A stretch of DNA of 32,000 nucleotides from positions 1 to 32,000 of the forward strand of contig NC_006624.1 of the NCBI RefSeq assembly GCF_000009965.1, read 5' to 3'. The DNA comes from Thermococcus kodakarensis KOD1. GTDB lineage: Archaea; Methanobacteriota_B; Thermococci; Thermococcales; Thermococcaceae. This document shows positions 1 through 32,000 of this stretch, one piece after another. The notes below the pieces were generated by a model, which saw nothing but the letters and a program-made list of their open reading frames with translations, ran no database searches and was not told the origin of the DNA. The first letter of the stretch is position 1, and each line of letters starts with the position of its first letter. Both the position numbers and the translations under genes were made by a program.

Positions 1-3000
1 ATGATCCTCGACACTGACTACATAACCGAGGATGGAAAGCCTGTCATAAGAATTTTCAAGAAGGAAAACGGCGAGTTTAAGATTGAGTACGACCGGACTT
101 TTGAACCCTACTTCTACGCCCTCCTGAAGGACGATTCTGCCATTGAGGAAGTCAAGAAGATAACCGCCGAGAGGCACGGGACGGTTGTAACGGTTAAGCG
201 GGTTGAAAAGGTTCAGAAGAAGTTCCTCGGGAGACCAGTTGAGGTCTGGAAACTCTACTTTACTCATCCGCAGGACGTCCCAGCGATAAGGGACAAGATA
301 CGAGAGCATCCAGCAGTTATTGACATCTACGAGTACGACATACCCTTCGCCAAGCGCTACCTCATAGACAAGGGATTAGTGCCAATGGAAGGCGACGAGG
401 AGCTGAAAATGCTCGCCTTCGACATTGAAACTCTCTACCATGAGGGCGAGGAGTTCGCCGAGGGGCCAATCCTTATGATAAGCTACGCCGACGAGGAAGG
501 GGCCAGGGTGATAACTTGGAAGAACGTGGATCTCCCCTACGTTGACGTCGTCTCGACGGAGAGGGAGATGATAAAGCGCTTCCTCCGTGTTGTGAAGGAG
601 AAAGACCCGGACGTTCTCATAACCTACAACGGCGACAACTTCGACTTCGCCTATCTGAAAAAGCGCTGTGAAAAGCTCGGAATAAACTTCGCCCTCGGAA
701 GGGATGGAAGCGAGCCGAAGATTCAGAGGATGGGCGACAGGTTTGCCGTCGAAGTGAAGGGACGGATACACTTCGATCTCTATCCTGTGATAAGACGGAC
801 GATAAACCTGCCCACATACACGCTTGAGGCCGTTTATGAAGCCGTCTTCGGTCAGCCGAAGGAGAAGGTTTACGCTGAGGAAATAACCACAGCCTGGGAA
901 ACCGGCGAGAACCTTGAGAGAGTCGCCCGCTACTCGATGGAAGATGCGAAGGTCACATACGAGCTTGGGAAGGAGTTCCTTCCGATGGAGGCCCAGCTTT
1001 CTCGCTTAATCGGCCAGTCCCTCTGGGACGTCTCCCGCTCCAGCACTGGCAACCTCGTTGAGTGGTTCCTCCTCAGGAAGGCCTATGAGAGGAATGAGCT
1101 GGCCCCGAACAAGCCCGATGAAAAGGAGCTGGCCAGAAGACGGCAGAGCTATGAAGGAGGCTATGTAAAAGAGCCCGAGAGAGGGTTGTGGGAGAACATA
1201 GTGTACCTAGATTTTAGATGCCATCCAGCCGATACGAAGGTTGTCGTCAAGGGGAAGGGGATTATAAACATCAGCGAGGTTCAGGAAGGTGACTATGTCC
1301 TTGGGATTGACGGCTGGCAGAGAGTTAGAAAAGTATGGGAATACGACTACAAAGGGGAGCTTGTAAACATAAACGGGTTAAAGTGTACGCCCAATCATAA
1401 GCTTCCCGTTGTTACAAAGAACGAACGACAAACGAGAATAAGAGACAGTCTTGCTAAGTCTTTCCTTACTAAAAAAGTTAAGGGCAAGATAATAACCACT
1501 CCCCTTTTCTATGAAATAGGCAGAGCGACAAGTGAGAATATTCCAGAAGAAGAGGTTCTCAAGGGAGAGCTCGCTGGCATACTATTGGCTGAAGGAACGC
1601 TCTTGAGGAAAGACGTTGAATACTTTGATTCATCCCGCAAAAAACGGAGGATTTCACACCAGTATCGTGTTGAGATAACCATTGGGAAAGACGAGGAGGA
1701 GTTTAGGGATCGTATCACATACATTTTTGAGCGTTTGTTTGGGATTACTCCAAGCATCTCGGAGAAGAAAGGAACTAACGCAGTAACACTCAAAGTTGCG
1801 AAGAAGAATGTTTATCTTAAAGTCAAGGAAATTATGGACAACATAGAGTCCCTACATGCCCCCTCGGTTCTCAGGGGATTCTTCGAAGGCGACGGTTCAG
1901 TAAACAGGGTTAGGAGGAGTATTGTTGCAACCCAGGGTACAAAGAACGAGTGGAAGATTAAACTGGTGTCAAAACTGCTCTCCCAGCTTGGTATCCCTCA
2001 TCAAACGTACACGTATCAGTATCAGGAAAATGGGAAAGATCGGAGCAGGTATATACTGGAGATAACTGGAAAGGACGGATTGATACTGTTCCAAACACTC
2101 ATTGGATTCATCAGTGAAAGAAAGAACGCTCTGCTTAATAAGGCAATATCTCAGAGGGAAATGAACAACTTGGAAAACAATGGATTTTACAGGCTCAGTG
2201 AATTCAATGTCAGCACGGAATACTATGAGGGCAAGGTCTATGACTTAACTCTTGAAGGAACTCCCTACTACTTTGCCAATGGCATATTGACCCATAACTC
2301 CCTGTACCCCTCAATCATCATCACCCACAACGTCTCGCCGGATACGCTCAACAGAGAAGGATGCAAGGAATATGACGTTGCCCCACAGGTCGGCCACCGC
2401 TTCTGCAAGGACTTCCCAGGATTTATCCCGAGCCTGCTTGGAGACCTCCTAGAGGAGAGGCAGAAGATAAAGAAGAAGATGAAGGCCACGATTGACCCGA
2501 TCGAGAGGAAGCTCCTCGATTACAGGCAGAGGGCCATCAAGATCCTGGCAAACAGCATCCTACCCGAGGAATGGCTTCCAGTCCTCGAGGAAGGGGAGGT
2601 TCACTTCGTCAGGATTGGAGAGCTCATAGACCGGATGATGGAGGAAAATGCTGGGAAAGTAAAGAGAGAGGGCGAGACGGAAGTGCTTGAGGTCAGTGGG
2701 CTTGAAGTCCCGTCCTTTAACAGGAGAACTAAGAAGGCCGAGCTCAAGAGAGTAAAGGCCCTGATTAGGCACGATTATTCTGGCAAGGTCTACACCATCA
2801 GACTGAAGTCGGGGAGGAGAATAAAGATAACCTCTGGCCACAGCCTCTTCTCTGTGAGAAACGGGGAGCTCGTTGAAGTTACGGGCGATGAACTAAAGCC
2901 AGGTGACCTCGTTGCAGTCCCGCGGAGATTGGAGCTTCCTGAGAGAAACCACGTGCTGAACCTCGTTGAACTGCTCCTTGGAACGCCAGAAGAAGAAACT

Positions 3001-5016
3001 TTGGACATCGTCATGACGATCCCAGTCAAGGGTAAGAAGAACTTCTTTAAAGGGATGCTCAGGACTTTGCGCTGGATTTTCGGAGAGGAAAAGAGGCCCA
3101 GAACCGCGAGACGCTATCTCAGGCACCTTGAGGATCTGGGCTATGTCCGGCTTAAGAAGATCGGCTACGAAGTCCTCGACTGGGACTCACTTAAGAACTA
3201 CAGAAGGCTCTACGAGGCGCTTGTCGAGAACGTCAGATACAACGGCAACAAGAGGGAGTACCTCGTTGAATTCAATTCCATCCGGGATGCAGTTGGCATA
3301 ATGCCCCTAAAAGAGCTGAAGGAGTGGAAGATCGGCACGCTGAACGGCTTCAGAATGAGCCCGCTCATTGAAGTGGACGAGTCGTTAGCAAAGCTCCTCG
3401 GCTACTACGTGAGCGAGGGCTATGCAAGAAAGCAGAGGAATCCCAAAAACGGCTGGAGCTACAGCGTGAAGCTCTACAACGAAGACCCTGAAGTGCTGGA
3501 CGATATGGAGAGACTCGCCAGCAGGTTTTTCGGGAAGGTGAGGCGGGGCAGGAACTACGTTGAGATACCGAAGAAGATCGGCTACCTGCTCTTTGAGAAC
3601 ATGTGCGGTGTCCTAGCGGAGAACAAGAGGATTCCCGAGTTCGTCTTCACGTCCCCGAAAGGGGTTCGGCTGGCCTTCCTTGAGGGGTACTTCATCGGCG
3701 ATGGCGACGTCCACCCGAACAAGAGACTCAGGCTCTCAACGAAAAGCGAGCTTTTAGCGAACCAGCTCGTCCTCCTCTTGAACTCGGTGGGGGTCTCTGC
3801 TGTAAAACTTGGGCACGACAGCGGCGTTTACAGGGTCTATATAAACGAGGAGCTCCCGTTCGTAAAGCTGGACAAGAAAAAGAACGCCTACTACTCACAC
3901 GTGATCCCCAAGGAAGTCCTGAGCGAGGTCTTTGGGAAGGTTTTCCAGAAAAACGTCAGTCCTCAGACCTTCAGGAAGATGGTCGAGGACGGAAGACTCG
4001 ATCCCGAAAAGGCCCAGAGGCTCTCCTGGCTCATTGAGGGGGACGTAGTGCTCGACCGCGTTGAGTCCGTTGATGTGGAAGACTACGATGGTTATGTCTA
4101 TGACCTGAGCGTCGAGGACAACGAGAACTTCCTCGTTGGCTTTGGGTTGGTCTATGCTCACAACAGCTACTACGGTTACTACGGCTATGCAAGGGCGCGC
4201 TGGTACTGCAAGGAGTGTGCAGAGAGCGTAACGGCCTGGGGAAGGGAGTACATAACGATGACCATCAAGGAGATAGAGGAAAAGTACGGCTTTAAGGTAA
4301 TCTACAGCGACACCGACGGATTTTTTGCCACAATACCTGGAGCCGATGCTGAAACCGTCAAAAAGAAGGCTATGGAGTTCCTCAAGTATATCAACGCCAA
4401 ACTTCCGGGCGCGCTTGAGCTCGAGTACGAGGGCTTCTACAAACGCGGCTTCTTCGTCACGAAGAAGAAGTATGCGGTGATAGACGAGGAAGGCAAGATA
4501 ACAACGCGCGGACTTGAGATTGTGAGGCGTGACTGGAGCGAGATAGCGAAAGAGACGCAGGCGAGGGTTCTTGAAGCTTTGCTAAAGGACGGTGACGTCG
4601 AGAAGGCCGTGAGGATAGTCAAAGAAGTTACCGAAAAGCTGAGCAAGTACGAGGTTCCGCCGGAGAAGCTGGTGATCCACGAGCAGATAACGAGGGATTT
4701 AAAGGACTACAAGGCAACCGGTCCCCACGTTGCCGTTGCCAAGAGGTTGGCCGCGAGAGGAGTCAAAATACGCCCTGGAACGGTGATAAGCTACATCGTG
4801 CTCAAGGGCTCTGGGAGGATAGGCGACAGGGCGATACCGTTCGACGAGTTCGACCCGACGAAGCACAAGTACGACGCCGAGTACTACATTGAGAACCAGG
4901 TTCTCCCAGCCGTTGAGAGAATTCTGAGAGCCTTCGGTTACCGCAAGGAAGACCTGCGCTACCAGAAGACGAGACAGGTTGGTTTGAGTGCTTGGCTGAA
5001 GCCGAAGGGAACTTGA
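1..5016 (+). CDS. polB: Family B DNA polymerase precursor with two inteins (KOD-type Pol B)
   Basis: Exonuclease motif FDIETLY is present. Motif A is YLDFR|SLYPSII, split by intein 1. Motif B is KILAN|SYYGYYGY, split by intein 2. Motif C is YSDTDG. 1671 aa = 774-aa extein + 360 + 537 aa, the published layout of the Thermococcus kodakarensis KOD1 pol gene. Confidence 0.97.
1219..2298 (+). mobile_element. Intein 1 (360 aa) with LAGLIDADG homing endonuclease domain, inserted in polymerase motif A
   Basis: Begins with Cys (CHPADTKVV) directly after YLDFR and ends GILTHN before the +1 Ser of SLYPSIII. Block B-like TPNHKLPV is present. Two LAGLIDADG-type motifs: [11 protein letters not shown] and [11 protein letters not shown]. 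Codon boundaries were checked on the DNA (tgc at 1219, aac at 2296-2298). Confidence 0.95.
2554..4164 (+). mobile_element. Intein 2 (537 aa) with LAGLIDADG homing endonuclease domain, inserted in polymerase motif B
   Basis: Begins with Ser ([10 protein letters not shown]) after KILAN and ends LVYAHN before the +1 Ser of SYYGYYGY. Block B-like [10 protein letters not shown] is present. LAGLIDADG-type motifs: [11 protein letters not shown] and [12 protein letters not shown]. The element is 1611 nt = 537 codons. Confidence 0.95.
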
Positions 5017-5085
5017 CCTTTCCATTTGTTTTCCAGCGGATAACCCTTTAACTTCCCTTTCAAAAACTCCCTTTAGGGAAAGACC

Positions 5086-5733
5086 ATGAAGATAGAAATC
5101 CGGCGGCGCCCGGTTAAATACGCTAGGATAGAAGTGAAGCCAGACGGCAGGGTAGTCGTCACTGCCCCCGAGGGGTTCAACGTTGAGAAGTTCATAGCAA
5201 AGAACGCCGCCTGGCTGGAGGGGAAGCTGGCCCAGATTGAAGGTCTGAAAGAGCTTGCAGAGTCGGGCTTTCCCCTGAACGGCGAGTTCTACAAGGTCAT
5301 ACACGGAAGGAGGGCGAAAGTTCATGACAGCTTTAGGACCGTTGTTCTCCCCCCTTATCCCGAAGACATGCGGGAAGAACTGAAAAGGCTTCTCCGGCCG
5401 GAGATATTTGGGCTTATTGAAAAATACGCAGGAAAAATGGGAGTATCCCCCGGCAAGGTCTTCATCCGTTCGCAGAGGACAAGGTGGGGCAGCTGTTCTG
5501 GAAAGGGCAACCTGAACTTCAACCTTCGCCTGATAGCCCTTCCGCCGGAGCTCAGGGAGTACGTTGTCGTCCACGAGCTTGCTCACCTTAAGCACAGAAA
5601 CCACTCAAAGGCCTTCTGGAGCCTTGTCTCCCGCTTCTACCCGGACTACCGCTCCGCAAGGGAAGAGCTGAAGAAGTGGTGGAGCATTCTGGAGCTGAAC
5701 CCGTACTGGCGGTGGCTGGAGGGAAGGGAGTGA
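5086..5733 (+). CDS. YgjP/DUF45-family zinc metallohydrolase
   Basis: 215-aa ORF with HExxH motif (VVHELAHLKHRNH) near the C-terminus and RTRWGSCS upstream, the typical YgjP-like layout. ATG at 5086. Confidence 0.8.
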   Translation: MKIEIRRRPVKYARIEVKPDGRVVVTAPEGFNVEKFIAKNAAWLEGKLAQIEGLKELAESGFPLNGEFYKVIHGRRAKVHDSFRTVVLPPYPEDMREELKRLLRPEIFGLIEKYAGKMGVSPGKVFIRSQRTRWGSCSGKGNLNFNLRLIALPPELREYVVVHELAHLKHRNHSKAFWSLVSRFYPDYRSAREELKKWWSILELNPYWRWLEGRE

Positions 5734-6119
5734 CGCTGAAGGGAGTTTTAAAGCTCCTCCTTCTTTCAGCGGACGAAATAGCTGTCGCGGTCTTTATCTT
5801 TGTAGTTCTCCCCGGATTTGGGGTTGATGTGCCCTTGAAAGTATCCGTTCCACTTTTGGTGCTCCTGCTCCTCAAGGATATTTTAATCGCCCCATACGTC
5901 CTCGGAGGCGGACTCGAAAAGAGGCCTTTAACTGGCCCTGAGGCTTTGATAGGGATGGAGGCGGTGGTCGTTGAAGACCTATCTCCAGAGGGTATCGTCA
6001 AAGTTGGGAACGAGCTGTGGAGAGGGGTCTGCTTAAACGGAAGGGCCAAGAGGGGAGAAAAAGTCAGGATCGTTGGATTCAGGGGGAACCTCCTACTACT
6101 GGAACGCCCAGAGTCCTGA
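5730..6119 (+). CDS. NfeD-like small membrane protein (two hydrophobic helices plus C-terminal OB-like domain)
   Basis: Hydrophobic N-terminal half (LLLSADEIAVAVFIFVVLPGF, VSVPLLVLLLL) followed by GIVKVGNELWRGV...GEKVRIVGFRGNLLLLE, the NfeD C-terminal pattern. The likely start is GTG at 5730, overlapping the upstream stop (GTGA). The track ORF opens at 5676. Confidence 0.6.
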   Translation: MTLKGVLKLLLLSADEIAVAVFIFVVLPGFGVDVPLKVSVPLLVLLLLKDILIAPYVLGGGLEKRPLTGPEALIGMEAVVVEDLSPEGIVKVGNELWRGVCLNGRAKRGEKVRIVGFRGNLLLLERPES

Positions 6120-6567
6120 GAACCTCTGCCAGCTCTTCGGGCCTGTTGGTGGTGAATGAGATGCTCCAGCCTTTAGTTCTTTCAATGAGAACGCAGGCCT
6201 TCCCTGGGTAAGTGTAGTGTATCGTCCCGCTGCAGCTCATCCAGCCCTCTGAAATTCTGACGAGCTTTATCTCGTCGAGCCGGATCGTCTTTCTGGCGAG
6301 GAGACCGAGGGCACTTCTGATTTTCAGTCTCTCCTCATCCACTTCAATCTTTAGCTGCATCAGGTCAAGGGCTATTGCCACAAACGGAAGAAGAAAAACG
6401 AGGAGAAACGTCATGTCTTCGCCTGCCAGGTATGAAGCTCCTATTCCTATGGTCATTCCTAGGAAGGCTGGGAGCATTATGAGGAGCATCTTCCAGCTCC
6501 TGACGGTCTCGGAGTAGATGGCCACCACCGAGGGATTTTCCACTACCTCTTTAAAGCCCTTTTCCAA
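6079..6567 (-). CDS. Two-TM membrane protein with C-terminal soluble beta-rich domain (possibly bacterial PH-like), function unknown
   Basis: 162-aa ORF with two hydrophobic segments (MLLIMLPAFLGMTIGIGASYLAG and FLLVFLLPFVAIALDLM) followed by about 95 soluble residues. The start is uncertain: TTG at 6567, or ATG at 6489 preceded by AGGAG. Confidence 0.5.
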   Translation of the reverse strand: MEKGFKEVVENPSVVAIYSETVRSWKMLLIMLPAFLGMTIGIGASYLAGEDMTFLLVFLLPFVAIALDLMQLKIEVDEERLKIRSALGLLARKTIRLDEIKLVRISEGWMSCSGTIHYTYPGKACVLIERTKGWSISFTTNRPEELAEVLRTLGVPVVGGSP

Positions 6568-6585
6568 AGGTTACCAGGTGATAAG

Positions 6586-7014
6586 ATGGTTCGGATAATG
6601 CCCGTTGACAGGCTGAGCGATGAGGAGGTAAGAGAAATTCTCACAAAGTACCGGAAGATAGCGCTCGTCGGCGCCTCACCAAAGCCGGAGCGCGATGCTA
6701 ACAGGGTCATGCGCTATCTCCTCGAACACGGCTATGAGGTCTATCCCGTGAACCCGCGCTACGATGAGGTTCTCGGGAGGAAGTGCTATCCTAGCGTTCT
6801 TGACATCCCGGATGAGGTTGAAATCGTTGACCTCTTCGTTAGGCCAGAGTTCACTATGGACTACGTGGAACAGGCGATAAAGAAGGGTGCGAAGGTGGTC
6901 TGGTTCCAGTTCAACACCTACAACAGGGAGGCGTTCAGGAAAGCGAAAGAAGCGGGCCTTACAGCAGTCGCTCACAGGTGCATAAAGCAGGAGCACGAGA
7001 GGCTTATCGGGTAA
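6586..7014 (+). CDS. CoA-binding domain protein (YccU/YneT family)
   Basis: KIALVGASPKPERDANRVMRYLLEHGYEVYPVNPRY is the canonical CoA-binding Rossmann N-terminus. AGGTGAT RBS lies 4 nt upstream of the ATG at 6586. Confidence 0.85.
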   Translation: MVRIMPVDRLSDEEVREILTKYRKIALVGASPKPERDANRVMRYLLEHGYEVYPVNPRYDEVLGRKCYPSVLDIPDEVEIVDLFVRPEFTMDYVEQAIKKGAKVVWFQFNTYNREAFRKAKEAGLTAVAHRCIKQEHERLIG

Positions 7015-7427
7015 TTCCAAGGAGCTCAAGGAGTTCTTTGGTGTTCACCACGTCAATCTCCTCTATTTCCTTCAGTCTCTTGTCGTTGTTCCACAGGGGG
7101 CTTTTACTTTTAGGGCCAGTGCCACAAAGTCAGCGTCATCTTTGTCGGGGGTTATTCGAGTGCTAGAGGTATGAACTCGGCGTAGAACCCCTCGTTTACG
7201 AATATGACATGCTCTTTAAGAACGGACAGTATTTCCTCGAACTCTTTCTCTCCGATCTTTGCTTTTTTCAGGACTTCGTCCCTGTGCTCGTGAAGCTCTT
7301 CCAGTGCAAACTCGGGACTTATAAGTCTCCCTGATACCAAGAACACGAGCTCTCTGGTTACTGTTGATTTCCCGAAGAAAGAGAATAGCACGTTTGTGTT
7401 AACTACGAGAAGAATATCTTCTCTCAA
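7004..7427 (-). pseudogene. PIN-domain toxin gene disrupted by two -1 frameshifts
   Basis: Frame A gives 91 aa (7152-7427) ending EFIPLALE-stop. The reading continues in a second frame as ITPDKDDADFVALALKVK and in a third as SPLWNNDKRLKEIEEIDVVNTKELLELLGITR-stop (stop at 7004-7006). Together these form one PIN domain of normal length. Each frame change lies next to a G5 run on the plus strand (7147-7151 and 7096-7100). Confidence 0.7.
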
Positions 7428-7614
7428 GGTACTCGCCCCTTCCCATTTTCGCCTTCCGTCCGAGTTCTATTGCATCCTCTTCTGAGAGTTCGGAGTTCTT
7501 GAGCATCTCATTGAGCCTTGCGAGGGTTTTCAGTCTCTCCGCGATAGTCTTTGCTATCAAATCGGCCAGCTTTTCGTCCACACTCGGGGGGACCTTGACC
7601 ACTATGTCTCCCAC
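7399..7614 (-). CDS. Small antitoxin-like protein upstream of the PIN gene
   Basis: 71-aa ORF (GTG start) overlapping the PIN start by 29 nt, with a charged helical C-terminal half (LSEEDAIELGRKAKMGRGEY). TTATAA and GGTGAT lie upstream on the minus strand. The family assignment rests on context only. Confidence 0.5.
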   Translation of the reverse strand: MGDIVVKVPPSVDEKLADLIAKTIAERLKTLARLNEMLKNSELSEEDAIELGRKAKMGRGEYLERRYSSRS

Positions 7615-7654
7615 GCTATCACCGCTCTTACTACGCCGCTCTGCTTATAACGGT

Positions 7655-8755
7655 TTATCCTCTGTACCTCAGCACGTGGATGTCCCTTACGACCCTGTGC
7701 CTCTCCTCGTAGTCAGGGTACCTCCCGAGGACTTCAAAGCCGAGCTTCACGAGCCACTTCCTCTCCTTCCGGTATATTCCACCGCCGCTCAGCTTGTAGG
7801 CCGGGAAGACAAAGACAACCTTTCCGTTTCTTTTCAGAACGTCGGCAAAGCTCTCGAAGACCGAATAATAGAAGCGGTCGAGCTCGTTGGCCAGCTTTAT
7901 GGCCTCGCCCCTACTCGGGTGTCTTTTGAGGGGCTTTCCGAGGTAGGGTTCGGTGACTATAGCATCGAACCTCTGTCTAAAACACTTCTTCAGCTTTCTG
8001 GCGTCGCAGACTTCTAAGTGAGCCGAGTTTTTGAGCCGGAACTCTTTCCTCAGCCAGGTGAGATTCTTCTTGGCATCCCTGATCTGCCCCTCGTCGCGGT
8101 CGCTCCCGTAGGCAGTAAGCCCCTGAAGAACGAACTCCTGAACCACCGTTCCAATGCCGCAGAACGGATCCAGGAAGCTCCCCTTTCTAACCTCCGTCAG
8201 GTTCACCATTATCCTTGCCAGTCTCGGCGGAATCGAGAGGATGGGCTTCTGGACGGGCCTCTCGACGTCGAGCTTCTTCAGCTCGAAGGGGTCCGTTACT
8301 CTGATCGTCTCGCCGACGAGGAAGCTCCCGTCTTCCCTGAACAGAAAGACGAAGTCCTTAACCTCCGGAAAGCCCTTGAGGATGAGCTCCGCGGGCATGG
8401 CATATGTTTTTGCGGGCTTGAAGAACTTAGCTGACCCCTCCTCTTTGAACCTCTTCTTTATCTCGCTCCCGAGCTTACGCCAGAGCTTCCAGTCGCTCTT
8501 CCCGTAGAGACTGACCGTAAAAAGCCTGGAGTACTCCAGCTCCTCCAGAGCCTCTTCTCCCTCCCCAACTATCCTGACGAGCTTGAGAGAACCGCCTATC
8601 CACCGGAAATATCTCTCCACCGAAGGCTTGGATTCAAAGACTATCCAGTTATGCTCTTCCTCAATCGATTTAACTTTTAGTCCGAATCTTCTCCCGAAAG
8701 AGTAAAATTCAGCACGGCTGAGCTCTGAATTCTTTCCTAAGATTACTCCATACAT
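7655..8755 (-). CDS. Class I SAM-dependent RNA methyltransferase, Trm11/UPF0020-like (putative tRNA guanine-N2 methyltransferase paralogue)
   Basis: The N-terminal domain starts MYGVILGKNSELSRAEF, as in Trm11-type proteins. SAM motif I is FLDPFCGIGTVVQE. The motif IV variant is VTEPYLG (in place of DPPY). 366 aa. Confidence 0.65.
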   Translation of the reverse strand: MYGVILGKNSELSRAEFYSFGRRFGLKVKSIEEEHNWIVFESKPSVERYFRWIGGSLKLVRIVGEGEEALEELEYSRLFTVSLYGKSDWKLWRKLGSEIKKRFKEEGSAKFFKPAKTYAMPAELILKGFPEVKDFVFLFREDGSFLVGETIRVTDPFELKKLDVERPVQKPILSIPPRLARIMVNLTEVRKGSFLDPFCGIGTVVQEFVLQGLTAYGSDRDEGQIRDAKKNLTWLRKEFRLKNSAHLEVCDARKLKKCFRQRFDAIVTEPYLGKPLKRHPSRGEAIKLANELDRFYYSVFESFADVLKRNGKVVFVFPAYKLSGGGIYRKERKWLVKLGFEVLGRYPDYEERHRVVRDIHVLRYRG

Positions 8756-8842
8756 GGATTGCGCTTTGAGTAAGCTTTTAAAAAGGTTCCGCGTAAATAT
8801 AATTGGGATTTAATCAAAAACATGAGTCCACGGTGACCACCT

Positions 8843-10093
8843 ATGCTGACGGTTGAGGTTCTTAAATCAGCTGACATCATACCTGATCCATATACGCGCG
8901 CGGTAACCTACGCCCGGTTAGGTGAGACGCTTGTGCGCAGGAAGGATCCCCTTTATAAGGAGGCGTTTTTGAAGGCGTTTGACGCGTTGAACGATATAAA
9001 CGATCCCGAACTTCTACTCAGGGCAACCCTAGCCATAGGGTACCACATGGGAAAAGCTGGGATCAAAGCGTACTACAAGGTGTTTCTGAGGGTGGTTGAA
9101 GATTCCTCTGCTTTATCTCCTCCAGTTAGAGACGAAATTTTAGCACTTGCCGTCAGGTACCTAGTGAGCCTCGGGAACCTCGGACAGGCCGTAACACTCG
9201 CGACGGAAATTTCGGATAAGAAACTTGCACAGGCCACTCTCTTCTCCATAGTCCGGGCGGGGAGCAGGTTAATTCAGGACAGCTCCCTAAAGGCGGCCTA
9301 CAAGCTCAGGAAAATCAAGCTGGCGCTTGAGTATATAACTGACGAGCCATATCGCTCAAAGGCCCTGATAGAGCTGGCAAAGGCTTTTATTGCGGTGGGG
9401 AGTTATGAGAGGGCGCTGGCCACGATTAGGGAAATAGAATCCCCAGATTGGGCTAAGGTTGCCTTCAAGGAACTTACCTTTAGTTTGGGCAGGATGGGCG
9501 TCATAGACAAGTTCATAAGCGGGCTTTCTGAGCTGGCGGATGATTTCAGCTCGCGTTTTGGTGCCGATTTTGTTGTGGAGCTTGCAGAGGCTTTTCTGCT
9601 TGCTGGGAAACCGGATATTGCCGTTGGAATGCTCCGCAATCTTGATGATTCAGTTCAGGTGATCTCTGAAGTTGCACTTGAGGTTCTGGACAAAAATCCC
9701 GCGGTTATTCCGGGTTTTCTTGAAGTTCTCTCCGATGATGAGGCACGTATCGTTGGAAAGTTGTTGATGGATAAAATCCTTGAGCATCCGACAAAGGCCC
9801 TTGAGGAAGTTGTCAAGGCCGTGGCGAGGAGGGTTAGATCAGAAGCCATGTGGGTAAAGGTCGCCAGGTACTACACTCTGCTGGGGGACGTTGAGACGGC
9901 TAGAAATATCGGGGTTGTACTCCAGAATCCCAAGCTCCGCTCGATAGTTCTTGCGGACGTTGCCAGAAGTTACTTGAAACAGAACAAAATAGAAGAGGCC
10001 ATAGATGCCGCCCTCGAAGTCAGGGACAGGAAGTTTGCTTCCTTACTAATGTCAGAAATACTGGTTAGGGCACTGAGCGTGGGGGGAACCTGA
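8843..10093 (+). CDS. Alpha-helical repeat (TPR/HEAT-like) protein, function unknown
   Basis: 416-aa ORF with GGTGA RBS. The sequence is all-helical and repetitive (YTRAVTYARLGETLV, PYRSKALIELAKAFIAVGSYERALATIREI, WVKVARYYTLLGDVETARNI). I recognise no catalytic motif. Confidence 0.6.
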   Translation: MLTVEVLKSADIIPDPYTRAVTYARLGETLVRRKDPLYKEAFLKAFDALNDINDPELLLRATLAIGYHMGKAGIKAYYKVFLRVVEDSSALSPPVRDEILALAVRYLVSLGNLGQAVTLATEISDKKLAQATLFSIVRAGSRLIQDSSLKAAYKLRKIKLALEYITDEPYRSKALIELAKAFIAVGSYERALATIREIESPDWAKVAFKELTFSLGRMGVIDKFISGLSELADDFSSRFGADFVVELAEAFLLAGKPDIAVGMLRNLDDSVQVISEVALEVLDKNPAVIPGFLEVLSDDEARIVGKLLMDKILEHPTKALEEVVKAVARRVRSEAMWVKVARYYTLLGDVETARNIGVVLQNPKLRSIVLADVARSYLKQNKIEEAIDAALEVRDRKFASLLMSEILVRALSVGGT

Positions 10094-10094
10094 A

Positions 10095-10379
10095 ATGGAA
10101 GTTATCCGTCTGCTGAAGAGAAAGTCCCAAGACAAGGTTGAGTTCGTGCGCGATCTGGTAGTTTTCATGGCTTCTCCCGACGTTGATTTTTCCAACGAGG
10201 TTCTGTTTAAGGACGCCGTTGATGAGATATACTCAATCCTGAGGGAGGAAGTCATTGAAAATGGGAACAAAGAGCTAGCCAGCGCGTATGAAAAAGCCGT
10301 TCTCCTTAGAGCTGCGGTTTTTGGAGAGGAAATGGATCCGAAAAAGCTCCTTAAGGGTATTCTCGAGGAGCTGAGGTGA
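10095..10379 (+). CDS. Small acidic hypothetical protein (94 aa)
   Basis: The ATG lies 1 nt after the upstream stop, and its own stop overlaps the downstream start (GTGA), so it appears translationally coupled on both sides. Confidence 0.55.
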   Translation: MEVIRLLKRKSQDKVEFVRDLVVFMASPDVDFSNEVLFKDAVDEIYSILREEVIENGNKELASAYEKAVLLRAAVFGEEMDPKKLLKGILEELR

Positions 10380-10807
10380 TTGAGATGCTGTATGAAATAC
10401 CCATATCGACGAGGGAGAGGCTCCAGATAATAGATATAACGGACGAAATTCAAAAAATGGTTTACAAATCAAAGGTGAAGCACGGCATAGCGGTTGTTTT
10501 CACACACCACACGACGACCGGTCTCATGATAAACGAATATGAGAGCGGCCTAATCGAGGACTTCAAGGCCAAGATGAAGGAGCTGATCCCGAAGGGGGCC
10601 GGCTACTCCCACGACAGGATAGACAGCAACGCCCACGCCCACCTCAGGGCCTCCCTGCTCCTGAACCCGGAGGTCGTCATACCCATAGACCAGGCCGAAC
10701 TCCAGCTGGGAACTTGGCAGAGGATTCTTTTCGTCGAGCTCGACGGCCCGAGGCACAGGCGGGTCTACGTGATGGTCTGCCCGTGCCCCGAGTTTCCGGA
10801 GGAGTGA
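10376..10807 (+). CDS. YjbQ/UPF0047 family protein (secondary thiamine-phosphate synthase-type)
   Basis: LQIIDITDEI, VVFTHHTTTGLMINEYE, HDRIDSNAHAHLRASLL and LQLGTWQRILFVELDGPR are the hallmark YjbQ blocks. The start is GTG at 10376 or ATG at 10385. Confidence 0.85.
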   Translation: MIEMLYEIPISTRERLQIIDITDEIQKMVYKSKVKHGIAVVFTHHTTTGLMINEYESGLIEDFKAKMKELIPKGAGYSHDRIDSNAHAHLRASLLLNPEVVIPIDQAELQLGTWQRILFVELDGPRHRRVYVMVCPCPEFPEE

Positions 10808-11365
10808 TTACACGTACTGGGCCATGTAGGCTATCCTCTCAAGCAGTTCATTAAAGCCCTCGTAGGTAACCAGCGAGAGTGCTATCGGCTCCTGCTCAAG
10901 TCTCTTCTTTATGATTTCCCTCAGTTCCTCGACGCGCTCCCGGGGAACGAGGTCAATCTTGTTGATAACCACTATTATGGGCTTCTCGTAGCGGAACTTC
11001 AGCATATGGTGGAGCTTCTCCATCCCCCTATGAAGGCCGACCGTCGCGTCAACCATGTGGATAATGATGTCGGCCGAGGTTATCTCATTGATTATTTCGC
11101 GGAATTTCTCCTCGCTCAGAACCTTTCCTCTGAGCTCCCTCTCCGGGTCAAAGAGACCGGCAGTGTCTATGAGAACGAATTCATCGGCCCCACCGTAGGG
11201 GTTCTTCATGCCCTTTGGTATCTTAAGCTTTCCAAAGCGCCGCCGGATGACTCCCTTTGTTGTCCCCGGCAGGTTCTCGACTTCACTCACTTTCCCACCG
11301 ATGAGAGCGTTCATAAGCGTTGATTTGCCAACGTTCTCAGCACCTATAATCGCAACCTTTATCAT
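10808..11365 (-). CDS. Small GTP-binding protein (Era/EngB-like TRAFAC GTPase)
   Basis: G1 is GAENVGKST, G3 is DTAGL and G4 is NKIDL. The likely start is MIKVAIIG at 11365, preceded by GGTGGTGG. The track ORF extends to 11428. Confidence 0.85.
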   Translation of the reverse strand: MIKVAIIGAENVGKSTLMNALIGGKVSEVENLPGTTKGVIRRRFGKLKIPKGMKNPYGGADEFVLIDTAGLFDPERELRGKVLSEEKFREIINEITSADIIIHMVDATVGLHRGMEKLHHMLKFRYEKPIIVVINKIDLVPRERVEELREIIKKRLEQEPIALSLVTYEGFNELLERIAYMAQYV

Positions 11366-11414
11366 ACCACCACCCATAAAGTGGTAGAGCGGACGGGATA
11401 TAAAGGTGATGAGC

Positions 11415-11726
11415 ATGAAGAGGATCAAGCTGGGTCATCACTATTATTACGTTGTAACCCCCGACGACCTCTCAACGAGAAAATTTAGGGGAAAAAACAT
11501 CGTTCTTGAGGGGGTCGTGGAGGACAAGCCTCTCGTGGAGTTCCTTCCGATGGAGCTCCCCAGCTGGAGGACAACGTTCAAGATCCATGGGTTCTCCGTC
11601 GAGTTCGCGGGAAGTCCATGCGTTGGAAAAGGGGACACCGTGAAAGTCTACGGCCGCTTTGTTGGGGACGGAATAATAGCGACCGCCATCGAGACCGAAA
11701 GGGCCATCTTCACCACGGAGGAATGA
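11415..11726 (+). CDS. Small OB-fold-like hypothetical protein
   Basis: About 103 aa with a beta-rich pattern (NIVLEGVVEDKPLVEF...GDTVKVYGRFVGDGIIATAIE). GGTGAT RBS precedes the ATG at 11415, and the stop overlaps the next gene (ATGA). The fold call is an inference. Confidence 0.5.
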   Translation: MKRIKLGHHYYYVVTPDDLSTRKFRGKNIVLEGVVEDKPLVEFLPMELPSWRTTFKIHGFSVEFAGSPCVGKGDTVKVYGRFVGDGIIATAIETERAIFTTEE

Positions 11727-12286
11727 CCATGCTGGGGCTTTTCATTGAGCTCGGTAACCTGAAGAAGCTGAAGAGGACAGGCTGGGTTCTGAGGGGCGTT
11801 CCAAATCCGGAGAGCATAGCCGACCATTCTTTCAGGGTGGCTTTGATAACTTTCTTCTTGGCAGACGAGCTTAAAAAGAGGGGCGTTGAAATCAACCCCG
11901 ATAAAGCCGTTCGAATAGCCCTCCTCCACGACATTGGGGAGGCGAGGATAACAGATATCCCCCAGCCGGCCCTCAAGTACGTGGACAAGTCCGAAGCGGA
12001 AAGAAAGGCCGTTGAAGACCTTCTGAAAACCAGTCCGCTTCCCGAAGAATACTACCAACTCTGGCTTGAGTATGAGGAGGGGAGCACGCTGGAAGGCCGG
12101 CTCGTCAGGTTCGCCGACAAGCTTGAAATGCTAATCCAGGCCCTTGAGTACGAGTCCGCCGGGGCTTCAGGCCTCGACGAGTTCTGGAATGTCCTTGAGA
12201 ACCTCAGGAGTAGCGAGTTCTACGGGCATTTCAAAGATATAGTTGACGGCCTCGAAGACATGAGAAAACAAAAGCGTTTGCTTTAA
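11723..12286 (+). CDS. HD-domain phosphohydrolase (YfbR-like 5'-deoxynucleotidase family)
   Basis: LKRTGW...ESIADHSFRVALI...LLHDIGEARITDIP contains the H...HD...D metal ligands of the YfbR-type HD fold. GGAGG RBS precedes the ATG at 11723. Confidence 0.85.
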   Translation: MTMLGLFIELGNLKKLKRTGWVLRGVPNPESIADHSFRVALITFFLADELKKRGVEINPDKAVRIALLHDIGEARITDIPQPALKYVDKSEAERKAVEDLLKTSPLPEEYYQLWLEYEEGSTLEGRLVRFADKLEMLIQALEYESAGASGLDEFWNVLENLRSSEFYGHFKDIVDGLEDMRKQKRLL

Positions 12287-13807
<1,521 letters not shown>

Positions 13808-13808
<1 letters not shown>

Positions 13809-14023
13809 CACTCCCACAGCTCCCGCTTGAGTTCTTCCCACTCTTTCAGCTCTTCTACTTCAACGCTGTCGAAAAACTTCTTCAGGTTGGCCTTTCTCCG
13901 TGGTAGAACCTCAACTCTGTCGCCCAAATCAACGATGATTACTTCATCACCGAGCTTTTCCCTGAGTTCCTTTGGGAGATGGAGCCTTCCCTGCGCGTCT
14001 ATCCTCTTCACAACTACTTCCAT
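13808..14023 (-). CDS. vapB: AbrB/SpoVT-type antitoxin VapB
   Basis: MEVVVKRIDAQGRLHLPKELREKLG...VEVLP is the swapped-hairpin AbrB/MazE motif. GGTGAG RBS precedes the ATG at 14023. The track ORF extends to 14056. Confidence 0.8.
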
Positions 14024-14152
14024 GCTCTCACCAAAACTGATATATTCTTGGAGCACTAAATAGTTTTTGGTAGAAATTTGGCTTTGTGGAGAAAGCAGTT
14101 TAGCTTAACAAACCCACAACTCTTAAATAAGCATTCCTCCAACTTTGGAGCG

Positions 14153-14896
14153 ATGCGCCGGGACTACACCCTCTACCTCTTTGCAGCACTGGGGACCTTC
14201 CTGATAGCCTACATAGCCGTCCCGATAGCGGTTATTTTCCTCAAACAGGCCTCCGACGTGGAAATGCTTGTTAAAACCCTCCACGATCCGTATGTGATAG
14301 AGGCCATCAGAAACTCCCTTCTAACCGCGACCGCGACCGCCCTGATAGCCCTTCTCTTCGGCGTCCCGCTCGGCTACGTCCTGGCGAGAAAAGATTTCCC
14401 CGGAAAGAGCGCGGTTCAGGCTTTGGTGGACGTTCCGATAGTCATACCGCACTCAGTCGTCGGCATAATGCTTCTCGTCACGTTCTCAAACTCAATCCTC
14501 GACAGTTATAAGGGGATAGTAGCCGCGATGCTCTTCGTCTCTGCTCCGTTCACGATCAACGCCGCAAGGGATGGGTTTCTTGCGGTTGATGAGAAGCTTG
14601 AAGCCGTCGCCAGAACGCTCGGCGCTTCCCGCTGGCGGGCGTTTCTGTCTATTTCACTCCCGATGGCGTTTCCATCCATAGCGAGCGGGGCGATAATGAC
14701 GTGGGCGAGGGCAATAAGCGAGGTCGGTGCGATACTGATAGTCGCTTACTACCCTAAAACTGCCCAGGTTCTCATCCTGGAGTACTTCAACAACTACGGA
14801 CTGCGAGCATCGAGGCCTATAGCAGTGATTATGGTGAGCCTGAGCCTCGGAATCTTCGTAATACTCCGCTGGCTGGTGGGGAGGAAGAACGCTTGA
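14153..14896 (+). CDS. wtpB: Tungstate/molybdate ABC transporter permease WtpB
   Basis: Polytopic membrane protein with the ABC permease EAA loop ([22 protein letters not shown]). The likely start is MRRDYTLYL at 14153. The track ORF opens at 14078. Confidence 0.9.
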
Positions 14897-14944
14897 GGAT
14901 AAAACTTTAATTAGAGTAGCGTCGATAACGAAGAGGGGAGAGCT

Positions 14945-15964
14945 ATGATAACATCTCTTCAGATTGAGAACTTCAGGGGCATAAAAAAGCTGAATCTGAG
15001 TAATCTTGGTCAGATTAATGTAATTGCGGGTAAAAACAACGCAGGCAAGTCGAGCGTGCTTGAGGCGTTATCTCTTTTCTTGGCGGCTTTTGGAGGAATT
15101 CAGTCAGTTAAGAGCGCTCTTCAAGAAATCCTGATATGGCGCGGATGGTATGGTTCTCAGGCTATAGAGGACTTATTTCATTCAAAGGCAGAACTTGCTA
15201 GGATTGTATCTACGAAGATAGATGCTTCATGGGAGCTTGTGCTAAAAAAGGAGATGTCCGGACTCAATGCATTGCCCACCCTTAAAGTTACGCTAAAACA
15301 GATCGATGAGGAGCATCCAAAGTTTAGTGCGGGATTTCAGATTCATAATCTAGTTGACAACAATGTATTGTCTATATCCCTGCTTTCATCAAAATTTGAC
15401 CCCAGTCTTAATTTTGAATTCATAACTCCTCTGACTCTCCGTAAGTTTGGATATGTTGAGAGCCTCTACTCCATTGGCTATGAGAGGAAGGTTGTAAAAG
15501 AAAGCATAAACATCCTTAACGAGGCTTATCCTGAGGTTGAGGGGTTTAGTCCCCTGTTCAAAGCAAATAAATGGATACTCCACGTCGAGACCAAATATGG
15601 TGTTTATCCATATTACTTAATGGGAGAAGGATTCAAAAACGCGATGATCATAGCGTTTCTGGCATCGCTTTTAAAGGGGGGATACCTTCTCATAGACTCC
15701 GCAGAGGCCTTCCATCACCCCAAGTCCCTGAGGGTCATGTCCAAGACCCTCGTTAAAGGGGCAAAGCAAAACGATGTCCAGGTGTTTTTAACCACCCACA
15801 GCATTGAGCTTATCGACATGCTAATCAAATATGGCTTAGAAAGCAAGGTTGATGGAAGGGTGATTTACATGAAGCGTGAGAACGGAAACGTAAAAGCCTC
15901 AATAGAAACCTTTGAAGAATCGCAAGAACTAAGGGAAACCCTGGGATTGGATCTGAGGGGATGA
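14945..15964 (+). CDS. AAA_21/AAA_15-type ABC ATPase (RecF/SMC-like N-terminus), OLD/AriA/PtuA-like
   Basis: N-terminus is IENFRGIKKLNLSNLGQINVIAGKNNAGKSSVLEAL (Walker A). LLIDSAEAFHHP occupies the Walker B position and FLTTHS the H-loop position. 339 aa. The first 100 nt contain 37 G+C by hand count. Confidence 0.8.
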   Translation: MITSLQIENFRGIKKLNLSNLGQINVIAGKNNAGKSSVLEALSLFLAAFGGIQSVKSALQEILIWRGWYGSQAIEDLFHSKAELARIVSTKIDASWELVLKKEMSGLNALPTLKVTLKQIDEEHPKFSAGFQIHNLVDNNVLSISLLSSKFDPSLNFEFITPLTLRKFGYVESLYSIGYERKVVKESINILNEAYPEVEGFSPLFKANKWILHVETKYGVYPYYLMGEGFKNAMIIAFLASLLKGGYLLIDSAEAFHHPKSLRVMSKTLVKGAKQNDVQVFLTTHSIELIDMLIKYGLESKVDGRVIYMKRENGNVKASIETFEESQELRETLGLDLRG

Positions 15965-15967
15965 AAC

Positions 15968-16699
15968 ATGGAGACTAGGCTTTTGCTTTTGGAAGGTCGG
16001 ACTGATGTTAGTTTCTTTCTTCCTTTGATAAAAGAGCTTTATGGATTCAAAGAGGCCAAATGTGAGGATCTTCCAGTTTTAGAAGAAGGTCCGAAAAAGA
16101 AAGGACTATCACGGGCAATCTGCCTGAGTAAAGATGATACTAGGTTGGTTGTGTGGCACGCCAACGGAAAGGACAATCTAAAAAACGCCCTTAAATTGAT
16201 TTTCAAAGCGATTGAGAGGCTTGAGGATACACCCGCCATCATCGGGATTGCGAGGGACGTTGATACCGAGGAGAGCATCTTAAACTGGGCTAAAAGCACT
16301 TTGCAGAGTGGGGGTTTTGAACCCGATGTAAAAGATGGATATCTCATGATAAACGGGATAAAGGTCATTCCATTTGGAATTGGGGAAGTTGATTTTGATG
16401 CAAGGGACATCGATCTAAAAAAAGAACTTGAACTCTTAATGGCTCTTCTAGCTAAGAAGGAAAGCAGCCTCTCAAAGCTAGAGGGTTCTATAAGTCAGCT
16501 CAGGAAAGACTTGGGGAGAAAGCTCACCCCAAAGGATATCATGCATCTCCTGGCAATCGCCCGGAACTATGGTGGAGACTCTATGTCGGGACTGTACCGA
16601 AACTTCATTGAGAAACTAATCAGGGAAAACAGGGAGCTCGTGGAGGAGTTTTTGAACGAGTCGGGATTGAAAGAATTCCTAAACGCTATTGCTCGGTGA
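15968..16699 (+). CDS. TOPRIM-like protein (DUF4435/OLD-TOPRIM-like), partner of the upstream ATPase
   Basis: Starts 3 nt after the ATPase stop. N-terminal [13 protein letters not shown] supplies the conserved Glu after strand 1, and [12 protein letters not shown] supplies DxD, matching TOPRIM spacing. 243 aa. The first 100 nt contain 40 G+C. The fold assignment is by motif only. Confidence 0.55.
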
Positions 16700-16704
16700 G
16701 AATC

Positions 16705-17697
16705 ATGGTTCTTATGGTTGAAGGAATCTCCAAGGACTACCGCGAGTTCCATCTGAGGGATGTAACGTTCTCGGTAGAGAAGGGAGAGCACTTCATAATA
16801 CTGGGGCCAAGCGGTGCTGGAAAGACGGTTCTTCTTGAAGTGATAGCGGGGATAATAGAGCCCGACTCTGGAAGGATATTCCTGAACGGGGAGGACATAA
16901 CTGACCTGCCGCCCGAGAAGAGGGGTCTCGCTTATATACCTCAGAACTACGCCCTCTTCCCGAACATGAGCGTCTTCGACAACATAGCCTTCGGCCTGAA
17001 AGTGCGGAAGGTTCCGAAAGCCGAAATTGGGCGGAAAGTGAGAGAGCTCTCGGAAGTCCTCGGCATTTCCCACCTTCTCAAAAGAAAGCCGAAGACCCTG
17101 AGCGGCGGTGAGATGCAGAGGGTAGCGATAGCGAGGGCCCTGGCAGTTGAGCCTGAACTTCTTCTCTTGGATGAGCCCTTTGCCAACCTCGACGTACAGA
17201 CAAGGGGAAGACTCATTAACGAAATGAAAAGGTGGAGGAAAGAGCTTGGCTTCACAGCCCTCCATGTCACGCACTCCTTTGAGGAGGCCGTGAGTCTAGG
17301 AGATAGAGTTGGGGTCATGCTCAATGGACGGCTCGTTCAAGTTGGCCCTGTTAGAGAAGTGTTCTCACGGCCAGCGAGCGAGGAAGTTGCGAAATTCCTT
17401 GGCTTTGAAAACATCGTTGAAGGGCTCGCGGAGGGCAGAATTCTCCGCGCAAACGGCCTCGTGATAGAGCTTCCCATTGAGGCTTCTGGAAGAATCAGGG
17501 TCGGGATAAGGCCAGAGGACATCGTGCTGTCTGATGAACCTCTGAAGAGCTCGATGAGAAACACCTTCCAGGCCGAAGTCCAGGCCGACGTCGAGGAGCT
17601 CGGGGAGCTCGGTCCGCGTACGCGTAAGGCTAAAGGCCGGTGGAGTGGAGCTTTCAGCATTCGTTACCCGCTCTTCGGTGCTGGAGCTGGGGCTTGA
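16705..17697 (+). CDS. wtpC: Tungstate/molybdate ABC transporter ATPase WtpC (C-terminus frameshifted as read)
   Basis: Walker A GPSGAGKT, signature LSGGEMQR, Walker B LLLLDEP and H-loop HVTHS are all present. The last roughly 30 residues of this frame ([27 protein letters not shown]) look non-native. Confidence 0.9.
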
Positions 17698-17752
17698 GGC
17701 TGGAAAAAACGTGTGGGTGGGCTTCAAGGCAAGTGCCGTCCACGTCTTTTAA
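17612..17752 (+). other. Out-of-frame (+1) remnant encoding the WtpC TOBE/Mop C-terminal domain
   Basis: The +1 frame reads [46 protein letters not shown]-stop (TAA at 17750-17752). This is the conserved C-terminus of ModC/WtpC-type ATPases. Confidence 0.8.
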
Positions 17753-17779
17753 AATTGAAAATTTGAAAACGCGGAAGAC

Positions 17780-18784
17780 TCATTCAATCTTGGCCCCACA
17801 GACCGGGCAGAACTTCGCTCCTTCAGGAACTATGTGGCCGTTCGGACAGCGTTTTATCTCGTGGCCGCAGTAGGGACAGAACCTCGCTCCAGGTGGAAGG
17901 GGCTTGCCGCAGTACGGGCATATCTCCTGCTGTTGGGCCTGCGGTTGGGCTTGTTGCTGTGCCGGCTGGTTCTGGTATCCTGCCGGAGGAACTCCACCTC
18001 CAGCATTGGGCTGGGCGGGCTGAGCCGGGGCCTGCGGCTGCATCAGCTGGGGAATGAGAACCATTCCTGTGCCAACCGAGGCGCTTCCGCTCTTTCCGAG
18101 TTCAGCAGCAACCTGCTTCGCGGTATCTAACTGCATTACAGCCTGGGCGTTGCCAGTCTGCATTATCCAGAAGAGCCTCTGCCTCCACTCGTCTGTCGTG
18201 TTCACGCCCTCTATCTTCACATCCACAAGTTCAAGGCCCAGCCTCCTGAAGTCCTCCATGAGCTTTACCTTGACCTGCGTGCTGACCATGTCGAGGTTCT
18301 GGAAGAGGTCAACGATGGAATAAGAACTGAGGTGCTTCATCATGCCCTCGTTGAAGTAAGCGCGGATGAACTTCGTAACGTCGCTCGTGTCGTAGAGGCT
18401 CTGGCCACCTACGACCTCCGTCAGGAACTGGACAGGATCAGCAACCTTGAACCAGTAGACACCGTAGTACTTTATGGGAGCGAGCTCTCTCGTCTGCGTC
18501 TCGCCTCCGTACCTTCCCTGGAACTCCTTGGTGCTGACGAAGATTACCGTCGCTTTAAAGGGGCTGTTGCTCCCGCCGACGAGTTTGTAAAGCAATGGAA
18601 GGTTCTGGGTCGTCAGCGTGTGCCTGCCCGGCCCGAAGACGTCATAGACCTTCCCGTCGCGCATGAAGACCGCAACTTCATACTCGTGGACTACCAGCTG
18701 GGCGCCCCACTTTATGACCTCGTTTGGGTACCTCCAGATTATCTCGTCCTCTCCTGGATTGACCCACTCAATAACCTGCACCAT
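17780..18784 (-). CDS. SPFH/band-7 family protein with C-terminal double zinc ribbon (YdjI/COG4260-like)
   Basis: The N-terminus VIEWVNPGEDEIIWRYP and a body of about 230 aa are typical of YdjI-type SPFH proteins. A Q/P/A-rich linker follows (PQAPAQPAQP...QPAQQQAQPQAQQQ), then CPYCG...CPYCG...CPNG...CPVCG. The ATG at 18784 follows GGGGTGAG. An alternative GTG start is at 18793. Confidence 0.75.
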   Translation of the reverse strand: MVQVIEWVNPGEDEIIWRYPNEVIKWGAQLVVHEYEVAVFMRDGKVYDVFGPGRHTLTTQNLPLLYKLVGGSNSPFKATVIFVSTKEFQGRYGGETQTRELAPIKYYGVYWFKVADPVQFLTEVVGGQSLYDTSDVTKFIRAYFNEGMMKHLSSYSIVDLFQNLDMVSTQVKVKLMEDFRRLGLELVDVKIEGVNTTDEWRQRLFWIMQTGNAQAVMQLDTAKQVAAELGKSGSASVGTGMVLIPQLMQPQAPAQPAQPNAGGGVPPAGYQNQPAQQQAQPQAQQQEICPYCGKPLPPGARFCPYCGHEIKRCPNGHIVPEGAKFCPVCGAKIE

Positions 18785-18785
18785 A

Positions 18786-19280
18786 TCACTCACCCCTCAG
18801 TATTGCGCTCCTTCCTTCGAGGACTTCCTCGAAGTTCCTCAGCATGTCATCGAGGGCGAAGACCTCCCCACCAAGTCTTTGAGGATCGGCAACGGCTCCG
18901 GAGATTGCGCCGGCCTTATCCCTGATCCCTTCGGCCAGCTCTATCATCTTCGCGTCGTACTCGATGAGCTTCTCAAGCTCCTTCTCCTTTATCTTCACCC
19001 TGTCAAAAAAGCCGGCGTAGCCTGCCTCGGCGTGCTTGACCTTCCCTTCGAGCATGATCAGCCTCTTCCTCATGTCCTCTATCGCCATGAGCATGTTGCA
19101 GTTCACCATTGCGCACCTCTGTAGGGCCCTTTCGAGCTCTCTCCTTGCCCCTGCGAGTATCTCTGCTACCTTTGCCCTCACAAGCCTGTCGTCCTCCCTC
19201 AGGAGCTCCTTCTTCTTGTAGCCGTGGAAGCCGGGAACGACGAGCTCAAGCTTTTCCCATATCGAAGTTTCCTTCCCCAT
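18786..19280 (-). CDS. Small all-helical/coiled-coil protein (164 aa), function unknown
   Basis: Strong GAGGTGG RBS. Charged heptad-like sequence (LLREDDRLVRAKVAEILAGARRELERAL, KIKEKELEKLIEYDAKMIELAEGIRDKA). Embedded in the SPFH operon. Confidence 0.6.
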   Translation of the reverse strand: MGKETSIWEKLELVVPGFHGYKKKELLREDDRLVRAKVAEILAGARRELERALQRCAMVNCNMLMAIEDMRKRLIMLEGKVKHAEAGYAGFFDRVKIKEKELEKLIEYDAKMIELAEGIRDKAGAISGAVADPQRLGGEVFALDDMLRNFEEVLEGRSAILRGE

Positions 19281-19289
19281 AATACCACC

Positions 19290-20183
19290 TCAAACGGGCA
19301 TGAAGTAGGTGTTGCCCTTCTTTATCCCCATAACTTCGCTAACAACCCTCTTGCTAACAGAGCCTTTTGAAAAGACTCCTGCGGCTCCGGCGCCTCCACC
19401 AACGAGGCCGCCGATGAGTCCCCAGACTGTTCCAGCGTAGGCCGACGCTATGATTCCGAGCACCGCCCCGGCACCGATAAGTCCGATGCCGAGGAGAGTA
19501 GTCCTCTTCCTGGCCTCGCTCATCAGCGGATACTCCGCTCTTATCACCCTTCCATCGGTCCCGTCAACGAAGTTGACGAAGCTCTGGCCATCGTACTCAT
19601 AGTGGACTTCCCAGACTGGGTAGTGCACAAGACCCTGGAAGACCACTTCAAGCTCGAACTCACCGGTTCTGGCGCTTTCCTCCCTCACCTCCTGCTGCAA
19701 CGCCGTCGTTATGTGGGAGCGGGCTATCTCCTCCGCCTTCTCCCTTGGCATCTCCGGCTCGTAGTACTTCCCCTTCTTCACTATGGCCTCGTCGAAGAAC
19801 TTCTTCCCCCTGACCGGGAACGGGTAGTTCATCAGGAGCGTTTTGAAGGGCGAACCTGCTGGAATCCCGAGAAAGCGGACTTCTTCAACGGTCTCCTTGT
19901 ACTTGTCCCTCCCGTGGAGGTAGAAGAAGTAGACCGGAACCCAGTGGAGCTCCTTCTTAGTTACCCTCGCGTCCACAATATCGGCAGGGGCACCGTACTG
20001 TCTTGAGAGGAACTTGAGGAGCTTTCCGGCGGGATCTTCCCTCATAGGCGAGAAGAAGAAGTGCTCCCCAACCTTCTCGCCGCTCTCGACCTTGAAGGTT
20101 GCCCCACAGTAGGGGCAGGTCGCGACCGTGACGGTGTCGGGAACCTTGAAAGTTGCCGAACAGACGGGGCAGGTTACCTCCAT
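19290..20183 (-). CDS. Zinc-ribbon membrane protein with C-terminal glycine-zipper TM region (paralogue of the upstream gene)
   Basis: N-terminal CPVCSATFKV...CPYCGATF. C-terminal LLGIGLIGAGAVLGIIASAYAGTVWGLIGGLVGGGAGAAGVF. The ATG at 20183 overlaps the upstream stop (TGATG) and follows GGGGTGAT. Confidence 0.7.
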   Translation of the reverse strand: MEVTCPVCSATFKVPDTVTVATCPYCGATFKVESGEKVGEHFFFSPMREDPAGKLLKFLSRQYGAPADIVDARVTKKELHWVPVYFFYLHGRDKYKETVEEVRFLGIPAGSPFKTLLMNYPFPVRGKKFFDEAIVKKGKYYEPEMPREKAEEIARSHITTALQQEVREESARTGEFELEVVFQGLVHYPVWEVHYEYDGQSFVNFVDGTDGRVIRAEYPLMSEARKRTTLLGIGLIGAGAVLGIIASAYAGTVWGLIGGLVGGGAGAAGVFSKGSVSKRVVSEVMGIKKGNTYFMPV

Positions 20184-21187
20184 CAAATCACCCCCAAGGA
20201 GCCTTCCCTTTCAACCCTCTGCCCTTCGAGGGCCTTACTGCCGGCGACCCAGCCGAGGGCAGCTCCACCAACCATCACCAGTATTCCGAAGACCGGCGAT
20301 GTTGAGACCAATGCCCCGCCGAAGGCCGCTATCAGCGCCCCGACCCCTGCCCCTGCCAGGTATTCGGCTCTTCTGAACAGGTTCATCGGCTCGGTGGCAG
20401 CGACTGCCTTTCCATCCCAGCCCGCGAAGACCGTCTGGAATATCGAGTTGCTGTACCTGTAGTAGATTGTCCACAGAGGAAGGAGGATGAGCCTGACGTT
20501 CTCCGGTTCTGATGCGTGTATATCAAACCGCTCTATCCTGTCGGATTTCGCTAAAAAGCGGTTCCTTATCACGTCCACGGCGTCTTCCCTCATCATGAGC
20601 TTCGCGTGGAGCTCATCCATCTCCGTGTTGAGGATTTCGAGCTTTATTTTGCTCCAGCTCTCCTCGTCGAGGTCAAGGAGTTTTTTCTCCTTCGGCCTGC
20701 TCTTTGAGAAGTGCTTTACCATATCTTCAACGCCGAGGCTCTTTACTTGCCTCCTGGCCGAGCCGAGGAGTGAAAGGTTCTCGTTCACCCTCTCCGTGTA
20801 GTGCCTCTCGACCGTGTGGCAGTGGGTATTTCCTTTGGAATCCGTGTGGCACTCCTGCTCGCGCTTCATGTACCTTACAGTTCCCTCAACGTGCACCTTT
20901 CCTGCCCAGTAGGGGGCGTAGTGCCCTTCTATCCCGACTATCTGGATGTCATCCTTTATCCTTCTCAGGTCGAAGTCCTTCTCGACCCTCTTCCAGAAGG
21001 ATTGGGCTATCGCGTTCTTGTCGAGGGAGGGGACGATGTAGATGTTCTCGGTCTTTATGTTGCCACTTATATGGTTCGGATAACCGCAGTAGGGACAGAC
21101 CGCGATTATCGTTTCGGGAGAAACCTCAAGCGGCGCCCCACAGCGCTCACACCTAAAAGTGAACTCCTCCATGTTGACCACTCTCAT
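20183..21187 (-). CDS. Zinc-ribbon membrane protein with C-terminal glycine-rich TM region (YdjG-like architecture)
   Basis: N-terminal FRCERCGAPLEV...CPYCGYPN. C-terminal LAGAGVGALIAAFGGALVSTSPVFGILVMVGGAALGWVAG. The start is ATG at 21187 or 21172. Confidence 0.7.
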   Translation of the reverse strand: MRVVNMEEFTFRCERCGAPLEVSPETIIAVCPYCGYPNHISGNIKTENIYIVPSLDKNAIAQSFWKRVEKDFDLRRIKDDIQIVGIEGHYAPYWAGKVHVEGTVRYMKREQECHTDSKGNTHCHTVERHYTERVNENLSLLGSARRQVKSLGVEDMVKHFSKSRPKEKKLLDLDEESWSKIKLEILNTEMDELHAKLMMREDAVDVIRNRFLAKSDRIERFDIHASEPENVRLILLPLWTIYYRYSNSIFQTVFAGWDGKAVAATEPMNLFRRAEYLAGAGVGALIAAFGGALVSTSPVFGILVMVGGAALGWVAGSKALEGQRVEREGSLGVI

Positions 21188-21265
21188 AGTTAGTAAAGGA
21201 CTTTAGAGTTTTTAAGGATATTTTAAAAGAAAAACCGAGGCGTTATGACGACTGTTAAACTCCCA

Positions 21266-21919
21266 TTATAACATGCCTTTAACAAGCTCCACGAGCTCCC
21301 AGAGGTCTTTCACGTAGTAGTCTGCTCCTTCAACCTTTCCAAACCTGATCATGTTTACGGCATTAACTCCAGCCCCGTGAGCTGCTAGGACGTCGTTCGA
21401 ACTGTCGCCCACAACTATAGCCTCCTCTGGCCGGAGATTGAGCATTCTGAGCGCCTTTTGAATCAGATACGGATTGGGCTTCACCCCGTCGAGATTCGAG
21501 TAGTCCTTCCCGAGAACGAGGTCAAAGTACTTATTGAGGTCAAAGGCCCTCAGTACGAGGAGGGTGTTCCCAAGGGAGGCGTTGCTCACTGCCGCGAGCT
21601 TAAGGTTCAGTTTTTTCAGCTCTTCGAGTGCCAAAACGTCGGGAAAAGCCTTTATCTTCCTCTCGGCGAGCATTTTCTTCCGATATCTGTTATTCGCTGC
21701 GTCAATGATTTTCCACAGTTCCACCGGGTCTATGCCGAGTTTCTTCACGTAAGTCCTGGGGAGCTCCAGACGGGCGGTCTTGGAGTAGAGCTCGTAGTCA
21801 AGGTTTATTCCGTGTTTTTCAAGCTCCCGCTTTACCCACTCCTCGAACCATTTTTTTGGGTCGTAGCCCTCATAATAAACGAGTGTCTCGTCAACGTCGA
21901 AGATAACACCCCTCAGCAT
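21266..21919 (-). CDS. HAD-superfamily hydrolase (phosphatase, subfamily IA-like)
   Basis: Motif I is VIFDVDETLV (DxDxT), motif II is AAVSNAS and motifs III/IV are K...VGDSSNDV. 217 aa. Confidence 0.85.
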   Translation of the reverse strand: MLRGVIFDVDETLVYYEGYDPKKWFEEWVKRELEKHGINLDYELYSKTARLELPRTYVKKLGIDPVELWKIIDAANNRYRKKMLAERKIKAFPDVLALEELKKLNLKLAAVSNASLGNTLLVLRAFDLNKYFDLVLGKDYSNLDGVKPNPYLIQKALRMLNLRPEEAIVVGDSSNDVLAAHGAGVNAVNMIRFGKVEGADYYVKDLWELVELVKGML

Positions 21920-22569
21920 TTCAGCTCACCGAGCTTGTCCTTAATCTCAACGGGAAGGCTATCGTAGACCTCTTTTAGGGCCTCTATCAAGTCCTTCAGC
22001 TCTTTGGCGGTCAGCGTTGTTGTCTTCGGGCCGATTTCAAGGATGAGGGCATCGTACTCCCCAGGTGAGACCTCCTCAAGCTCATCCAGATGTTCGCTCC
22101 TCCGCGGGATGATGTTCACCTCACCTATCATTCTGCCCTCCCGTATGTGGGCTTCCCGTTCCTCTATGGGGACTTCCTTGGGACAGTCGTAGCGCTCGAC
22201 GAATATCTTTATGTCCACCACGGGCGTTCCGTCGTGAGCATCAATCCAATCAATATAGAGCCTGTTTTCATCTATTCTGTGTACCCTGACTGTGTAGAGT
22301 GCTATCGGGTTCGGTCTGTACGGTGAGCGCGTCGCGAAAACCCCAGTGAGCGGGTTCTTTGGGTTGCCGTAGGGATGAACCTTAAGAACCCTCCGCCTGG
22401 CAGGGGTGTCGCTCTCGTGGAACCACAGGACGAGCTTTATCCAGTCCCCCTCACGGAGACCATCAATGGCCCCTCTGAACTCGGGAAGGATTTCAATGAA
22501 CGTCTCATGAAGCTCCTCGTCCTTTCTCACGTAGCCGAGGGGGACTATTTTGAGGGGCTCGAACTCCAT
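21913..22569 (-). CDS. trmO: TsaA/YaeB-family tRNA methyltransferase TrmO-like protein
   Basis: GYVRKDEE...ILPEFRGAIDGLREGDWIKLVLWFH...TGVFATRSPYRPNPIALYTVRV...IDAHDGTPVVDIK are the conserved UPF0066/TrmO blocks. GAGGTGGGAG RBS. The protein carries an extra C-terminal domain. Confidence 0.8.
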   Translation of the reverse strand: MEFEPLKIVPLGYVRKDEELHETFIEILPEFRGAIDGLREGDWIKLVLWFHESDTPARRRVLKVHPYGNPKNPLTGVFATRSPYRPNPIALYTVRVHRIDENRLYIDWIDAHDGTPVVDIKIFVERYDCPKEVPIEEREAHIREGRMIGEVNIIPRRSEHLDELEEVSPGEYDALILEIGPKTTTLTAKELKDLIEALKEVYDSLPVEIKDKLGELKC

Positions 22570-22596
22570 ACTCCCACCTCAAAAATGGAAAGGGAG

Positions 22597-23862
22597 TCAG
22601 GTGCCGTGCTCCCAGCTTTCCAGATATTTCTTTTGCTCTTCTGTGAGTTCCTCAATTTTTATCCCCATCGAGGCGAGCTTTATCCTCGCCACCATCTCGT
22701 CTATCTCCCTCGGAAGAACGTAGACCTTCGGCTCAAGCCTTCCGCGGTTCTCCTTGATGTACTCAGCGGCTTTCGCCTGGAGCGCGAAGCTCATGTCCAT
22801 TATCTCCGCTGGATGACCGTCGGCAGCGGCTAGATTCACAAGCCTGCCCTCAGCCAGGAGGTAGAGCCTCCTCCCGTCTGCCATTTTGTACTCTGTGATG
22901 TTCGGCCTTGGCTCGCTTATCTCAACTGCGAGGGCCTCAAGGTCAGGCTTTGAAATCTCGACATCGAAGTGGCCGGCGTTGGCGAGAATAGCTCCGTCCT
23001 TCATGAGCTCGAAGTGCTCCTTCCTTATGCAGTTGATGTCTCCGGTGGCAGTTATGAAGATGTCCCCTACCTTCGCCGCCTCCATCATGTCCATGACGAG
23101 GAATCCGTCCATTCTGGCTTCTAGAGCCCTTATTGGGTCAACCTCAACGACGATAACGGTCGCTCCAAGTCCCCTCGCGCGCATTGCTATGCCCCTGCCG
23201 CACCAGCCATAGCCGACAACAACGACGTTCTTTCCAGCGACGAGGAGGTTAGTAGTCCTTATGATGCCGTCCCAGGTGGACTGACCGGTTCCATAGCGGT
23301 TGTCGAAGAGGTATTTGGTGTAGGAATCGTTGACCGCTATGATCGGGAACTTGAGGACGCCATCCTTCTCCATGGCACGGAGCCTTATGACGCCGGTTGT
23401 GGTTTCCTCGCTTGCCCCCCATATTTCGGGAATCAGCTCCTGCCTCTCCTTCAAAACCGTGCTCACCATATCCGCTCCGTCGTCTATGATGATGTTCGGT
23501 TTTACGTCGAGGGCCTTGTGCATGAACTCGTAGTACTGCTCCCTGTCCTCTCCCCTTATAGCGTAGACCTTGACCCCCGCCTTTGCCAGAGCGGCAACTA
23601 CATCGTCCTGGGTGGAGAGTGGGTTGCTGGCAGCTGCCGAAACCTCGGCTCCAGCCGCTTTCAGCGTCAGAAGCAGAAAGGCAGTCTTCATCTCAAGGTG
23701 TAGAGTCGCTGCTATCCTAACGCCCTTAAACGGTTTCCTCTCTTCAAAGTCCTTCCTGATGTGCTGGAGAACCGGCATGAAGCGGGAGACCCAGTCTATC
23801 TTCTTCTCCCCGCTCGGTGCCAGGGAGATGTCCTTAACGCAGTAATCCTTCGTGCAGTCCAT
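22597..23862 (-). CDS. ahcY: S-adenosyl-L-homocysteine hydrolase
   Basis: 421 aa from [15 protein letters not shown]. Motifs HLEMKTA, NAD site [12 protein letters not shown], and [12 protein letters not shown] are present. The 532-aa track ORF is an upstream over-extension. Confidence 0.93.
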
Positions 23863-23955
23863 AAACTTCACCGCCCTTAACTCAACGGAGGAGCTTAAAA
23901 GCCTCTCCCCGGGAAGGTTTATCTGCTTTGAAAACAATCCCCTTTGGTGAAAACG

Positions 23956-24834
23956 ATGGGAGTTAGAAAGCTCGGAGACAGCGCTTACCTCTACCCAGGA
24001 AGTCCCTCGACTCTTATTCGGATTCATGAGGGAAATGCCGTCCTCGTTGATCCCGGCCACGGAAGCGGGAGGCACAAGGACCTGAGGAGGGAAGTCGGGA
24101 AGCTCGGACTTGAGGTAAATCTCCAGCTCGCAACCCACGGGCACGCCGACCACGTCTCGGTATGTCCAAAGATCGACGCTCCCCTCCTCACCCATCGCTT
24201 TGAGTTCTCAATAGCTGAAAGCCCTCTCAACAGGGAGATTCTGACATTTGGCTCAAAGGCTCCAGAGGGGTTTCTGGCCTATGCTTTTCCGGAGGAAGTA
24301 AAAGTTCACGGAGTTTTTGAGTGGGGCGATGAAATAGCCGGCTTAAAGGCAGTTCAGCTCAACGGCCACTCCCCTGGCATGACGGGCTTTTTAGATGAGG
24401 AGAACGGCTTAATTTACGCTGGGGACTCCTTCTTCGGCGAGAGGCTCCTCCAGTCGGTTGGCCTGCCGTACCTCGTGGATGTTGGACTTTTCTGGAAGTC
24501 CCTTGAGACTCTGCGAGAGTATGCAGGCTCAGGCTACCTCCTGATACCATCCCACGGAAAATCAGTCTCGGGTGAAGAAGCCATTGAAACTCTCGAATTC
24601 AATATCAAACGAGTCGAAGACTCTGAGAAGCTTGCCTTGGAGTTCCTCAGAGAACCTCTGACAGTTGACGAGCTTGCTTTCAGGATCATGCGCGCTTTGG
24701 GCGTTGAGCTTACTCCCAAGAAGCTTGCCCTGAACCTTGTGCCTGTGAGGGCCCTAATAGCAGAACTCTACAACAGGGGAGAACTTGAAGCGGTCGTTGA
24801 GAACGGCCTCAAATGGGTTCGGCGGAAGGAATAG
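23956..24834 (+). CDS. Metallo-beta-lactamase fold hydrolase
   Basis: HxHxDH motif (ATHGHADHV) after VLVDPGHG, with a later GHSPG. The likely start is the ATG at 23956 after GGTGA. Confidence 0.8.
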
Positions 24835-24881
24835 TCCGAAAAGGTTTATATGGATTAGCTCAAAATTTCAGTGGTGGGTCT

Positions 24882-25451
24882 ATGATAGTTGACCTTTCCC
24901 TTTCCCTCAATGAGGAGACGCCAGTTTATCCCGGCGACCCGGAGATAAAGGTTCGTCCGTGGGCTTTCATAGATACTGACGGCTACTACATGAACGTCAT
25001 AAAGATGGGAGAGCACTCAGGAACGCATGTGGATGCCCCAGCCCACTTTGTTCCCGGCGGAAAGACCGTGGATGAGCTTCCACTCGATAAGTTCATCGGC
25101 AAAGCTTTTGTCATCGATGTACGTGGTGGGGAGGGCCCTGTCAGGCTTGAAGAAATCCCCGACTCTGGCTATTACGGCAAGATAGTCCTGTTCCTCACCG
25201 GCGGCAGGGAGCTTTCCCCGGAGGTTGCCCTCTTCCTCGTTGCCGAGGGAGTTAAGGCCGTTGGAACCGACCACATGACGATAGGGGACGAGACGACCCA
25301 TACAATCTTTCTCTCAGAGGAAATTCCAATCTTCGAGAACTTGGCAAACCTTGAAGAAGTCCTTGGAAGGGAGTTCACGTTCATAGCGTTCCCGCTGAAG
25401 ATAGAAGGTGGCTCAGGAAGTCCAGTCAGGGCCGTTGCCATTCTCGGTTGA
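24882..25451 (+). CDS. Cyclase-family protein (kynurenine formamidase-like)
   Basis: The HSGTHVDAPAHF motif and overall length are typical of the putative cyclase family. The ATG at 24882 is preceded by GGTGGTGGG and an upstream TTTATAT element. Confidence 0.8.
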   Translation: MIVDLSLSLNEETPVYPGDPEIKVRPWAFIDTDGYYMNVIKMGEHSGTHVDAPAHFVPGGKTVDELPLDKFIGKAFVIDVRGGEGPVRLEEIPDSGYYGKIVLFLTGGRELSPEVALFLVAEGVKAVGTDHMTIGDETTHTIFLSEEIPIFENLANLEEVLGREFTFIAFPLKIEGGSGSPVRAVAILG

Positions 25452-25811
25452 TTTAGAGGCATACTTCCTCCGAGCTTTCTTCTCCCTCAGGTATGGATAG
25501 CGCATTATGTTGCCGCAGTTCAGACACGTTATAACGACGTGGGGATAGGGCTTGTCCCTGAGTCTAACCCTCGCGTTCACACCCGGGACGAGGAAGGAGT
25601 GGCATTTCTTGCAGTAGCGCCTTTTCCATTTCCTCGGCATCCTTATCTTGGCCTTCTGTTGAACAGAAAGGGCTATTTCCACGTACCTGTTGGCCAGCTC
25701 TGGCGAATACGGGAAGACCCTCTCCGCGAGTGTGAAAAGGGTTTCCACCCTCTCGCGGGCTATCCTCTTCTTTTCCCTCTGCTCCTTTCTCCTGATGTCT
25801 TTTTTCCCCAT
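25413..25811 (-). CDS. rnp4: RNase P protein component 4 (Rpp21 homologue)
   Basis: Basic N-terminal helices (RRKEQREKKRIARERVETLF), then zinc ribbon CKKCHSFLVPGVNARVRL...ITCLNCGNIMRYPY. The ATG lies 1 nt after the upstream stop and follows GGTGGTAG. Confidence 0.88.
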   Translation of the reverse strand: MGKKDIRRKEQREKKRIARERVETLFTLAERVFPYSPELANRYVEIALSVQQKAKIRMPRKWKRRYCKKCHSFLVPGVNARVRLRDKPYPHVVITCLNCGNIMRYPYLREKKARRKYASKSTENGNGPDWTS

Positions 25812-25812
25812 G

Positions 25813-27315
25813 CTACCACCTTATTAGCCTGAGCTTACCCTGGAGAGGTTCGTAAAGGTAGCCCTCGCGGAGGAGGTTATCTACTATCTCCTCGGCCTTA
25901 CCCTTAGCAATCCCGTACTCTACAAGTGCACTTATGAACTCTTCCCTCGAAACTGTGCCGTCCTTCCTCGTTGCCTCTAGGTCAGCAAAGATTCCGAGTG
26001 CCCTGCCGGCGAGCTTATCACTCCCGACGTACCGCTCATATTCCCTCACAAGCCTCAGCTTCTCCCTTTCGGGGAGTTCGTTTACCCAGAGGTCGGTGAG
26101 TTCCTGGTAAATCCCGATTAGGTCAGTTATCAGCGGCTTTGAGAGCCGTCCCTCCAGACGGGCCATTGAACCCAACAGCCTCGCTCCCAGACGGTAGCGC
26201 AGGTTCGCGTTGAAGACCTTCCCGGAGAGGGTGAGCGCATCGAACAGCTCGCCGTACTCCCGTCTGTTCTTTGCGAGAAAACTCTCAAATTTTCTTCCAT
26301 AATCCTTAAGCTCCCAGGGGTTTAGGGTACCGAGCCTTTCCCTGGCGAGCATTACGGTAACTATCAGGTTTGGGATCAGCTCCTCAAGCTCCCTGTTTTT
26401 TTCATAACTTACTGGCTCTGTCAGGACAAACGGCGTTTCAGCCAACAGCGCTGCTTCATCCTCGGGTCTTATCCCTGCTCTCGGCGTAAGGAAAGTTGCC
26501 TCCTTTTTCTCAAAGGTTTTCAGAGCCCACTTCGGGACTGGAACTTCACTTTCTAGCAGGGTCTTGTTGTGGGGGACATAGTAAAGGGGGCCCGCTCTTG
26601 ATGGCCGCGTGAACCTGAAGTCTATTCCGAGAAGTCCGTCGTCCTTAACTTCTCCCCATCTGTCCCTCCGCAACTGCATCTCCCAAGGAAGAAGAGAGTA
26701 GATGTATTTTAGAGCCTCCCACAGGGAAAGCGTGACGTTCTTTGAGCCATCGAGTCCTTTGAACCCTGAAAGTGTGAACCCATCAAGCCAGTTCGTACCC
26801 ACCACAAAAGGTGCTGTAAGGATGGAATACATAATTGCCCTCTCTAACTCGTAGCTGGCGTAGATAGTATCCGAGACTAAGTTCTCAAGTTCGCTTTTTG
26901 ACAGCGCCAGCGAACGGTAGTCCTTCCAGTATTCGGAGTAGTCAGCAGGCGATATTCTCCTCGCGTGGAGCAGTCTCAGAGTTCCGAAAGGATAAGCGTC
27001 GAGTATTCCCTCAGCCTCTACGTATTCACCAGGTTGTATCCTTGCGTCTATTCTTGTGTCCTCGTTTATCTTGACGACGAGGTAAGCCCTGGGTTCGCGG
27101 TAGCTTTTCATCTCGGAGGGAGCGAGTGGAGAGAGCAGGTAGTAAATCCCGTCTCTGGGCGCGTTTGGAGGTTTTCTCAGAATAATGAATCCTCTAACTC
27201 TGATATCCTCTCCATTTTTGGTCCTTTGCAGGGTTTTAAGGAAGTCTTTAACCTTTCTTTCAGGGGTTAATGCGGGCTTTCTCTCAAGGTGAATTAGTTT
27301 TATGAGCTCCTCCAT
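25813..27315 (-). CDS. MCM-like OB-fold plus C-terminal winged-helix protein lacking any P-loop (function unknown)
   Basis: About 500 aa from MEELIKLIHLERK. The OB-like region IRVRGFII...RIDARIQPGEYVEAEGIL resembles the MCM N-terminal domain. LVSDTIYASYELERAIMYSILTAPFVVG resembles the pre-Walker A segment of MCM, but there is no GxxxxGK[ST] anywhere. The C-terminal EEFISALVEYGIAKGKAEEIVDNLLREGYLYE is wHTH-like. The track ORF extension to 27396 overlaps the 5S gene and promoter. Confidence 0.45.
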   Translation of the reverse strand: MEELIKLIHLERKPALTPERKVKDFLKTLQRTKNGEDIRVRGFIILRKPPNAPRDGIYYLLSPLAPSEMKSYREPRAYLVVKINEDTRIDARIQPGEYVEAEGILDAYPFGTLRLLHARRISPADYSEYWKDYRSLALSKSELENLVSDTIYASYELERAIMYSILTAPFVVGTNWLDGFTLSGFKGLDGSKNVTLSLWEALKYIYSLLPWEMQLRRDRWGEVKDDGLLGIDFRFTRPSRAGPLYYVPHNKTLLESEVPVPKWALKTFEKKEATFLTPRAGIRPEDEAALLAETPFVLTEPVSYEKNRELEELIPNLIVTVMLARERLGTLNPWELKDYGRKFESFLAKNRREYGELFDALTLSGKVFNANLRYRLGARLLGSMARLEGRLSKPLITDLIGIYQELTDLWVNELPEREKLRLVREYERYVGSDKLAGRALGIFADLEATRKDGTVSREEFISALVEYGIAKGKAEEIVDNLLREGYLYEPLQGKLRLIRW

Positions 27316-27337
27316 CGTGACTCGCTTGACCGTAAAG

Positions 27338-27345
27338 TTTATAAA
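27338..27345. promoter_or_regulatory. Symmetric TATA box (TTTATAAA), candidate bidirectional promoter core
   Basis: The centre at about 27341.5 is about 26 nt from the 5S rRNA 5' end (27367) and about 26 nt from the divergent ATG (27315). This matches the archaeal TATA-to-TSS distance on both strands. Confidence 0.45.
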
Positions 27346-27366
27346 GTCATCTTTGGAGCAATACTC

Positions 27367-27492
27367 GGTACGGCGGCCATAGCGGCGGGGCCACACCCGG
27401 TCTCGTTTCGACCCCGGAAGTTAAGCCCGCCAGCGTTCCCGGGTGTACTGCCCTCCGAGAGGGGGCGGGAAACCGGGAACGCCGCCGGCCAC
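27367..27492 (+). rRNA. 5S ribosomal RNA (stand-alone copy)
   Basis: GGTACGGCGGCCATAGCGGCGGGGCCACACCCGGTCTCGTTTCGACCCCGGAAGTTAAGCCCGCCAGCGTTCCCGGGTGTACTGCCCTCCGAGAGGGGGCGGGAAACCGGGAACGCCGCCGGCCAC closely matches my recollection of Thermococcales 5S rRNA. The 5' and 3' ends are complementary (helix I). GC-rich island in an AT-rich spacer. Confidence 0.93.
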
Positions 27493-27564
27493 TAACCTTC
27501 TGTCGTAATTATCTACACAAAAGCTATTTAAATTTTGAAACGTTACTGTTTCTGGTCGGTTGTT

Positions 27565-28620
27565 ATGCTCGGCAAATCCAAGGGGGGCAAGGGGGATTGG
27601 GATTACATAGTTCAGAATCATCCGGAGATAATTGAGGAACTGAAGAGTTTACACAATTGGGACGAGATTAAGTCGATTATTCCCGAGGCGGAAAACCTAG
27701 GAGCTTATCATCTGATATCCCTCCAGGCCATAGCCGCCCTTATCCGGGAGCTTAAAATTCAGAGGGGGCACCTTAGTGAGAGAATAGAGAGGCTGTCCTC
27801 TAATCTTGACTACTTCCACAGCACCCAGCGGGAGCAGAATACTTCTTTTGAAAAGCGCCTGAAGGAGCTTGAGGACAGGATTTCCACCCTGGAACAGAGA
27901 ACCCTCTTTATGGACAGCGTGGAGGCGATAATTCCCCGCATGAACGAGCTTGAGGAGAAGCTTGAGGGGCTTCCTGCTGAGCTCTATAAAAGGCTGGAGG
28001 GCGCCTATTCTCAGAAGCTTGATGAGGAAATGAGGAAGATAGTTGCCGAAAAGGTTGAGGAGCTTAAGAAGGAGCTAGAGCAGGAGACGCTCTCGGTGGG
28101 TGTTGAACTTGCAAGAACACTCAAAGAGATTCAGGAGCACTACGAACGGCTCGTCCAGGAAAACGTCAAGTTGAAGGGCCTTGCCAGGGAAAATGAAGCC
28201 CTGAAAAGAGAGCTGCTCGAAAAGGAGAGGGAGCTTGAGGAACTGAGAAAGAGACTGGCATTGATGGATGAAATGACCATGCGGGTTGAGAAGCTGGGAG
28301 AAAAGATTAACGCCTATGAGGTCCAGCTTAGGAAAATGAAGGCAGTTGAAAAGCAGCTGCTTGAGATTACCGGTGCCAGGGATGTTTCTTCTGCCATTGA
28401 GATAATCAAGAAGGAATTCATTCCGCGCTCGAAGTTTGAGAAGATTCTGGGAGAGGTAAAGGCGGCAGTGGCGGAGATGGACGTTTTAAAGGAGGAAAAC
28501 GAGAGACTGCGTAGGGAGAATGAAAAGCTCAAAGATGCCCTTAAGATGCTCCTCCAGGAGAGGACTTCGAGCGAGAACACTGAGCAGGAATCACTCCTTC
28601 TCAAGGAGGAGGAGTCTTGA
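27565..28620 (+). CDS. Long coiled-coil protein, function unknown
   Basis: About 351 aa. After a roughly 60-aa head the sequence is E/K/L-rich heptad repeats (LKELEDRISTLEQ, LKGLARENEALKRELLEKERELEELRKRL, LKEENERLRRENEKLKDALK). CTATTTAAATTTT TATA element at 27524-27536, about 30-40 nt upstream of the ATG. Confidence 0.65.
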   Translation: MLGKSKGGKGDWDYIVQNHPEIIEELKSLHNWDEIKSIIPEAENLGAYHLISLQAIAALIRELKIQRGHLSERIERLSSNLDYFHSTQREQNTSFEKRLKELEDRISTLEQRTLFMDSVEAIIPRMNELEEKLEGLPAELYKRLEGAYSQKLDEEMRKIVAEKVEELKKELEQETLSVGVELARTLKEIQEHYERLVQENVKLKGLARENEALKRELLEKERELEELRKRLALMDEMTMRVEKLGEKINAYEVQLRKMKAVEKQLLEITGARDVSSAIEIIKKEFIPRSKFEKILGEVKAAVAEMDVLKEENERLRRENEKLKDALKMLLQERTSSENTEQESLLLKEEES

Positions 28621-29334
28621 GAGGGCTTCCTCGACTTTGTGCTTTACTAGGTCGCTTGGGTCTTTCATTTCCTTGAGCTTTTCGATGACTATAGCACGAA
28701 GCTTCTTGTTTTTCTCCGCCAGCTTCTCAAGGGTCTCGACTGCACTCGCGCGAACAACCTCGTCCTTGTCATTTAGGAGCGCAAAGAGCTTTGGAAGGAA
28801 CGGAGTCACATACTTAAGCCCGTTATCCCCAAGTGCTGCGATGAAGTTGAGGGCGGCGAGCTTGTCTGCATTGTTCTTTGATGTGAGCAATATTCCTATG
28901 TCTTTGAAAACTCCGCTGAGGAGTGATGGGTTTGCCCTCATGATTTCTTCAAGCACGTAAGTCATGTTTATCTTAATCTTTGGATCACCAAGGCGGTAGT
29001 TTGCGAAGATTATCGGCACAACTTTTCTGACTTCCTCGGGGTTAATCCTTGCCAGTAAGCCGAATGTTCTTGCTATTTCCTGAGTTAGTGGAACGGCCTC
29101 ACTCTTCCGAACCATGACCATTAGTTTCGTAACAAGGGCTTCCTGGAGTGAGGGTATTTCCTCCATTATTGCAGAAATAACTCTGAGTGCGTTTTTCTGA
29201 ACCGTCCAGAGATCATCGTCGAGGAGACTGATTACCTCTTTGAGGAACTCTCTGTCGATGATGGCCCGTGCTATTATCTCCTGTATCTGTTCTCCTGTTG
29301 CTAGGACCTCCCTGAGGTCCAGCTCTTTTTCCAT
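28591..29334 (-). CDS. HEAT/ARM-like helical repeat protein, function unknown
   Basis: 247 aa with repeating units of about 35-40 aa (DDDLWTVQKNALRVISAI, NADKLAALNFIAALG, DKDEVVRASAVETLEKLA) typical of HEAT repeats. Confidence 0.6.
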   Translation of the reverse strand: MEKELDLREVLATGEQIQEIIARAIIDREFLKEVISLLDDDLWTVQKNALRVISAIMEEIPSLQEALVTKLMVMVRKSEAVPLTQEIARTFGLLARINPEEVRKVVPIIFANYRLGDPKIKINMTYVLEEIMRANPSLLSGVFKDIGILLTSKNNADKLAALNFIAALGDNGLKYVTPFLPKLFALLNDKDEVVRASAVETLEKLAEKNKKLRAIVIEKLKEMKDPSDLVKHKVEEALSRLLLLEKE

Positions 29335-29403
29335 CTTCCCACCACGGTAGAGATCGGCAAGGTTTTATATTAATCTTTTCATTACCTTTTCTTGGTGAAA
29401 ACC

Positions 29404-30681
29404 ATGGGAAAGGTAAAGGGTGTTTCAGCGCTGTTGCTAATCATCGCAATGCTGACTCTCCCTGCCGTTTCAAGCTCGGAAAACCCAGTGCTGTGGAAGG
29501 GTTCGGTGTGCAGTGATGTCCAGTATCAGAAGAGCATTGAGGCCGTGGCGATTGCCAACACTACTGTCTACGCTGCCTGCTCCTACCGCCAGGTCGCGAA
29601 CTCCTCGGGGCTGATAGGGGTGTACTACCTTGGTACGCTCTATGCGTATTCCTTAAACGGCTCAAAGCTGTGGGAGAATGCTTCCGGCTACGTTGTCAAG
29701 CTCCATCCAATCGATGGGGGTGTTCTCGCGGGCAGTCTGGGTGGATTGATACTCTTTGACAACTCCAGCAGAATCCTCTCCGTGGCCAACACCATGGGCA
29801 AGCTCTACGACTTCACGGTTAAAGATGGCGTCATCTATGCAGCCGGCGGTGACTACTTTATATCCGGCCCGAACTCTTCGGTAACCTACAGGGGCAGTCT
29901 CTACGCCGTTAACCTTGGAAAAAATCTAACTTTTATATGGAACGTCTCCGTTGACGACATGCTCTCGAGGGTGAGGGTTGGAAAGGGGGTCATCTATGCC
30001 TCCTCGGGGTTCCCATCGGGGTATTCTTTCTCGCACCAGTTTGGGTCGCTCTACGCGTTCTCCCTCGATGGAAGGCCCCTATGGAACATAACCCTCGGCC
30101 ACTGGGTCAGGGACATGGAGGTGTGGAACGGCAGTGCGCTCCTGGGAACGGGCTTTGACAATTCAAGGGGCGAGATTTATCTGGTGTCCCCCAATGGAGA
30201 AGTACTGATGAAGGGGAGTGCCTTCTATGTGGAGGACATCCTCGTGGTTGGGGACACCGCTTATGTCTCGGGGTACAATGGGCAAAACGGCAGTGTGATG
30301 TCCTTGAAGCTTCCGTCGGGCCAGGTGATCTGGGAGCAAGAGCTTCCATATAGGGCCAAAGTGATGGCCTACTCAGACGGTCTCCTCCTGGTTGGCGTGG
30401 GTAAGTTTGAGCAGAAGACCGAGAACGGTACAACGTACATCTACAGCGTCGGTTCCCTCTATGCTCTTGACCCAGAGAGCGGAGAAGTCGTTGGAAGTGT
30501 CTCTAACACCGGCTATGTAAGGAGCATCGCAGTTCTCGGTGACAGAGCTGTTGTTGGGACTGCCAGTTCGGAGTTCTACGTGATTGACGTCAGTGCCCTC
30601 AAGGGCAAAAATGGAACGTGTGGGCCGGCGGGTATAGTCCTGCTGGCTGTACTATTTGGGCTTCTGATTAAGAGACTTTGA
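29404..30681 (+). CDS. Secreted beta-propeller (PQQ-like repeat) glycoprotein with CGP-CTERM-type anchor
   Basis: Signal peptide (ALLLIIAMLTLPAVSS). Repeated G(S)LYA-type blade motifs (GTLYAYSLNGSKLW, GSLYAVNLG, GSLYAFSLDGRPLW, GSLYALDPESGEVV). C-terminal GTCGPAGIVLLAVLFGLLIKRL. 13 N-x-S/T sequons by my count. Confidence 0.7.
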   Translation: MGKVKGVSALLLIIAMLTLPAVSSSENPVLWKGSVCSDVQYQKSIEAVAIANTTVYAACSYRQVANSSGLIGVYYLGTLYAYSLNGSKLWENASGYVVKLHPIDGGVLAGSLGGLILFDNSSRILSVANTMGKLYDFTVKDGVIYAAGGDYFISGPNSSVTYRGSLYAVNLGKNLTFIWNVSVDDMLSRVRVGKGVIYASSGFPSGYSFSHQFGSLYAFSLDGRPLWNITLGHWVRDMEVWNGSALLGTGFDNSRGEIYLVSPNGEVLMKGSAFYVEDILVVGDTAYVSGYNGQNGSVMSLKLPSGQVIWEQELPYRAKVMAYSDGLLLVGVGKFEQKTENGTTYIYSVGSLYALDPESGEVVGSVSNTGYVRSIAVLGDRAVVGTASSEFYVIDVSALKGKNGTCGPAGIVLLAVLFGLLIKRL

Positions 30682-30936
30682 GAATTTTGCTTTTTTCTTA
30701 ATCTATTTGTCGAACAACCTGTGTTGGATATCCTGCAACTGATTGGTAATAAAATTCTATGTTGAAGGGTGGCAATGTGACTGGATGTTCTCTTATTAAT
30801 GGGCGTTAAGGCTAAATAAGGGACATAGTCTATACGAAAAAGTTATATACTTTTCAACCGCTAATAAAACTGTGGCAACATGCTCAGTCAATATCAGCAG
30901 GCTACAATCAGCCACAGAATTTCCGGAGGTGACAGG

Positions 30937-31266
30937 ATGAACTCGGTAGTAATCGAACCACAGGTATTGCGCTCCCTTCACCGCAGCGAGCTCAGAAAGA
31001 GGATATTGATGTATCTCAATGAGATATACCCATCCGCAACTTACCTGTCCGAGATAGCTCGGGTAATCGGCTCGGACCCCTCCAACGTCCGTGGGGCGCT
31101 GGTGGGTCTTGGGAATAGGTACAACAACGAAAGCTCCCTCGTTTACCTGGGTCTTGTCGAGGAGATAAGCAGGAACGGCTTCAAGTACTACCGTCTCACA
31201 GAGTACGGCAAGAGGGTCGTGGACTACCTCAGGGAGTACCACCGCTATTATCGGCGCTTCCTGTGA
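30937..31266 (+). CDS. Small winged-helix transcriptional regulator (ArsR-like)
   Basis: GGAGGTGA RBS precedes the ATG at 30937. SELRKRILMYLNEIYPSATYLSEIARVIGSDPSNVRGAL is an HTH plus recognition helix. The wing is GFKYYRLTEYG. Confidence 0.65.
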   Translation: MNSVVIEPQVLRSLHRSELRKRILMYLNEIYPSATYLSEIARVIGSDPSNVRGALVGLGNRYNNESSLVYLGLVEEISRNGFKYYRLTEYGKRVVDYLREYHRYYRRFL

Positions 31267-31275
31267 GGTGGAGAG

Positions 31276-32000
31276 ATGCCCACCTCCCTAGTTCGCGCCG
31301 TCGATACCAACCTAGACCTTATGACCGAGATGTCCCTATTTTTTATAATCTCCCTTGGGGTAAAGCGCGGTATTTTTTCAGCGCTTTCAAAGCGGCCGTC
31401 CCTTTCAAGGTTCATGGACGAAGTTAGGATCCCAAACAGAAGGCTCCTTTCCCGCTTTCTGGCGACCCTCGACAGACTGGGCATGGTCAAAACGACCAAC
31501 GATCACATTGAGCTGGCGGAATTCTCTCACAACCTTGTCGTTGCGGCAGAACGGTACGGTGCCCTGGTTTCAGACTGGGCATCCGTTCTTGAGGAGATAT
31601 ACAAGATGGCTGACTACGCTTTCATAACCCCCACTCATCCCCAGATCCTTATGGACTTCGATAAGGACGCCGACTTCTGGGACATGAGAATGAGCACCTC
31701 ATTTTCCAACCTCTATCGTAGGGCTATAGCCGAAGTTGCAGAGATAAAACCTGGCATGTCGGTCCTGGATATCGGCTGTGGGTCGGTTTCTCCCTCTTAT
31801 TTCGGCAGGCTCGTTGGCTACAACGGCTTTTATCTGGGTTTGGATTACTCTTATGCCCTCCTGGACATAGCCCGGGCCAGAATCGCGGGCGAGGCCCTCC
31901 CCGTTGTCCTCAAGGAGATTGATGCTACCATTATACGCCCGGTGAACTCTTACGACGTTGTGATAATGAGCTTTGTCCTTGAGTACATCCAGAACAGGAA
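31276..32000 (+). CDS. Class I SAM-dependent methyltransferase with N-terminal wHTH-like dimerisation domain (5' partial, runs off the window)
   Basis: This ORF is absent from the ORF track because it has no stop within the window. I translated it by hand: MPTSLVRAVDTN...LSRFLATLDRLGMV...GMSVLDIGCGSVS (motif I)...YDVVIMSFVLEYI. GAGGTGGAG RBS precedes the ATG at 31276. Confidence 0.75.
   Translation, partial: MPTSLVRAVDTNLDLMTEMSLFFIISLGVKRGIFSALSKRPSLSRFMDEVRIPNRRLLSRFLATLDRLGMVKTTNDHIELAEFSHNLVVAAERYGALVSDWASVLEEIYKMADYAFITPTHPQILMDFDKDADFWDMRMSTSFSNLYRRAIAEVAEIKPGMSVLDIGCGSVSPSYFGRLVGYNGFYLGLDYSYALLDIARARIAGEALPVVLKEIDATIIRPVNSYDVVIMSFVLEYIQNR

Follow-up and report, generated by a model that had tools for sequence, protein, structure and literature searches.

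The two-gene cassette that separates wtpB from wtpC in Thermococcus kodakarensis KOD1 is probably a horizontally exchanged conflict module, composed of an ATPase of the ABC type plus a TOPRIM-like protein of the DUF3226 family and embedded in an operon hotspot, for which we infer roles in defense and as a nuclease. It is best placed as an archaeal offshoot within the split OLD-like systems, alongside PARIS AriA/AriB, lactococcal AbiL, and the PADLOC candidate PDC-M38. In Thermococcales the hotspot is a single fixed site, where wtpB meets wtpC, two genes that normally overlap. The window analyzed here spans 32,000 nucleotides (NC_006624.1, positions 1 to 32,000 of the forward strand; assembly GCF_000009965.1), and the features of the locus are collected in Table 1.

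Table 1. Features of the wtpB–wtpC cassette and its flanks, in window coordinates
Feature	Coordinates	Strand	Evidence or remarks
wtpB, left hotspot flank	14078..14896	+	Pfam BPD_transp_1; tblastn to loci
Whole inserted cassette	14897..16725	+	1829 bp in place of 10 bp, relative to the T. peptonophilus empty-slot allele
BRE/TATA-like motif ATAAAACTTTAATTA	14899..14913	+	Junction comparison, 9 loci; candidate cassette promoter
Shine-Dalgarno-like GAGGGGA, 5' of gene 1 ATG	14933..14939	+	Kept as GGGGAT in other loci
Gene 1, ABC ATPase (AAA_15/AAA_21), PDC-M38A/AbiLi-like, 339 aa	14945..15964	+	Pfam, PADLOC
Walker A / P-loop GKNNAGKSS, residues 29-37	15029..15055	+	G29, K35, S36 invariant (alignment columns)
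Hypervariable ATPase insert, residues ~81-150	15185..15394	+	Candidate sensor or partner-binding surface
ABC signature-like MGEGFK, residues 226-231	15620..15637	+	M, F, K and both G invariant; position 228 E or D
Walker B YLLIDSAE, residues 247-254	15683..15706	+	D251 invariant; E254 in 33/34
H-loop TTHS	15791..15802	+	H285 invariant
Gene 2, DUF3226, 243 aa, homolog of PH0156 (PDB 2P62)	15968..16699	+	Pfam, phmmer, model
N-terminal alpha/beta domain, TOPRIM-like, residues 1-~145	15968..16402	+	Models, hhalign
Gene 2 motif I, E9/G10/D13 invariant, end of strand 1	15980..16018	+	Family alignment
Gene 2 motif II RDVDT, end of strand 3	16253..16267	+	R96, D97, D99, T100 invariant, close family
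C-terminal helical domain, DUF3226-specific, most conserved part	16415..16696	+	PKD..H..A..GDS.SGLYR; conservation 0.70-0.83
wtpC, right hotspot flank	16705..17697	+	Pfam ABC_tran 1.8e-37; junction and frame analysis

The flanking genes are identified as wtpA, wtpB, and wtpC, and between the latter two lie two co-oriented open reading frames separated by 3 nt, a layout and spacing that the original prediction had described and that hold once the coordinates are checked. The motifs it quoted are likewise in place, at residues 7 (IENFRGI), 29 (GKNNAGKSSVLEAL), 248 (LLIDSAEAFHHP), and 282 (LTTHS) of the first protein and at residues 5 and 91 of the second. The GC content of the pair, 0.434, is the lowest in the window (mean 0.517, sd 0.027), where no other non-overlapping 1755-bp segment is as low, and the G+C counts made by hand on the first 100 nt of the two genes (37 and 40) are exact. 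The corresponding count of 55 for wtpB depends on the start codon chosen, being 47 of 100 from TTG 14078, while whole-gene GC is 0.54; because its homologs align only from about residue 21–26 in tblastn, wtpB may start at ATG 14153. For the wtpC gene, whose C-terminus reads as frameshifted in the window copy, around 17611–17617, the likeliest start is ATG 16705 or 16714. A start at GTG 16696, overlapping the gene 2 stop, is rejected in view of homologous loci, in which the wtpC ATG lies 2–8 nt downstream of that stop. Other toxin-antitoxin (TA)-type inserts, including vapBC, are found nearby in the window.

Comparison by blastn with the locus of T. peptonophilus, the closest relative found, aligns the wtpB block up to 14896 and the wtpC block again from 16726, and the 1829-bp insertion relative to this species is clean. 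The foreign composition of the cassette and its absence from this relative support the horizontal acquisition that had been proposed for it. A TATA-like element of its own had been proposed as well, and AAAACTTTAATTA is indeed positioned at 14901–14913, with a similar GATAAAGCTTTAAG motif upstream of the ATPase gene in every occupied locus of a junction comparison of nine loci.

All Thermococcales copies of the pair with readable flanks (11 of 11) occupy the wtpB–wtpC slot, and PH0156 of Pyrococcus horikoshii probably occupies the corresponding one, since PH0151 of that species is WtpA. This location, exclusive among Thermococcales, could reflect a functional link to the transporter. The pair would then assist or regulate the Wtp tungstate transporter, gating, for example, wtpC expression or transporter activity, and its occurrence in the exact slot, co-oriented with the operon and with a gene 2 stop that precedes the wtpC ATG so closely as to form the wtpC ribosome-binding site, is in line with such a role. 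The slot is empty, however, with wtpB and wtpC overlapping, in four wtpABC operons (those of T. peptonophilus, P. furiosus, T. gammatolerans, and Geoglobus), near-identical transporters carry alleles that are just 36–61% identical, the cassette has a third-position GC (GC3) that is foreign to hosts of high GC, copies devoid of neighboring wtp genes exist on a methanogen plasmid and at one further locus, and the relatives of the family are defense candidates, all of which makes a transporter role very improbable. An integral Wtp component would be present wherever wtpABC is and would co-evolve with it, a pattern that the pair does not follow because four wtpABC operons lack it and because identity between cassettes does not track identity between Wtp proteins. 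Universal conservation in wtp operons had been named beforehand as the observation that would point to an accessory function, and half of it is seen: the Thermococcales copies all lie here, yet four slots are empty and allelic variation is extreme, observations that speak against that function. A metagenome scan with WtpC for slot occupancy returned generic ABC ATPases only, at no more than 51% identity.

The filled slots are shown by allele comparison to hold highly divergent mosaic alleles, swapped via homologous recombination in which wtpB serves as one arm and the 3' portion of gene 2, together with wtpC, as the other. Between hosts with 99% identical WtpB, the ATPases are 45–61% identical and the TOPRIM domains 36–38%. 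DNA breakpoints between alleles are sharp, one of them falling inside gene 2 at about residue 160, and the C-terminal domain of gene 2 travels with the wtpC-side flank in recombinants. The GC3 of the cassette is 0.34–0.50 in all hosts, compared with 0.62–0.84 for the wtp genes of high-GC hosts.

The product of gene 1 matches Pfam AAA_15 (1.2e-22, 81.5 bits) and AAA_21 (1.5e-15, 58.5 bits) above their cutoffs, which upholds the ATPase assignment originally made from its motifs and places it in the OLD/PARIS/AbiL neighborhood. Its best full-length matches among the PADLOC models are PDC-M38A (2.6e-39, residues 2–338) and AbiLi (7.1e-36, residues 1–319 to positions 1–322 of 340), while AriA models reach 1.2e-22, with the best stretch at residues 1–47, and 2.8e-17. 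In an alignment of 34 family members, on which all ATPase motif counts are based, G29, K35, S36, G227, G229, D251, and H285 are invariant. The serine noticed early on in place of the catalytic Glu is a trait of the whole family, position 252 after the Walker B Asp being Ser in 28/34, Leu in 4/34, Thr in 2/34, and Glu in 0/34 members; the fused OLD-like set reads I-D-E-P-E at Walker B, and its consensus also contains the MGEGFK-type motif. An ATPase that lacks the canonical Glu may work unlike AriA or OLD. The insert between the conserved blocks has large indels and a conservation of 0.27–0.32, as against 0.7–0.84 in the blocks that flank it.

The N-terminus of gene 1 also resembles RecF, RecN, and Rad50 models, and this resemblance, the TOPRIM-like motifs of gene 2, and the proximity of the plasmid copy to HerA/NurA and MCM would be expected of a housekeeping DNA-repair or recombination module, similar to bacterial RecF plus RecR or to Rad50-type complexes. 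The matches are nevertheless confined to the P-loop region (residues 1–60) and lie far under the model cutoffs (3e-10 for NCBIfam recF), and a patchy, hypervariable pair of foreign GC, belonging to a family of only 11 clusters among 1.84 billion representatives, renders a repair function scarcely credible. The presence/absence pattern and allele mosaicism disfavor both the RecF/RecR-like repair role and the transporter-accessory role.

Gene 2 belongs to DUF3226 (PF11536), one of the families against which it was proposed that the protein be checked: the Pfam match scores 62 bits against a cutoff of 27, aligns residues 4–229 to positions 2–200 of the 208-position model, and recurs in 16/16 family members. 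Its homolog PH0156 is represented in the PDB by 2P62, a structural-genomics entry whose crystal structure has been available since 2007. A phmmer search links gene 2 to 2p62_A at an E-value of 1.9e-44, and the predicted model of gene 2 superposes on 2p62 with a TM score of 0.86; the two are 38% identical in the structural alignment. In the predicted models the N-terminal domain follows the order beta1-alpha-beta-alpha-beta3-alpha-beta, with the Glu and DxD motifs at the ends of the strands that span residues 2–8 and 91–97. These motifs, E9/G10/D13 and D97/D99 (EGxxD and DxD), are invariant in 16/16 close DUF3226 members and are kept by distant ones, the plasmid copy included, with one DxND variant.

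The proposal that gene 2 is a TOPRIM protein is in part supported by its invariant Glu and DxD residues, and profile comparison lends moderate support to a relationship between its N-terminal domain and OLD-type TOPRIM. A broad N-domain profile aligns locally with the OLD-like TOPRIM region in hhalign at 74% probability (E 2.7e-5, 76 columns), with low global probabilities of 18–19%, and a narrow family profile set against whole fused OLD-like proteins aligns at motif I only (19%). Pfam OLD-like_TOPRIM is matched below threshold by 4/16 DUF3226 members (best E 4e-4); the copy from Pyrococcus NA2 comes closest (22.6 bits, cutoff 23.2) and matches the PADLOC mad4 model at 5e-9. DUF4276/Mad4 has been assigned to the Toprim superfamily (PMC12065111). 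The EG and DxD motifs of the family are in register with those of true PDC-M38B in hhalign. The part of the proposal that found no support concerns the fold itself, as Foldseek searches with good gene 2 models, both full-length and domain, returned 2P62 only and zero TOPRIM structures, and the family profile HMM run against PDB sequences likewise found 2P62 and no TOPRIM structure.

PDC-M38 is reportedly a PADLOC candidate system from Payne et al., obtained through guilt-by-embedding. It resembles the window pair in having an ABC ATPase followed by a partner of ~200–250 aa, in genes that overlap or abut, in an ATPase that is matched end to end, in a common N-terminal partner domain with EG and DxD aligned, and in being embedded within another operon. 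It differs in its partner, to whose model (PDC-M38B) gene 2 has a weak match (5.6e-5) over only ~100 residues (5–102), gene 2 possessing instead a conserved DUF3226-specific C-terminal helical domain, and also in that the window host operon is a metal transporter rather than R-M, BREX, or DISARM and that the window ATPase is without a Glu after the Walker B Asp. A true member of this bacterial-type relative (A, 2.9e-105; B, 2.5e-66) is embedded within a type I R-M locus that also carries Abi_2 and Phd/YoeB.

PARIS, a class 4 OLD-like system, is likewise split into an ATPase of the ABC type plus a TOPRIM effector. The variable insert of the window ATPase corresponds in position to AriA IS1, a predicted participant in trigger recognition (PMC11464382), and 2P62, the gene 2 homolog, is tabulated as the top listed template for one lactococcal AriB (PMC11381338). 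Gene 2 itself, however, matches neither Pfam DUF4435 nor the PADLOC AriB model at E<=1 (one homolog touches the latter at 2e-3), AriA models score lower on gene 1 than PDC-M38A and AbiLi and mostly at its N-terminus, and the window proteins are smaller (339/243 aa vs. about 470/300). Judged by these HMM matches, the pair is not a PARIS system, to which the original prediction had likened it. Nor is it unusually small, as that prediction had it, the sizes being ordinary for the branch (the PDC-M38A model has 367 positions and AbiLi 340). AbiL, a two-gene abortive infection system consisting of an ATPase and a TOPRIM/OLD-type protein (PMC13064643), is approached by gene 1 over the full length of AbiLi; it differs in being bacterial and plasmid-borne, and gene 2 has no AbiLii or RloB match in PADLOC or Pfam. 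DUF4276/Mad4 and the class 1–3 OLD proteins (P2 Old, GajA, and the retron Eco8 effector) share the E...DxD TOPRIM pattern and the association with AAA_15/21 ATPases, but ATPase and TOPRIM are fused in OLD classes 1–3, and gene 2 reaches just 2e-3 with mad4 and has zero Pfam DUF4276 matches.

The ATPase and DUF3226 families were found together in every case, copies away from wtp operons and on a plasmid among them, so the pairing survives the co-occurrence check that had been set for it. One copy is carried by the 58-kb M. jannaschii plasmid pDSM2661_1, adjoining a MazE-like gene and near HerA/NurA and MCM, and a further pair without wtp genes lies near a type ISP restriction fragment. A plasmid search with gene 1 gave, beyond the M. 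jannaschii plasmid, bacterial P-loop-level matches only, and phage genomes and IMG/VR contigs yielded zero DUF3226 proteins and one distant ATPase at 23% identity. The MazE-like neighbor brings to mind a purely selfish addiction module of TA type, in which the DUF3226 nuclease would be the toxin and the ATPase the antidote, and which would persist without antiviral benefit through post-segregational or deletion killing and by hiding among operon neighbors that cannot be lost. The same operon gap system collects type II TA pairs (vapBC in the window, MazF/RHH at another locus), PARIS itself acts as a TA pair (PMC13064643), and a patchy distribution and foreign composition would also suit such a module, but diversification focused in the ATPase insert, together with domain shuffling, is more typical of arms-race sensors, and R-M loci that also contain Abi genes harbor relatives of the pair; we therefore consider pure addiction unlikely. 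Addiction and defense roles are not mutually exclusive.

With PARIS and OLD as analogs, a mechanism for a defense cassette can be drawn. The ATPase would form a dimer or oligomer in which the nucleotide-binding site is intact and the canonical catalytic Glu absent, and its hypervariable insert would retain or detect something, in all likelihood a protein from a virus or plasmid. Until triggered, the ATPase would hold the DUF3226 nuclease inactive; once released, the E/DxD metal site would cut nucleic acid, either tRNA or DNA, leading to a growth stop or to destruction of the invader. Embedding in an important operon would supply transcription and shield the cassette from deletion. The literature search found no paper showing any DUF3226 protein to act in defense, to be toxic, or to have nuclease activity and, in work on DUF3226, PDC-M38, and the wtp genes of Thermococcus, nothing directly on the pair, which also goes unmentioned in a recent study that surveyed 7,747 archaeal genomes.

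Apart from CRISPR and R-M, few archaeal defense systems have been put to the test. With the relationships described here, DUF3226 gains a role that is concrete and can be tested, that of effector in a split OLD-like system, and the alleles form a natural series well suited to mapping sensor specificity, one that the conserved wtpB and wtpC flanks make easy to find and compare in any Thermococcales genome. The locus also shows that embedded cassettes of the PDC-M38 type can sit in a housekeeping operon, and for guilt-by-embedding approaches this means that embedding may stem from the cassette itself rather than be evidence of cooperation with the host operon. More tentatively, and as a possibility we regard with some doubt, the wtpB–wtpC junction may be a dedicated polymorphic immune locus, at which a single family of ATPase-TOPRIM pairs, combining a DUF3226 effector with a degenerate, non-hydrolyzing ABC switch, is kept as an allelic series, its sensor insert, nuclease domain, and conserved C-terminal domain being reshuffled between species via homologous recombination through the transporter genes. 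If so, Archaea would have in this locus an operon-embedded counterpart of the defense hotspots of bacteria, built on a combination of effector and switch that no characterized system is known to use.

The ATPase-DUF3226 pair lies between wtpB and wtpC of the tungstate-transporter operon in 11 of 11 Thermococcales-type loci with readable flanks: the window, T. litoralis, T. eurythermalis, T. zilligii, Pyrococcus sp. NA2, several MAGs, and one 'Archaeoglobus' MAG contig. The P. horikoshii homologue PH0156 probably occupies the same slot, since PH0151 is the WtpA of that species. The slot is empty (wtpA-wtpB-wtpC, with an 8-14 nt overlap between wtpB and wtpC) in T. peptonophilus, P. furiosus, T. 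gammatolerans, and Geoglobus acetivorans, and filled and empty genomes have syntenic genes outside the operon. Relative to T. peptonophilus, the window carries a clean 1829-bp insertion (14897-16725) in place of 10 bp. The overlapping, empty state is probably ancestral, because the Archaeoglobales outgroup is empty. The original prediction had linked universal presence of the pair in wtp operons to an accessory role in the transporter; the position is indeed constant in filled loci, but four operons lack the pair. An accessory role in Wtp, the one explanation that accounts directly for the fixed location, is thus unlikely; in the account we prefer, wtpB and wtpC would serve as conserved homology arms, and embedding in an operon would give the cassette transcription and protection from deletion. 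The 'Archaeoglobus' contig (L096, Logan SRR13776100; its DUF3226 protein is named 'Archaeoglobus sp.' in NCBI) has the gene order of T. litoralis (Metallophos, CBS, ATP-cone, CpgS_N, wtpA...), reflecting either a doubtful bin assignment of its DUF3226 homologue or transfer of the whole region.

Features of the wtp region and of neighboring insertions in the window
Feature	Coordinates	Orientation	Remarks
Periplasmic binding protein	12338-13411		upstream of pair
BPD_transp_1 permease (wtpB)	14078-14896		left neighbor of pair
Gene 1	14945-15964	co-oriented with gene 2	339 aa
Gene 2	15968-16699	co-oriented with gene 1	243 aa
ABC_tran ATPase (wtpC)	16696/16705-17697		right neighbor of pair
vapBC-like pair, PIN	13392-13841	minus	absent from T. 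peptonophilus
vapBC-like pair, MazE/AbrB	13808-14056	minus	absent from T. peptonophilus
PIN_2 short ORF	7152-7427	minus	91 aa, in 7015-7655 insertion
71-aa ORF	7399-7614	minus	in 7015-7655 insertion
SPFH/Band7 with double zinc ribbon	17780-18793	minus	four-gene block
164-aa protein, no family match	18786-19280	minus	four-gene block
Zinc-ribbon protein	19290-20186	minus	four-gene block
Second protein, weak zinc-ribbon matches	20183-21187	minus	four-gene block

An ORF listing reproduces exactly the coordinates originally claimed for both genes, and the quoted peptide motifs, the 3-nt gap, the hand counts of 37/100 and 40/100 G+C at the gene starts, and the AAAACTTTAATTA string at 14901-14913 are all correct. 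In many Thermococcales, homologues of the upstream binding protein carry the annotation WtpA; the nearest named homologue is that of T. peptonophilus (94%), which places the window in Thermococcus. In the window, wtpC is apparently frameshifted after ...EELGEL (about 17611-17617): the called ORF stops in unrelated sequence, while the conserved TOBE-domain C-terminus (44 residues) runs on in another frame to about 17752. The cause would be a sequencing error or a genuine loss of the regulatory domain.

The AT-richness noted for the cassette extends to the pair as a whole, whose GC content (0.434 versus a window mean of 0.517) is matched by no non-overlapping 1755-bp window. Cassette GC3 is 0.34-0.50 whatever the host, whereas that of the wtp genes tracks the host (0.62-0.84 where host GC is high, 0.34-0.52 where it is low). 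Every filled locus has, ahead of the ATPase, a GATAAAGCTTTAAG BRE/TATA-like motif, which we infer to be the cassette promoter, and a GGGGAT ribosome-binding site; the gene 2 stop falls inside GGGTGA(T), with the wtpC ATG 2-8 nt further on. In the window and in two other occupied loci (L001 and L008), the wtpB 3' end retains A(T/C)GCTTGA, the stop/start overlap sequence of empty alleles, and an imperfect second copy supplies the start of wtpC; the overlap is therefore duplicated. This 8-10 bp overlap reads ATGCTTGA[AG]G in empty alleles, with imperfect copies at window 14889-14896 and 16705-16724, and the copies could stem from duplication of the target during insertion or be short repeats permitting precise loss.

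Locus-pair comparisons show that cassette identity is decoupled from Wtp identity. Two occupied loci, L002 and L010, have WtpB and WtpC proteins that are 99% and 94% identical, yet their ATPases share 45%, their DUF3226 N-domains 36%, and their C-domains 100% identity; in L004 and L096, with Wtp proteins 99% identical, the corresponding values are 61%, 38%, and 52%. The L002/L010 DNA alignment runs at 97-100% along wtpB, falls to 25-78% over the ATPase and N-domain, and returns to 98-100% from about gene 2 residue 160 on into wtpC. Because identity drops so sharply between near-identical flanks, cassette alleles, whole or partial, are evidently replaced in situ by recombination, and the domain identities indicate that ATPase and nuclease-domain types have been reassorted with one another as well.

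Gene 2 belongs to Pfam DUF3226 (62 bits against a cutoff of 27) and is clearly homologous to PH0156 (crystal structure PDB 2P62; E 1.9e-44). DUF3226 is a very small family, a search of 1.84 billion representatives yielding only 11 clusters at E<=1e-3. The gene 2 AlphaFold model (pLDDT 83.5, pTM 0.84) superposes on 2P62 with a TM of 0.86. The gene 2 models show a beta-alpha-beta-alpha-beta-alpha-beta N-domain followed by a helical C-terminal domain; strands 2-8 and 91-97 carry the EGxxD and DxD motifs, respectively, at their C-terminal ends. E9, G10, D13, R96, D97, D99, and T100 are invariant in 16 close members, and both motifs persist in the most distant relatives. The TOPRIM fold originally proposed is favored by these motifs and by local profile similarity. 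Four of 16 family members match Pfam OLD-like_TOPRIM (best 4e-4); the Pyrococcus NA2 copy falls just below its cutoff (22.6 versus 23.2 bits) and matches PADLOC mad4 at 5e-9, Mad4/DUF4276 being described as a Toprim-superfamily member (PMC12065111). By hhalign, the family aligns with true PDC-M38B at both motifs (30%, E 5.5e-4), and a broader N-domain profile aligns over 76 columns with the TOPRIM region of fused OLD-like proteins (74%, E 2.7e-5), pairing motif I, the GGK turn, and DxD. In a published table, 2P62_A/PH0156 is the top template for lactococcal PARIS-ii (AriB), annotated as an OLD-type TOPRIM (PMC11381338). Foldseek, conversely, returned no TOPRIM structure for either model, the family profile found no TOPRIM among PDB sequences, and global hhalign probabilities stay below 20%. 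On this mixed evidence, the N-domain is quite probably a TOPRIM homologue. Unusually, the most conserved part of DUF3226 proteins is the non-catalytic C-terminal helical domain (16415-16696, residues 150-243; invariant PKD..H..A..GDS.SGLYR) and not the putative catalytic one.

Gene 1 exceeds the Pfam cutoffs for AAA_15 and AAA_21, and its best PADLOC matches, both end-to-end, are PDC-M38A (2.6e-39) and AbiLi (7.1e-36); AriA, NsnB, Old, and GajA rank lower and match mostly at the P-loop region, and NCBIfam gives only far sub-threshold N-terminal matches (retron Eco8 effector, MAD3, RecF, and Rad50). All 34 homologues retain without change the Lys and Ser of Walker A, the Asp of Walker B, and the His of the H-loop, as well as an MGEGFK signature-like motif. 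The Ser noted after the Walker B Asp is a family trait, the position holding Ser, Leu, or Thr but never Glu, with a Glu retained three positions after the Asp. In ABC ATPases, Ser in place of this Glu is known from degenerate, poorly hydrolyzing sites such as CFTR NBD1. Because Ser follows the Asp, gene 1 may encode a nucleotide-binding switch whose hydrolysis is slow or altered. A hypervariable stretch with large indels, residues ~81-150, lies where PARIS AriA has its insert IS1, a predicted participant in trigger recognition (PMC11464382).

Outside Thermococcales the pair is not tied to wtp. On plasmid pDSM2661_1 of M. jannaschii (58,407 bp), MazE-like, hypothetical, ATPase, and DUF3226 genes are followed by MCM, and the ATPase is 52.5% identical to gene 1. 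This ATPase (L099 6991-7995; NC_001732.1 8158-9162) is annotated as two CDS (209 and 114 aa) but aligns to gene 1 in one piece by tblastn, and may be a pseudogene or contain an in-frame interruption. Another locus pairs an ATPase 27% identical to gene 1 with a following DUF3226 gene near a type ISP restriction fragment. A bona fide PDC-M38 system (A 2.9e-105, B 2.5e-66) is embedded between hsdR and hsdS and adjoins Abi_2, integrase, and Phd/YoeB genes; PDC systems are 'guilt-by-embedding' candidates (bioRxiv 10.1101/2024.01.29.577857). No DUF3226 copy was found in phage genomes or IMG/VR. One viral contig (L102 4789-7880; IMG/VR UViG_3300012999_000096) encodes a 747-aa protein that is 23% identical to gene 1 in its C-terminal part; this protein, which is followed by an overlapping 283-aa ORF, may represent a viral relative carrying an additional, fused N-terminal domain.

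Cargo also occupies a second site, the wtpA-wtpB gap, which holds the vapBC-like pair in the window (13392-14056), a MazF/PemK and RHH pair in L001 (5353-6154), and DUF72 and MFS genes in Pyrococcus sp. NA2 (L098 3315-5176). Two further segments are specific to the window: an insertion at 7015-7655 relative to T. peptonophilus, which looks like a degraded TA pair, and a 3.2-kb block at 17884-21084 whose four genes have no PADLOC match.

Presence/absence polymorphism, foreign composition, allele mosaicism, the plasmid copy, and family relationships together speak for a mobile conflict cassette of the split OLD-like type rather than a transporter component. The chief rival reading, a purely selfish, TA-like role, is compatible with defence. 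The PARIS/split-OLD likeness first proposed is borne out in part: gene 1 matches AbiLi and PDC-M38A, but gene 2 matches none of DUF4435, AriB, or AbiLii, and PDC-M38B only weakly; the pair fits best as a DUF3226-type variant on the ATPase+TOPRIM theme. By analogy with PARIS, a sensor ATPase would restrain a TOPRIM nuclease until a foreign trigger appears, and the details may differ because the catalytic Glu is missing and the C-domain is specific to DUF3226. Our literature search turned up no paper on what DUF3226 or PDC-M38 proteins do, nor any describing such a system in Thermococcales. Specialists would expect OLD-like pairs in archaea; less expected is an operon-embedded hotspot that has an allelic series and in which a breakpoint falls within the effector gene, and the behavior of this slot across genomes, filled or empty, is the main new result.

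Follow-up and report, generated by a model that had tools for sequence, protein, structure and literature searches.

SPFH cages (HflK/C-FtsH, QmcA-YbbJ/NfeD, stomatin, flotillin) are higher-order membrane oligomers that organise partner proteins. In Bacillus, the SPFH protein YdjI, also called SamI, is encoded by the pspA-ydjGHI (pspA-samGHI) operon, of which YdjG combines one or more N-terminal zinc ribbons with an NTF2/YpeB-like domain and a C-terminal transmembrane (TM) segment (PMC11237479). Two-hybrid assays showed that YdjH, not YdjG, directly binds YdjI and PspA, while membrane foci of YdjI need both YdjG and YdjH (PMC8581546); a preliminary description of the locus studied here, which had YdjI and YdjG recruiting PspA, was imprecise on this point. 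SamI, a higher-order oligomer, keeps SamGH restrained, a role for which PspA is dispensable; loss of SamI leads to constitutive SamGH-dependent signalling and a global transcriptional change, both independent of PspA (preprint 10.64898/2026.02.06.704340).

Archaeal SPFH proteins with zinc ribbons have been noted before. The 'Meth_adaptin' ESCRT loci of Methanobacteriales encode an SPFH-coiled-coil-zinc-ribbon protein, discussed together with YdjI and ESCRT-III/PspA (PMC11188069). The family arCOG01917 (COG4260, YdjI-type SPFH with zinc ribbon), with TK0022 as its named representative, was counted in 392 of 524 archaeal genomes and traced to the archaeal ancestor; it ranks as a top-priority uncharacterised 'dark matter' family (PMC6393860). 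Its entry there reads 'Zn ribbon domain-containing protein' and lists no linked genes, neither the helical partner nor the YdjG-like anchors described below; like the preliminary description, we found no functional account in archaea. Does the TK0022 locus represent an archaeal counterpart of the Bacillus module?

Locus and transcript

The window, that is, the whole stretch of DNA analysed, comprises 32,000 nucleotides of Thermococcus kodakarensis KOD1 (NC_006624.1:1-32000). Positions 17780-21187 hold four open reading frames, all on the minus strand, in the order A-B-C-D.

20183..21172, minus strand: gene A (TK0025), 329 aa, assigned as YdjG/SamG homologue
19290..20183, minus strand: gene B (TK0024), 297 aa, assigned as YdjG-like paralogue of A
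18786..19280, minus strand: gene C (TK0023), 164 aa, soluble protein, predicted four-helix bundle
17780..18784, minus strand: gene D (TK0022), 334 aa, soluble, assigned as YdjI/SamI-type SPFH protein, arCOG01917 representative
21185, minus strand: primary transcription start site (TSS) of TK0025 (dRNA-seq TSS list, PMC4247193 Table S2)
21209..21215, minus strand: TATA-like element TTAAAAA, from sequence reading, putative promoter element
17746..17770, minus strand: T-rich tract TTTTcaaaTTTTcaaTTTTaaaa, from sequence reading, putative terminator

The genes are closely packed. A and B overlap in TGATG (A stop 20185-20183, B ATG 20183-20181, by direct sequence reading), the stop of B, spanned by TGAGGTGG, is followed by 9 nt of spacer, GGTGGTATT (19289-19281), and between the stop of C and the start of D (ATG 18784) there is a single nucleotide (18785). 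An SD-like, GGTG-containing motif lies 3-8 nt 5' of the ATG in B, C and D. These junctions agree with the -1, +9 and +1 nt reported for the four packed minus-strand genes in the preliminary description, whose domain content (two zinc-ribbon TM proteins, a helical protein, and an SPFH protein with Q/P linker and zinc ribbons) likewise holds. Its protein lengths do not: B (ATG 20183) and D (ATG 18784) match KOD1 proteins of 297 and 334 aa exactly, in agreement with the published gene table (PMC4247193), whereas the lengths of 298 and 337 aa arose from upstream TTG/GTG codons taken as starts and clash with that description's own junction numbers. Palaeococcus and far more distant lineages share the four-gene order, which places the arrangement beyond chance.

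In published dRNA-seq data the primary TSS at 21185 is followed by no start site of any class at 16211-21184 (PMC4247193), which supports co-transcription of TK0025-TK0024-TK0023-TK0022 from one promoter, and hence the operon proposed earlier. The TTAAAAA element is centred ~27 nt upstream of the TSS and preceded by an A-rich, BRE-like stretch; TTTTcaaaTTTTcaaTTTTaaaa, directly 3' of the D stop, is a probable archaeal terminator facing the convergent gene TK0021. The TSS falls on the final G of the ATG formerly taken, at 21187, as the start of a 334-aa protein A. Since transcription begins inside this codon, translation of A most likely starts at 21172, the position at which its orthologues start, giving the 329 aa of the original annotation (BAD84214). 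The upper boundary, 21187, thus lies ~15 nt beyond the coding sequence of A, yet agrees with where the transcript begins. Each of the four genes is transcribed, the 5' gene with the highest counts (PMC4247193), and a comparison of two conditions in the five-library dRNA-seq data showed no significant change (padj 1). Mass spectrometry detected the proteins TK0022 and TK0025, both enriched with the same bait, which is weak evidence.

Membrane proteins A and B and the SPFH protein D

21071..21160, minus strand: zinc ribbon of A, C13, C16, C31 and C34 (334-aa numbering)
20228..20380, minus strand: Gly-zipper TM hairpin of A, helices 270-293 and 298-320
19371..19505, minus strand: Gly-zipper TM hairpin of B, residues 227-271
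18173..18739, minus strand: SPFH domain of D (Band_7_1, PF13421), Pfam, 119.7 bits against a cutoff of 24
17924..18061, minus strand: Q/P/A-rich low-complexity linker of D, from sequence reading
17795..17920, minus strand: double zinc ribbon of D (DZR, PF12773), CPYCG, CPYCG, CPNGH, CPVCG

Bacillus comparison sequences were those of a Bacillus stercoris locus (L002). Protein A aligns with YdjG/SamG colinearly over ~290 aa (E 9e-10; family HMM 2.7e-17), B does so more weakly (4e-4; family HMM 1.5e-4), and A and B match each other with E 1e-8. Sequence similarity thus identifies A as a YdjG/SamG homologue and B as its paralogue, bearing out the duplicated YdjG-like component that had been proposed. 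Both proteins carry an N-terminal CxxC...CxxC ribbon and a ~45-residue Gly-zipper span, and this C-terminal hairpin is their only hydrophobic part. The four ribbon cysteines of A are invariant in 27 homologues. In the model of A, the zinc ribbon is followed by two alpha+beta modules (helix plus antiparallel sheet) and a C-terminal two-helix TM hairpin; a Foldseek search of the PDB with the whole model returned meaningless matches only. Basic residues flank the hairpin on both sides, so both of its ends are probably cytoplasmic. B consists of a zinc ribbon, a putative PepSY/NTF2-like region (PepSY, PF03413, E 0.017, below cutoff), a hairpin with GxxxG at 239, 251, 255, 258, 259 and 262, and a basic C-terminal tail. 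Pairs of A followed by B recur in Palaeococcus and at further loci (L010, L012, L014-L026).

Protein D matches Bacillus YdjI/SamI over its full length and with the same architecture (BLASTP 3e-26; family HMM 4.5e-26), and its Band_7_1 domain scores above the gathering threshold (E 1.8e-34; residues 19-207 against profile positions 1-203 of 211). D is accordingly assigned, by homology, as a full-length relative of YdjI/SamI, and the YdjI-type SPFH identity first suggested for it is upheld. The first knuckle of its second ribbon reads CPNGH in Thermococcales and CPxCG elsewhere. Neither D nor C contains a hydrophobic segment, and D has no detectable sequence similarity to solved structures. For YdjH/SamH, the four proteins gave no TPM match in Pfam, the family HMMs gave no YdjH match, and phmmer with YdjH found nothing in the 32-kb window.

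Protein C and its pairing with SPFH genes

19176..19256, minus strand: protein C, conserved motif 1 (N-terminal), E9...PGFHGYKKKELLREDDRLVR, residues 9-35, invariant columns of the family alignment (A1)
18984..19031, minus strand: protein C, conserved motif 2, AEAGYAGFFDRVKIKE, residues 84-99, on the loop joining helices 2 and 3

Protein C is all-helical and is modelled (pLDDT 85) as a compact four-helix bundle of 164 aa. Its family comprises 1,761 cluster representatives and has no Pfam model. The NCBIfam entry NF047596 (LIMLP_15305, Leptospira) is matched by 28 of 33 family members (best E 9.6e-17), TK0023 aligning through residues 27-160 with profile positions 37-172 of 175; none of the 33 reaches the equivalog cutoff of 210 bits, TK0023 scoring 22.8. 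As judged from these alignments, C is a distant homologue of the LIMLP_15305 family, itself without assigned function, and not an equivalog member. Alignment and model place the invariant residues in two non-helical motifs adjoining helix ends. One family member is fused to DUF4178, and some carry a zinc ribbon of their own.

The preliminary description put C in the position of PspA. The gene order assigns it to the ydjH slot, not that of pspA, and C has no Pfam match to PspA_IM30 or Snf7 at E<=1, nor do the other three proteins match these families. BLASTP against Bacillus PspA gave E 5, and the C-family HMM against PspA gave E 54. PspA, Vipp1 and ESCRT-III are absent from the top 50 PDB fold matches of the C model, and the C profile, searched against all PDB sequences, retrieved coiled-coil noise and none of the three. 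The ESCRT-III fold, a long alpha1-alpha2/3 hairpin with packed helices, is not adopted by the model. With no sequence match, a compact bundle and no fold match, C as a PspA-like protein was rejected.

Might C nevertheless stand in for PspA in a Psp-like repair module, polymerising, remodelling and being recruited by the SPFH protein to damaged membrane, possibly with a part in vesicle formation? C is soluble, helical and encoded beside the SPFH gene, much as PspA is soluble, helical and binds YdjI strongly (PMC8581546); the DUF4178 domain fused to one relative belongs to PspA-CesT/Tir polyamine operons (PMC11237479), and SPFH proteins have been suggested as universal factors associated with extracellular vesicles (PMC6524685). 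These likenesses are set against the dissimilarity of sequence and fold just described and against the hallmark of C, two Gly/aromatic loop motifs, which suggest a site for specific binding rather than a polymer lattice. Moreover, phmmer with Bacillus PspA found no match in the window, and none of eight distinct annotated neighbourhoods contains a PspA gene. We regard this role as quite unlikely. The accompanying statement that Thermococcales lack Cdv/ESCRT was too strong, as some have Vps4 with ESCRT-III and others a solo Vps4 (PMC11188069).

What, then, is conserved at these loci? A YdjI-type SPFH gene lies directly downstream of C in 74 of 80 metagenomic loci; of the other six, one is interrupted by an inserted A-like gene, and in five the contig breaks off at C or immediately beyond it, so that the set contains no clean counter-example. 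With a median gap of 2 nt, the two genes lie at most 15 nt apart, or overlap, in 68 of 75 cases. All eight distinct annotated contexts (L005, L006/L007, L008/L009, L010/L011, L012, L098-L100) have the pair, which ranges from Thermococcales to Nitrososphaerota and includes Anaerolineae bacteria; at some bacterial loci an HTH_17 domain replaces the C-terminal zinc ribbons of D. YdjG-like genes accompany the pair at 11 of the 22 loci with adequate flanks; at 10 of the 22, A/B and the small S protein are both missing. A and B therefore cannot be universally required. The conserved unit is not the four-gene set assumed at the outset; it is the C-SPFH pair, with interchangeable membrane anchors. C emerges as a previously undescribed small helical partner of YdjI-type SPFH proteins.

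The surroundings also bear on a possible defence function. The PDC-M38/AbiLi-like candidate defence pair TK0019/TK0020 lies 1-3 kb from the operon, and COG4260 proteins were historically mislabelled 'virion core protein', which would fit a mobile or defence-related cassette, an SPFH-based abortive-infection or conflict system. However, none of the four proteins has a PADLOC match, PHROG and viral-contig matches are confined to zinc-ribbon stretches, and C has no viral structural relatives. The GC content of the block, 0.56, equals that of the genome or slightly exceeds it, the surrounding genomic contexts consist of housekeeping genes, and arCOG01917 has the wide distribution and ancestral assignment given above (PMC6393860). 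This model is largely refuted, and we give it hardly any weight.

Proposed assembly and comparison with known systems

We favour, with a probability of about 0.6, a reading in which TK0025-TK0022 is a single-promoter operon for a SamG/SamI-type SPFH complex at the cytoplasmic face of the membrane. A and B would form a heteromeric membrane anchor, as the conservation of the adjacent A-then-B pair suggests, and their cytoplasmic zinc-ribbon and putative NTF2/PepSY-like domains would dock an oligomeric D scaffold; because the partner of YdjI in Bacillus is YdjH, absent here, docking by A and B is an extrapolation. C may bind D as an obligate adaptor or regulator through a composite conserved surface built from its two invariant motifs, which the up-down topology would bring to the same pole of the bundle; contact and shared pole are argued from gene adjacency and secondary-structure topology only. 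By analogy, the assembly would most likely monitor or stabilise the membrane under stress, the SPFH oligomer keeping its membrane partners in check, and would work with neither an operon-encoded PspA nor a SamH-type extracytoplasmic domain.

Could D restrain a signal instead? D might sequester C, or A/B, until membrane perturbation releases a cytoplasmic output, much as SamI brakes SamGH or PspA restrains PspF. The PspA-independent signalling that follows loss of SamI (preprint 10.64898/2026.02.06.704340) is a precedent, and the HTH_17 swaps in D and the zinc ribbons on some C proteins look like modular outputs, possibly binding nucleic acid or partners. These may equally be mere protein-protein or anchoring modules, and among the products of the operon there is no transcription factor or kinase, nor any other output component that could be recognised; we hold this model to be rather improbable.

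On a broader and likewise doubtful reading, the C-SPFH pair would be an ancient, standalone two-protein membrane system common to archaea and bacteria, and the Firmicute pspA-samGHI operon a late branch that exchanged C for PspA and SamH. The part of C would then be to supply, in trans, the helical wall or lid that is missing from YdjI-type SPFH proteins and for which HflK/C, stomatin and flotillin use fused coiled coils; alternatively, C would act as a membrane effector of new fold, gated by the SPFH protein. If so, work on TK0022/TK0023 would uncover a new way of assembling SPFH cages and give a function to an uncharacterised archaeal gene family that ranks among the most widespread.

Set beside known systems, the SamG/SamI-type complex that we favour has relatives at several distances. 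D shares its fold family with the SPFH cage complexes, and oligomerisation is expected; canonical members, unlike D, are membrane-anchored and build cage wall and lid from long C-terminal coiled coils, and their protease or NfeD partner has no equivalent in the TK0022-TK0025 operon. The Meth_adaptin protein resembles D in being described as an archaeal SPFH protein with a zinc ribbon; it sits in Vps4/ESCRT-III/adaptin loci, whereas the surroundings of TK0022-25 contain no ESCRT component and D is without a long coiled coil.

Closest is the Bacillus operon. The proposal of an archaeal counterpart stands as regards the SamG- and SamI-type homologues and fails for SamH, for PspA and for a PspA-like C: the T. 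kodakarensis operon lacks PspA and the TPM-domain protein YdjH/SamH, the Bacillus operon lacks C, and the gene order is G-G'-C-I in the former and pspA-G-H-I in the latter. Relative to Bacillus YdjG, A/B are duplicated, with one zinc ribbon instead of two and a two-helix TM hairpin instead of a single tail anchor. Each set of genes forms one operon, with A and B corresponding to YdjG/SamG and D to YdjI/SamI, and D and its Bacillus relative are alike soluble Band_7_1 SPFH proteins with a low-complexity linker and a C-terminal zinc ribbon.

Operon layout and transcription of TK0025-TK0022

The preliminary description had reported a block of four minus-strand ORFs with three tight junctions, and re-reading of the sequence bears this out: A and B overlap in a TGATG at 20183, B and C are spaced by 9 nt (GGTGGTATT, 19289-19281), and C and D by a single nucleotide at position 18785. 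An SD-like GGTG motif lies close 5' of the ATG in each of B, C and D. The gene starts had to be corrected, such that A comprises 329 aa from 21172, B 297 aa and D 334 aa. Genes were assigned by exact-sequence look-up and with the supplementary gene table of the KOD1 primary-transcriptome paper (PMC4247193), in which NC_006624.1 genome coordinates equal window coordinates and which confirms the TK numbering.

20183-21172, minus strand: A, TK0025 = BAD84214, YdjG/SamG-like protein
19290-20183, minus strand: B, TK0024 = BAD84213, paralogue of A
18786-19280, minus strand: C, TK0023 = BAD84212, helical protein
17780-18784, minus strand: D, TK0022 = BAD84211, YdjI/SamI-type SPFH protein

TK0025 possesses one primary transcription start site (TSS) at 21185 on the minus strand, no TSS of any class is found between 16211 and 21184 in the position-sorted TSS list, and reads map to all four genes in five of five libraries, with the top counts on TK0025 (PMC4247193). 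The single primary TSS, the lack of any other inside the block and the reads on all four genes thus lend experimental support to co-transcription from one promoter. In the sequence, TTAAAAA stands 24-30 nt 5' of the TSS, and the D stop is followed by a T-rich tract. The TSS coincides with the G of the ATG at 21187, which excludes that codon as the start; A must therefore begin at 21172 (329 aa), as in the original annotation and in orthologues. The RefSeq re-annotation of TK0025 (WP_232500583, 334 aa, ATG 21187; 21172-21187, minus strand) conflicts with the primary TSS at 21185. Mass spectrometry detected both TK0022 and TK0025 in a 2025 interactome study, in which the same bait enriched the two (PMC12016516). 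This shows that both proteins are made, and the shared bait gives a weak hint that they associate.

Other genes of the window deserve mention. TK0019 and TK0020 (14945-16699, plus strand), genes for an ATPase (AAA_15/AAA_21, 339 aa) and for a 243-aa DUF3226 protein, hit the PADLOC candidate defence system PDC-M38A/B (2.6e-39 and 5.6e-5) as well as AbiLi (7e-36); their GC content of 0.43-0.46 is low compared with ~0.52 nearby. Situated between the ABC permease TK0018 and the ABC ATPase TK0021, they resemble a pair of defence genes that was inserted into a transporter cluster and now divides it. At 22597-24195 (minus strand), the mechanically called ORF of 532 aa reaches 5' beyond the SAH hydrolase gene TK0028, annotated at 22597-23862 with a TSS at 23872; the AdoHcyase domain begins no earlier than residue 117 of this ORF. 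At the start of the window stands TK0001 (1-5016, plus strand; 1,671 aa), which we take to be the intein-containing family B (KOD) DNA polymerase and which marks the window as the first 32 kb of the KOD1 chromosome.

Relation of the four proteins to Bacillus PspA-YdjGHI

Is this block an archaeal counterpart of the Bacillus PspA-YdjGHI module, as had been proposed? A ydjG primer sequence (PMC8581546) was used to fetch pspA-ydjGHI loci, and the B. stercoris locus (L002) served as the source of PspA, YdjG, YdjH and YdjI queries; the latter three are also known as SamG, SamH and SamI. In D, a Band_7_1 domain (PF13421; 119.7 bits, cutoff 24) leads via a Q/P-rich linker to a double Zn ribbon. D is a soluble protein in which a search for hydrophobic segments found none, and it aligns with YdjI over its full length (3e-26 by BLASTP, 4.5e-26 with the family HMM); a search with the D sequence among PDB sequences brought up no relatives. 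A aligns colinearly with YdjG over ~290 residues (9e-10 pairwise, 2.7e-17 with the family HMM), B is more distantly related to YdjG (4e-4 and 1.5e-4, respectively), and A and B are similar to each other across their full length (1e-8, pairwise). YdjH matched none of the family HMMs.

The alignment reveals an 'LLPxW..Y.Y' strand region ahead of the Gly-rich transmembrane (TM) segment that is common to A and YdjG. An AF2 model of A (pLDDT 88) contains a Zn ribbon, two helix-plus-sheet modules and TM helices at 270-293 and 298-320. YdjG has been described as consisting of Zn ribbons, an NTF2-like domain related to YpeB, and a TM segment (Ravi et al. 2024, PMC11237479); the predicted architecture of A agrees with this description and with a weak PepSY match in B. 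When the whole A model was compared with PDB folds, the TM-scores of ~0.1 were meaningless, probably owing to the multi-domain make-up of the model. Both A and B carry a C-terminal hairpin anchor with GxxxG runs. Since basic residues flank both ends of each hairpin, all soluble parts of A and B should be cytoplasmic, leaving no extracytoplasmic domain.

In Thermococcus stetteri and Thermococcus sp. JCM 11816, A/B orthologues occur only as fragments of 133-181 aa in 90%-identity clusters, one of them mislabelled 'ribosomal protein L37E'. T. stetteri has an intact C, and both strains are missing from the three-member D cluster. The fragments could reflect frameshifts, anchor pseudogenisation or assembly errors.

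C, a soluble protein, belongs to no Pfam family. Its confident model (pLDDT 85, pTM 0.81) consists of helices 24-58, 64-82, 99-129 and 133-162. Foldseek against the PDB retrieved generic four-helix bundles (best E 0.03), with no PspA, Vipp1 or ESCRT-III in the top 50 matches, viral structures yielded generic helical bundles (best E 0.07), and comparison of the C profile with PDB sequences brought up no relatives. Pairwise comparison of C with PspA revealed no similarity, and the family HMM gave no match (E 54). Sequence and fold therefore both argue against C as a PspA-like effector, a reading that we disfavour, and the earlier placement of C in the PspA position is not supported. In an alignment of 33 homologues, conservation is strong in two motifs outside the helices, PGFHGYKxKELxRExDRLVR and AGYAGxFDxVKxxE, and R157 is invariant. 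Judging from the up-down topology of the bundle, the motifs would lie at one pole. Such conservation suggests a specific binding surface, not a polymer lattice.

How widespread is this family? In an exhaustive profile search, 1,761 cluster representatives scored E <= 1e-3, and 1,038 reached E <= 1e-10; named members come from Thermococcus, Palaeococcus, Pyrobaculum, Nitrososphaerota, Thermoprotei, Infirmifilum, Nezhaarchaeota and an Anaerolineae bacterium. Most members of the 33-sequence alignment (28) match NCBIfam NF047596, the LIMLP_15305 family of Leptospira (best E 9.6e-17), with all scores far under its equivalog cutoff. A literature search for the Leptospira LIMLP_15305 gene neighbourhood produced a single mention, in an sRNA table. 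Fusion variants of C carry, at the N-terminus, a Zn ribbon plus low-complexity linker or a TM segment; others have acidic tails or, in one case, a C-terminal DUF4178, which is a component of PspA-CesT/Tir operons (PMC11237479). A PF25443 'ANG-1' label on one homologue (P0088) was dismissed, being under threshold and missing from all the other homologues.

Conservation of the C-SPFH pair

The C alignment was used to search metagenomes, and the 80 best loci were examined with HMMs derived from the window and the first contexts. In 74 of these 80 loci, C is directly followed by a YdjI-type SPFH gene. As an A-like gene is inserted between the two in one locus and the contig ends at or just past C in the other five, there is no clean counter-example. 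Spacing is tight, with a median of 2 nt from C stop to D start and 68 of 75 distances overlapping or <=15 nt. The pair is likewise universal among the distinct annotated contexts (8/8: L005, L006/L007, L008/L009, L010/L011, L012 and L098-L100), none of which contains a visible PspA gene. The conserved unit is thus the C-SPFH pair, not the four-gene block.

The four-gene arrangement does recur: the full A-B-C-D order exists in Palaeococcus (identity 65% for A, 67% for B), in L010 and L012, both from more distant lineages, and in hydrothermal metagenomes, but only C-SPFH is constant. Two hydrothermal metagenome loci show the order C-D-A-B. In another hydrothermal contig (L023:3-5724), three tandem YdjG-like A/B pairs (B-A-B-A-B) directly 5' of C-D represent an expansion of anchor genes. 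Elsewhere the membrane partner is a single B-like gene of ~250 aa, a multi-TM protein of ~100 aa ('S'), a YccF-like protein, in Anaerolineae a two-TM protein with a Zn ribbon accompanied by a DUF2207 protein, or none recognisable. A/B-like genes accompany the pair in 11 of 22 loci with adequate flanks, S alone in one, and neither in ten. Soil-type loci with C and D only are archaeal and neighbour unrelated housekeeping genes (Csl4, RpoL, TFS, PCNA). Genes upstream of the Nezhaarchaeota pair, including one for a 369-aa secreted helical protein, were considered as a YdjG analogue and rejected.

In the Anaerolineae MAG locus (L098:939-5117), the bacterial version of the module opens with a DUF2207 membrane protein of 635 aa that ends in a long poly-Gly stretch, followed by a 172-aa protein (two TM helices, C-terminal Zn ribbon), C, and an SPFH protein with DZR; the Gly-rich C-termini resemble those of Bacillus YdjG and YdjH. 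In two further loci (L099:6473-8727 and L100:3751-6009), a 142-aa YccF-like membrane protein precedes C, which is followed by an SPFH protein with HTH_17 (PF12728). This replacement of the D Zn ribbons by HTH_17 in two loci suggests that D ends in a binding domain that can be exchanged and that possibly binds nucleic acids.

Could the operon be a defence or mobile cassette? When the four proteins were scanned against PADLOC and PHROGs, nothing past Zn-ribbon noise came up, and a viral-contig scan with the D alignment gave matches confined to Zn-ribbon stretches. These scans, together with composition and phyletic breadth, lead us to reject this explanation.

Proposed mechanism and comparison with known systems

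In Bacillus, membrane foci of YdjI require YdjG and YdjH, PspA foci require YdjI, and the direct binder of YdjI and PspA is YdjH, not YdjG (PMC8581546). SamI is a higher-order oligomer that restrains a SamG-SamH sensor, and it can do so in the absence of PspA (preprint 10.64898/2026.02.06.704340). For TK0025-TK0022, we infer an overall function in which A and B would assemble into a heteromeric anchor, oligomeric D would dock on it at the inner membrane face, C would act as an obligate adaptor or regulator of D, and the complex may survey or stabilise the membrane without PspA. Two observations weaken this model: YdjH, the direct anchor in Bacillus, is missing here, and many C-D loci lack A/B. 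As a plausible alternative, compatible with the anchor-adaptor model, the operon may encode a signalling 'brake' whose output domains are modular.

D represents arCOG01917 (representative TK0022), which is present in 392 of 524 archaeal genomes (about three quarters), assigned to the archaeal ancestor, annotated just as 'Zn ribbon domain-containing protein' and ranked as a top-priority unknown, with no linked gene noted (Makarova, Wolf and Koonin 2019, PMC6393860). Our literature search retrieved no description of the C family or the C-SPFH pair; Popp et al. 2022 treat neither SPFH proteins nor Thermococcales, and a 2025 ESCRT-III review has nothing on this module or Thermococcales. arCOG01917 gains a bacterial homologue with genetics (SamG/SamI) and a previously unnoticed constant partner, which provides a testable context for a widespread 'dark matter' family. 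T. kodakarensis is genetically tractable, and with a mapped single promoter and MS-detectable products these hypotheses are directly testable. An effect of the module on membrane integrity or vesicle budding would bear on membrane management in archaea that lack a canonical Cdv system. The preliminary statement that Thermococcales lack Cdv/ESCRT is contradicted by the ESCRT components reported for some of them; an SPFH-ZnR protein is noted in ESCRT loci of Methanobacteriales (Makarova et al. 2024, PMC11188069).

The ydjFGHI arrangement is a Firmicute coupling of PspA with Band-7 (Ravi et al. 2024, PMC11237479), and reviews regard the roles of the Band-7 partners of PspA as still undetermined. 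Four features that define the SamGHI-PspA module can be tested by sequence; two of them are found in TK0025-TK0022, and YdjH and PspA are the two that fail. Bacillus YdjH supplies an extracytoplasmic domain, whereas the archaeal operon is predicted to be without one. The proposed YdjGHI counterpart is supported as regards SamI (D) and SamG (A, B), and not supported as regards YdjH, PspA and a PspA-like C. Because of the failing YdjH and PspA features, TK0025-TK0022 should not be filed as a Psp/SamGHI system. The SPFH-partner core is separable from PspA, and the operon is an SPFH module of the SamG/SamI type, to which C adds a new constant component.
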